A stretch of DNA of 64,000 nucleotides from Amoeboaphelidium protococcarum X5 (Eukaryota > Fungi > Aphelidiomycota), in NCBI GenBank assembly GCA_023515725.1, contig JALDTO010000146.1:124001-188000 (forward strand), written 5' to 3'. Made by a program: the position numbers and the translations under genes. Positions 1 through 64,000 of the stretch are shown here, piece by piece; the stretch's first letter is position 1; every line of letters starts with the position of its first letter. The notes under the pieces are model-generated. The model did no database searches and was not told the origin of the DNA. It saw only the letters and a list, made by a program, of their open reading frames with translations.

Positions 1-1584
1 ACATCAAAGATGAGACGCGCTGAAGATCTGAAACGCGTTTCAACTTTTGGCTTTCGCGGTGAAGCTCTACATGCAATCTCTAATTGTTGTAAATTTTTGA
101 AAATTAGCTCTAAACTTGCATCTGAAACTGTTGGCAGAAGCTGTGTGATAACGGATGGTAAACGCGAGCATGAAAGTGTTGCGATGAATACTGGTACATC
201 CGTGGTAGTTGAGTAATTGCTTTTTAACCTGCCCGTGAGACGTCAAGAAGCTTATAAACATCGACAGAATGTTCCACAGTAAATACGGAATCTAATTGAT
301 CATTACTGGGTGTGTCATCACGGTGTGAAATTCATTTTGAAGTTCTTGCACTGCAACAAATAACTGTCTAAGAAAGTTGTTACGCGTCCAGTGGTTCCGT
401 CTCAGCAAGATGCATTGAAGCTGATCAATGGCCCTCTGCTCAGTCACCACATGACCAATATTTCACATTCTCTAAGCGTGTAGTCTGGCTGCTATAAAGT
501 TGATCTGTATGTTCCAAAGTTTGACTCTACTCCATCTGTTGTAAGTAAAACGAAGGCAGAAGATGCTCACTTTGTCTACTTGAACGGGCGCCCAGTTGAT
601 ATGCCGTTCGTTCCTAAGATTTTACGTGAACAATACAAATCAGTTGACGATCGGTTCAATGTGACGCGGAAGTTATTCATTGTAGCATAATTTCAAATTC
701 CACTTGATGTGTTTGACATAAACCTGGATCCCTCCAAAGAGTCTGTGCTGTTCCATGATCAAGACGCTGTGGAAAAATTGGTGGTCGACGCGATTCAGAC
801 CGAAATTGCACAATATCGCAGGAGTGCGTAATCTAAGCAGCCAATTCACTAAAAATCTGTCGTTGACGCCGTAATGTCTGTGGATGTTGAAATTGCTTCT
901 CCTCGCGTAGTCTAAGCTCCTCAGAGCGTTTCAACCGCTTTATCTCACACATTGACTATCAATGCTGATCAGTTGGAGACTTAATGTTGCAATTACTTGA
1001 AAAATATATATTCGGAAGAAGTCAGCAAAAGTCCGTAACAAATTGTGGGAACTTTTAATGACATTGTAGTAATTGAGCAAAGTACCAAGAAGCTGAAGTG
1101 CTTCAAAATTAGCGACCTGTTGGTTTAGTAATTTTAACACTATGGCTCTAATCTGAAGATTTCTGATATATAATCGTGTTCCATCGTAATTAAAAAGGAA
1201 GACGTTGAACCGGAGTTGTGGGATTTCATGTAATTAATCAAGGGCGATAATCAATTTTAACAGTTCATGGCAAAGGAAGGCTTCCAGTTCTCGTTTCAAG
1301 ACCAACTGGTTTGTGTAACTGCATGTCCTGCCAACCAATCTGCCTCTGCCAGCAATAATTTCATCAACCAAGTCAAAAAGTGGATGGAATGTTGGCCGTA
1401 TACAGCCAATCTGTGTGAGCATGCTATTCTATCGCAAGATTAAATCTAACATCAAGTGCTTAACATTCTGCGCGAGATATCTGGCATGACAACTGTTAGC
1501 CAAAAGATTGCATACCTCAATTAGCTTATCAGAACGTCCACCACTGAGCTGAACGTCACATCATACGATTTGACAACGCTGTGA
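1..1584 (+). CDS. MutL-family DNA mismatch repair protein (PMS1/MLH2-like), 5' partial
   Basis: Frame 1 with TAR=Gln: TSK..TFGFRGEAL, LFNLPVRR, FVYLNGRPVD, FDINLDPSKESV (GHKL ATPase plus transducer domain); first in-frame TGA at 1582-1584. No DQHAxxE endonuclease motif or MLH1 FERC tail seen. Confidence 0.9.
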
Positions 1585-1699
1585 ATCAATGTTCGTTAAC
1601 TGCATGACAATCTATCGCAATAATTCAACGCGGCCCTTGCGATGATAATAAAGCTTTGTGAATCTCCAACTGTTTTCTCTCTTCTCTTTAAAGCACGCG

Positions 1700-2702
1700 A
1701 TGGATCAGACGGAGAACATTCTGAAATTGGTCAATAAACTTGATACACTCGACTCTGACAACTCTCTACATGAATCTTTAAGTAAAAACAATAATATTAA
1801 TCTTGTCAACTCTTATTATTAAATATATCTGTGTAGAACTCGAGTTTCGGACACATTTGTCCAAGTTGTAACTCTTGGATCGACCGTCATTTAGGCAGTA
1901 TCTTCAGTCAGTGCAACCGAGTGGATATGTCAAAGCATCTATCGATCTCATAGACAAACTGATAAACTATTAGTATAATACTGATCGAGTACTATCTTCA
2001 ATTAGTTCTAGCGAAAGTTTTATATATGCCAAATCCCTCGCTCTCATAAAAGTAATTTCTCACTTGGAACCAATTAACATGATTCAACGAATTTTTATCT
2101 ATGTGTAGACTGGAAAGCTTATGGATGGTCTTTAAATCCTCGTTATTGACTATGGCGATTACTCAATGGCTGAATTAATGTGTTAATAAGCATGTGAACG
2201 TTACCTTGACGCGTTTAATGTTCTTCTGAAGATTTGCAGTCTAATTGAGAATGAACTCTATCGATTAAATCTTATGGAATATTATACTCTACGCTACTTT
2301 CGACACATCTCTCTATCTACGTTATGTGAGTGTTTAAGTAAAGATTTGAAAATCGCACAAGCTGCGCCAATGCTGTAACTCATTCTCAGCAGGCATCGAT
2401 CTCTGCAGCGATAGTAGGAAGTTCGACGAAACTTGGCGCAAGTGCTGGCCTTTGATGTCAACTATAACAGAATGGACCTGTAATCGAAAATGACAATCTT
2501 ACTGGATAGAGATGCGTCATATGTATGCTCATTTTGCTCCAAGGCACTTGATATCGCGTAAGAGATGTATGTTGAGCATATATTTGACGCTGGTGGACAG
2601 CCACATCCCGGCTCACTCTTCCATGTCAAGTGTTATGATATCAAAATGCAATAAGATAAAGACAGATAGTCTCAGCTCAATAGAAAAGGCTACCTGTAAT
2701 GA
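1700..2702 (+). CDS. Short Vps39/Vps3/TGFBRAP1-like protein (alpha-solenoid plus C-terminal Zn finger), one predicted intron 1782-1836
   Basis: ATG 1700; removing a 55-nt GT..AG AT-rich intron restores an open frame to TGA 2700-2702. ILVIDYGDYSMAELMC and CSFCSK...PGSLFHVKC resemble Vps39 C-terminal motifs. Confidence 0.6.
1782..1836 (+). other. Predicted spliceosomal intron (55 nt)
   Basis: GTAAAA...GTGTAG, AT-rich; removal joins ATG 1700 to the long downstream frame. Confidence 0.55.
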
Positions 2703-2843
2703 AGCTTGTTTCATGTGTAAAATATAGATAATAATTTCAGATAGAATTTAAATTTTACCACTATAATTTATTCACCGAATCGTCACATTGACAATACTCC
2801 TAATCAGCACGTCAGCAATTGTAATTCCACAATACCACGAATT

Positions 2844-5282
2844 TCAAACCGATTGTCTTCCGGTTAATCCACTAGTGCTCGTAGTCTTTGGGATTGTAAA
2901 TATCTTATCAGGATGTACTAGTGCACCAAGAGCACGACGTTCACGATTGCTCAGCAATTGCAAGCCCACTTTGAATGATGAATTCATCCAACCGAAGCCT
3001 TCACGAGGGATGAACTTGAAATCTATGCCCACATTGCCATACTCGACATTCACCTTATGATTTAATGAGACAATATCAAACTTCTCAGGAACTACTCCAT
3101 TAAAGTCAACGAAGGCTTTCGTAATTGTGAATAGCCATCTATAAGCAAACCTACGAGCCACCTCCTCATAACCATACATTTGAAGACCTTTCCAAGCGAT
3201 GACCTGATGTGGCGCCCATCCAAACGGAAAGTCCCACTGACGATTGGGACGAGATAGACCGATAGTGCCCCGGCTTTTCTCCGTACCACTTACTAGTCCG
3301 CCTTAGACTTCAAATAACTAAATAGCTCTAATCACAACACGATCAGCTTAATGTTTACTGGCGCATCCGGCCCACAGAGGAAAGAAAGTCGTGACAGACT
3401 CGTATGGATTCTGAGCATTCTGCTTAATGTCATAATCAAAATACATACCTTCTTCCTCATTCCACAGATACTTATCAATGATTTCCTTTCGATGTGTAGC
3501 TTTTCTAAACCAGTCCTCGCTCTTTTCCACTCCGCCATCATAGTTGGTAAAGTTATCTCCAAATACATCTCTAATCACGGTGGCAATATCAATCTCATAT
3601 TTGTAGAGGAGAGCATTCAAATCCACAGGACAAATAGAGGCACATTTACCTTCAAGTCTGTAAGTGGTGTCATGTCCACTTTCTCTTACAGCTCTATCAT
3701 GAATGAAATACTCATCCAACTCAGGCTCCACAATAGATCCGTCGTTGTACTTCTCAGAGAATGCAGGGATATTAAGGCCATATTTATCAGCAAATGGTTT
3801 AAGCACAGCATCAAAGTGGGACGCTTCAGTCTCTGGCGGCATTCCTTTACCCTCCCCGTGGAATCTACTCAGACCAATGGACTCAACATATCGAGGTGAG
3901 GACATCCAAACATTGTTATACTCTTTGATGGCAGCCCGGAACACTTCTGCCAGCCATTTCTTGTTACTCTCTGCATCATCTTTGGGAAGACATTCGTAGA
4001 CTTTCAGTGCCATATCAGTAAGAAATGGAGGTTGAGAGCGTGTGAGGTAGTAGCTACGATTAGCATTCAAAATTTTCCCGTAATGTTTAATAGAGTACAC
4101 GAAATTGTCCACCATGGCTCTAGATAAAGAAATTCTACCATCCACAAGAAGACCAAGCATTGCAAAGTATGAATCCCAGCCGTACATTTCATTAAATCTT
4201 CCACCAGGGACAACGAAAGGACATCCACGTATGGTCTCAACCCCACTCTCATCTTGCGTCTTTTTGAGAGCCAGTGCCAATATACCAGGCATTCCATTTA
4301 TAGATTTCACATAATCTGGCGTGACATTTTTAGGCAACTAAATTACATCCAAGTTCAAGTGTGGCTTTTCAGAAGCTACTCTATTATAATACTACAGAGC
4401 TTCTGGATCATCATAGGGAACATAGATGCGCGGTCTATGATTACCATGTCTATTCTTTGGATCTAGGCAGATCATCTCAAGTCCATCAGAGTCGATTCTA
4501 CGAGTCAATCCGTCCCAAAAGTGATGCTTGATCATCCTTGAGAGACGATCAACGGGATTCTCAAGCAGGCGGCTTTCTTCAATGACAATATGAGATCTGC
4601 CATGATCGGCTGCTAGAGCCAGCTCTTGCAATAGATTAGCCAATGCATAAGTGCCACGAACCTCGTGCTTGCGATGACCCATAGATGCCAGTGTACCAAG
4701 AGGCAGAATTTTGGGACCTTTATCAGTGATTGTAATCTAGAAATCACCATCAGTATCTTCTTGTGCCAAAATACGCTACTATGTCTTCTCCACCGGGATA
4801 AAGAGCTACAATGGGACACTAGTCTTCTCATCATGAGAGTGCCTTCTACGGATCCGATGCTTCTCCGACTCTTCGATAATGGCTGGTGGTATCTTTAAAG
4901 GCTTATGGGCAGCAGCCGCTTTCTATTTAACACCATTAGCAGAATGTGATGTAAAATTTGAATCAACACTGACGTGAGAATTCAAGGCCATCTGCATCTC
5001 AGTATCACTACTAAACTCAGCATCACTACCGTCTTAATCGGCAACCACTTTGGCAGCGTGTGTAGCCGGCAGATCAAAGGAATTCATAAACTCGATACTC
5101 ATGGTACGATGACGCTAAATAATCTTGCTACTAGTGCCATGGGCTATTGCATGATCATAATCATAATGAGGATCTCTATCTTCCAGCTCCAAGTGAGGAT
5201 TCACCACAGGACTGCTATTTCTAGAATATCTATCCTTGAACTCCTACTATTTGTGCTTTGCAACGTTTAACATTTTTGACAT
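2844..5282 (-). CDS. NTH1: Neutral trehalase (GH37) with N-terminal regulatory region and Ca-binding motif
   Basis: [59 protein letters not shown]; Ca-binding EDTDGDFQITITD; single frame of 812 aa ending in TGA. Confidence 0.96.
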
Positions 5283-6404
5283 TTAATAACCAGACCAATA
5301 TGAGCTACTTTTAGTCTGTGATTCTAAGGTATTACTTCAGTTTCTCTAGCAATGTGGAGTGATAATGATCAAACTAAAGAGAACAATTGTGTCAATCTTT
5401 AGAGTAAAAGAGAGAGAGAGGAAACCGAAAAGGGAAAAGATGAAACAGATCGAACAGCAGCGATGAAAAGAGAGAGCGAAAGTAGGCAGTGACGGCCAAT
5501 GAGATGATTCGAATTCGATCAGGCGCGCGTGATCTTGCGGTTCGTCATCGATCGACATCACTTTGTTGTTTCACATTGACACTTTGGTTGTATAACCGCT
5601 AGTGTGGTCCTCAATATAGTGACCAAACTCTGATAGCGTTGAAATTATTGTTGCTTTTCCTTTAAGCGTTTCAATGGATTTATTAACGGAAATCTCTTGA
5701 CTTTAGCTTCCTTTGCACCTCAGCTTCAATGTACACACGGTTGATTTTGTGCGTACTTGGTGAGACGATACGAACTTTTGATTCAAATTAGCGATTTGAT
5801 AATGCTCGTAATATAATAGAAAATGCCTCGGAATTGAGTATTGAGTCCCTTTAGACTCTCTAAATCCAGATAGAAAATAATTGCCGCGTTATTTGAGCGT
5901 ATTATAGGCGGGGTACTGTTGACTTTAAATTTTTATATATATCTAGACAGTCTAGCCTTAACAGACTATATAACAATTGGATGTAAGCTATCAAGATTTA
6001 ATTTGTAAAAATCAAAGTAAAAGATCTCAAACATACGTCAAAGCTTCCCGTTAATTACTCTGTGATATTAGTGTAATGTGCGTATACTCGGTACTCTGAT
6101 TTTGCAATACAAGCCAAATCTTTGCATAATCAGTTAAAGCTCACATTGAAGAAGTGACACTTTCCCGATTGACTATAAGTGTGGTATGTGAGTGTTACAA
6201 CTTTTAATTTTGCATGCTCTCCTCAGGTATGTTTCTTGTTACAATTTAGTGTTGATATATCCCCACAACCACCGCTGCCGGAATCTGTGAATGGGCAATT
6301 TGCGGCTTATATCATCTAATTAGTAATTAATCAGATTGCCTTCTCTCCCTCATTGCTATTGCACTGTACAGTATAGAGGTAGTAGCATAGAGTGATCATA
6401 CATA

Positions 6405-7724
6405 ATGGTTAGTTTTTGGTTTACAACTGTGACTCTGCTCTTACCGCAACTAATCTTCTCTGTCCAAAATCGTTATTATGGCCTTGATATGAGCACTAGT
6501 GTTAGGGTGAGCTCTGATGGCTCACTCTGGATGGCGGGCTCGTTAGGCGGTAAATACGCTCTCTACCATTTCTCTCCTGCTACCTAGAGCCCAATCGGTT
6601 CAATTACCACTTTTGGCGAAGGATCAGGTAACGTCATATCTGCCATCAGCATCGACTCTGCGACACAAGAAATTTACGCTGCTGGCTCTTGCACTACGGC
6701 GTTCAATGGCTAAACTCTGATAGGTGGTGGTGATATTGCTCTGGTCAAGCTTAACCGTGTTGGTACTGTGATGTGGACTATGATATTTGGCTCTTAGTAT
6801 CTCGATGTCCCCAAGTCTGTCTTTGTTGACTCTTACAATCAGTTTGTGTATGTGGTTGGCTACACAAATGGTAAGATTAACAAGGGCCTCGACACTTAAT
6901 CAGCAGAAACATAGTGCTTCATTTCCAAGTATTCAACTGATACGACTCATATATGGACGATTCAGAAATCGGCAGCTGGTGGCTGCGAATATAGATCTAT
7001 AGTTGTGTCTACGAATCCGAATGGTTACCTGTATGTTGGTGGTGTCTTCAGTGGAGTCCACGCATACTTTGGGGTCTTCTCTCCAACTAACGGGGCACTG
7101 CTAAAAGAGTTTGAACTCAGCTCTGATTTTGGAATCTCTGGCTTCAATGCGATCGCTCTAAGTCTCGCACAGGATAAGGTGTATGCTGCCGGTTTCATCA
7201 GTGCTCCTATTGACGGATCATCAACGTATGGTGGTTATGATTTCTGGGTTACCGCATTTGATTCAAGCGGTAATAAACTTGCGTAGAGTATGGTTTATGG
7301 CTCGCCTGAAGCCGATGTTCTTGAGGCAATTGATGTTGATTTCTTCTCTGGCAATGTGTGGGTATCTGGATGGTCTCGAGGATTGCTGATTTCTGAAGGC
7401 TACTTTACCTTGGCCCAGCTTGGTGTCCTCACTGCAGATGGTTATTTTGCTGAAATAAATCCCGTTACTTTGGCTCGTGGTACTTCGTAGTTGTTATACA
7501 TGGGCGGTGCTCCTTGGGAAGATATTGGCAGAGGAATCGTAGTTGATGGTTATGGAATCGTTAATGTCGCTCACCACTTTTTCTATAATACTGATCAATA
7601 TGGCACTTTGCTTACTGAAAATGCGCAATAAAGGCCATTGCAAGCTATGATAACCACTGCTACAAAGAAGATTACGACTACAACAACTACCACTACCACG
7701 ACTACAACTACCACAACGACAACC

Positions 7725-7757
<33 letters not shown>

Positions 7758-9365
7758 CCGACGACTCCGACGACTACGACTACGACTACAACCACTACTA
7801 CGACTACAACAACGACCACTCCTACGACGACGACCACTACTACTACCACCACTACGACCACCCCTACTACTACTACTACCACTGCCACCATTACTACTAC
7901 TATCACTACTACGACTACGACTACAACCACGACCACTACTACAAGAGCAACTCACACTAGCACAACAACTACTACCGCGACAACGACGACAACGACGACG
8001 ACAACAACAACAACCTTTACTCCTACTATCACTACTACGACTACTCCAACTATAAGCGCGACCGAAGTCGCTGCATCCATCACTGCATCTGCTTTTACTT
8101 TATTTAGTGTATCTACTGTTGCTGTGACTAATACTTCTACTGCGTAACTTGGTTTGTCGGCGTCAAGTTTAATGTCTGCTAACAGTTCGATGACGGTTAC
8201 AAGTATGCCATCTTCAATGTCGGATAGTAGCCTGAATGTTTAGAACTCACTCACCAGCTCCTAAAATTTCTTGTCCTGTGCATTCTGTGGGCCTTTCAAT
8301 GGTGTAGGAGCCGTATCTAAAAGCAGCACCACCACACAAGATCAGCGAGATTTAGTGTAACCCGCAAATTCTAATCCAAATGGGTAATTTGCGGTACAAG
8401 TGCTTAGTATTTTGGCCTATGTGATTATAGCTTTGGCATCTATTGCTGCCAGTCTTTTAATGCTGAGGAGATATGGGCGCAAAAGACCAATGTTTGCTGA
8501 TAGTACAAAAGCTGGTACAGAATCTACTTACTAGCAGAACACTGCATCAGTTTTTGGAACTGCTATGTAGACTAACACTACTGCGCTGCCTACCAATTAC
8601 GCTATTTACATCCCAGCTTTCCTCAGGTTTAATTTTGGGGTTGACTTTTAGGTGCTGAATTATATTGCTGCCGGTGGAATGTCCAAGATTTACATGGCTC
8701 GTCCTATTGCTCCATCACTGGTTTAAAACGTTGGAAGTGACTAAATTGTGGCAAAGGTTAGTAAGCGTCAATTTACTTAAATGCAAGCTAGTGAATAGCA
8801 GGCCTTTTATCAAGAGCTTAGTCTACTGTACAAGTTCAGAGATGTTCCGTCAATTACAAAGCTGCACGGCTTTTGTGATACTAACGAAGCCGTGATGCTG
8901 ATCAAATGTTATCATATGGGCGATTTATCTGATTATGCTCTTGGATAGAGCAGCGCTGCTGAAATGTATCCGATGTCCAAGAATTAGTTGCATAAACTGT
9001 TACATATTCTGTCTCAAACTATCGCTTACATGCATAGCCAGCATATTGTACATTGTGATCTAAAACCGCAAAATGTGCTGTTGGATGTGGATGAGAATGG
9101 TTGGCTTATTCCTATACTTTCAGATCTTGGTATCTCTGCTATCACGGACGATAGCGCTCTATTAGTGTAAGCGTTCCAAGTTAGCTAGTAGCGTGGATTG
9201 TCTCTATCCTATGCTGCGCCTGAGCTATTAACTAGATTCAGAATGCGCTTTACCGAAACATCTCCTCATATTTTGAAAGCTGGTGATGTGTACGCGCTGT
9301 CCATAATCATTGTCAATCTGCTTACTCGCACTAAGCCTTGGTCTGTCTAACAGCGCTTCTGGTGA
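6405..9365 (+). CDS. Receptor-like protein kinase 1: signal peptide, SBBP-like beta-propeller, Thr-rich stalk, TM, kinase domain truncated after subdomain IX
   Basis: One frame of 986 aa with TAR=Gln. GGGDIALVKLNRVGTVMWTMIFGS and GGYDFWVTAFDSSG repeats; poly-Thr at ~7670-8045; TM VLSILAYVIIALASIAASLLML followed by RR; IAAGGMSKIY, VAK, HCDLKPQN, DLG, YAAPE, DVYALS. Confidence 0.88.
7670..8045 (+). repeat. ACN trinucleotide low-complexity tract encoding a poly-Thr mucin-like stalk
   Basis: Mixed ACT/ACA/ACG/ACC codons in frame within RLK1. Confidence 0.9.
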
Positions 9366-9552
9366 ATGAAATGGTTGAAAGAGAGAATTGTAAAAAGCAA
9401 ACGAAGGGTCATACAGGATGAAAGTAACGCAATGTAATAGAAGATGATACAGGTTGAAAGTTTATAATCTTAAGTTATCAGACTCGTAAAATTATTTTTC
9501 TTGACGCACATAAAGCACGACGCAATAAAGTAGAGTGAGACTGCAGCGAGAT

Positions 9553-10914
9553 TCATGTTAGCATAAACTTCACATTAGAGTAATGGTCCAGTAGAGGCAC
9601 ATCTCCAGACACAGTTTTACAGTTGTCTAGCTGTCCATACTTGAGAAAAAAGTCGCGATGCTTCATTACCTAAACATCCAGCATATCTTTCTACTACACA
9701 TCCTCCTATGTAATCAGTCGGTACATTGAAGACATTAGTTCAAAGTCCGTGGCAAAGAATATATCGAACCATCCTTTGGGTAGTAGATACGTGGTACAAG
9801 GTATCATCTAGAAACGCTACCGAGTCTAGGCTATAGGAGCATTCAATCCAGGAATTTTAGTCCGCAAAGAGTCAAAATCTGACAGGATCAATTTATGACG
9901 CGGGAAGTATTACGATAATTACTTAAAAAATTGCATCTACATGGTGGGAATCCACTCAGGTTCAGAAAGGCCAACACCAAATGGATTAAACTTCTGTCTG
10001 AGGCGATCCAACATGCTCATCTACTAAACTACGGGAGATGGGCAGCCGATTATCTACGATCTTAACTCCAGATACTCCTATATCAGATCATCAGTCACCG
10101 GCTAATAGCTTTCCACAAATTTATCCAATTCAGGGTCAAAATGCACCAGAGTCTCGTATGGCTATTACTACTACTTTGGATGGGAATCTAAACTCCATCG
10201 CACGGCATCATGAGCAAAATTGTCAATCACCTCAAGTGCGATGAAATAACACCTTCTACTCTCAACCTTTTTCCAATTAAATATGCTTTTGTTAATAATA
10301 TTGATATTCCCATGTTATTAAACAGCTTTCCTGAGTTTCTATTTCTTTGCCAAGTTGTCTGATATTTCTATAATGTTGTACTCTGCAGATTCGTATAGCG
10401 ATCGATTCTTGCTCTTGACGTATGACATTACATCCTTCATTAACGTACCATTTCCAGCTCCCATCTCATAAATTACCAAACGTTCTTCTCCATACTACTT
10501 CTATTACTACTCATGATTGCGCAAAATATACTCGGCAATGGCATTTGCATAGTGGGGCCGAAATAATTCTGTGGGAGTATGCCAAATCTGAGCACTGGCA
10601 TCATCTTTCAGCTCATCAAATCTCTTATAATAAGATGAAATTAAATCCTAAAACTCCCCAGTATTCTTAAGCTAACTATAATCAATAGGTCGAGGCAGTG
10701 AGAATATCAGAGCGCGTTTACTAAAGTATCCATACTCTGGATTGTACAAAGAGTCATGTATAAACTCTCTCGTCAACTCCTTCTAAACACCATCATGACG
10801 CGTAATATTGTTCATATTCGCCACTTTAGAACCTTGTAATTGGATAGAGAATCTGACTGTCTATCGCTTATAGAAGCGTTTGCTTAGCTGTATCGAATAT
10901 CGCGCAGTTAACAT
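9553..10914 (-). CDS. Mitochondrial SAM-dependent methyltransferase, NDUFAF7/MidA (DUF185) family, fungal type
   Basis: LTREFIHDSLYNPEYGYFSK, LNAPIAQTR, TYLLPKGWFDIFFATDF; Arg-rich N-terminus; 453 aa; not visible in the standard-code track. Confidence 0.85.
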
Positions 10915-11499
10915 CGTTGTGAGTATATCAAATGTTCTAGAGCTTTGAAGATTTAATAACGCCAAGTAGAGTCAAGACGATAAAACGCGGTAAATGTAAA
11001 ATTCAAAGTAATCTATTCCACACATCATTGAAAAGTTGTTGTCAAAGCATCATTTTCGTTGATCATTCATTACGCAATACTTGACTTGGTGTTTGATAAT
11101 ACACTAGTCACTTTACTATTGCCCGTATTATCATCATCATCATCTCCGTCACTCCCAGTGTGAATGACAAAATTCGTGTCTACAAACGAGAGACTATATA
11201 AAGGCTTCAGTATACTCTCTAGCAGTGGATCTTCTTTGAAACTAGAGGATATGTCAATTGGTGCGCTGAGTTCTTGATCTGCACCGGTGATAGTTGCTAA
11301 TGCCAGACCTGCCTATTCTCTTCTTCTACGTTCAGGTGATGGAATTTTACAGTCGTTTTGCAACTGCGACAATTGTCGCTGCTCTGATTACACCATGTGC
11401 GACATTTGTCGCTGTTGAACAATTCTAATTCTAAGTTGAACCAAGACAGTAGACAATGAAACGAATGGTTTTGATAACCGTATTCGAAGTCCATTCTCT

Positions 11500-11856
11500 T
11501 CAGGGCACGTTTTATGACGAGATTGAACTTTAATCAGTTCTGTCAATGCAGCTTTTCAACTCTGTGACATTTGTCGCACATGTCTTAGTGAAAAAGTTTG
11601 CTTTATCCAACACGAGGAATATGTATTAGTTTAATTCAATTGCTGTTTGTACATTCAAGCTAATCATCATTTTGTGTACTGTAAAGAGGTCTCTAATAGA
11701 TATTTATAACACTGACACGCTACTTGAAACGTCGTCCTTTTTCAACGACTGAGTATCAACAATCTGGATGGTTTTGATACGTTCGATCTTTGAAAAGGGA
11801 GTCTCTAGAAAAATCCCCTCAGAGAACTCACGACTTTACACGGTTTCCTGTTTCAT
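11500..11856 (-). CDS. Hypothetical protein (118 aa) or gene fragment
   Basis: ATG..TGA frame with TAR=Gln (MKQETVQSREFSEGIFLETPFSKIERIKTI...); no recognisable motif. Confidence 0.25.
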
Positions 11857-11981
11857 TGCACTCAATTGAGTAATTATAGAGCAAGTACGCGTTGATCGAG
11901 GTTGGTACTTTCTACAACATCGTAGTAGTTTTGTTTCTCAATCTTATCATTTGTTACAATCAAATTTGCTGTACTTTGATC

Positions 11982-13367
11982 ATGTCAAGATATCAAGGAA
12001 TTAAGTTTCAAAAGTTTAAATATGGTCAAGTAATTTTTATTTCTATATTTGTAAATTCAATTTGGCTAATTTTCTATATGCTGGCAGATATTAGACATGG
12101 ATTAACTAATGCTTTTGATCATGTGCAGGTGGCATCACTAGACTGGAAATTGCGATGCGAGATGCGTAAAATGCCAATGATTATTGCGCACCAAACAGAT
12201 TCATTCTGCATCTAATGGGAAACATCTTGTCCACTCGTAGAATCTGCATTGGTATTAATTAGCAAGTACCAGAATGGAACACGAAATTCGGTCATTATTC
12301 CGTCCGTGCTGGCATATTCATTTGATTCATCCCATTACTTTTACCGTTCCTATCTTAATATCAGTCAGGACAAGGATCCTAAAACTTAATACTCTTACTA
12401 CATTAAATTTTAGTACGATTCTGATGGTTAATAAAGGAGAACTCGAGTGTTTGACACTAGAATTCGATTCCATCCTGATGGGTATTAGATGAGAATTGCG
12501 TTCGTGTCTGATAATTAGTACAAGGCGACTGTGTTTAATAAGCTATTGGACTCGTTAACTCTTCTGAAATATGATTACATTGTCCATGTGGGTGATGCTG
12601 TATAGTCATTCGATTCACTGGCTGAGTGGGAGGTTGATTTTGTGTGGCCCATGACTAGAGGTAGAAATGGAAACTCTGCTGGACTTCTCAGCACTACCCC
12701 TCTAATATATATTCCTGGTAATCACGATGATTATGAAGAGCATGACCGTGATACTACCTCTAATAACGGTGCAGAAGTCACCCAATCTGGTGGAGACAAC
12801 TCGCCGTTTCACTATTTTGTGACGACGCGCGATCGTTTCAAGTCTCTTCGCATTGGCCATCTGCATTTTACTTTAATTGACTCTAACCAGGATAGTGCAA
12901 GATAGTAAGATTTCGTGTAGTCTCTAGTCAAGCAGAATGAGTATAAAGAGTCCTAGTTTCGAATAGCTCTTATCCATATTCCGCCATATTTGGAGTTTTG
13001 GGAGCATGACGCGTGGTTCAATAAGAAAGAGTCAATGTGGGGACAGTTTGTACGTGACAAATACATGCCGCTAATGAAAGAGAACGGTTTAGACGTTGTA
13101 ATTTCAGGCCATCAGCACAACTATGAGAGGACATCCAAACGAGTGAATGGAACGTACTACTTTATTATTGGTGGTGCGGGCGGAGAGTTGGAACACACTG
13201 AACAGGATGGTGGACGTGTAAATAACTTCAACATGTATGATTTCAAGTTCTTTGGGCACTTTTACTGTATGATGGACGTTTACAATGGGTCCATCCTGTG
13301 GCGAGCTATCGATGCTGAAAGTCGAGTTGTTGATAGTCTAACTCTTGGTGTTAATTAAATAAAATGA
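11982..13367 (+). CDS. Membrane-anchored calcineurin-like metallophosphoesterase (purple acid phosphatase-like architecture)
   Basis: N-terminal TM, FN3-like segment, motifs AFVSDNQ, HVGDAVQ, PGNHD, LIHIP, SGHQHNYER; TGA 13365-13367. Confidence 0.85.
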
Positions 13368-13610
13368 TTGTCGAATGATGATGTTTCGCACTAAAGCAAG
13401 CCGTGTAAAATCCCCCCCCCCCTCTTGCTAATCGCTGATTGGCCGCGACGTTCTCAGAGAGCTAATCAGATGGCGCACAGCGATCACCTCATGAATTCAA
13501 TTCTTATCTTATCTCTCTTAATCCTCTTGCTCTGCACTCACGCTGTTATATTTTCATTAAAGTTGAAATTAAATTGGAACAGTAACAATAAATAATTTAT
13601 TTTTATATAT

Positions 13611-16600
13611 ATGAAGAGTGATCACGAAATTCAAGTGGTGACAGCAATTTGTGATTATAAGCCATCAGCTGCTGGACGGCTCTGCTTTGGTGAGGGAGAT
13701 TAGATTCGAGTGCTTCAACAGACTGATAGTGGATGGTGGGATGGGGTTTGTCATGGACAGAGAGGCTGGTTTCCGTCTAATCATGTCCAGCTTCCCCCTT
13801 AAAATATTAAAGCGGATTTGAATGAATATTTCGGATGGGAAGTTTAAGTACCACTAGTTGGATCTCCTAAAATCAGTAATAATACTCAGCTAATAGTGAA
13901 CAAGCTAACTGGTGAACGCGTTAGAATTCCCAATGTTGAGATGGCTCAATCTCCACGTCAGAGTATTCTATCTGTTAATGTTGCCAAAATGAAGATTTCT
14001 GAAGGCCGCGACTCTATGCCTTTGTCTCCCCTACATCCAGTTATTAACGCTCAGTAATAAGAACTGGCCATTCCTGATTTTGGATTAAGCTAACGATATT
14101 CCAGCGTGTCAGTAGTTGGACATTAAAGACACAACGATGCAGAAAATATTCTTTAAAATGATGGTATTAATAATAATGATGATGATGTAGATTACGCGTT
14201 GTAACCGCACGATTGGGAGAGTATGAGATAAATGATTCTAAAGTCTATAGTGTTGCTCAAGAGGGCTGAGCTAAAGGATTTCATCTTGGTAGTTGGTTAG
14301 ATTATAAAAAGTGTTCATGCCATGTTATCTGCCTCAAATACATTAGAAAAGTCATCCCATCTGCTTTAGAGTAATCAAATGCTCAAGTCTCATTATTAGC
14401 ACCTGATCAAGTCATTGTGTGCTCTGACTGATTACGCAAAGTCTATCGAGTCTAACAGTATGCCTCCACCATCTGGCCAAGACGGATAACGGCGGCATTT
14501 ATTGCATCTCTCTAATGAAGTGTGGCTCTCAGTTCGACACTTTACTTCCACCGCTGAATAGGCTAATGTTAGTATCCAAGTGCAATAGAAGCTGCATCAG
14601 GAAGCGCACAGTTTTGGAGTAGGAGGAAAGTCACCTTCGATGAGATCAGCAACCTCCTCTTCACACGTTTCCGTTGTGAATGTATATGACACTTTAAGCG
14701 AGTCTTTGGATGAGTTAATCACGGATGTCAGTGATGCAATATCTGGTGTATGGAAGCAATTGTCCTCAGAAACTCAGTAAAAAGTCCCGGATCTGATTGA
14801 ATGCACCAAAGAAGTTGTGACTTAGATCGGTTACTTGCTGTCTTTATTGGACGAGTTTAATCAAGAGCATTTTGACGCGAGGCACTCGGCAATGTATGAG
14901 TACTTTTTGTAATTGAAAGAGAATATGTATCTACGAATATCTGAGTTGGTTAATGCAACTACTGTGGCTGTAGATCCATTTGCTCCTGCAGATCGTGTTT
15001 AGTCTCTTAATTCCTCTGTATAGAATGTCTAGGCTTCATTGCGCGATTTGATATTATCCGTCCGTCCACTTTTGTAAGTTTAGAAGGAGTAAGCTGCTCT
15101 ATCTGCCTCATCCAGAAGGAAGGAGTCTTCATCTGATCACTCGTCATGTGTTGAAGTATTTTCACCTTTGGATGAAGAGATCAAGCCTCGTAGAGCTTTC
15201 TCTATGAACCTGCTGAAGTAGTCTTTGGATTAGCGATAGTCAAAAGATAAGGAGAACTTGCGCAAGAATGAACTTGTATCTGACTCTGTAGTAGAATCCA
15301 ATGGCGTAAATTAGTAGCCTGCAAAGCGGCAATCAAAGTTGACTAAAGAAGATTTTGAAGCTTAGTAGCGCCGTCGAATTACAGTTGTTGGTAGTGAGAC
15401 TAAATTGGGCAAGTTTTTTGGTGAGGATGTTGCTCTGGTTGAGTAAAAGTTGCGCAAAGGGAACGAGTTGGATTTCCTGAAGGTTAGCTACAGTTCAAAG
15501 GCAGTCCTACTAGGAGCTAATGGTGAATTAAAAGGTGCAACTTTGAAAGGAGTAGTCGAAGTAATGACTGCGCATGATAAATTTGACGTCAAGCTGATGC
15601 ATAGTATTCTACTCACTTTCCGATCATTTGCCACTAATGTGGAGTTATTCAATCTGCTGACAAAGCGGTTTGTTTTAGAGCCCCCAGGTGAATTGTCGTC
15701 TATGCAGCTGGAAATTTGGCATGAAAAAGTTCTGACTCCTATTAGATTGCGAGTAGTGAGCGTTATTAAAACTTGGTTAGATTCTTATTATTTAAAAGAC
15801 TAGGACGAGAAATTGCTTCCTCTAATGCGCCGATTTATTGATGGACTAGTCAAAGAGGTGTTACCATCAGGATCCACGATGCTTCTTAGACTTATTGATA
15901 AAGTTGCGAAATTACCTGACGATTAGCTCGTCTAGTCAAAGAGACTGACATTCATTATTGGATCTCATAATGCTTCGACAGCTCCATCCTCGCCGATGAT
16001 GCCGCGAAGCTTTAGTTCCATCCTCGAACTTGATCCTCTCGAACTGGCACGTTAGTTTACAGTGCATGACTTTGTTCTGTTTGCCCGTATCGATATCACG
16101 GAATTTCTTGATAAGTCTTGGTCCATTAAGAATGACAATTCTAAGTCTGCTAATGTTAAGCATCTCATAAAGATGTCTAATCAAACCACTGCATGGGTTG
16201 CAAGCGTCATCCTTTCTGAGGAAGATCCTAAAATTCGTAGTCAGTTGCTAAAGTATTTTATTTAGGTGGCTGACAAATGTTTGGAGCTGAAAAATTATAA
16301 TACATTGATGGCTATTCTGGCGGCTGTTGGTTCGTCTTCCATACATCGCTTGAAGAGAACTTTTGATTTGCTTTCGAACAAGACCGTGTAAACTCTGGAT
16401 AAGTTGCGCGATTTAATGTCTCCACATTAGAATTTTACGAAATACAGGCGGCGATTGGAAGAGTCAAAGCTGCCTGTGTTGCCATTCCTCGGCCGCTTCC
16501 TCACAGATTTGACTTTCATAGAAGATGGTAATCCTAGCACTTTGAACTCTCATCCTGACATGATCAATTTGGATAAAAGATTAAAGGTGGCCAATCGCAT

Positions 16601-16796
16601 ATTTGACATCTATCAGTATTAGCAGACCAAGTTTAATATTCAGCGTATCGATGCCGTTCAAGACCTGATTGATTTATGCGTAAATTAAGCACACGCTTCA
16701 AGTGAGATGCTTTACGATCTGAGCGTAAAATTGGAGCCAAGAGAGTAAGACACTGAGAAGATGGTCAGACTGTTGAATGAAAGTGGTTTTTTGTGA
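13611..16796 (+). CDS. CDC25: Ras guanine nucleotide exchange factor, Cdc25 type (SH3-REM-RasGEF)
   Basis: SH3 (AICDY..GWWDG..RGWFPSNHV), REM (LLTFRSF, RLRVVSVIKTW), GEF (LPFLGRFLTDLTFIEDGNP, INLDKR), fungal-type tail LEPRE..MVRLLNESGFL-TGA. Confidence 0.92.
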
Positions 16797-16925
16797 ATAG
16801 AAATTAATTTTTATATTCAGATAGTTTAGCTGTAATTGCATTCACTTTTATATTTATAACATCGTATTAAAAATCATCATTCATCCATTTGCCTAAAAAA
16901 GCTCACGCCCATGAGGGAGTGCAGA

Positions 16926-19900
16926 TCAGTTCAGACGCTCCAACTCCTACAAAACTGCGGTTGCATCCAACCGAATCAAGAGATTCTACTCCCAGGACAT
17001 CGCAATAACATTAAATAAACCTTGCAAACGTTCATCTTCAATAGTTTGCTTAATTTCAACTCTCTCGCCATTGAGTACAGCGTCACGAATCTGATCTTTA
17101 GAGAATCCTTCCCACGCTGGTTAACGATTCAGCAACTCGGCCATTATAACAGCGCCTGCAAATATGTCTCTTTTAGGCTTCAGTGCATCAGACACGCCTT
17201 CATCAGCCCAAACTTCTGGTGCGGCATAACATGGAGTCTAACCTTTTAGTCTATTCCACTTGAGACCAGTCACTGCTTTGGAAGTTCCTAGCAGAGTACA
17301 GATGCCAAAATCAGTAAGACAAAGTCTTGTTGCACCAGTAGACGTGTCAATCAGGTAATTAGCCGACTTAATATCATTATGAACTATACTTGCTTAATGT
17401 ATAGCTTACATGGCTGCAAACACGTCCATAGACAGAGATTTAACAACATCAAAAGTCCAAGGAATCAGTTGACATAACGGACTGCTTTAATTAATTAAAC
17501 CATCCAGTGATCCATGCTCATAATGGAACATCAGAAGCACCTGATTCCCTGCATCAAAGCCCGCAATTCTAGCAACGTGAGGACAATCTTTGAAGCGCCA
17601 CATCAATGCAACTTCCTACAAAAAGGTGTCAGAGTTACCATTGCCGTTATTGTACTTTCCTACAAAAGTCAGCTTTTCAAAAGGCTTAACAGGATGCTCA
17701 AAAGGAATACTCAGCATCTCAACTAGCCATATAGAGCCCTGTCCACCACCTGAAAGACGTGAATTAGCTATCTTCCTAAAGTTCTAGCCTTCTTACAATT
17801 GCATGAATGCAGGCACAGAAATCTCATACGATGTCGGCATCATTGTACTCCCTTAGGTACTACTGATACTTTATACTTGCGTCATGTGAGTCGAGGTAGT
17901 ACTCTACATCGTATTAGTTGTTAATTTAGCCATAAGCGCACGAGTGCGCGCACGATACTTATACCGCAGTACCAAAGCAATTGCACAAAGCATCACGACA
18001 AATGCTGCGGCCATCGCACCAGCAATAGTGACAATTAGAGAAGAACTGACACTGTTAGCACCGGTCACTGCCTAGTCCTTATCTGCAGAACTAATTATCT
18101 CAGATTAAGTTTGGCTACTACCACTATATTAACTATTTATAACATCAAACGCATGTGAAGGTTAACTGGTCATCATACGAGAGCTAGTAATGGACACTAA
18201 AGACGTTACAATACTGCGCTAAGAAGTAGATCTTATTGTGGAGCTCGTCAAACTTGAGTTCATAGCCACAGCGATAGAAGACGATGTAGCATTTGTACTT
18301 ACAAAAGCCAGTGTAGACAATGTGTTAAATTCCAAAGATGTAACGGTACCAGAACTAGAGGCGACAACAGTACTGCTCACAGTAGTGGTTGTAGAATTAA
18401 TCACAGAGCTTGCGGCACCGATACTCGAAGTTTCCACAGGATTTGTCGTACTAAGAGTACTGATAGTAGATGTAATAGTTGTCGTGGTCGTGGGAGTAGT
18501 AGTAGTAGTAGTAGTAGTTGTTGTTGTTGTTGTTGTTGACGTTGACGTTGTAGTGGTTGTAGTGGTTGTGGTGGTGGTCGGAGTTGTAGTCGTTGTGGTA
18601 GTAGTTGTCGTCGGAGTAGTTGTTGTCGTCGTCGTCGTTGTTGTTGTAGTTGTAGTGGTAGGAGTGGTGGTAGGAGTAGTTGTTGTCGTAGTTGTCGTTG
18701 AGGTAGTGGTAGTGGTGGTAGTTGTCGTGGTGGTAGTGGTGGTTGTAGTAGTAGTAGTCGTTGTCGTAGTGGTGGTAGGAGTAGTAGCGGTAGTAGCAAC
18801 AGACGATGATGCAACACAGTTACCTCCAGAAGGACTCAAAGCCAGCAAATTATCGACGCTACTAAATCCCGTTTAGTCCAATAAACTTACGAAGCCATCA
18901 GTACTATTCATCCTAAAACCTGTGCCGTAATACAGATATGCAACTAAGAATGAGCTGCTTTCATAGAATATAGCAGAATTCAGATTAACCTATGCTCCTG
19001 TTTAACCATAAAACATGTTGATACCGGAGAACTTTTTAGCACAATCGACAGACAAGATAAATCCATACTAGCTAACTGCAGAGTTATATTGTGCCACCTA
19101 TGTGCCGGTTACATTCACTTTGATCGAAGTGACCGGTGACATTCCAACAAAGTACATGTTATTCCTACTGTCCCACTAGATTCCAGCTCTTACATTGCCA
19201 GAGCCGGTGACACTGGACCACTCCTGGATTGCCAAGCCATTAGTAAACTTAAACGCATAAGTACCATTGACTCCAGCTTAACCTGCGGTAACATAAAGGA
19301 CATTAGAGCCATCAAGAACTTAAAACTAACCACCAGTCTGTATCGACGCATAAGCAGCACCATTCTTATCGAAAGACACTCCAACAGGACTTTACGTGCC
19401 GGCACCAACAAATTTCCAGCTATAGCGATAGTTTCCGGTGGGTCCGTAGACCATGACAAAGCAATTGGCAGCATTACCGGCAGAAAAGTAAACCTACTAT
19501 TCACTAGAGTCTTCCACGTTGAGAAACTACACAGTGCTTAGCTGGAAGTACAGATTACCACTTGCATCAATTGCCAGCTGAGAGTCAATAGTCACGGTGA
19601 AATCGTCCAGTTCATAGACAAAATTGAGATTGTTGTCCATCATAAACACATGATGGCAACCATCACTAGATTTAACAAGAGTCTTCACATTGTTGTAAAA
19701 GGTAATGGGATCTGTAGCGCAACCTTCAATTTTCTGGTGAGCATGCACAACGACTTGTCCGCTAAAGCCAATAGCACTACTCAAAGCTTTAACCGACTGA
19801 ACACCATTATCTAGACTGGCAGAAGTCAGAAATGTACCATCACTAGCAAATTTCGCAATCACCACTTGATCTGGGCCCAGTCGACTGACAGATTTGACCA

Positions 19901-20300
19901 ATGCTTAATTAGTGCCATAAATACCAAGGCTAGGAGAGTCTGACTCAATAACAGCAATGATGTTATCAAAAGAATCAACAAACAGATTTTTTACTCTATC
20001 AGTGCCTGAGCCTCCAACAGAGAAATGCCACTGCAAAATACCATCAGAATTGTACTTGGCAATATACGCGTCGGTGCCACCCAGCTACAATGCTGTTAAA
20101 ACGGGGCCACTTGACGAGTACAAAGGATAGTTTATCTCTTGCACTAAATCATATGCGTAAAAGAAGCCTTACGAATCTTTTCCGGTCACCTTTACACCTG
20201 TGCCTTGCGAATACACTTGCCACACCAAGCCAGCGCGCACCACAGAGAGATGAATCACATACAAAATAGATGCTGTCAATAAAGTTTAACTGAATTTCAT
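16926..20300 (-). CDS. Receptor-like protein kinase 2: signal peptide, SBBP-like beta-propeller, Thr-rich stalk, TM, complete kinase domain
   Basis: 1124 aa. GGTDAYIAKYNSDGILQWHFSVGGSGTD; poly-Thr; TM LIVTIAGAMAAAFVVMLCAIALVL followed by RYK; LSGGGQGSIW, FVGK, HNDIKSAN, DFG, YAAPE, MSWEQNLLIR (subdomain XI). Confidence 0.9.
18470..18795 (-). repeat. Poly-Thr coding tract (stalk of RLK2)
   Basis: GTN trinucleotide runs on + strand = ACN codons on - strand. Confidence 0.9.
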
Positions 20301-20420
20301 TCTAATAGCAATAATGTAGATTCTTAATAATTGTACTAGCGAATAACGAGTATAGATTATACGAAGAAAGGGATAAAAAGGAGGGAGTACATGGTGCAGA
20401 GGTAAAAGATGCAAATAGGG

Positions 20421-20430
20421 CTATTTATAG
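20421..20430 (-). promoter_or_regulatory. Candidate TATA box of RLK2
   Basis: CTATAAATAG on - strand ~120 nt upstream of the ATG at 20300. Confidence 0.35.
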
Positions 20431-20859
20431 ATGCAATGACAACATTCAAATGGAAAATCCTTACATTCTAGAAATCTGCCATTATATAAAGTAAAGTGCT
20501 GGCGATATACATTTAATTACCAATTAAGATGGCCACGAGCATCTATAAAATGATTGTGGTTACCATAAGGCGGTAGATTGTGTGCCAATTGATCGCATAT
20601 CGCGACGGTGTCAATCAAGACGCATTGTTATCAAATGTTCGCCTCCAACAGATCCCACAGTATACAGTAAAAGTGTCCATAATATCCACAAAGGCATACT
20701 GTAAATTAAAAAAACATTTTGCGCGTTCCGTGCGAGAATGGAAATAGATGAGGAACATTGTTCAATGATGCTATAAAATTGAATTGAGAGTCGAAAATTA
20801 AAACTTTAACACAAACTAAAAGTTTTAATACCAGTTATAAATCAAAAATTCAAAAAATA

Positions 20860-20932
20860 TGCTCGGTACAGGGATCGAACCTGGGACCTCAGCGTTATTA
20901 GCACTGCGCTCTACCGACTAAGCTAACCGAGC
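20860..20932 (-). tRNA. tRNA-Ile, anticodon AAT (IAU)
   Basis: GCTCGGT acceptor stem, D arm TAGCTTAGTCGGTAGAGC, anticodon arm CAGTG-CT-AAT-AA-CGCTG, T arm GGTTCGATCC; T6 Pol III terminator just downstream. Confidence 0.96.
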
Positions 20933-21150
20933 AAGGGGATGATATCCTAATTCAGATAAAATTTTACCACCAGTCAAGATATATAATGTATGAAAAGAGT
21001 GAGCAACATTGATAATAACAATAACACGCGTCAGTGGACGATAATGATATTGATCACACTTGTCAACTCATAGTCCGCTAGTGGTAAAAGTTGTATAGTC
21101 CTCAGTTGTAATACTAATATAATCCTCTTGTTGCCAGACTAATTTTAAAC

Positions 21151-21855
21151 ATGATGGATTAATTAGCGTATTATTTACAACATCATCGGATCAATGAGTA
21201 ATTTGTCGCCCACGGTTTACCGGTAGCATTTTTACATGATCATGCTAAAATCGCAGGTGGAGCTCTTCAACTAATAAATTACCATAATATGAATCGTGGA
21301 ATGTGCCATGATTGTGTGTTTATTGGCATATGGGGTGTTAATGGGCGAAATTGCTTCCCTCTTGATAATGATGGGATATCTCTTATGGCGGACGGGACGT
21401 TGAGCACATATGCCGGGCAATTGCTCAATCCTTAAGCAAGAGAACGCGCGTAAGCCCCTCATCTGCTGAACGCAGACTTGTGGTTTTGCGTTGTTCATTT
21501 AAATAGCTAATTCGATAAGGATGCTGCTTAAACGGTCTTGATAGCTTGGTGCAAATACTTATAAAGAAATAATTGCCTCAATGTACAGTATTCCTTCTGC
21601 TCAGCTTTACTTACATTGCTGTCTTCTGATTATAACTTTTAATTGCGTCTCTGCCAAACGAAATTGCATCAGCACTGCAATAATTGTACCGCTCATGAGC
21701 GAATCAACTGTTCCATATGCGTAATCATCGTTATTTCAGTTCAAATCTATCAAAAATATTCCCAAAGTCAAGAATCCAGGTTCCTTCTTGTGTTTTTAAC
21801 TAGCACACTTTAAGCGCACCCAGGCCGTGATTCTCATCAGTTGTTCAAGCGTTGA
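21151..21855 (+). CDS. Hypothetical protein or decaying ORF
   Basis: Longest TGA-free frame in the interval (open 21013-21855); no motif recognised. Confidence 0.25.
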
Positions 21856-22006
21856 CGCAGATCCGTCTGACACAAGACGAAAGTCTCCATAGTACATTAA
21901 CGCGTAACAAACGTCGAGTTCACCGAGTAAAGTCATTACTCATCTAAATACAAAGATAGTTTATTGTTATTAAAACACTTAAAGAGCCAACTTAAATGTA
22001 TTCACA

Positions 22007-22570
22007 TCATTCCGTTCCAGATTTCATATCAGAGAAACCATTCTTGACGCGCTCAAAAGATGGCCACACCTTAAACAAGACAACTCCTTTGATATTTCGC
22101 AACGGAATGCATCCATAATGTCGACTATCTTCGGAATGAGTGTAATTATCACCAGCCACCCAGCAATGATTCGGCGGAACTTGTATACTCGAACTATCAG
22201 CATCTAGCGGTCGTGGGATTATTCGATCGTGTGGAAGGCCAATAAGACGTTTTGATATCAGCATATTGCGATTATATGGGTGCTCACAACAGAGTACATC
22301 CCCCCGTTGCACCTCATGATATAAAAACTCTGGTAATATCCGCTGCAGTATACCACTCTGTCGTTAGTTAGGCACCTTGATCAGTCTACTAACCACCATT
22401 TTATCACCGGTAAAAAAGTTTGGTAGCATAGAATCTCCAACACCTTCGCTAATATCCACAATGTAATCAGATGTCCATTATAAGAGTATACTCAGAGGTA
22501 TAGTAATCTTTAGTATTGCGCGTAATTCTTGTGCCACAAAGCTCCACCTAACTTTATTCGATATCGTCAT
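22007..22570 (-). CDS. IMP1: Mitochondrial inner membrane peptidase subunit (S26, Imp1/IMMP1L-like)
   Basis: GDSMLP (catalytic Ser), RGDV, SKRLIGLP (catalytic Lys), VPPNHCWVAGDN, SEDSRHYG, VWP. Confidence 0.88.
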
Positions 22571-23590
22571 ACAGTGTTCAATAGCGGTCGCGTTTTTATG
22601 AAATTTTCAAATCGAACGCAAAATACGCTCAATTAAAGTCCGAAATTTTAAAAGATGGTACCATTAGAAATGGAATATTTTACAGCTCATAATACATACT
22701 CTGAAACTGGAACCCACAGGACGTATTGTTGTAAATCAACTTTACTGAATGGATGATCATCAGGAGGAGCAGATGACTTTTTGTAAGTACACTTATCGGA
22801 AAGATAATTATCCGGCGCGACAAAAGTAGTAATTATTCAACTTGTAATTGGCAGATACTTCATGCACATCTTTCCCGATATCAAAGTCAAAATTGACCGT
22901 GAATTTAAATATGACACAGCCAGACTGCCAAGCATCAACCGAATCGAAATACTTGAATTGGGCTCACAGTAGATATTCAACTGATTGTTGTTGTGATCCT
23001 CATACGCCACATCAAGAGTTGAGAAATTATTGACTGAACTGTTGGCGTTCTTAACGTCAATCTCTGTAATGTCGGTTTGAGTCTGGCGCGATTTGTTCAC
23101 TTCATCAGGAGACATCAATTGCGTCGTAAGAACTTGCCACCTCCACAAAGAACTTGATGAGAAATAACATCATACCACCTTCTTCTCAGACGTGAAAATG
23201 TCCTATTCTAACTCAATGGTGTGTTTTTTTCAGCTAATTCTATCCATTAAAAAGCGCAAGCAAAGTGTCTCTAATCGTCGCAGTTATCTATGTTAGCAAG
23301 TTTAGGCCCGTTAAATTATAGTTACCGGCAAAAAGAATAGTCTAATTTAGATATCAAGTTGTTGATCAATTATAGCGATTTCCTATTAAATCGCGCCTGG
23401 AGTGCTAGACGCGTTAAAAAAGCTCAATACAGCACGAAAGTAGACGTTACAACTCATTCGAATTGACAATAGATCTTTGTACACAGTATCAAAATAGCAG
23501 GTGTGTGGCTTTCGGCTACCTTGCAACAATAGGTGCATTTCGAAAGAAGCTTCAAATAATATTACCAAGGTTCAACGCTTTAACATGCGA

Positions 23591-26500
23591 TCACTTCTTT
23601 CTGTTGCTGTGCTTCTGCCCAGGAGATTGTTACTATTTCTTTGCCTGAAGAATCTTGACATTTGATGAATTAATAAGCTGAATCTTTGGACTATCCCAAT
23701 CTGGTCCTTTCCAATTCATCTTACGGCCGTCTTCATACAGCTTGTGCAGATAAGTGTTTAACTTACCACTACGCTCCAGTTCAAGATACTTCTCATATAG
23801 GAGCAGCGCAGTCTTGGCATCTTCCACGCTATCATGCATATGAGACTAAATATCCAGCTTCAGAACGTACCATGCAAGAAATCTCAATGAAATCTTTCGC
23901 TGACCCTTGATACGGTATATAGTCACAGTATCTATCACCTGATAGTCTGGCACAAAGATATTAATAGTCCTGAAATCCTTACTCAGTCCATGACCTACAA
24001 AGATGCATCCAAGATCAATAAGCGTCCTCAGCTAAAGATAAGCCGCCTTTCTATGAACCAGCCGCTTCTTTGACTTTTACGGATCCAAATCATCAGGCAA
24101 AATTCCACTATACTCGGTCAGATAATCCTAGACTGGCTGTGATACCAATATATAATCATCCACAAACGGCTTCAAATACGAAGGATCTTGACCGCGCAAA
24201 AGACTTAATCTCGCAAGCTGATTCATTTGAGGCCTCAGCACTGAGCGCGAGCCATCTGATCTGAATTCAATCTGCTCTTGAGACACAGAGACAAACTCGG
24301 CATCAATTGCAACCAGAAACTTGTCTTATATCTTCATAGCCTACTCATACTCAGAGTATTGAAGAGGAGTGACCTTGTTCTAAGATGGATTGCGATTTAG
24401 GAATACCATGTTAAACGTATTGTGAACCGGCTTCATTTATCGAATATCCTGGAAACGTGTAACCATTTCTAACGACTATTCACTAAAATCTGCTCTCGTA
24501 TAATGCAATATAGAAGGCTGCTTCCACTAAGACTTCATCTACAAGACTTCAAACGCCGATACCGGTCGAACGATGAAATCATTGAACATGTACCACTAGC
24601 CACTAATCTTTGCATATGTGAATTGGTTTACTGATTACGGTCGGGTATCAGACTAGGAAACATCAACAATGTTAATCACCATTCCTGTAAGATGATATTC
24701 TGTGAATTATTAATCAGCATCAGTCACGTTGAAGAGAAGCTGCTAATTTAGCTTAAGCGTTGACTGTATAAAAGTCTTGTCCAACAAGTCCTGATTTAAA
24801 TACCCAAAATCCTGCCATTACTTCTCATACTTGTCAATACTATCCTCATCAGGCAGATAAAACTTGAAATGCACATCCTTGGTCCTCCACGCTGACCACT
24901 TTTAAGTGCCCGTCAGAAGCGTTAAACTCTACGGCATAGACTGCAAGACTCTCTCCTGATTTAAAACTTTATAATTTTTACACTTTTAGCACCAAGCTTT
25001 CACTGTGCACAACTTTTAAATACTCAAGCAGATCAGCGATTATAAAGTGAGAGGAGACTAGAGCTTCTGCACCTCTTCCGCATTCAATAAATCTACAGTG
25101 AGTGGCAAGATTTCGCGTTCGTTCACTCCATGACAGTCACTGCAAGTACTCTTCAAGATCATTGGAACGCCATACATAAACTATATAGGATTCTACAGAG
25201 GATGTAATTTATTGATTATGGAATCCCCAATATGCTTCTACAGATACTCGAGATACCACTTGTAGACATTTTGTAGGGCAATACCCATGTCACCATTAGG
25301 ATTAGTCAAAAGTCCAAGGGCGGAAATCTAATCATTATTCTTGAAGGCACTAAGTAAGTTCGACGCCTAGCAATTGACTCCTTTCGCATTCTTGAGCATT
25401 GCAGCGAGGAAGGAGAGTTCGCATATTAGGCACTCTTCCACTAGACATTTAAATTCAGGCGAGGCATGTAGATGAGCTAAATCAGAGAGCATGAACTACT
25501 CACCATCACGCTAGAAACTGTAAACCATAAGCTAAAATATAGAATTCAAATAGTCCACGTCCAGATCATTTTCAAGTCCGCTGTATGTCTAAACTCTATT
25601 AAAATAAGTAAAATCAAAATCTTCGACTCCCAACTTGGAATAAACAATCTTTGGGCGACGATAATGTTCCGGAATGGTATTGTAGGATAGTACACTCCCA
25701 GACTCACTTTGCGGTGTAGACACGCTATTCTACAAAGGTGTAAGTGGAGTGTGAGACCGCGGATAAGGTGACGATGACAACTGATCACGCTCAATCTAAC
25801 TCTTGAACTTGACCCCAGAGTCCTGTTGTTAATAAACCGTATTCCTCTTCTGTCCCTTGTTAGAGTATGGTGCATAACCTACATAAGAATCCCACTTGGC
25901 CACACTGAGAATCTCTTGGGGGATTGGCATAGTTGGTAAATTCTAATGTTTCCATGCCTGCGACAGTTGGCCTGACAAAAGACTTTCCTTACTAGCAGGC
26001 ATACCCACGGTGGACAAGGGGACATTATGATCATCGAAATTGATAAAAGTCTAATCTTCACAAAGTGGAGTCGGGAGTGGAAGCTTACCAGACGTCACAT
26101 TCACAACCACAGGGACAGACGAGTTAATCTTATGCAATCTAAGTTGCCCAAAAGAGTCAAATGTCAGCATTAGATTGTCCGATTGAGATAATGAAGCCCC
26201 ACTGCAATCAGGAGCAAATCTCTAAGCGGACACGTCCTTATTAACTGAAATAAGTGTTCCATTAGACAAAATTACTATGATCTTGGAGCTTACAATTGAC
26301 ACTTGAATAATCTAAATCTAATCGTTCTAATCAAAATTTGCAATATCTTATAAGCTGAATACTTTAACTAGTTCCACTTCCTCTTAACAAGACAAAGAAT
26401 AAACACTTTACTATGAATGAATCAAAGCCAGTTTTTCTCTCTGCCAAGATACTACTGCATTCTTAATCTCAAACTGCTTGACAGTATGAAAGTTATTATG

Positions 26501-26995
26501 AATGTCTTTAACTAGAACTTTGCCACTCTGAGTACAACAAATTAGATATCCATCACATCTTTTCATACTCAGCACTATATCTTCAGTTCTAAAAGCACCC
26601 ACCTACTTTCCGTCAGCAACATCATGCAGCTATAGAGTGAGATCAGAAGTTGAGACGACAATATATTTGGAGTCGATAACAGCTACATGATAGAAATAAC
26701 TTGCCATATTAGAACTATTGTCGCATTAATACTGTATGAGGCTTTTATAGCTGTAAACCAGAAGACAATTATAGGACAGCAAAATATATCCCTTCTAATA
26801 CGGCAAAATCTAATGAAATCCCATAGAAGCAGGCGGTGTAATTCTAGTATAAATCTCCAGCATGGTGGCATCATTACAGACTGCGTATTGAGTCACAGAG
26901 ATACCATCATAGACATACAGAGATTCATTCTATAATGAGAATGCAGCCAACTAAGCTGTCAAATTATATACACATTTAACTTGAGGATCTGTCAT
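23591..26995 (-). CDS. PAN2: Poly(A) deadenylase subunit Pan2 (WD40, pseudo-UCH, DEDD exonuclease)
   Basis: [63 protein letters not shown]; single frame of 1134 aa. Confidence 0.93.
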
Positions 26996-27474
26996 TTATA
27001 TTTATTGACACTATATTTTTGAGCAATAATTATCAAATAAAACTTAGGTATTAAACTATTGTACTGCGACACATAACAATGAAAGGGAAGAACAAGAGAT
27101 AAACGAAGAAGGAACGTTGATTGTTGTTGTATCTGCCTGCAGTAAACACAATGCAATGTCTAACGCGCGGTGTTGTTTTATGATGACAGACAATGGTTAT
27201 TACCGACACAATTAATGATCAGCAGTAACAACTAGATATGCGGCGAGGTATCAAATGGCAAGTAAAATTGAGTGCCAAACGCGTAAACATCTGACCAACT
27301 TGCCATTCTTTTTTATCGCCGTAAAATTTGACTAAAGGAATACAGAGGGGAGCGGTCGTTTCAGCCTTAAAGACGAACACTCACGTTATAACTGAAAGGC
27401 TTGCAATCCTAGCTGAGAAGCTAAAGAACAATAAAATGACTAGAATATAAATTGCAAAATGTGCTTTATTTATT

Positions 27475-27912
27475 TCAGACAGAATTTGAGGTGACAACTT
27501 TACGGGATGTAAACTTTACCATCAGCGAGCCTACCAACACGACAGATAGTAGATTAATCAGATTAGTGAGAAAGAGTCCATAGTTCCAAGTGAACGCACC
27601 CGCGAGTTGAGCTTGAGCTATCGTGTTGTAGATCGGGGTAGACTCACCGGAACTGCTGGTACTTATGGCGGCAAATGTAGTTGGAGCATTCGACACGGCT
27701 GAAGGGCCTTGAGCATTTCGCACTTCAGATGGATACTTGACCACCAGGAATAGACTGCTTAAATTGGATCCCAGCAGGAGATCATTGACCAGTGACTGGA
27801 TAAAAGTTGATAGAGTCAGAGCCACCAGAAATGCCACAGTGAGCGTCACGAATAAAGGGCGAGTTTTGGTTTACTGATACATTTGTTAGTTGCTTGACTT
27901 TTAGCTATTCAT
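27475..27912 (-). CDS. MscL-family large-conductance mechanosensitive channel-like protein
   Basis: TM1 LTVAFLVALTLSTFIQSLVNDLL, loop YNTIAQAQLAGAFTWNYGLFL, TM2 TNLINLLSVVLV; 145 aa. Confidence 0.82.
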
Positions 27913-28314
27913 TATTGATTGTCTTGTGATTCAGTACACTATACCGGCGAGATATTTAGGATTATATTTTAGTAGTGAAGGAGTTGAGACAAGTCTTTTG
28001 CGCGGATATAGTTTTAAAGAGGCTTTGCACAGTTTCCTGATTAGGAGCATGAAACACGCTTAGTTTCCTATTTAGGTCAGACGCCTCAAATTAGTAATTC
28101 AGGTGCAGACTTTAAATGTAAAACTGCTGAATGATATTAAGAATTACAGAACCATTGTCACACTTTTTGCTAGATGCCTCATGAATTAAACTGTTAAAGT
28201 ATTGATCTATGCAGCATACTAAAAGCATTGGTGATGAGCTAATTTCGTGTACTTTAACTTTCTTTCTTTCAACGATCGCGTCCGACTTGACACAACAAAT
28301 TTCGCGCACATATC

Positions 28315-29574
28315 ATGTTTGGAGCTTCCTTCGTCATCTGGCTGATTCTGCACTTGTGTCTGTATAGACTGTACAAGTCAATACTCGTTCCTATACTTGA
28401 GAATGGCCACAGCGGTAAAGATTCAGATAAAGACCAAGGTGAGGCTCAAGACAATGGGCATCGTCGAGAAGCCTCAATCAATCGCCCACTACCTCCCGTT
28501 CCACAGCCTCAACCTTAGATAACTTTAAAGATGCTTTCCCATGTGTAGGCAACTTCGCCGCTAATATAGACGGTGCTAAAGTCATAGTTCCATTCTATGC
28601 TATCACCATCACTCATAAGTAATCAGTCGCTGGCTGAGAGATTGCGAGAGAATTTGAATAGGGAGTTTGCAATGATGGGTCCGAAGAACAAGATTTTCAA
28701 ATCTCTCTCTGTTGGTAAGCTGCAAGTGGGCGGAGTAGATTCTGTACCGATTCTAAGAAATTTCCAAGTTTTGCGGTAATATCTTAGCAGCAGTAATGAT
28801 GGTGTCAAAGTCTCTATTAGTAATGATGCGATTGCGACCGGTCTTGATCAGCAGTCACAGAATCGTTTGAACAATTACAAGCTGTCGTTCGCGTAAGAGG
28901 AGTTGGTGACTGAGATTGTCGGTAAGCTGGTATATTGCGGTGGATTCTATATGGAATTCAATACTACACTGCAGATGTATACAACGATAGAGGCTGTGCT
29001 GAAAGTGCATGTACTGGATGTCATTGGAATGTTTATATTCTCGTTCGGCTCACGCCTGGAACACGATGCTGAGACTGATTAGTCGATTCCAGTGTTCACA
29101 GTGACCATCTCCCTGAAAGAGGATCCAGCGATTAATCTGGACATAAAGTCTGAACTTGGCCAGCTGTAGGATCTAAGCATAGTCAAACAGGTGATCAATA
29201 GTACAATCAAAGTGGTGTTGAGACGTTTATTCGTTGAACCATCCGGTCGCAGATTCGAATGGCGACCATACACTGCTGGTTGGAAGAGTGTAGAGTTGAG
29301 TAAGGCTGACAAGTAACAAATTTTGGATTAGAAAAAGAAGAGGAACGCAGCGATTTAGTAATAGTAATAGTAAATTGCTTAGCTATAGTAGTAGTCCTAA
29401 CAGTAGTAAGCTTAGTCTTAATCACAGATTTAAATATCATCCTCTTAGAGCAGCAGTCCATCATCTGTTAATGCCAAGTAGCAAGGTTCTTATTAGTAAT
29501 TATCTGCACCTGCACCAGTTCTGCCTCCGCGTCAACTCTCTAAGTCATTTGTGAATAATCTATAAGATTAATGA
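28315..29574 (+). CDS. N-terminally anchored SMP (TULIP) domain protein, Mmm1/PDZD8/Nvj2-like, with Gln-rich tail
   Basis: TM at N-terminus; LVYCGGFYMEFNTTL, LKEDPAINLDIKSELG, LRRLFVEP resemble SMP consensus; poly-TAR run 29356-29420. Confidence 0.6.
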
Positions 29575-29653
29575 TACTAGAATCAATAATATATATATAT
29601 AAAAGAAATTCCTTCTATGCATAAGAAAGTACTATTCATTTTAAACAATTGAA

Positions 29654-31009
29654 TCACTTTCTCATAATCTTCTACAAAGTGGTGAGCTTTTACTTTTTCT
29701 TAGCCTGCTTCTTAATCTTTCCAGGTTGAGATGCATTAACAGAATAGGTGGTAGCAGCAGCAGCAGAAGTCGATTAAACTCTTTGTCTATTTGACTACTA
29801 TTATTGCTATTACCGCGTACGGACTGAACTTGTCTCTACTTCCATCATGGTATCTAGATTAACTTCAATGAAATCATCATCGTCTTCCTCTTTAAAACTA
29901 TCATCACCAGTATCACCATCATAATCATCTATAACATCTTTTCTTAATCGCTAAACAATTAGATTAATCTCATTCACAGCAGGAGCTTTGATTCCACCAG
30001 ATTGACACATTGACAAAGTTTCATCTATACTCTGAACAGCATCACGGACTTGATGTGCGAATTTCTATACATTAGAACTATCACCACCATCTTGCAAGAT
30101 TTAATCGCATACATTAATCCATCCTAGTAATTTCCAAGTCTTAATTATCATCAGCAACTTCAAGTCACGTCGAATCTCCTCATAAACACCAGTGTTCTAC
30201 TAACTTTCATCCTCTAATTATAGATGTGGATTATCATTACCAACACTAGAATTTTACAAACTAATTTCAATTATACTATCGGCACTATCAGCACTATCAT
30301 CAGCCACTTTTAAAGACTTCAGATTCCACCTCAATTTCAAATTCAGATCTATAATACTGCTCAGTGAGTAATGATGTTGATCATACGGCATCGTAAAGCC
30401 TTACTCAGCCTCAGACTATACTCTTCTAAATCTATTCATTTAAATCTACTTGAAGCGATTATTGCCATTATCACTTTGAGGACCGTTTATAGATGAATCA
30501 GCGGGCGGTGATGGTACATGATGGTGCAGGTAGTCTAAACACACGTCCAAAACGCCAATAGACCGAGAATTACAAAGATATGGAAACTATGAAATCCAGC
30601 CTTTGAATATATCCAACAATTTCTAATGATGATACTTTGCAATATCATAACATTGTGATGATGAGGTGGAAACCAGTCGCGGAATTAATCGGTTCAGCTC
30701 TGGTATCAACTGAAATCTAAATTATTAACCACGTCTAAACATGTAGTCCACCAGAGAGTATACTCTATTCAGTCTAAGTTTTTACTATTGAATATCAGAC
30801 TACTTGACTAAATTACCACTAATTGCCTGCGTAAGAGTATCAATTATCAGATTGTACATAAAGGTGGCGGCTGATGGATACTCTTTCAAAATCACCTTAA
30901 ACTGTGATTAAAGTTCCCGCATATCAGAACTAGAGTCACCACCATTAACATTGACTTTATCAAATAGTTTTAATAATTTACTTTGAATTTATTTCTATGA
31001 AAGTTCCAT
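29654..31009 (-). CDS. UVSSA-like protein (VHS-like N-terminus)
   Basis: LVDYMFRRGQQFRFQL (cf. ELFVRSHQFR), ENTGVYEEIRRDLKLL..LLGWI, EEDDDDFIEV, basic C-terminus; 451 aa. Confidence 0.6.
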
Positions 31010-31272
31010 TCATTTACCTACTAAACTTAGCGTTTCAATATTGCTAAAAGCTGAAGTCTAACTTGTTCAAGCAAAGAAGGGAAAAGATATAAAACCAAGA
31101 GCGGGAGCGAGAGAGATAGAGACAAACAGAGACTCATGACACGAGATGGCCTACCTGTAATTAAAAAGTCAAATAACGCCTTTATTAAAATCCTAATCTT
31201 TTCATATTATTTCACTCATGTATATTGCTAATTGCTTTTTCAAGACCAAAACTACGCGCACCAGGATCACAC

Positions 31273-32214
31273 TCACTCAGCAGGAGGACCGACAACTTGA
31301 ATCACATTTTTGGTGACGATGTAATCAGTTAACAATGTCATCGCAATAGTGCCCCCAATAATAGTGCCAATGCCCAAAAACACACCTAGACCAATTACAA
31401 ATGAATTAGCGGACAAAAGACTAAGAAGGATTATAAAGATACCGGTAGTAAAGGGCACAAAGATATCAGCGAGAACCATACCAACCATTCTACGGTTGAT
31501 TTTTCTCTTTATCAAATCCGCGTCAGTTGTGATGTTTTGCTAGCCATTCACGCTGGCAACAGGTACAGAGTTATCGTACGCAGAGTAAATATACGGGTGG
31601 GAGACCACAGCACCACTACCATAGTATACAGTTTAATAACCCAAATATGTTTTGAAGCAATTATCTATATTCATGCAATTGGTATCGAAAATGCACTTGT
31701 TCAACTGGCTAGTCTCCTGATCACCCAACTTGCACAGGCTGACAGCGAAATTTACCTGTTGGGAATAGCGCCTCAGTCTTTCGTCATTATTGACATTACA
31801 TTGCTACAGTTTGTCCTGCAACTTTTGACAGAAGGCACCACAGTACTTAAATTCAGCGGTCAGTAGCTTCTAGCTTGCAGTACTGAACTCCTCAGTGGTC
31901 ACCTAGTAATTACCAGAGGCATCGGCGAATTTGTAGATGGATCCCAGACTGACCTTCTCCTGACCAGGTGTAGCGAGAGCAGCAGTCTTCAAATTGAACT
32001 TCTTCACCTCATCGCGCTCAATAACACCATCCTTGTCCTAATCCATCTCCTGGAAAGCTTCAGCAATCTTTTGTGACGCGACACCCATGTCGCTACCGAA
32101 ATACAGATCCAGAAGGGTAGTGCTCTCCATAGCGCCATCGCACTTCTCCTTCTTACGCGCATCAATAACACTAAATAGCGCAGAGACGATTGCCAAAACT
32201 ATGATCACCTTCAT
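31273..32214 (-). CDS. Secreted or membrane EF-hand protein with Cys-rich domain and C-terminal hydrophobic hairpin
   Basis: MKVIIVLAIVSALFSVIDA signal peptide; DQDKDGVIERDE canonical EF loop plus DASGNYQVTTEE; Cys cluster; KRK..RR then two hydrophobic helices; 313 aa. Confidence 0.8.
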
Positions 32215-32570
32215 TTTAATGACTGCGGTGACTGCGTGCTAAATATGCTTAATATGTTTGTGAAATATTTAAACTATGGCATCGATCACCCGACTACCTA
32301 CTTCAGCTGATGCAGCACGTACCCCTGATAGAAATGTGAGATTGTACTGAAACGGATCGTCTAGGGTTGAAATATCATGATTATGAGTGAATGATCTCAA
32401 AGGTGTTATCTCTTCACCTTTGAGGATAAAGTACAATATCTAGCCGATACTAACTTTTTATTAAATCTTACAAGAAATACAACCTTAGTGACAACCAGAT
32501 TGATCGCAATAAAAAGTATAGTTTGTTGAATATAAGTGAAAAGGGATATTAAATTGGAGATTAATTAAAA

Positions 32571-33758
32571 TCATAATTTCTCAATAAGAATACCTGTGGC
32601 GCCACCGCCACCGTTGCATATAGCAGCGCATCCAATCTGGCCACTTTTCAACAGAGATGTCAAGGTGATTACAATTCGCGATCCAGAGCTGCCAATGGGA
32701 TGTCCGAGTGACACTCCACCACCTGCAATATTCACCTTTTCTGGATCAAGACCAAGGATCTTCTCATTAGCTCTAACCACCACACTGAAAGCCTCGTTAA
32801 TCTCGAATAAACTAATATCTGACAGCTTCTTACCAGAGATGCTCAACAACTTTTTAATAGCATCAGCAGGAGCGATTGTAAACTCTTTCGGGTCCCGCTG
32901 CGTGTCACAGTACGCAATAATACGAGCCAGTGGCTTCAATCCACCAACACTCTTAGCCTTGTCCTCTGACATTAGCACCACGGCACTGGCACCATCATTC
33001 AGAGTACTTGCATTGGCAGCGGTAACACTTCCACCCTGAGCTTTGAACACTGGCTTCAAGGAGCCAATCTTGCTGAAATCCACACGCTTAAACTCCTCAT
33101 CATCCTCAACCATTGTCACTTTGCCCTTAATCTTGACTGGTACCGGAACTATTTCGCTCTTAAATACACCATCTTGATGTGCCTGTGCAGCCCGCTTGTA
33201 ACTGGATATAGCATGTCCATCCTACTGCTATCTGCTAATGCCAAACTTCTCTGCAGTCTCCTCGGCACAGCTGCCCATATGAATCTGATACTGAGCATCC
33301 CACAAGCCATCCTTGATTATAGAGTCCGTGACCGTTTGGTGGCCATAACCATAACCTGCACGAGCCTTCTAATCCAAATAGTACGGCGCATTACTCATCG
33401 ATTCCATACCGCCGGCAACAACGACATCGCAATGACCAAGCTGGATCTGGGATGCACCCAAAGTTATCGCCTTCATACCGGATGCGCACACCTTATTAAC
33501 AAGAGTGGTAGGCACTGAGCTGGGGATACCTGCTAGGCGAGCGACCTGTGTAGATGGGGCCTGGCCAAGATTAGCACTCACCACATTGCCAAAGTATAAA
33601 TCTTGAACTTGAGATGGCTCCAGGTGTGCACGTTCCAATGCTCCCTTCACAGCGACTCCTCCCAGAACTGTGGCAGGCATAGAACTCAGCGTCGATCTAA
33701 AGGATCCAACCGGAGTTCTCGCCGCAGATGCTATAACTACATTTCTAAACTTGGACAT
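32571..33758 (-). CDS. ERG10: Acetyl-CoA acetyltransferase (biosynthetic thiolase)
   Basis: [41 protein letters not shown]; an in-frame TGA upstream fixes the start; 395 aa. Confidence 0.95.
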
Positions 33759-33993
33759 TTTTATTCGTTCTCACAATCGACTGACAATGGTAACCAGATA
33801 TCGTTAAGTAAACGTTGGCGTTAAAGTGAATGAAAAAGGAGATATATCAAACATCGGCAACTTTAGTAAGACGTACACTGAAGTTTAATAAATGCCTTCT
33901 CTCAAATTCAAGATGATTAAAGTATGGACAACTTTCAATATAAATATATCATCTACTAATATTATACAAAGAGAATAAAATATCTTGGAATAA

Positions 33994-34770
33994 TCAATAA
34001 CCATAAATTTCATAGTCGGAACTGTCAGAGTCGTGAGGGGAGAAGCGCGATAATTACGAAGAAGTTGTTGTGGATCCATCATCAAAGTCTTCGCTAGCAA
34101 ATTCATCTAGTTCAATTAAAGGATCTCCAATATCAGGATACTCATGAGCCCAATGATCTTCAGCATTAGAGTCCTCATCTTCGCCATACTCATCCTAGTT
34201 CCATTAATCAGATTCAAATTCACGTTCAAGCATCTCCTAAAGAATGAGAAAATCTTCTTCATCAGCCAACACTGCAGACGCAACGTTCACGCTGTCATTT
34301 ATCACAGAATTCATTGCAGAATCTTCAGCGCATACACGATATTAATCATATACATACTCTTCTTCATCTATATCCACATCAGGGAGAGCATCCTTCAATA
34401 ATGGTGTAAATTTTTCATAAAACCCCTTCAAACTATGATCCTCCCGCGTATGTGCAGAGTCCATTTATTATTGCGCCGTGAGGTAAAACTCATTTCTAGA
34501 ATCTTTAGCCAATCTAAGCCGCTTTGCATTTTATGAATCAAGACTCCCCTAAGCCTCGGGTGTAGAGTCCTTGCTATCATATTACGAAGGATTTTCTAAT
34601 GATACAAATTCATCACTTTGAGATTAATCGCGTTTCCTTTTCAACACCAAACGCTATTATTAATTCTCTATCCTCAAAAAATCCACAGCTTAATCATCGC
34701 GTTTCCTTTTAATTCTCACGTAGTGCTGCTATGGTTAACTGTCTTTATCAATTGGATACTAAATAAGCAT
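33994..34770 (-). CDS. IWR1: RNA polymerase II nuclear import factor Iwr1/SLC7A6OS
   Basis: N-terminal VRIKRKR, EYVYDQY, EDEDSNAEDHWAHEYPD; 258 aa. Confidence 0.8.
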
Positions 34771-35231
34771 TTTTATAATGATTAACGTCTAAAAATTAAA
34801 ATACACTCTAAATCAATAACAAAATAAAAATTATAACAGCTTTTGAGCAAAACAAGAAGTGAAAAATGGTGTACAGTGCCATAGTCGCGCCTGATGAATC
34901 ACAACGTTTACAGGAGACAGGTACCAATGCGTATTTCTAACTTGGCTAACTCGTCCTTTAATAAGGTTTAGTTATAGAGTTTTTAATAAATCTCTATTTT
35001 TTCGATATATCGTAGTAAAGCTGTCCTACTCATCCCGCGTTGTTGGTTCTCAAAAAGTCATCCAAAAACTAAATTGCTCCCGGCTCACTCAATCGGCAAA
35101 GTCCCACTCACTCAGTGAAACAACAACAACAATTCAGCGATCGTTTCATTCCTTTGTGAAACAACAACAATCAGCAGTATAGTTACTTCTAAAAAGTCAA
35201 GTCTTAACTAGTCTCTAAAGCACCAATAACT

Positions 35232-36332
35232 ATGTCTGGGCAGCCGTTTAATAATATATCTACAGCTATCAAGTCTGTGAGAAAGCCAAGAGAGGGAAGT
35301 CCAACTACCAACAATTTTCTGAGTTCCTCTGGATCTCCATCTGGTGGCGATAAGCGATTAACAATGATTGACGATGCTCAGTATGTTATTCCGTAGTAGT
35401 AGAGTAATTCTTAAAAGGAGCAGAGTTATATGGATGATTTATCTACTGGTTTAGATAATTAGTTGGCTAATATGCGCTACCAGATTGCTGTCGATCCTAA
35501 TTCATCAAGTGTTATTGATAGAGAATCAAACATTGATGGTTCATCATCAGAGTTAAGAAATAATATTAATCAAAATCAGCAATCTTCATAATCATCAGCA
35601 GCGGCATAATCTGGCATTGGTGACTTGATATCCTCTCTGCAAAAAGGATTGACAAGTGCACCATAACCATCACCTGTTAGTCCTAGTAGGAGCACAGCGG
35701 ATAGAAGAAGATCATCATTCACACCACCATCAATTGGTGGCGGTTATCTCCAATAATAATCATCTGATAACACGTAAACAACAATGGTGCAATCTAAGCG
35801 ATCATCGTTCAATTCATTTGCATAATCTCCATTCGCACTGTCCACAGCAGAGGCATAGTAAGCGTAGAAAATGAAGCGCATGTCTAATCCCACTCCTCTG
35901 TCGCTTCAGCATTAGCAAATTATGCAGCAGAATGCAATGCAACATGCAATATCGCAGATATCTGAAAAGGAACTTGAATCATCATCGACATAGGGCAAGG
36001 GATCAATCTCGAGTTCAATGGATAATAATTACAAAGAGAGTGCTGGTGAACCTCAGGGCGTAGTTGCAATTGAGCCTGAATAAAACCAAGAGACTCTGGG
36101 ATTGATTAAATTTGTACCTGAAGATTGGATTCAGAGCATTGTAATACCGAATTCGATGGTGAACACTGCTGATAATGCTTACGCCGACGATAAGAGGTAC
36201 GCCAAGTTTAGACGCGCAATCATTTCCATTCTTGAAGATGAAATTGATTATCCTCTTAAGCCTCCTACTAGACTTGCGTACATGAATTAATTAGTGGGTG
36301 AATTTTTATTGCCGAATAAAACAATAGGTTGA
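35232..36332 (+). CDS. Hypothetical S/Q/N-rich disordered protein with ordered C-terminal segment
   Basis: 366-codon TGA-free frame from ATG 35232; C-terminal IKFVPEDWIQSIVIP...YAKFRRAIISILEDEIDYP. Confidence 0.7.
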
Positions 36333-36672
36333 TATAAGCGTTTATTGGTTCTAAAATATATATATAGAAGAAAGTGTATTCAAATGCAGCATGATCGTTT
36401 GTATTCAGTATATACCACTTGACGTTTATCCATTATCGTTCTTCCTATCGCTAATCATTACTGTCTTAAGCGCGTGAGTTTCGTGAGTGAACAGCAACGT
36501 CTTCATTCTCGCATTTGGTCTTTGAATGTCGCGACGATTCATTCATAGTTTTTGACAACTTTTCTTTTTCTGCGGAACCGACACGCCTTGAAAGTTTTCA
36601 CGGCCTTAGAATAGAAGAGATAATAAAGTGCCTTTATCGAATTAAATAAATAAAAACCAAGAATTGACTACT

Positions 36673-37815
36673 ATGACTGCTAATACCGCTGCAACTACTG
36701 CTAAAAAGAACAAGAAGGGAGCCAAGATGTCTCTGAATGCTTTCCTGGCTGATGAGAGCACTGGCTCTTGGGCAGATGAAATGTCGGATTTGCCAACCAT
36801 GACGTCTGCTGTCTACGAGCAGGCTATCAATGGCACTTCGGATGATAGTCCGTCAACTACTAGGGGAGGATTTTAGGGTGGTCGTCCTTAGACGGAGCGC
36901 CCAGATAGACCCTGGAGAAATGATGGCGGTCGCGGTGGAGCTAGACGCGACCAACCGTAGCGCGAAGTCAAGGAAATCCCTGACCAACCACCTTACACTG
37001 CTTACATAGGAGGGTTGCCTTATTCTGCCACTCAAGACTCGCTTGGTGCTATTTTCACACCTCATGTCTGCACTAATGTCCGCATCCCGGTGGATAGAGA
37101 TTCCGGTAAAGTGAAGGGGTTTGCGTACGTTGAGTTCACTACGCGTGAAGGATTGCAATACGCCCTGGACAAGATCAATAGCGGTGATTTGATTATGGAT
37201 GGTCGTAAGATGAGAGCAGATGTTGCCGATGCTCCTAAAAGAGAAGGAAGTGGCAAGTTTACTCCTCAGCGAGATGACAGCAGAGACTTCTCCGAGTGGA
37301 GGAGGGATACGCCGTTGTAGCCGACCCCATCAGCCTCTCAGCGATAGTCATCTTTTAGTAGCAGCGCTGGCGGGTTTTCCAGTCGATCTGCTAGCCGTGG
37401 CCGCGATCGTCCTACGCCACCAACGTCATCTTCTAGATTCTCGAATGACACTGAATGGAAGGGTGGTGCTTTCAGTAAGCCTGCATCCGCTGGTGGTAGT
37501 GATTCTCGTCCGTAATCTAGATAGCCGCCGCGTAATGACAGAAGTCCGTCATCGCATACTCCTAGCAGAGCTCCTGCTTCGGGTGGAAATAGACCTCCTG
37601 TTAGAGAAGAGCGGCCGTTTGATAATAATTGGCGCCGTGCTGGTGATGCACCTGCCCCAGTGGTATCTTCCGCTAGCAGACAGCATTCTCGTCCATCTAC
37701 TTCAGGTGCCGCATCCAAGCCAGGATTTGAATCTAGAGCACCGCCAGCTCGCCGCGAAGATCCAAAAGTGGCAGATCTGGAGGCTAAATTGCGAAAAGCT
37801 CGTCTAGGATAGTGA
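36673..37815 (+). CDS. TIF3: Translation initiation factor eIF4B (RRM)
   Basis: KMSLNAFLAD..SWADE, PPYTAYIGGLP (RNP2), KGFAYVEF (RNP1), repeated D/N-W-R motifs. Confidence 0.88.
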
Positions 37816-38340
37816 TTTAATCCTTACATATAATTAACACATCACTAGCTAATATCATCATGGTTAACGCACTGAATAAAATGAAACTGGTTTGATCTAT
37901 ATTGATTTTTCTTTTATTTTGTACGATTGATCAGTATGGTGGCAATGATGATCAACGTGTCATTGAGAATATGTATTGCGTTGATATAGATTACATTTGT
38001 AGTTGTAGTTGTAGTGATGTCTGTCGCGTCTCTGCCATTCATTTTGATCACCGAAGTTGTTATATCTATCGCGTGTAAAGTAGCCTACTGGCTGACAAGT
38101 ATCATACTAGACTCCGTACTGATACGATATATTATTCAACTTGCACTTATTATCCTATCTGGAGTTTTGCTGGTATTCGCTTAAAGTACCGCTGCAGATA
38201 TGATTAATTGAATGAACAAAATACATTTACTGCTGAGCTCTGTATCAGAACCATAAAGGGCGTGTCTTCACCTCGGAATTTTCCTTTTTACAGTAAAGCA
38301 TCACAAGCGTAAAAACACCAACAATCACCAATAAACAGTA

Positions 38341-40742
38341 ATGGGAAAGAGAGGAAATAAAGAATCTCAACATTAACATAAGCCTAGTCAGGACACCCCA
38401 AAGGCTGAGCATAGTCTGCAGGCTGTAGTGATTGCTGATTTTAATGAGCATAGATTCAGGCCATTAACTCTTAGTACTCCACGCGTAAGTTTTTTGATGT
38501 CTGTAGTTGTTATTGTATAGTATACTGACCATAATATATGTAGTGTCTTCTACCTCTGGTGAATGTTCCTATGATCAATTATACGATGGAGTTCTTGGCG
38601 ATGAACAAGGTGGATGAAGTGTTTGTATTTTGTAAATCCCACGCGCAGCAAGTTCGCTCCTACCTGCAGCAGAGTAAATGGATCTCAAAGCAACGCGGTA
38701 TGAAGGTACATGTCATCGCTCTACCTGGTGCACATAGTGTGGGTGATGTCATGCGGGAACTGGATGCCAAATCTCTGATCGATACCGACTTTATCCTAGT
38801 AAGTGGTAATCTGGTCTCTAATATGAACATTGAGGTGGCACTGGAAGCTCATAGATAGATCAAGGTGCGAGACAAGGAAGCCATAATGACTATGATTGCT
38901 TTGGAAGCTCAGCCATTTCATAGAAGTCGTGCTCGCGGTGAGACTGCTCTTATGGCTCTAAATCCTCTCACCATGGAGGTTGTTCATTATGAAAATTGTC
39001 CTCAGCTACCACCTCCATACTCCCGCAAGATGCCTAAAGTCAAGTTGGATATGGAGTTGTTCCATAAGACGCGCGCTCTACAACTCAGAAATGATCTTAT
39101 CGATTGTTAGGTGGATATATGCTCAGTAGAAGTTCCCGCCTTATTTACCGAGAATTTTGATTATTAGGAGATTAGGAAGCATTTTGTACATGGTGTCCTA
39201 ACTTCAGACCTGTTGAAGAAGACCATATATGTTCATGTGGTGAGGGATGAGTATTGTGCCAGATTACGGTCTACACATACATACGATGCCGTGTCTCGTG
39301 ATATAGTTGAGCGATGGACTTATCCGCTGACTGTAGATAATCTGGTAGATGTTGACTAGCATACCGACTCTGTTAAAAGTTGTGATGACTGTTCGCATGT
39401 GGTCAAGTATCAAAGCAGCGGATTCCGTGTCAGGCCTAATAATGTCTACGTGCAGCACCAGGCTCAAGTTGCTGACTCTGCTCAGCTGGGATAGAATGTT
39501 GTTATATCGCGAGGTTCATCCGTTGGTGGACGATGCAAGATTACTCAGAGTGTACTGGGCCGTGATTGTAGAATTGGTAGTGGAGTCAGAGCATACAATT
39601 GTCATATCTGGAATGGTGTATCTGTTGGCGACAATTGTTCTATGGAATACGCTATAATTGGACATAACTGTGTGATTAAAAATAATGTATCCATAGGTAG
39701 AGGATGCGTTATCGGTGATAATGTGGTGCTAGGTCCTGATGTTCAATTGAAGCCTTATACCAAGTTGACAGTTGATCTTCCTGATCATGTTAACGCCATC
39801 ATAGAGGAGGCCATAGTCGGTAAAGATGGTAATGCCTTCGTGTGGTATGATACGATGGAGTAAGAGGACTCGGATGAAGATGAGGATAATTTTACAGATG
39901 ACGAGACTGAGCGCGTCATGCATTAAATGCAGTAGATGGGTTTTGATCTTCATAGTTTACAACATGGAGGAGATGCTGCCTTTGTAAACTCAAATCAATA
40001 CGGACATGTAGATGATGCGGCGGTTCACTATGATCTCATCTCTGAACTATCATCTGCAGATGTTCACTCTAGAACTAATACTGGCGGAGGATTGCCTTTT
40101 GGATCTGCCGGTGGTTCGTAAGGTGGCCGAAGTAGCAGCGGTGTGGGTGGTGGTTACATGTCTGAGGATGAGTAGGAAGAGTACTTGAAGCATCTGACAG
40201 AAGTTACAGATACTTTCAAGCGCGCAGTTGTTGAGCAGCACACCGTAGATAATGCCCTATTAGAATTGAACGCGCTGAAGATGGCTTGTAATATAAACTT
40301 TCATGACCTGAGATAGGGTGTGATTACTGGTCTATTGAGTTTAGTTGTTGGCAATGATTATGGTCAAATTGAGCAGAATGCTGTCCGCTTGATCGGTTCA
40401 TGGGCAGAGTTAATCATAAGATTCGTTGTCACTCAGAACGATTAGATGGATCTTCTTCAGATAGCCCTCAATGAAAGTATCATGTATGAGGCCTCCTCCG
40501 CGAAACTGCTCATGTCTGTTATAACTCAGTTCTATCAGTAGGATATCGTAGATGGTGAAGTTATTGAAGAGTGGTTTGAGGATGCAACAATGTGGAATCC
40601 TCATGGTGAAATTGGTTAGAAGATCAAGTCTCACGTCCAGAAGTTTGTAGAGTGGCTTCAAGATGATGACGACGACGACGAAGAGGATGAGTATGAGGAT
40701 GAGGATGACAATGACAAGTAATCTGAAGGAGAATCCGCATGA
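38341..40742 (+). CDS. GCD6: eIF2B epsilon subunit, intron 38485-38543
   Basis: LQAVVIAD..RFRPLT..PR/CLLPLVNVP, LFTENFDYQ, hexapeptide repeats, LELNALKMA, W2 domain FVEWLQ. Confidence 0.95.
38485..38543 (+). other. Spliceosomal intron (59 nt)
   Basis: GTAAGT donor, TACTGAC branch site, TAG acceptor; removal restores conserved PRCLLP. Confidence 0.93.
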
Positions 40743-41042
40743 AGTCTTGGCCTCTCTATTATAATAAATTTTAATCTTTTTAAGTGGTACTTTTATGTCT
40801 CAGTTATGCTTCCTAGAGCTTTGACTTAGGTGAGTGTCAGTTCTTGATCACTCAATAATGGGTCATTGTTTGATCAGCGAGTCCATGCCATGGCAGAGTG
40901 GTAGGTAGTGAACAAACAACGTCCGGCCTGGTTTGGTCGGCACCGAGATTATAAAGTTTACCATCTTTCATTTTATTCATTTATTAAATCGCTTGTGTTT
41001 CTTGATTTTTAATTGTAATAAGATAGCAGTAACAATACCGTT

Positions 41043-41705
41043 ATGACTAATTATATTTTCCAAGCAGGCGCTATGCTGTTTGCTGTGCTGTGTGGCATTG
41101 TTTCGGCAGCCTTCTTTGATTACTCCACCTATTGCGGAAATGTGGGTACCGCTGGTAATGGATAGAATGCATGTATTAATTAGATTAAGAGTATTTTGAA
41201 TCAGTAGATCAATCTTAGAATAGGAGACCCAGTGGTGGTGTATGTGACTGCGCAGTACTTTGATGAGAATGATCAGCTGTAGGCTATAACTGCCCAATTC
41301 TTCCCCGGTATGGACGATTTCGCCACTCTCAGGATGCCTAATGCCACGTTCCTGCAACCATTTAAGCCAAATTTGACCGTTACAGTCATGGCGAAGGATG
41401 CCAACAATCAGCTGACTCTCTTTAAGACACCGACTGCATTACCCTGGTACAATACAACTACCATGATTCCGTATCGATCGATCATTGTCAATGTGGCTGA
41501 TGGTGTCATTTAGAGCGTTGATTGGGAGAAGCAGTTCTGTTACACTGTCTGCCAGTGTACTTATGGTGTCTGTGCTCAGTGTAATGACTACAATGAGTAA
41601 TGTCAAGTATTCAAGATCTTTCTGATGTGGGCAGGTCAAGATGCATTTGGTCAGGTATTGAACAGTGCAAGTCGCTCCATCTATCGCCTCTAGGAGTTAC
41701 CGTGA
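41043..41705 (+). CDS. Secreted Cys-containing protein of unknown function
   Basis: Signal peptide; C-terminal W..Cys cluster then IFLMWAGQDAFGQVLNSA; 220 aa. Confidence 0.75.
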
Positions 41706-41812
41706 TACTACACTTACTTAATGATGAATTTCAGAAATATAGAATACTCTTTTAAATTTATACTGCATCTCTAGACTATTGTATTATTTCATATAATGAA
41801 ACCACTTCATAT

Positions 41813-44800
41813 TCATGATACTCTAGTTTTTAAAAGTTCAACCTGACGAGAGATGTCGCTCACCTGACGATCAAAGTCTTGTCCAATTTCCGCACGTCTG
41901 TCGTAAGGCAGAGTGTTAAACTGTTCAATAAGTCGACCGTCAATGACGCGCTTCACCGGCAAGTACGTTGATCTATACCTCAAATGATCATACCCAGAGA
42001 GAGGAATGAACTCATTGCGCAGAATCAGTTCCAATTCCTGGAATAGCTCAACATCTTCCCCATGTGCAAAAGGTATAAATATTCCAATTTCACCTTGAAT
42101 GGTCACATATACAATCACTTGACGTCCACCGGCTAGGAGCGGTATAAATTGCATAGATGTGATGATATCCCCCAAATGGTACTGGCAAACTTGCTCCAGT
42201 TTATGTGCAGCGCCATTGAGAAAATTCTTCTGGTACAGATACTTGCCGCGTAACACGTCATCATTGAGTCCCTCGGATACAGTTTTAGGCAGCTAAAGTA
42301 CGAAGAAGTTTCCAAACTTGTCAGCACCTGCCACAGTATCTGCGTCTAATATACAGAATCTGGTCATCCTGCGAGACTTCACATCATCCGCAACGATTAT
42401 GAACTTGTTATCGGTGCGCTCATAGCTCACATACTGAATAGATTCTTAAATATCTTAAACGTATATCAGTTGATTATTGGTGTTGATGTTGCCGCCTTCC
42501 ATCACTTAAATGTCTGTTATTAATAAAGGAAACTGGAGATTCTCCAACTTGCGCAACAACTTCTTCAAGCCCAATTCGTACAGTCTGAGAGTTCGGCCTA
42601 CACCGGCAAGTAACCGGCCTTGATAAGGGCACAATGCATACACTGGGCATTCCACTTCTGTGCGATGAACAAACTGTAACTACTGGCTATTAATGAAGTA
42701 AGTGTCAATGTAACAGCCACTATTCTCTTTTTTGCCTAGTGATAGATTAGAAACTACTCCAACAGCCAGATACTAATGCGAAGATTAAACAGTAGTAGAA
42801 AACAATGTGCATATTTTCATGCAAGTGATGCTCTCATTAGCAGCCAGAGGGATCAATTGCAACGTGGATAGTGTATTCACATTAATCAGCCGTAACTATG
42901 CGGACCAATAAGATGGTTAAGACACGCTGTTCAAAGGCTGTAAATGGTACTCTTCTGAATCATCATCATCATCATCCTCCTTCAGTTGATCCTGCTCTTT
43001 GATTCTTTACAGTTATGTATCAATAGGAACTGGCTTGACTGCGTGTTAAGACTCAGCGATAATCAAAAGCTGAGATGATTACTCATATTCCAGCAATCGT
43101 GGAGTGTAAGTCAAGGGAACAGAATCAGATTAATATTACTTGCCCAGAGATTGCGGATCAATAGATAAAATAACCAGGTCATTACCGCTAATGGCCAAAA
43201 TTTCTTCTGGATTCTGTTCCGTATGCAAAGCAGATGCAGCTGTTAGCGGAGCGATTGATTGTTAAGGCAGTATAAGGGGCAGAGTAAAGTTTTAATTCTA
43301 AAACTGATATGATATCCAAGTCTGAGCGGATGAAGCAATGATGGCAGACTGTCCCTCGACATAAACAGTAGACAATCTCACCGGGGAAGGACCCAAATAT
43401 CGACTCCTCGTATCACTAATAGTTCCATTGACCGGATCCATTACACTCCTAAACATCACACCATTGTCTAATCCTATAGACAGATACGTAGTGGTAGTCT
43501 CATAATTAGCCATTTCATTAACGCTCTCATTGATCAGGATAGACACTGGTACAGCATTAAGTAGTTGCATTCCCACAGTCTACAAGCAATCATCCTCTTT
43601 CAGAGATAGTACGCGGATACTGCAATCTGCACAACCCACAACTAGGTAGTCAACTTTCTAAATATCGGGCGACAGTTTACTTATACCCAATGAACAAATG
43701 TTTTGATCAAGGCGCAAATGATCTTCATACTCGGCTATGGAATCACTTTCGTCTAACTCAAAGTAGATCATGCGACCATCATTGAGAACAAGTGCAATCT
43801 GCCTATTATTACATGCCGACAGTACAATCGATGTACCTCCAGGACAATTCCAAGTGACTATTTTTAGTGAGCCATCAGTCTTTCGCTTTATATGCCGCAT
43901 ACCAAAAGGAAGTACTTAAAGAATCCCATCACGACCGAGCTGGACCACATTCAAACTTGGCAATGAACAAAGAATACCAGCATCGCCTTCAGCAACCTGC
44001 TCCACACTATCTCCTACAACTTCAAGCACCAGAGTAGCATTCTAAAACGATATCACCAAATACTGATCGTATTCATCATCCACGGCTTTCTTTAAAGACC
44101 AGACATTCGTGGGAGTTCCTTACAGAGGAAATGTGACATTTATCTCCATTTTGCATCCATTACGAAGGAGCTTGAGTGATGACCGAGAGTCAGAGCCACT
44201 CAGCACAACAATTCCACTCTAAATGCCACTATAATCTAGACTGATTACCTTGGCAGCGATTACAGGGGCGATAGAATCCAGCTTGGTGATGAAAGCAGCA
44301 TTCTTCATCAAAGTTCTTTCATACTTTGAACGTTCCCTCTGCCTGTCACCGGCTATTCCATCTCTATCCATACTTTATTGTCGATCATTCATATGAGCAC
44401 TAGATGAAATAAACTTTTTGACACCTTACAACTAAATAAGCAGATTATCGCCACTATCACCGACACAGAACACTAATCCACCATACAATGCCACCACAGA
44501 TGATGACAATCCAACAGTGTCATAGTATTGAACATTGAGGACGGAATCACCTTATGATGCAAGAATGAACGTATCTCCACACTCATTAATAAGCATATAT
44601 ACATTCTATTGTATGAGGCAATGCCCCACCATCATACCACGTCCAACTTATACGTCTTATGTACTATCCCACCCACATACGGGCATATCAATAACTTCTC
44701 TAAATTCGAATCGCTGATCGAAATGCAATAAACGCGAGCCATCACTTTCACAACAAAATAAACCACCATCATGGAGAGGTACAAGTCGATTACAATCTGC

Positions 44801-45646
44801 ATGCAAGCGAACTCCTTTCAACACCGTCAACTGATTCAAACCGAGATCGACTTGATAAAATACCAAATGAAGTCCCACATCTCTACCAGACTCTGGTTGA
44901 TTATACTCTATCGATGCAAAGACTGGATTCTCATAGCCGACATGAAGTGCACATAAATCAAACACAACAACACCACGGCGATGACAACTGAGAGGACTAC
45001 TAAGATACACCTCAGATCTAATGGATTCCATTTATTATTCTTAATCCCCGTCATTCATATGTGTCTATTATTACAGCGACAATATAAATGCAAACTTTTA
45101 ATACTCTAAAGCGGAAATAAGACAACACCTACCATGGGGATCCACAGCAAGATACTCTGATGGAATTCCACGGTTTATACCAACTTTACCATACGATTCA
45201 TTGCGCACCACAAGGAATTCTCCAGTTTGTTCATTGTATTATAGAATCACTAAACTGCCAGCTTCACTAAGCAATACCACATAATCTTGATCCCGTTATG
45301 AAGAAATATCTACAGTCTTCTCTGCATCCATACCACTAGAATTATCATTAGTTGAAGAAGTTGGAAATTTCAGCACTTGAATACATTTAACAGTGCCAAA
45401 ACAATGCTACTACTACCGACTGACCAATTCCAACTATGCAGTTTCCGCGTCAAGTTAATATAGAGCCATAACATTGGAAGCGTACACAACCAGTAACTAG
45501 AGCTTACTCGCAATACTACTACTTTTCTATCCTCTATAACGCGTCTGTGTATCAGTCAGAAACCTTCCCGCGGCTGCATGAGTAATCCTAGTCCCCTACT
45601 AAATAACAGCATTATAAAGCTTTGAATCAAAACGTTACCGTTCCAT
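41813..45646 (-). CDS. RSE1: U2 snRNP SF3b subunit 3 (Rse1/SAP130), divergent
   Basis: [70 protein letters not shown]; 1277 aa in one frame. Confidence 0.92.
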
Positions 45647-45964
45647 AATGAAATTAGATAAAATTACTGCTGTATTGCGTATAAAAAGCTGTGAAGTGAC
45701 CGATAATAGATGATTGAACAGGAGACGGTAAGCGAACACGAAATCAAGATTGATTGACTGGAGTGAGACGGCGAGAAAGAATGAGAGAGAGAGAGAAGTT
45801 TCTTGGGCTTTCTTCTCCGTTTCAACGCGCGTCGTTTTAAAATTTTAGTCTGTCTGTCTGTAGTGATTTCTTCCTTGTATCATTCATTCGTTCCCTTTAA
45901 GAATATAGCCACTATAAGTCTGTCTAATATAGTATCGGATCAAAGCGGAGAATCTCATAATAGT

Positions 45965-48241
45965 ATGCAAGATTAGAATTAGGGTGAGGATGTTGATGCA
46001 TTCTTGGATGCTTTAGAGGGAGAGTTTGGTGCATCTGGACTTCTTGATACTGCTGAAGATCGTCAGTAATAATTATAAAGTGCCGAGAGTGAGGCTATTC
46101 AGGGTCAAGACTTGCCTGATGTATAACACTCTAATAAAGTAGATGAGTCTTAATTGTAGACTAGTTTACAATCTAGTACCAAGATGGTCCCGGATGCTCA
46201 GAGTGCCGACAATGGAGATAACATCAACAAGTCTGATATTGCTCAAGATGAAGTGGTTGAAAAGTAGCATTAGATTTCAGATGAATTATCACAGTTTAGA
46301 AAGTAAATGTTTGGTAAAGTTTCATACTCTGCTAATGAATTACTGAGACTTTACGAGAGAGATTGTCGCAATTCCGGTATTCAGCCTATTCCTTAGCTTG
46401 TGAAATAGTTGCAGTAGAGTATTGAACTTTAATAATAATCGCAATTGGAGGAGAAGCGCAATTAAATCTCGACTATTCAATTGGAAAGAGTTTAGTTTAT
46501 AGATAAACGGGTAGTGGAAACATTTTGTAATTTTATAATTTTGGCGTTCAAAGTGCGAAAGTTGAGATTGCACAGGTGCTTATTTTCTGATCAGGCACTA
46601 GCATCTTTAATTCAAGCCATTTTTACGATGGACACTCTTCCTTGGCTCAGTCTATCGTAAATGAGTGGAGTGTCGTTTACTGGTCATAAGTCTATTGCCA
46701 AGTATATTTCTACATCACAGAGTTGCAGGTATTTGGATCTGAGTCAGAATTAAGTTGATACTGCATTCGCATTACTTTTACGTGATGCTTTGGTATAGAA
46801 TTCTAAATCTGGATGTTTTGAGGTGTTGAGATTGGATGGATGTTTCATAAGTTCTGATATTCTGCAGAGGCTCGTTGGCGGGATAAGTGTGTCTACTATA
46901 CGAGTGCTATCTTTGAGAAATAATAGCATCGATTAGAGTAAACCTGTTGGTACACTCCTTGGTGCTAATAAACTGACCAAGCTTGATCTGGCTGAGAACT
47001 ATCTGGGACTGTCTCAGTTAAATTCTATATTCAGCGACTGTAGATCTGATGGGACTCTTCATGAATTGTCTCTTGCTAATAATGGTCTTAAATCTTATTC
47101 ACTTTCGGCCATCAGTTAATTCTTATCTGCCAACTAAAGTCTGACTCTTTTGGATCTATCTAATAACTCTAGTCTATTCTTGGATCCCGTGGCTGCGTAG
47201 TCGTTTAAATAGGGACTTGTTACTAATCGCTCACTTCATACTTTATACCTGGAGAATGTTGGACTCACAGCTGAAGGTGCCATCTCCATAGCTGAGGCTC
47301 TAGCTGAAAATAAATCTTTGCGAGTCGTCTCTCTGCTGGGAAATGAGGCAGCAATTAATCCTTTACTGGCCAATTACGTCAACATCCCCTAGAATATTAT
47401 GTCTTATGGTTAGAAGTTTGGATCACAGGCATTGAAATTCTTTGGCCAAGGTTTAGCAACAACTATGGACTAGATTGAGAAAATTGTAGAGCCGGAGAGT
47501 GTTGGTAAATCTTAGCGTACGGATGCGCAGGTGCGTAAAGACAATTGGGATTAATATATTCCTACTGCATAGGAACTAGCAATGTCTGCATTCATGGCAA
47601 TCTACGCCTCTCTGAAGCTCAACACTACTGTTTAATAAGTATTTCTACTTGATCCTGCAGATATAAAGAGAGCATAGTAACTTGTTGGAAATGTTAATAA
47701 CTAATCAGAGCAAGCCGCTTTGGCAAAGTAGCTGCTCGCAATGATTAATGATATCTAGAATATCTGCGATAAAAACTCTAAGATAGATTCCATGAAAGTG
47801 AAAGCTGGTGTTGCGCAGATCAAGAGAGCTGATGTTGAATAGTCATAGATTAAAGATCCGACATTGACTCTGGGTCAGATTCAGTCTGATATTGATAAAG
47901 CGCGTCAGTTGGCTAAAGATTTTAAGGCTATTACATCTAAGTATATGCAACAATAAGGATCTTCCAGTTCAGAAGCCTTATCCAAAGCTGATCAAATAGT
48001 GTTTCAGCTGAAAGATTTGCATTCTAAAGCGTTGACTTTAAAACCTTAGTTGCTGGATTATACCGATCGAGATGTTGTCGTATATGAAAATGGTCTATCT
48101 GATAGATTGCTGATTGCGTGCGCAGAGTTGGAGAATGTAGAAGCTATATATTCAAGTATAAGTCTTTAAAAAAACAGCAAGACGGAGCGGAAAATTGTGA
48201 ATGGTACTCCAGAGGGGGCTTTTTCTATTGGTGATGATTGA
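45965..48241 (+). CDS. RNI-like leucine-rich repeat protein (Mhp1/PPP1R37-like)
   Basis: ELLRLYERDCRNSGIQPIP, multiple LxxLDLSxN repeats, GAISIAEALAENKSL, C-terminal FSIGDD. Confidence 0.75.
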
Positions 48242-49779
48242 ATTTTAACTTTGCCAAATCTTTATAGTAATTTAAGCTATTCCGATTTCTTGGACTTACA
48301 TTGGGTTAAAACGCCTCAAGCTCTTCTCTACAGATTGCACATATTATGATTTTCAACAACTGCTGCTTAGGGTGGGGTAAGAGATTTTCCATTATAGAGC
48401 CTTGTTTCACTAAAGTCATGTTAGTTCTCGTTACTGATACAGATAAAATTTGTGGCGCTGAAAGAGTATATTAAGGAGAAGATTAAATTTTATAGGCTAT
48501 ATACAGTAGTGATACTTTCTTTTTTTACTCAATGGAATTTTCACTTGCTGCTACAAGGCATACTAGTTCTCTCAGTGATCTTTCTTCAGCTACTTTAATT
48601 AGCTCCAAATATCTATGCATAAATTCCAAGTTCAGCTCTCAACAAAAGGGTCAAAATGTTCATTTTCCGTTGAGAACGACTTCAAAAGCGTGACACACGA
48701 GCAATTCAATGGTGGAGCTTTTTGGGTTAATATAAAACACGTCTGATTTTAGTAGATCTTAGAAAGTATCAGGAATGCAAAGTGCCACAATTAAGACTCG
48801 TCTAAGCAAATATGAATGAATGCTTAGATTGCATCACACTAGGGAATTTCAAAGTCTTTTGCAGCGCATGTTGTTAACATAATACGTAGAGAATTAGTTC
48901 TTGCAGTTGGAGCATAAGGTTCCTGGTAGTCTACGCCAGCCTGTTGTGAGAATCCCTTGGCAACCAGTCTGGCTTTATCTTTAATACGCCTTCTTGTTAT
49001 AAATCTTCAACGCGAGGCTTGACATAGATGAGAGTTGTCAGATAGCCATGATTCTCTCAGAAATAGATAAGTACCTAGATGATTACAAATGATCCAATAC
49101 CAGAAAGACTGATTCCTCTGCCAATGAGCTCGCAACTAACAATAACTCCACGATTTTTGTTAAGACGTTATAGACTTTATAAGAAATTTGAGTTAACCAG
49201 TCGAATAAAGTCTATTCGTTCATGATTTCCGTATTAATAATCGTTGCGCTTCCTTGACTTCTTCACGCGTTGTGCTTGTGGCACTCAGACGACTATTACG
49301 AAACTCTTTCAAATTCCAAGTATCCGGATTTTTTAATATATCCTCTTGCTAAGCTTACTTCTTGGTGGTAGACTTAATGAGGGAGTGGGCATCGGATTAT
49401 CCGCGTGGAATAGCAACAAAATCACTAGATTTCAAAATATAGAGTAGAGTGAGATTTCTGTACAATGATTACACGCGTCAGCAGCTTTTTCCGACTCTGT
49501 GGCATTGCTATCGGCGCTTTCACCATCAGAGTCTCCAATCCACTGCACTTCTTGCTGCATTTTTTCAAGTTCGAGTTCTACAATTTGATCTGGTGTCAAA
49601 AGTTTCTTCAATCTGTCCTTAGCTTTCTGGGTAAGCATATCACTGACATGTTGTACTGTATGTCAGCAATGACAGTTAGATCGTCTTTCCACTCCAGCCA
49701 ACTATTACCATTGAAGTGTGGGCACCAACGTAGTCCTTTCCAATTAGTTCAGCCATTCTTCTGTCGATAACGTGAGGAT

Positions 49780-50750
49780 AAAATACAAATTCACATTGAT
49801 CTGATATTATTAATACAAACCATTTTTGTTCTTAGGGCACTCATATTGATGATGGCTTAAATCTTAACAGTGATGACGCTGATCCTTGCTTTTGTCGCGT
49901 ATCATATAATCCAATTTCATATCGTCGGCTCCGCAGCGTTCACTTGGTCGACCATAGTTAGAGCCACCTCTACCATAATACTGGTGATATTCTTCGATGG
50001 CCGTATCAATGAATAGTTGAGCAAGGAATGCATGCCTACAGCAAAAGGTGTTATTGGCAGTCTCGTGACTCGCGGGCCGCGTGCATTCTGTGCAGCGCTG
50101 AGGCGGTTTAATTACTAATTTCTTGTCGTATGCGCGTCATCAAACGTCTAACCAACATCAATCGCGACTTCCAAGTCAAGCACTTCCTATAGGTCACATC
50201 AGCGCGCGTTCTAGCCTTCAAGCCTTGAAATAGAAGATCATATCTGCTTCTGTAATGCTATCGATTGCGCCATTTAATGCACGGAACGCGGTCAAATACT
50301 CTATAACTGATCCTTTAGTTTCAATCTACGTATGGTCTCTCTATCTTTGAACTGCTCACCATATTGACCAATATAAACTTTTTGACGTGGTTCCTCAGCG
50401 AGCTCATCCATGGTTGGCAAAACGAAAAGAAGACCCCGTTCGTTGGTGCATTTAGGAAAACAATTCCCAAGAATCACCGCGAAAGAATCTGACTGTATGT
50501 GCTCGTGATTTAGTTGACCACTGCCGTTTAAAGTGCGCGCGTCAAGTTGTAAATAGTCCAGGCCATTCAAAGAGTCAAAAGCAAGAGTATTTTAATCATT
50601 AATATTAACACCTTACGACTTGGTATTATTGACTAGAAATGCAGTAGATTATTAAGATGCCTCGGTGTCAAATGAGAAACCGCGTTTTGTAAACAGATTT
50701 AAAAAGAGATCATACCTGCTATTAATTGATTGGTTGACTGAGATAGGCAT
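49780..50750 (-). mobile_element. Degenerate Ty3/gypsy-like gag relic (frameshifted)
   Basis: Across frameshifts: KGSVIEYLTAFRALNGAIDSITEADMIFYF/GLKARTRADVTYRK/EVAIDVGQTFDDA, DDMKLD, broken zinc knuckle RHHCQDLSHHQYECP. No pol or LTRs seen. Confidence 0.65.
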
Positions 50751-51074
50751 ATACATTTGTATCCAGTGACTTGAACTTGTTTATTTCTACTGTTCAGCCA
50801 CTGTATTGACTTGTCCAGATTGTCTATCCCTTTAACTGTTGGCGAAAACTCATATTCAATAAATACTTTTAAAGATGCCAAGTCTGTAAATAAGTTGAAC
50901 AAGAGAGAGAAAGAGAGAACAATGATGCAGTGTCCGTAAAAGGTGCCCAAAATTCAACTTGGCAAAACTTTTTATTCAAAATTACTTATTATCCATTACG
51001 GGCACTCGAATCGCTGCACTACCTCAATTCTTCGTAACAACATGCAGAGGTAGACTTTGTCTGGATGATTTAAA

Positions 51075-51900
51075 CTTCATAATAATGTTCAAAAACCGCC
51101 AACAGAAAGCACAATAGAGCCAAAATGAACCACATGTTATTGTTGTAACCGCCAAAAGCCATATCATTTAGTTGAGTACTTCCAATACTGCTCAGATTTA
51201 GACCAGCAGTTGAATTCTAGCATACACAACTGCTCGCAACCTGAGGATAAGGCTTTTGGGGATTGAGCTCACGGAAGAAGTAAGGCATAACGTACAAACT
51301 ACGGGGCCACAGGTGAAAGAAGCCTCCTTACCTTGGGAATTACAACGTTATGTACAGACGTCGGACTCCTTAGCACACTCAGCCCCGATATTCACTTCCA
51401 TACGCGTACGATTATTCATAAATCCATTGGACACAAAACCGTACAATTCGGACATTCTCGGAACTAAAAGGAGGTACGAGTATAGTCCATGGAGATGTTG
51501 TAGGCATAGTCAATCAATACAAAGTTATCGGGGTCTTCTCCAACGCGCAGAGCATCCTTCAAAATTTCAAAGTCATAATCGTCAGAGAACACTGGCTTCA
51601 ACGTAGCGGGCTCCGCCATGCCAGAGCACTAGCAAACACTACCAGTAGACTGTGCGCCACTAGAGTCGTATTAAACATAACAATGATTGTGCCATGTAAC
51701 CTTTTCAATTTCACTACAATACTCAGAACAGCGAGCAACCTTCTCATAACAAAATGACAAGCTTTTCTCACCGGAATGGGCAAGAGAAGAGACTGAATAT
51801 CCAGGTTGAACCAATTTTGCTTTCTGCTCTTTTACCATTACGCACAGAATTCAAATTCAAACAAGTTGTAGTTTTACGCCGAAGGTAGGGGAAAAACTGA
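51075..51900 (-). pseudogene. Frameshifted Cys-rich cell-surface (possibly GPI-anchored) protein remnant
   Basis: Two Cys modules (CYEKVARCSEYC..NHC..VCQC; CAKESDVCTQRC..FTC..SCVC) and a hydrophobic tail MWFILALLCFLLAVF lie in different frames. Confidence 0.4.
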
Positions 51901-52182
51901 GCAATATAAGCTGTAATATAGCACTTGATTAATGCAGGCGAATTGAGCAACAATTTTGACTTTGAGACAAAGTTTTGAATTGTTGGACACGCGCTGTCAT
52001 GTCATGACGCCTCATTCCATGAAGAATACAATAAAAGTATTGAACCGTATTACTGATACTAATCACAAACAAATCTGTAAATTTGACATTAATAGTGACA
52101 CTTAATGACTATTAATAAAGTGTCATAATAGTCAGAGCTAATTTGATTCATAGTTTGGCGAACCAGTAGTTAACATTGTTAC

Positions 52183-52217
52183 TGTTCCACTTATTGTTCC
52201 ACTTATTGTTCCACTTA
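52183..52217. repeat. 12-bp tandem repeat, about 3 copies (TGTTCCACTTAT)
   Basis: Read directly from sequence. Confidence 0.85.
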
Positions 52218-52317
52218 CAGTACGTCCCTTCCAAACAGAGAAAAATTCCATAAATCGGGTTCTCTATTTCACTCAATTCGAATCCCGACGAGACAAAGTC
52301 AGATCAAGGCGCCGAGT

Positions 52318-53601
52318 ATGAAATTGCGATTAACAATCTGCAGCCGTTCGTTGCGAAATCTGAAAAGATCGATCAAATCAAGTTCATCAACAGAGGCGGA
52401 ACAGTAGTCATATTAATATCATCATCACTCTGCCGAAAAGTTACCGCTCTTCCCATCATTATTATAATCATCGGTAAAGTTAAATTCGTGCAACTTTAAA
52501 TCGTAATAAGTAAGAGCGATATAAAATTTTAAAAGCATGCCTAGTATAGATTCTAGAATGTCATCGTCAAGTGGTAAAGAGAAAGTATGCCTTATCGGTA
52601 GCGGTAACTGGGGATCAGCCATTGCCAAGATTTGCGGTAATAATGTGGTAAAGCATAGCGATATTTTTGATTAGGAAGTCAAAATGTGGGTATTTGAAGA
52701 GATGGTGGATGGATAAAAGTTGACTGACATTATCAACACCAAGCACGAGAATACAAAGTACCTGCCTGGAATTAAACTTCCTTCTAATGTTGTCGCCAAT
52801 CCCGATGTCGTGGACACTTGCCGCGATGCCACAGTCTTGGTATTTGTCATTCCGCATCAGTTTGTGAAGAGCACCTGTGAGAAGTTGCGCGGTAAGATCA
52901 GACCGGATGCCAAGGCGATCAGTTTGATCAAAGGTGTCGATATCAAGATGGGTGGCCTCTCGTTGATCTCCGATGTCATACGTGAAGAGTTGAACATTGA
53001 TGTCAGTGCTCTGATGGGTGCCAATATTGCGAGCGAAGTTGCGCAGGAGTAATTTTGTGAGACCACCATTGGTTATGCCAACTTGGAGAATGGTAAACTG
53101 CTGGCCAAGCTATTTCACACTTCATACTTTCACGTGAGAATAGTTGATGATCATGCATCGGTTGAGCTGTGTGGTGCGTTGAAGAATGTCGTTGGTATCG
53201 CTGCTGGTCTTGTCGATGGCCTGAAGTTGGGTGACAATACCAAGGCCGCCATTATACGAATTGGTTTATAGGAGATGAGGAGATTCTGTAAACACTTTTA
53301 CAATGGCAAGGATGAGACCTTCTTTGAGAGTTGCGGTGTGGCTGATCTCATCACCACCTGCTATGGTGGTCGTAATAGAAAAGTGGCAGAGGCACACGTG
53401 GTGACTGGTAAATCATTTGAAGAGCTGGAGAAGGAGATGTTGAATGGATAGAAATTGCAAGGTACTTCCACCGCTCTGGAGATTCATGAAGTCTTGAAGA
53501 ACTAGAATCTGGTGCAAAAGTATCCGCTTTTCACTGCCGTCTACCGTATCGTGTATGAGAAGTACTCGCCTAGTCACATCATTGAAATTGACTCCCAGTG
53601 A
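52318..53601 (+). CDS. GPD1: NAD-dependent glycerol-3-phosphate dehydrogenase; alternative starts at 52318, 52537, 52558
   Basis: [51 protein letters not shown]; TGA 53599-53601. Confidence 0.93.
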
Positions 53602-53888
53602 GTCCGAGTTGATCATGTTGACAACTTGTAAAACATGACTGACATTGAGTAAACAGAATAGACAAGCTGGCTTTTGATATTAATTATGATATTTTATATT
53701 AATTTTGCAGTTTTTTATCGCGAAAGCTTCTATAATCACCAATACCAAATAAGGTTATAGATTACATCCTTGACAAGGTTCACTGAAGACTTTCAATCAG
53801 CGAAACATTTCCAGCAGTAGACATCACGTCCATTGATCACTTTATAAAAGTACATCAATACATTTAAAAAATATATTGAGCGAAAACT

Positions 53889-56354
53889 ATGAGATTTACG
53901 TATGTTATAGATGATTCATGGTCTATGGGATTAGAGTTTAAGATGTCTGATAATATAAAGTCTTAGTATGGAGCGAAGCCTTTCAGCAGATTGGACATGG
54001 CAAAGAGTGCGGCGGAGTATTGCTATCAGCTGGCACAGAAGAGAAAGATGATTTCTCACATGCTGTTTACTCGTGAACCAGTTGCTCTATTATCGGACCA
54101 AGATAAAGAATCTTCAGAAGGTCCAAGTGGTGGCAGTAGCGATTAACGCGATAATGATAGCGATCCACCTAATCGTTCTGATCGAGGCGAGTCTCCACCG
54201 CCCACTGGTAAACAGGGTAGTAATATTAATAGTAATGGATCAAAAGCTAATTTTGTACGAGCCATCAAGGCAGTTTAACTATCGCGTTAGTCTGTGCCAC
54301 ATGCGCATATATTTTAGCGTATAATGCAATCACTTCATCTTCTTGATGCTCAGTACCACCTGTTTCCTCTGACTCATGGTATATATCCGCGAGTGCATAT
54401 GCCGAACAATATTATTTACTTTACAACGCTTAGTCAATTGCGCGTCTCTTCCACCACCACAACTTCAAGTTCCTATTAGTAATAAACGAGTGGTGGTAGC
54501 GAGTTTATCGTCCCTGGTCTAACTGCGGCTGGTAGCGAGTTTTACCTTCAGCCATTCCGGATGGGCTAAAGGCTATTTGTGGTGGTGCTGGTGGATGCTG
54601 CCGTGATTAATGAAATCTCTCTTGACAAGTTGACTCCATCTCAGTCTATATATTGGCTCCATAAGATGTCCTCCGTAATGGGGGGTGAGACTTTCTTGTG
54701 TAGTACCTTGGAAGATACGTACAGAGTGGTGGAGAAGATTATGGGCGGCGTGCATAGACCTCAGTTCTTGCCTTATGTGCCTGATCAGTACGAGGATGGA
54801 TTTAAAGTACTTGGAACTATACCCCACGCTACCATTACACCTCTGCCCGTATTTCCGACCTGTGTTGCTGTTAACGTTAAAGTTGACGATTTTTCGGCAA
54901 ACGATGGCTCTGCGAGGGAGTATGAGCAGACAATTTATCTACAGATAGATCCTGTGGATTATGCATTATTTGATTACTTATCTTAATGTGGCAGTGGTAG
55001 TGGCAACAATAGCAACACCACTTCTTCTACAGATCAGTTACGAAGATTCGATTAAGTATGGGAGTAATATGCTAAACACATTGGCTACTGGCCCATGCCA
55101 GAGATGATTATGTAGTCTGGTGCATTGGGATTTATACGTAAATCAAGTTAAATTGCCTTTTCATGCATTGTGACATCTTCTTAGTCTGCTGATTCATAGG
55201 ATCCAGACTCTGCGTAGAGTTTACTTAATTAAGATTGGACTGCACATATTCCCGATGGACTGAATGTGAGCAGGTATCCATTACTTGGTGATAGTGAATT
55301 GGCTTCTATGCTGCTTAATCATCCTTAAAAGGAGACCCATAGCGTTCTATGTCTTTCTTAGACACCGCTGCCTTAGAACATGGCCCCTGATTTAAAACCC
55401 TTTGGATTCATCAAGGTGAACATGTAGAGTAATCAGGTTGAGCTTTGGGTTCTACCGTGGGATTTTCCAGTGTTGTTTGATCTGTTGCATGGATTAGAGT
55501 TGCTGGATTACCGACCTGATGAGTAATGGGTGCAGTCATTCCAGGCTTATTTGAATACTATGCCAGATTGTTACATGCGTCCTTTAAAGTATAACCTCAA
55601 GATGATGAAGCCCGATATGCCAGTTGATATCTTTAAACTTGCTGGCGGTAGCGGGAGCGTGTAAAATCTGACTCGTAGTCAATAATCATAAAGCACAAAT
55701 TTAATTTGGTATTAGCAGCAACTATTGACCAAGAGGTAGCGAGATAAAGTCAGTATTAGTACACCTATCCAGAATTTCCGATCTCTGATATTGAAGGTTC
55801 GTCTGAAAGCTACCGAGGATTTGATCGCGTTGAAGGATAAGCTTAATAAGTCGCTTTTGATTAATAGCGCTGCGTATGAAGATAAAATGTCTGTTGAAGA
55901 TATCGCTCGTCGTATCAGAGGTGATTCTGAAGGTAGAGGCATTGATTTCTACTTTGATCATTATGACAGAGATCCACTCAAGTTTGATTTCGCGCTTTAC
56001 AAAGCTTTATGTGGTAATGGTTATCGACCGCAGAATCAATCAAAAGTTTTAAATTCTCTGCCTCATCATGATCGTACCATCTGCCAGATTGCATTGTAGA
56101 ATGGATTCACACCATCGGTCATCGCGTAATTTCGTGTATAAATCAAGCATCCTCAACCGCGGTCTCCTCAGACATACCGGCATGAAATTAAGAAACTGCG
56201 GTTCATCAGTGAAGAGGACGAGTTGAGAGACAGGCTAACCGCGTACGGTAATCCATTCAGGCGGATTTCTATTAGAGATTTGCATGACTTTGAATCAGTC
56301 AATGGAGAAGACGTTGAGGATGGTGATGATCTAGATCCGAGTACACTTAATTGA
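53889..56354 (+). CDS. INTS6: Integrator complex subunit 6 (vWA domain)
   Basis: YVIDDSWSM..LDMAKSAAE, GSEFYLQPFRMGQRLFVVVL, GYWPMPE, PFGFIK..WVLPWDFPVL, SFQAYLNTMP..YMRPLK, YGNPF, collinear with recalled animal INTS6 motifs; 821 aa. Confidence 0.85.
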
Positions 56355-56568
56355 AGCTCATTTATATGCCGATTACAGTCTTTTTATTAAGAAATAAACA
56401 TAAAAAAGAATCGATACATCATTGGATATATATTCTAAGCCAGTTCCAGCATTAGCTAATGCAGTTTCTCGCTTACGACTTTTCCGCTCTCGTTCTCTCT
56501 CTCAACTATCTCAATTGTGGAAAAGCCGTTAACACTCACTCACCTTCATACTCAGTTAGACTTCCAAG

Positions 56569-58908
56569 ATGGGCCTGAAATATGATTATGATGATAGCGG
56601 ATATTATTTCAACTTCTTTCTGTTGGCAGTGGGAATTCTGGGGTTGATTGTACAGACTCTGCAGTTTTAAAGTTAGCGCCGCGCTGAGAGAGATGCAGCT
56701 TAGGCAGATAAAAACTCTGCGGTCATTACCAGCGAGGAAGTGTCCCGCTAAAAGTAGACCGATTTGAAGGTGTTAATGTCAAGAAGGAGGAAGGCCAAGG
56801 TGGGATGGATGTTCTCGCTGACTGCCGTCTTTTGCGTCTTCATGGTCTATCGCATATTTACTACTGAGCTCTCTGTGGATGAGGCGAGTCAGAAGCCGTT
56901 CGATCCGTATGAGATTCTTGGCGTACCAGTCGGTTCTGACATGGACACTATAAAGAAGTTGTACAAGTAGCTGTCTTTGCAATACCATCCGGATAAGGTG
57001 CCTGAGGAGAAGAGAGAAGAAGCCGCGGAGACTTTCATCCAGATCAGTAAAGCGTACAAGACCCTGACCGATGAGACTACTCGTAAGAATTGGGAAGAGT
57101 GGGGTCACCCTGATGGTCGATAGTCTATCTCTTTCTCTTATGGAATAGCGCTACCTGCGTGGATGGTCAGTCCATCTGGCGAGATTTACGTGCTGATTGT
57201 GTATGCTCTCATGTTCGGTCTTGGTCTACCGCTGCTGGTGAACAAATGGTGGTCCCACTCGAAGAGCTACTCTAGGGAGGGCATATTGAACATGACCATG
57301 TCCGTGATGTTCTAGGAGATGAAGGAGCAGGATGTGAGCTTTAAGCGTCTTATTGAGATTCTGTGTTGTGCTGTCGAGTTTAAAGAATTCGTCCCGTGGA
57401 GAGGTGAGCAAGACATGGATGCAGTCATGAAAGTGTTTAATCTTGTCCGCGATAAGGTCAAGGATAAGACTGGGGATAAGTTGGAGTTGCCCGCCAAGTA
57501 TAATGCTCCATACGTGTATAAAGCTTACGTTCTAGTTTATGCTCATCTATTTAGATTAATGCCAGAGGTGAGGGAGCAGTATCCTGAGTTGTATGCCGAT
57601 GCTTCGTACATTATTCCAAAGATGAGACATTTGTGCTAGAAGGGTGTCAGTTAGATTGCATCCGCCTCTTTCTGGCTATGGCAAGGTGTAATGTCTATGC
57701 GATTTACGCGTATGCTGGTCCAAGCCTCTACTGGTGGTGGAAATGGCTCTCCGTACGGCCTACCCGTGCCCAATGTCAATGGTAGATCTACATCTTACTG
57801 GATGCACATGGAGGCGAATGAACTTCATCAGATGCCACATTTTGATGCAGAAAAAATCAAGGCTTTAAAGAATCATAAAAAGACGAAGAATGTGAAAACT
57901 ATTGCAGATTTATTTAAAATCCCATTGCCTTAACGTTTGGATATCTTCAAGACTGTGCTTGGTATTGACGTGTCGTCTGATGAGGGCAGAAGGATAGTCA
58001 ATGACATTCTGATTGTGGGAAGAGCCATTCCATATATTGAGCTAGTTGATGCCAGCTATGAGTGTGTTGGGGAGCGCGATATAACTCCTGGGTGTCTGGT
58101 CACATTTAGCGCGACTGTGAAAGCTGTCAACTTTGTCGGAGATGGACAGGAGGTTGATGAAGCACAGGTACCATCTGATCTTGGCACTGAGTGGAAGCAA
58201 TTTATTGATCATCGACATGTGGAAGCGGTAGATTTGAAAGCCATCAGTGAGGATGACAATAAGGATGAAGACTAGAAGAGATCCGAGAAGATGGTCAAGA
58301 TTTTGAGTGGCAACTTGATGGACAATAGTAATGCGCCTGCTTATTCGCCGTACTATCCAGTTCCACAGACTGCACAATTCACGAAAGAGGCACAGCAGGA
58401 TGATTACGTCCACGAGCAGGTGCGTCCATCGTACTGTATGTGGCTCTGTAATCCTCGTAACAACAGAATTGTCGGACCTCCTGTGCCTATCCTTGATCTT
58501 TCTCCAATCTCGTACAATTAGGACAAGTTGATTGGCGCAGACGTGAAGAGCGGTCCTGGTAGATAGACTGTGAAGTTTAGATTTTATGCACCACAACAGG
58601 TTGGCGCGTTCTCATTTCAGTGTGTGGTTGAGGGTGATTGTTATACCGGCCACTCGCTAATGTAAGAGGCCATTATGAAAGTTGCGGAGGTGAACAAAGA
58701 GGAGGAGATGGTGCGCAAGAGAGAAAATGAAAAGATGTGGAAAGAGTTTGAACAGGATGAGGAAGAGTATCGTGCAATGATCAGCGGAGGATCGTAGAGT
58801 CTGCTGGGTGCCCCATCTTCCCAGTTGAATGGTGGCGGCGATGGGTCTGCAGACTCTGATGATACCGATACATCATCTGATGAGGACGACGATTCTGATA
58901 GTGACTGA
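56569..58908 (+). CDS. SEC63: ER translocon J-protein Sec63
   Basis: [37 protein letters not shown], Sec63/Brl domain, acidic tail. Confidence 0.95.
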
Positions 58909-59052
58909 CTGATATGTACTCCATCTCGATGAAAGTAATACAATACACTTATTACGATACTATTACTTTGGGTTTTCAAATAATTGCATCGGAACATATT
59001 ATGATGAAGCCATATAACAGTAAGTTTCAACTATAGAATCCGCTGTATAGAC

Positions 59053-59814
59053 TCATTCAACTTGTCTCTTGAGCCACTTGGTAAAATCACTAATTTCTTC
59101 ATCGCATGAACTGTGTCCCATACCTCTGTAAGTATGGAACTCTGACTGGGTGAACCCAAACTTTTACTTCAGAAGCTCTGAACTCTATTAACCATACGGG
59201 TAATGAACAACAACATCAGAGTCACCATGCGCGATAAATACTGGAACTGTTGACGCTTCACCAGTTTGACTGTCCTTCTACTTTGATCCCCACTACTTCA
59301 ATAGATGACCCGGCACAGGCATGTAAGAACTTAGAATTACCGCTGCATCAATCTTGACTTCATTCATTGATTTCAGCAGTGTATAGTACGTAACAGCACC
59401 GCCCTGAGAGAATCCACCTAAAATTAGCTTAGCATTAGAATTAGCTTGACGTTCCTGCTGGATCAGATTCAAAATTCTCTACCGAGATCTCTCCAGTCCA
59501 TTCAAATCTTCACGCGAATTCTCCGCCTTGAGTGAAGATTCATCATGTCTGGAATTACCATCATCATTGTGATGATAAGATTACAGCGGTCCACGAATAT
59601 CGTACCATGACGGCATAGAGTAGCCACCATTGATAGTGACAGGATGAGAGTCCGCATGGGGGAATATGAACTTGGTATTAACAAATGCCGGCTACAGCGA
59701 ACGACCCAACTCGGACCAGCCATGGCCAGAATCTCCAAGTCCATGAAGAAATATAAGTGTAGACTTGTGCTACTACAACGGAGCCAGTGTGATCATTTGA
59801 CGCGATTGAGACAT
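59053..59814 (-). CDS. Acyl-protein thioesterase / lysophospholipase (APT1/LYPLA family)
   Basis: [38 protein letters not shown]; 253 aa. Confidence 0.9.
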
Positions 59815-60211
59815 TATTCGGTTCATGCAATCAAAGATACAGTATATCCTGGATAATTATTTCTGTAAGCGAAGAATTGAAAAGACTTGAATGAGATTTT
59901 CTTGGAATTGATTACGCCGAGCATTTTACCTAAACCATCGAGATACTCACAAACGGCGATTAAAAAGAGTATTTTAAAGAAAAAGATTATCCTTATTGAA
60001 CGCCCTTCATATACAGTATAGTCAATAAGTTTCATCACAAAGCTCACCCGTTTCGGTGATGAAACACTTTTCTCTCCCAAACAACAACGTTTTACTTTCT
60101 CTCTTTAAAGTCTATCTATCTATCTATCAATCTATACTGATTCTAGACGTCATACTTTATATCATTAACTAGCCGAAAACTAAGTAATTTTTTTATCATC
60201 TCTGAGATAGT

Positions 60212-62497
60212 ATGTCATATCAAACTACAAATAATGTCTCTATTGCGGCGAATGAAGTATTTGGTGCTTTGAAGGAGAAGGCTCAGCTGGCATCTGTATT
60301 CTTCACTGATGTGGAACGTTCCATTGTCAAGGCTACGAATCGAGACCTGGTCGTACCAAAGTAGAAGCATGTGGCTATCATGCTGTCATGTACCTATGAT
60401 TCTAGTACTAATATTGCTTAGTTATTCAAGATTCTGGACTAGCGTATTAAAGGTGAGAAGAATTGGATTGTTGCCTTCAAGAGTTTGTTGTGTATCCATT
60501 ACTTTCTGCGTGATGGAAATAGTTAGAAAGTTCTGGCCTACTTGACCAGAGACAGTCTGGGTATTCTCAACTTGAGTGGATTCAGAGATAATGCTAGTGG
60601 CGGACAGGGAATGGAGTAGTCTAGGAATTTAAAAGGTTACGCTGCCTATCTGGAGGAGCGGGTGGCTGCTGCCAGAGATTTAGGCAAGGATTATTTGCGA
60701 TAGAATGATGTCGAATATGGACATAATAGAAGGTATAGCTCTGAGGATGCTTATGGTGGTGGTGGAAGTACCAGTAGAAGTGGTGGTTAGAATTAGACGA
60801 GTGTTAATAAAAACTCTCTTGTTGATAGAAAGTTTCCAGATAACAAGAAGGCTATATAAGATTTGCTTAGAGTTTTGGAGTCTCTCACTATAGCCAAGCC
60901 GTACACTGACTCTATAAATAATGAGATTACTGATGAGGCTTTCAAGTTGATGACTGCAGATCTGACTGTACTCTTTGTGCTACTGAATGAGGCTGTTGTA
61001 GAATTATTGAAATAGTTCTTCGCCTTGGAGAAGGCTGATGCTGTCAGTGCTTTGGAAATTTATGAAAAGTTTGCCACTGTCACCGAAGCTTGCCTGGAAT
61101 GGTTCAGTGTGGCAAAGAGGATTCAAATTGGTCAAGTTCCAGACATTTCTCATGCTCCTCTCTCCCTGGCTAAGACTCTGCGTGAGTATATATCATCTCC
61201 TGATTTTGAGCAGAATAGATTGGATAGAATATAGAAGTAGAATTCCCCTATTAAGGGTAACAAGTCCGGTGAGTAATAGTTGACTAAGAGTCGATCTGGA
61301 ATTGTTGATGTGTTTTCAGCAAATGCCAATAATAATGTTATGTCTAATAATAGTGCTCAGTAATTATCCAATGCTCAGCCTGAAGTTGATCTATTTGCTA
61401 TTGCTGCCCCTAATGGCTTATCTCCATCTCCATCTTAGTAGCTTTAGTCGAGCAGTGCAGCCAATGCGGGAATCTCTAGAAATCAATCTACTGATCTGTT
61501 TGGATTTTCACCTAATAATTAGTAGCCGCAATTATAATAGCAGCCGTAGCAATCGTAGTAAATGATGCAGGATGGTCGTGCGGTAGCGATTCTTAATCCG
61601 CAGTAAGCTGTAGCTCCTGTTGGTCGTATCAGTGAACTGTAAGATTTGTTTGGTGCTCCATAAGGTGCTGTTGCAATGTAAAGTAGTGGCAGTAATAATT
61701 AGTTGACCAACTTTTAGCTGCAATAACAGCAAAGTTCTGCCAGTTTTGCATCTTCTACAGTCGGTCCACTTCCTTAGTAAGGTAATCCCAATTATGGAAG
61801 ATATCCACTCTCTGGCAATCAGTCTGTACAGCAAGGATCTTATTCTGCTCCCTAAATGATGGCGATGCAAAATCAACAATATTCTTAGTAATCCTAGATG
61901 ATGGAAAGAGGATCAAGTGCTGCTGCTTTTGGATCAAGTAGCAATTCTCAATTACCGAACATGTCGTAGAATCAGCAGCTGCAATTCTAGTAATCTTAGC
62001 AGATGAGCAGACAGTCATCATCCATGTTTACTCAAGGTGGCCCGTAGTATGGTGGTCAGATGGTTCAGCCCGGTATGTCGACCCCTGGCCAAACGAGACC
62101 GCAAGCTCCATTTTCTGCGTCTATGCCAATGATGGGATCATAGTATTAATCTCAACCGTAGTAATAGTAGTAGTATTATAATGGAAGTGGTCCTGCATTA
62201 AATTAGTAGTAGGGTGGATAATTTGGATAGTAAGGACCGAATTATATTGCTGTTAACAATCCTGGCTTTCCCGGTGGCTTTCCTGGTGGGCCACAATCAT
62301 AGTAGTAATTTGGAATGAATTAGTTTGGCGGTCAGCAGAATTAAAATGCTCAAATGTTTACTGCACCTAATAATCAGCGGCAGTGGTAATAACAACCTTA
62401 ACAGTCGAACTACAACAATCCATTTAGTTCAGCGCAAGGTAATGGTATGGGCCAGTAGTAGCAGCGCCCGAGCGTTAATAATGACTCTTTAATTTGA
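60212..62497 (+). CDS. ANTH-domain clathrin adaptor (AP180/PICALM/Yap1801-like)
   Basis: IVKATN..PKQKHV, WIVAFKSL..HYFLRDG, YAAYLEER, LNEAVVELLKQFFALEK; Gln-rich tail with DLF and NPF motifs. Confidence 0.9.
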
Positions 62498-62945
62498 ATT
62501 AACTCTCTGATTGATTATGAAATGAAATGCTTTGTGTTTTGATTATTTTGAAAAAGTTTATACTTGATAGACTTGCGTCTTTACACTTCTTCGCATGACT
62601 GAATTTAAGACACTTGATGAATAATTGTAGCTGTAATAGGATGATTTGATCTTAGATATGCCAAATAGTTCAACATTTTATTTAGTAGCGGGCAGATGTT
62701 TCATAATCTTAGAGATTGCTATAAGGCAAATCGTCTATTTAATGCTTCTGATTATTAGTCGCCGCGACTCTAAAATTCTACACTTAATAAGCTAATCAAG
62801 GTGTATAATAGCACTGCAATTCGCATTCTTTAAAACATCGCATACATGATTGTACTGTATGATCATCACAAGCTAAGTGCTATGGTAACAACGATTAGTT
62901 GATCTTCACGCGTCACTCCCACCTATCGGTTGTCAAGTTGAAACA

Positions 62946-64000
62946 ATGGGAACCATCTTCACAACACCAACTCATCAGTTTATATTTGGTGTGAATTATT
63001 ATCTATTTGCCTATTCTATAAATATATATTTTTTTATTCTAGTAGGTTCATCCACCACAAGTTGACTCTATTTATTAATTTGATACATCATCCTGTCAAT
63101 AACTGACCACCCAAAGATATTACAACTGTTGCGAAATGCATGGAAACTCTAATTAGGGCGGCTTACATCAAAAGAATGAACATCTACCAGATAGCCTAAA
63201 TGGCCAGAAATTGAATGTAAAGATGGAAGATTAAGACAGTGTAGAAAATATGTATATCGCTTAGTCTGAGACGCTGCAGGTGAGAAGTAAGTTGACACAC
63301 AGTCAGTCTGAAGCAGATTATTCAGCTCCGACAATCTTTTAACACGGAGCAGCTTTGAATAATCAGTTTAGCGGTGTAAAGTTGGCAATGTTGGACACAT
63401 CACAGTCTGTACCGAATTCGCCGGCCAATTATTTACGCTCTAGTTTCGATAATGCTGCACTGTCTCCCTTGTAATAGCAGCAGCATGGTGCCTCTGCAAT
63501 GTCACCCATATCTTCTTCCTTTAATGCTAGTGGTGCCGGCGTGTTGGATTTTGCATCACTGCTAAAATAAAATAGTCTTTTTGCATCTATATCCCGCGAT
63601 GGTAATGACTCTGCTTCTCAGTAGTAATTTATAGACTCAATAGCTGCCAAGATGCGAATCCGCAACTACCAAGTTGGTGATGTTATTATTCGAGAAGGAG
63701 ATATTGGTAAAGCGTTATTTCTGGTTGCTCGCGGTGTTGTTACGGTCTTGTCCAAGGACAATGAGATGGTATACGCTGATCTTGGGCCGGGCACCTTTGT
63801 AGGAGAGATTGGAGTCTTGTTTGATATTCCTCGCACGGCCAACGTGGTGGCCAAGTCTCGGTGTATGCTGGCCGTTTTGACACAGTAGGAGTTTCTGTAA
63901 ATTGTTAACAAGTACACTGAGTTTGCTGATGACTTGAGATTTGAAGCTGAGAGACGTTACAATTCCTTGATGTAACAGAAGAAGATTAAGATCTCCTTAT
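62946..64000 (+). CDS. Cyclic-nucleotide-binding domain protein, 3' partial; probable intron 62991-63042 (alternative start 63136)
   Basis: IIREGDIGKALFLVARG..GTFVGEIGVLFDIPRTANVVA; frame open from 63043 to window end. Confidence 0.82.

Follow-up and report, generated by a model that had tools for sequence, protein, structure and literature searches.

The window, by which we mean the whole 64-kb stretch of Amoeboaphelidium protococcarum DNA that was analysed, holds two long genes that we annotate as receptor-like kinases: gene A, of an A type with an SBBP-propeller ectodomain (positions 6405–9365, forward strand), and gene B, of a B type (16926–20300, reverse strand). A genetic code in which TAA and TAG specify glutamine is in use within this window. 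Frame 0 from position 6405 contains 15 TAG and 15 TAA codons, with the first TGA at 9363, and translation with code 6 gives one unbroken open reading frame for each gene, of 986 aa for gene A (TGA stop at 9363–9365) and 1124 aa for gene B.

Gene A opens with a hydrophobic N-terminus, marked by a hydropathy scan as a predicted signal peptide (aa 1–20, 6405–6464). The ectodomain that follows (aa 22–405, 6468–7619) has seven SBBP-type blade positions, placed by a blade HMM and hhalign. A poly-Thr mucin-like stalk (aa 410–557, 7632–8075; 77% Thr, encoded by mixed ACN codons) leads through a membrane-proximal linker of Ser/Thr-rich composition (8076–8390) to a transmembrane helix predicted from hydropathy (aa 664–687, 8394–8465), directly followed by RRYGRKR. 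Beyond it lie the juxtamembrane motif PTNYAIYIPAF (8589–8621), which is common to the B-type genes and the metagenomic protein P0156, and the kinase domain (8637–9362), with a G-loop, the VAK lysine, the helix C glutamate, the catalytic loop HCDLKPQN, DLG and APE. A probable poly(A) addition site of the gene A transcript is located at 9467 on the forward strand, ~100 nt after the stop, where an X3 contig continues as a run of A.

Gene B presents its parts in the same order on the reverse strand. Its predicted signal peptide (aa 1–23, 20232–20300, hydropathy scan) precedes an ectodomain (aa 24–480, 18861–20231) recognized by phmmer, the blade HMM and hhalign. The last two methods identify SBBP-type blades that are secure at aa 73–122 and 277–329 and probable at aa 141–187 and 351–389; outside these four positions the ectodomain is diverged. 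A poly-Thr stalk (aa 494–624, 18429–18821; 78% Thr), a linker of Ser/Thr-rich composition (18045–18428), a transmembrane helix predicted from hydropathy (aa 754–778, 17967–18041) and the juxtamembrane motif PTSYEISVPAF, read from the sequence (17805–17837), lead to a complete kinase domain (16929–17768) with HNDIKSAN, DFG, APE and subdomain XI.

A preliminary description of this DNA had assigned a single architecture to both open reading frames, and this held for the leader, ectodomain, poly-Thr stalk, single transmembrane helix and non-RD kinase of each; its propeller component was sustained for the A type, with seven blades and a modelled paralog, and only partially for gene B, with two secure and two probable blades. 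The stalks measure about 130–150 residues, with 77–78% Thr in genes A and B. In the hydropathy profiles the N-terminus is hydrophobic and so is a single internal segment, with a basic stretch just behind it; this pattern suggests a type I single-pass layout for both proteins. The SBBP-type motif noted earlier (GG.D, a short stretch, K, G and W) occurs at aa 107 and 276 of gene A and aa 74 of gene B, and the catalytic loops HCDLKPQN (9051–9074) and HNDIKSAN (17358–17381) identify both kinases as non-RD. The two genes are also as highly diverged as described: their kinases are 25% identical (E 8e-23), their ectodomains share only an 87-aa match (E 9e-5), and hhalign comparison of the two ectodomain family profiles gives E 6e-5 with a probability of 65%.

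Profile, phmmer and fold comparisons agree that the ectodomains share ancestry with the SBBP propeller, a mainly prokaryotic domain, as had been proposed. A profile of the A-type ectodomain (A1) matched 5548 proteins at E ≤ 1e-3, with E-values down to 1e-135; its top matches carry up to 14 Pfam SBBP (PF06739) repeats each, and the named proteins among the matches are bacterial. Against a set of SBBP proteins, phmmer gave 147 matches for the gene A ectodomain (best 1e-137) and 82 for that of gene B (best 1.6e-25), and shuffled sequences gave none. Pfam was applied to stop-free pieces of both genes; since in-frame stops break up the repeats, its sensitivity for SBBP is reduced. A single repeat of gene A passes the cut-off (20.9 bits on piece 6798–6896, cut-off 20.5), two paralogs reach 20.3 and 24.8 bits at the blade matching that of gene A, and the stop-free pieces of the gene B ectodomain yield no Pfam match, by a method too insensitive for repeats so diverged and stop-interrupted. 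The same insensitivity applies to a genome-wide PF06739 scan, which found only two places.

The closest view of the fold comes from P0011 (NCBI MIR68_005911, A. protococcarum), an A-type paralog on contig C181 of the same genome whose ectodomain is 36% identical to that of gene A. AlphaFold2 modelled P0011:22–405 with confidence (pLDDT 87.4, pTM 0.90) as 28 strands, that is, seven blades of four strands each, which provides the structure prediction called for in the preliminary description through a paralog rather than through genes A and B themselves. The best solved match of this propeller is that of CylK (TMq 0.80), and its neighbours in the ESM Atlas are SBBP clusters from bacteria, with TM scores of 0.83–0.87 over all 384 residues. 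By extension from this model, the gene A ectodomain would also form a seven-bladed propeller. Word-index protein searches returned no database entry for gene A or gene B themselves. The close matches were only P0011, its counterpart from another strain, the 148-aa fragment P0155 and the metagenomic P0156, and the weak distant ones were two SBBP proteins (P0152 and P0154) and a plant Xa21-like kinase (P0153). The database relatives bear the name “hypothetical protein.”

Genome-wide searches, proposed earlier as a measure of copy number, revealed at least 16 A-type and at least 9 B-type genes, most of them arranged as tandem clusters. The A-type ectodomain has 21–23 genome matches at ~19 loci, the B-type ectodomain occupies 11 loci, and the kinase type of genes A and B is found at ~100 loci, from which we retrieved 25 genes (16 A-type and 9 B-type). 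All 25 share the same architecture and keep the non-RD HCD/HND catalytic loop. Kinase-less receptor-like versions with short tails are also present.

This recurrence bears on whether the long reading frames are artefacts, either a chance join of a secreted mucin-like propeller gene to a kinase gene or bacterial contamination. In favour of an artefact, none of the contigs from public runs crosses the poly-Thr region of gene A. The identical in-frame join in the 25 genes and in the NCBI model of P0011, where ectodomain and kinase form one protein, argues against an accidental fusion, as does the length of the frames: at the TGA frequency of the window, 986 or 1124 TGA-free codons would arise by chance with a probability of ~1e-10 to 1e-11. 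Glutamine-coding TAA and TAG codons occur all through the propeller-coding part, which for this reason we regard as native nuclear DNA; the same codons rule out bacterial contamination. We therefore consider an artefact extremely improbable. The preliminary description had also named separate transcripts for ectodomain and kinase as a finding that would count against it. In the public-run contigs, which are taken as RNA because of a poly(A) tail only, the kind of run not being on record, the two parts are covered about equally deeply in any given run, and the one poly(A) site detected lies past the kinase. Like the joint paralog model, these observations fit the receptor reading, in which one transcript would carry both parts; the missing bridge across the poly-Thr region of gene A counts against that reading.

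The kinase domains match Pfam Pkinase (PF00069) in colinear pieces, at 41.7, 21.9 and 11.5 bits in gene A and 28 and 14.6 bits in gene B, and whole P0011 scores 77.5 bits (E 1.4e-21). The catalytic residues (G-loop, β3 Lys, helix C Glu, HxD...N, DFG and APE) are all present in both genes, in the form DLG in gene A, and the motifs align with those of the plant Xa21-like kinase. Among solved structures, B-Raf and EGFR match best; because the pairwise matches are only weak (E 1e-6 for the Xa21-like kinase and 1e-9 to 1e-12 for B-Raf and EGFR), the kinase was not filed under RLK/Pelle.

The B-type kinases are complete, and that of gene B includes the GHI subdomain (X–XI). This subdomain is absent from gene A, which ends ~10 residues past KPW without helices G–I, and from all 16 A-type genes, which stop at the equivalent distance after helix F/KPW; the Pfam Pkinase match ends at ~position 199 of 263. 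A decayed C-lobe continuing in frame past the gene A TGA was considered and rejected, as the sequences read beyond the stop in 16 paralogs show no relationship to one another, several of them being crowded with TGA codons, and no conservation was found behind the TGA of the 16 A-type genes. The metagenomic P0156 joins the same truncated kinase to a WD40-type propeller; in its kinase, Tyr replaces the catalytic Asp and the protein stops ~10 residues past helix F. AlphaFold2 modelling of the P0011 cytoplasmic domain from a shallow alignment gave no usable fold (pLDDT 45).

The absence of the whole GHI subdomain, which the headline of the preliminary description leaves aside, is relevant to how the gene A kinase signals, and A-type kinases, judged from their sequences, could be catalytically weak or dead. 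One possibility is that the A type, gene A included, consists of pseudokinases or scaffold co-receptors that signal only by recruiting another kinase. The shared early stop and the Tyr of P0156 would fit such a role, but the HCDLKP.N loop is intact in 16 of 16 A-type genes, and the G-loop, Lys, Glu, D[FL]G and APE are kept in gene A and the aligned paralogs. Furthermore, kinase dN/dS values of 0.06–0.17 indicate strong purifying selection, and eukaryotic-like kinases without GHI can be active. We accordingly regard a purely scaffolding role as possible but on the whole unlikely, and retain the reading of gene A as a kinase.

Propellers joined to kinases through a membrane are found in other lineages. 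Mycobacterium tuberculosis PknD and animal MET and RON are receptor kinases with β-propeller sensor domains, and their extracellular propeller, linked by a single transmembrane helix to a cytoplasmic kinase, resembles the layout of genes A and B, a likeness that we treat as analogy and not homology. PknD has an NHL propeller and the opposite topology, MET and RON have a Sema propeller and are tyrosine kinases, and none of the three has a poly-Thr stalk. Bacterial SBBP proteins (for example, the Leptospira LipL53-family lipoproteins) and CylK have homologous blades and the same seven-bladed fold as the A type; however, these bacterial proteins, which are secreted proteins, lipoproteins or enzymes, carry no eukaryotic kinase, and the aphelid blades have diverged from theirs. 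The plant non-RD kinases Xa21, FLS2 and EFR are likewise type I single-pass proteins, and the HCDLKPNN of the Xa21-like kinase is close to the HCDLKPQN of gene A, but these plant proteins carry an LRR ectodomain instead of an SBBP propeller and mucin stalk, and the A type differs further in lacking GHI.

Within aphelids themselves, an expansion of receptor-like protein kinases has reportedly been described by Mikhailov et al. 2022, Curr Biol (cited in PMC10608142), in the same organism group and for the same protein class as genes A and B. The literature we searched, which did not include the text of Mikhailov et al. 2022, contained nothing relevant on SBBP/PF06739 paired with a kinase. The expansion is already published, and our analysis may add to it the GHI-less A-type kinases, the kinase-less versions and the pairing with a WD40 propeller in P0156.

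Taken together, our findings make it probable that genes A and B encode type I single-pass receptor-like Ser/Thr kinases, each representing its own diverged subfamily of the aphelid receptor-kinase expansion. In such a receptor, the poly-Thr stalk would be heavily O-glycosylated and stiff, carrying the propeller across the cell coat or cyst wall to a height of tens of nanometres over the membrane. There the propeller may bind a ligand outside the cell; a glycan or wall component is the most plausible candidate, whether it comes from prey, from a host or from the wall of the parasite itself. Clustering induced by the ligand would then bring the cytoplasmic kinases together, leading to phosphorylation of downstream targets. 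The A-type kinases, which lack the docking site for substrates and regulators that the GHI subdomain provides, would probably act as minimal kinases or signal via a partner kinase, and the B-type kinases would act as complete ones.

The architecture also invites a different reading, in which these proteins are mechanosensors of wall or adhesion strain: the glycosylated poly-Thr rod would serve as a nanospring resembling the Ser/Thr-rich ones of Wsc1 and Mid2, the cell-wall integrity sensors of fungi, the propeller would be anchored in the cyst wall of the parasite itself or on the wall of the alga, and the kinase would report strain. A long Thr/Ser-rich, presumably O-glycosylated stalk above a single transmembrane helix is the hallmark layout of Wsc/Mid2-type sensors, the Thr-rich span varies widely among paralogs (58–213 residues), and the kinase-less short-tailed versions match the short tails of those sensors. 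However, Wsc and Mid2 sensors lack the kinase that the other aphelid genes possess, and Pfam detected no WSC or Mid2 domain on any piece. In addition, some paralog pairs combine propellers with as little as 37–39% identity with adjoining kinases that are 83–84% identical, which suits varied ligands better than one anchor. A mechanosensory function therefore appears improbable to us, and we favour ligand-binding receptors.

For these receptors, the preliminary description had envisaged a lineage-specific, diversified surface-sensing system. A diversified, lineage-restricted and tandemly expanded family of non-RD receptor-like kinases was indeed found, but not overall positive selection on its ectodomains. 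Across homeolog and paralog pairs, dN/dS was 0.09–0.27 for the ectodomain alongside the kinase values given above, with no overall positive selection, and both parts are under purifying selection. This counts against the favoured explanation, as a fast-evolving recognition system might show such selection. Recognition of the host alga is only a candidate role. A more far-reaching scenario, which we put forward as speculation and consider unlikely in its entirety, is that an Amoeboaphelidium ancestor acquired an SBBP propeller from bacteria and joined it to a eukaryotic non-RD kinase module; tandem duplication, gene conversion and ectodomain swapping would then have produced, on the parasite's side, a pattern-recognition-like repertoire that, with kinase-less RLP-like partners, reads algal or bacterial glycans for host choice, the A type being an undescribed minimal GHI-less eukaryotic kinase.

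Fungi and aphelids are sister groups, and the SBBP propeller is otherwise typical of bacterial surface proteins; to our knowledge, receptor kinases are largely absent from true fungi. That an algal parasitoid maintains by selection a large family of predicted surface receptor kinases would be relevant to how pre-fungal phagotrophs sensed their prey and to what was lost when osmotrophy evolved. The conserved GHI-less kinase would constitute an unusual natural minimal kinase. In this pest of commercial microalgal cultures, members of the family may also be regarded as candidates for molecules that recognize the host.

Under the standard genetic code, only short ORFs are present at 5500-21500. 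Across the whole window (1-64000), TAA and TAG encode Gln and TGA is the sole stop, and a UAR-to-Gln code is on record for A. protococcarum (PMC5304391). With this reading, nearly every gene in the window becomes a long single-exon ORF. For instance, frame 0 from 6405 holds 15 TAG and 15 TAA codons and meets its first TGA at 9363. Gene A, an A-type receptor-like kinase (RLK) at 6405-9365 (+), thus encodes 986 aa, and gene B, of the B-type, at 16926-20300 (-), encodes 1124 aa; both are TGA-free throughout, lengths with a chance probability of about 1e-10 and 7e-12, respectively. TAA and TAG account for about half or more of their Gln codons (26/49 in gene A, 35/57 in gene B). Three unrelated genes keep the two apart. 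In a 1108-aa ORF between them, at 13470-16796 (+), an SH3 domain seems by eye to precede a Ras guanine-exchange (Cdc25-type) domain.

The preliminary description proposed that two highly diverged paralogs share a signal peptide, a propeller, a poly-Thr stalk, a single TM segment and a non-RD kinase. We found this domain order in both genes, with the propeller of gene B only partially recognized. Each begins with a hydrophobic leader, followed by an ectodomain (about 385 aa in gene A, about 455 aa in gene B) and a stalk of 77-78% Thr (aa 410-557 and 494-624, respectively). The ACN codons of both stalks are mixed, so these are not pure microsatellites. Beyond them lie a Ser/Thr-rich linker, a single strong TM segment with basic residues behind it, a juxtamembrane motif (PT.Y.I..PAF) and the kinase, the membrane topology being assigned by hydropathy as its sole basis. 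Pfam Pkinase matches line up colinearly along stop-free pieces of the two genes, and each kinase keeps its full set of catalytic elements (G-loop, beta3 Lys, helix C Glu, catalytic loop, D[FL]G and APE). Both kinases are non-RD as described, with HCD in gene A and HND in gene B. Their divergence is equally evident: the kinases are 25% identical (E 8e-23) and the ectodomains barely alignable (E 9e-5).

Pfam alone gives marginal support for an ectodomain of SBBP, the bacterial-type beta-propeller repeat (PF06739): one repeat in gene A, at 20.9 bits, just clears the cut-off of 20.5, the corresponding blade of its paralogs scores 20.3-24.8 bits, and the scan of gene B returned no SBBP match. We therefore relied on a profile, A1, built from eight stop-free A-type ectodomain pieces and searched against 1.84 billion representatives. 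Matches at E<=1e-3 numbered 5548 proteins, 1468 of which reached E<=1e-10; most of the proteins match in 5-30 stretches. Pfam SBBP was present in all 13 non-aphelid matches scanned, with up to 380 bits and 14 repeats. The few named matches are bacterial, such as “SBBP repeat-containing protein [Kiritimatiellia bacterium],” and one matching entry derives from a Chlorochromonas data set. Against the SBBP set, code-6 translations of the ectodomains reached 1e-137 (gene A) and 1.6e-25 (gene B), and shuffled ectodomains of both genes gave zero matches. An iterated single-blade HMM combined with profile-profile alignment located seven blade positions in gene A, five with probability above 80%, and four in gene B, those at 73-122 and 277-329 being secure and those at 141-187 and 351-389 probable.

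The fold was modelled on the ectodomain of a same-genome A-type paralog from the protein database, P0011 (NCBI [quoted passage not shown]), which served as a proxy for gene A (36% identity over 378 residues). The model (pLDDT 87.4, pTM 0.90) forms 28 strands in seven four-stranded blades. Its best solved-structure match is the cyanobacterial CylK propeller (TMq 0.80), and in the ESM Atlas it lies closest to clusters of bacterial SBBP families (TM 0.83-0.87 over all 384 residues). Together with the profile and blade searches, this makes the A-type ectodomain a seven-bladed SBBP propeller, and that of gene B, judged by sequence, homologous to SBBP over at least part of its length. The proposed propellers therefore hold for the A-type, and for gene B as partial blade homology.

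The gene A ectodomain piece matches 21 places in the genome (23 with the profile), mainly tandem clusters on contigs C181, C137 and C155, plus C264, C212 and C192; the gene B piece matches 11, on C207, C98, C142 and C154. Among the retrieved loci, 16 A-type and nine B-type genes carry the full architecture, with Thr-rich spans of 58 to 213 residues, replaced by a Ser-rich stalk in a single pair of homeologous genes. A search with the A-type kinase region plus juxtamembrane motif gave 104 places (E<=1e-10), so the SBBP types represent roughly a quarter of a far larger RLK family. This agrees with the published RLK expansion in aphelids, as cited in a passage of PMC10608142. One A-type paralog, L005:3658-6111 (C264:1761157-1763610), has one TGA within the kinase match, and its ORF stops before the kinase is complete, which marks it as either a pseudogene or an assembly error.

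Many loci genome-wide form collinear pairs with 86-97% protein identity and dS of about 0.25-0.35 (C181/C137; C155 at 58-73 kb and at 938-953 kb; C146/C207; C98/C142), as expected if the genome is a hybrid of two diverged subgenomes. Gene B has a counterpart of 94% identity on C207, and for gene A none above 64% was found in the genome. Values of dN/dS are 0.09-0.27 for ectodomains and 0.06-0.17 for kinases; both domains are functional, the ectodomain somewhat freer than the kinase, with no overall positive selection in either. In a tandem A-type pair on C181 (locus L013, C181:149000-158900; joined coordinates 20349-23051 and 24409-27429), dS is 0.05 in the ectodomain and 0.53 in the kinase, which suggests recent gene conversion limited to the ectodomain. 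In several B-type pairs, kinases are 83-84% identical and ectodomains 37-39%, suggesting ectodomain replacement or else very fast divergence. Both contrasts point to recombination.

A-type kinases all end about 10 residues past KPW, which follows helix F, and hence are devoid of helices G-I; no conservation was detected 3' of the TGA among the post-stop sequences compared. B-type kinases are complete. Two kinase-less forms also occur: L010:3602-5203 and L012:4150-5958 encode six canonical SBBP blades, the most canonical seen in the genome, with single blades reaching E 1e-14, together with one TM helix and an 80-aa tail, and L019:1911-4496 and L025:663-3365 join a B-type ectodomain to a Ser-rich stalk and one TM helix, ending in a tail of 45 aa. 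An environmental protein from an 11 kb ENA metagenome contig, P0156, combines a signal peptide, a WD40-type propeller and a TM helix with the same juxtamembrane motif and a similarly truncated kinase (35% identical). In-frame stops pose no problem in its sequence, which makes the standard code probable for its source organism. The catalytic loop of P0156 is HCY, with Tyr instead of the catalytic Asp. A pseudokinase-scaffold role is a live alternative for the A-type proteins; for genes A and B, domain order and intact catalytic residues are established, and A-type proteins, lacking the G-I docking lobe, could act as minimal kinases or via partners.

Expression was assessed in four public runs (X1-X4) from one 2021 study, whose contigs come from a closely related strain. 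Within any one run, the contigs over 6624-7667 and over 8306-9371 have similar depth, and one contig turns into poly(A) from 9467, about 100 nt past the gene A stop, which fits one polyadenylated mRNA. No contig in the four runs crosses the poly-Thr region, so a single mRNA is not proven. In X3 (window 6100-9700), gene A is 20-40 times deeper than in the other three runs, and the neighbouring gene beyond 9480 is not deeper; this may reflect stage- or sample-specific expression, contig depth being a poor measure.

Receptor kinases as such, and their expansion in aphelids, are already known. In the literature searched, to which the primary genome paper did not belong, we found no report of an SBBP-propeller ectodomain on a poly-Thr stalk, of an A-type kinase without helices G-I or of the kinase-less relatives. 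The stalk would be O-glycosylated and project the propeller outward, the propeller would bind a ligand, and clustering and kinase signalling would follow. Host-alga recognition is a hypothesis for the role of such a receptor, with wall or adhesion mechanosensing as a live rival.
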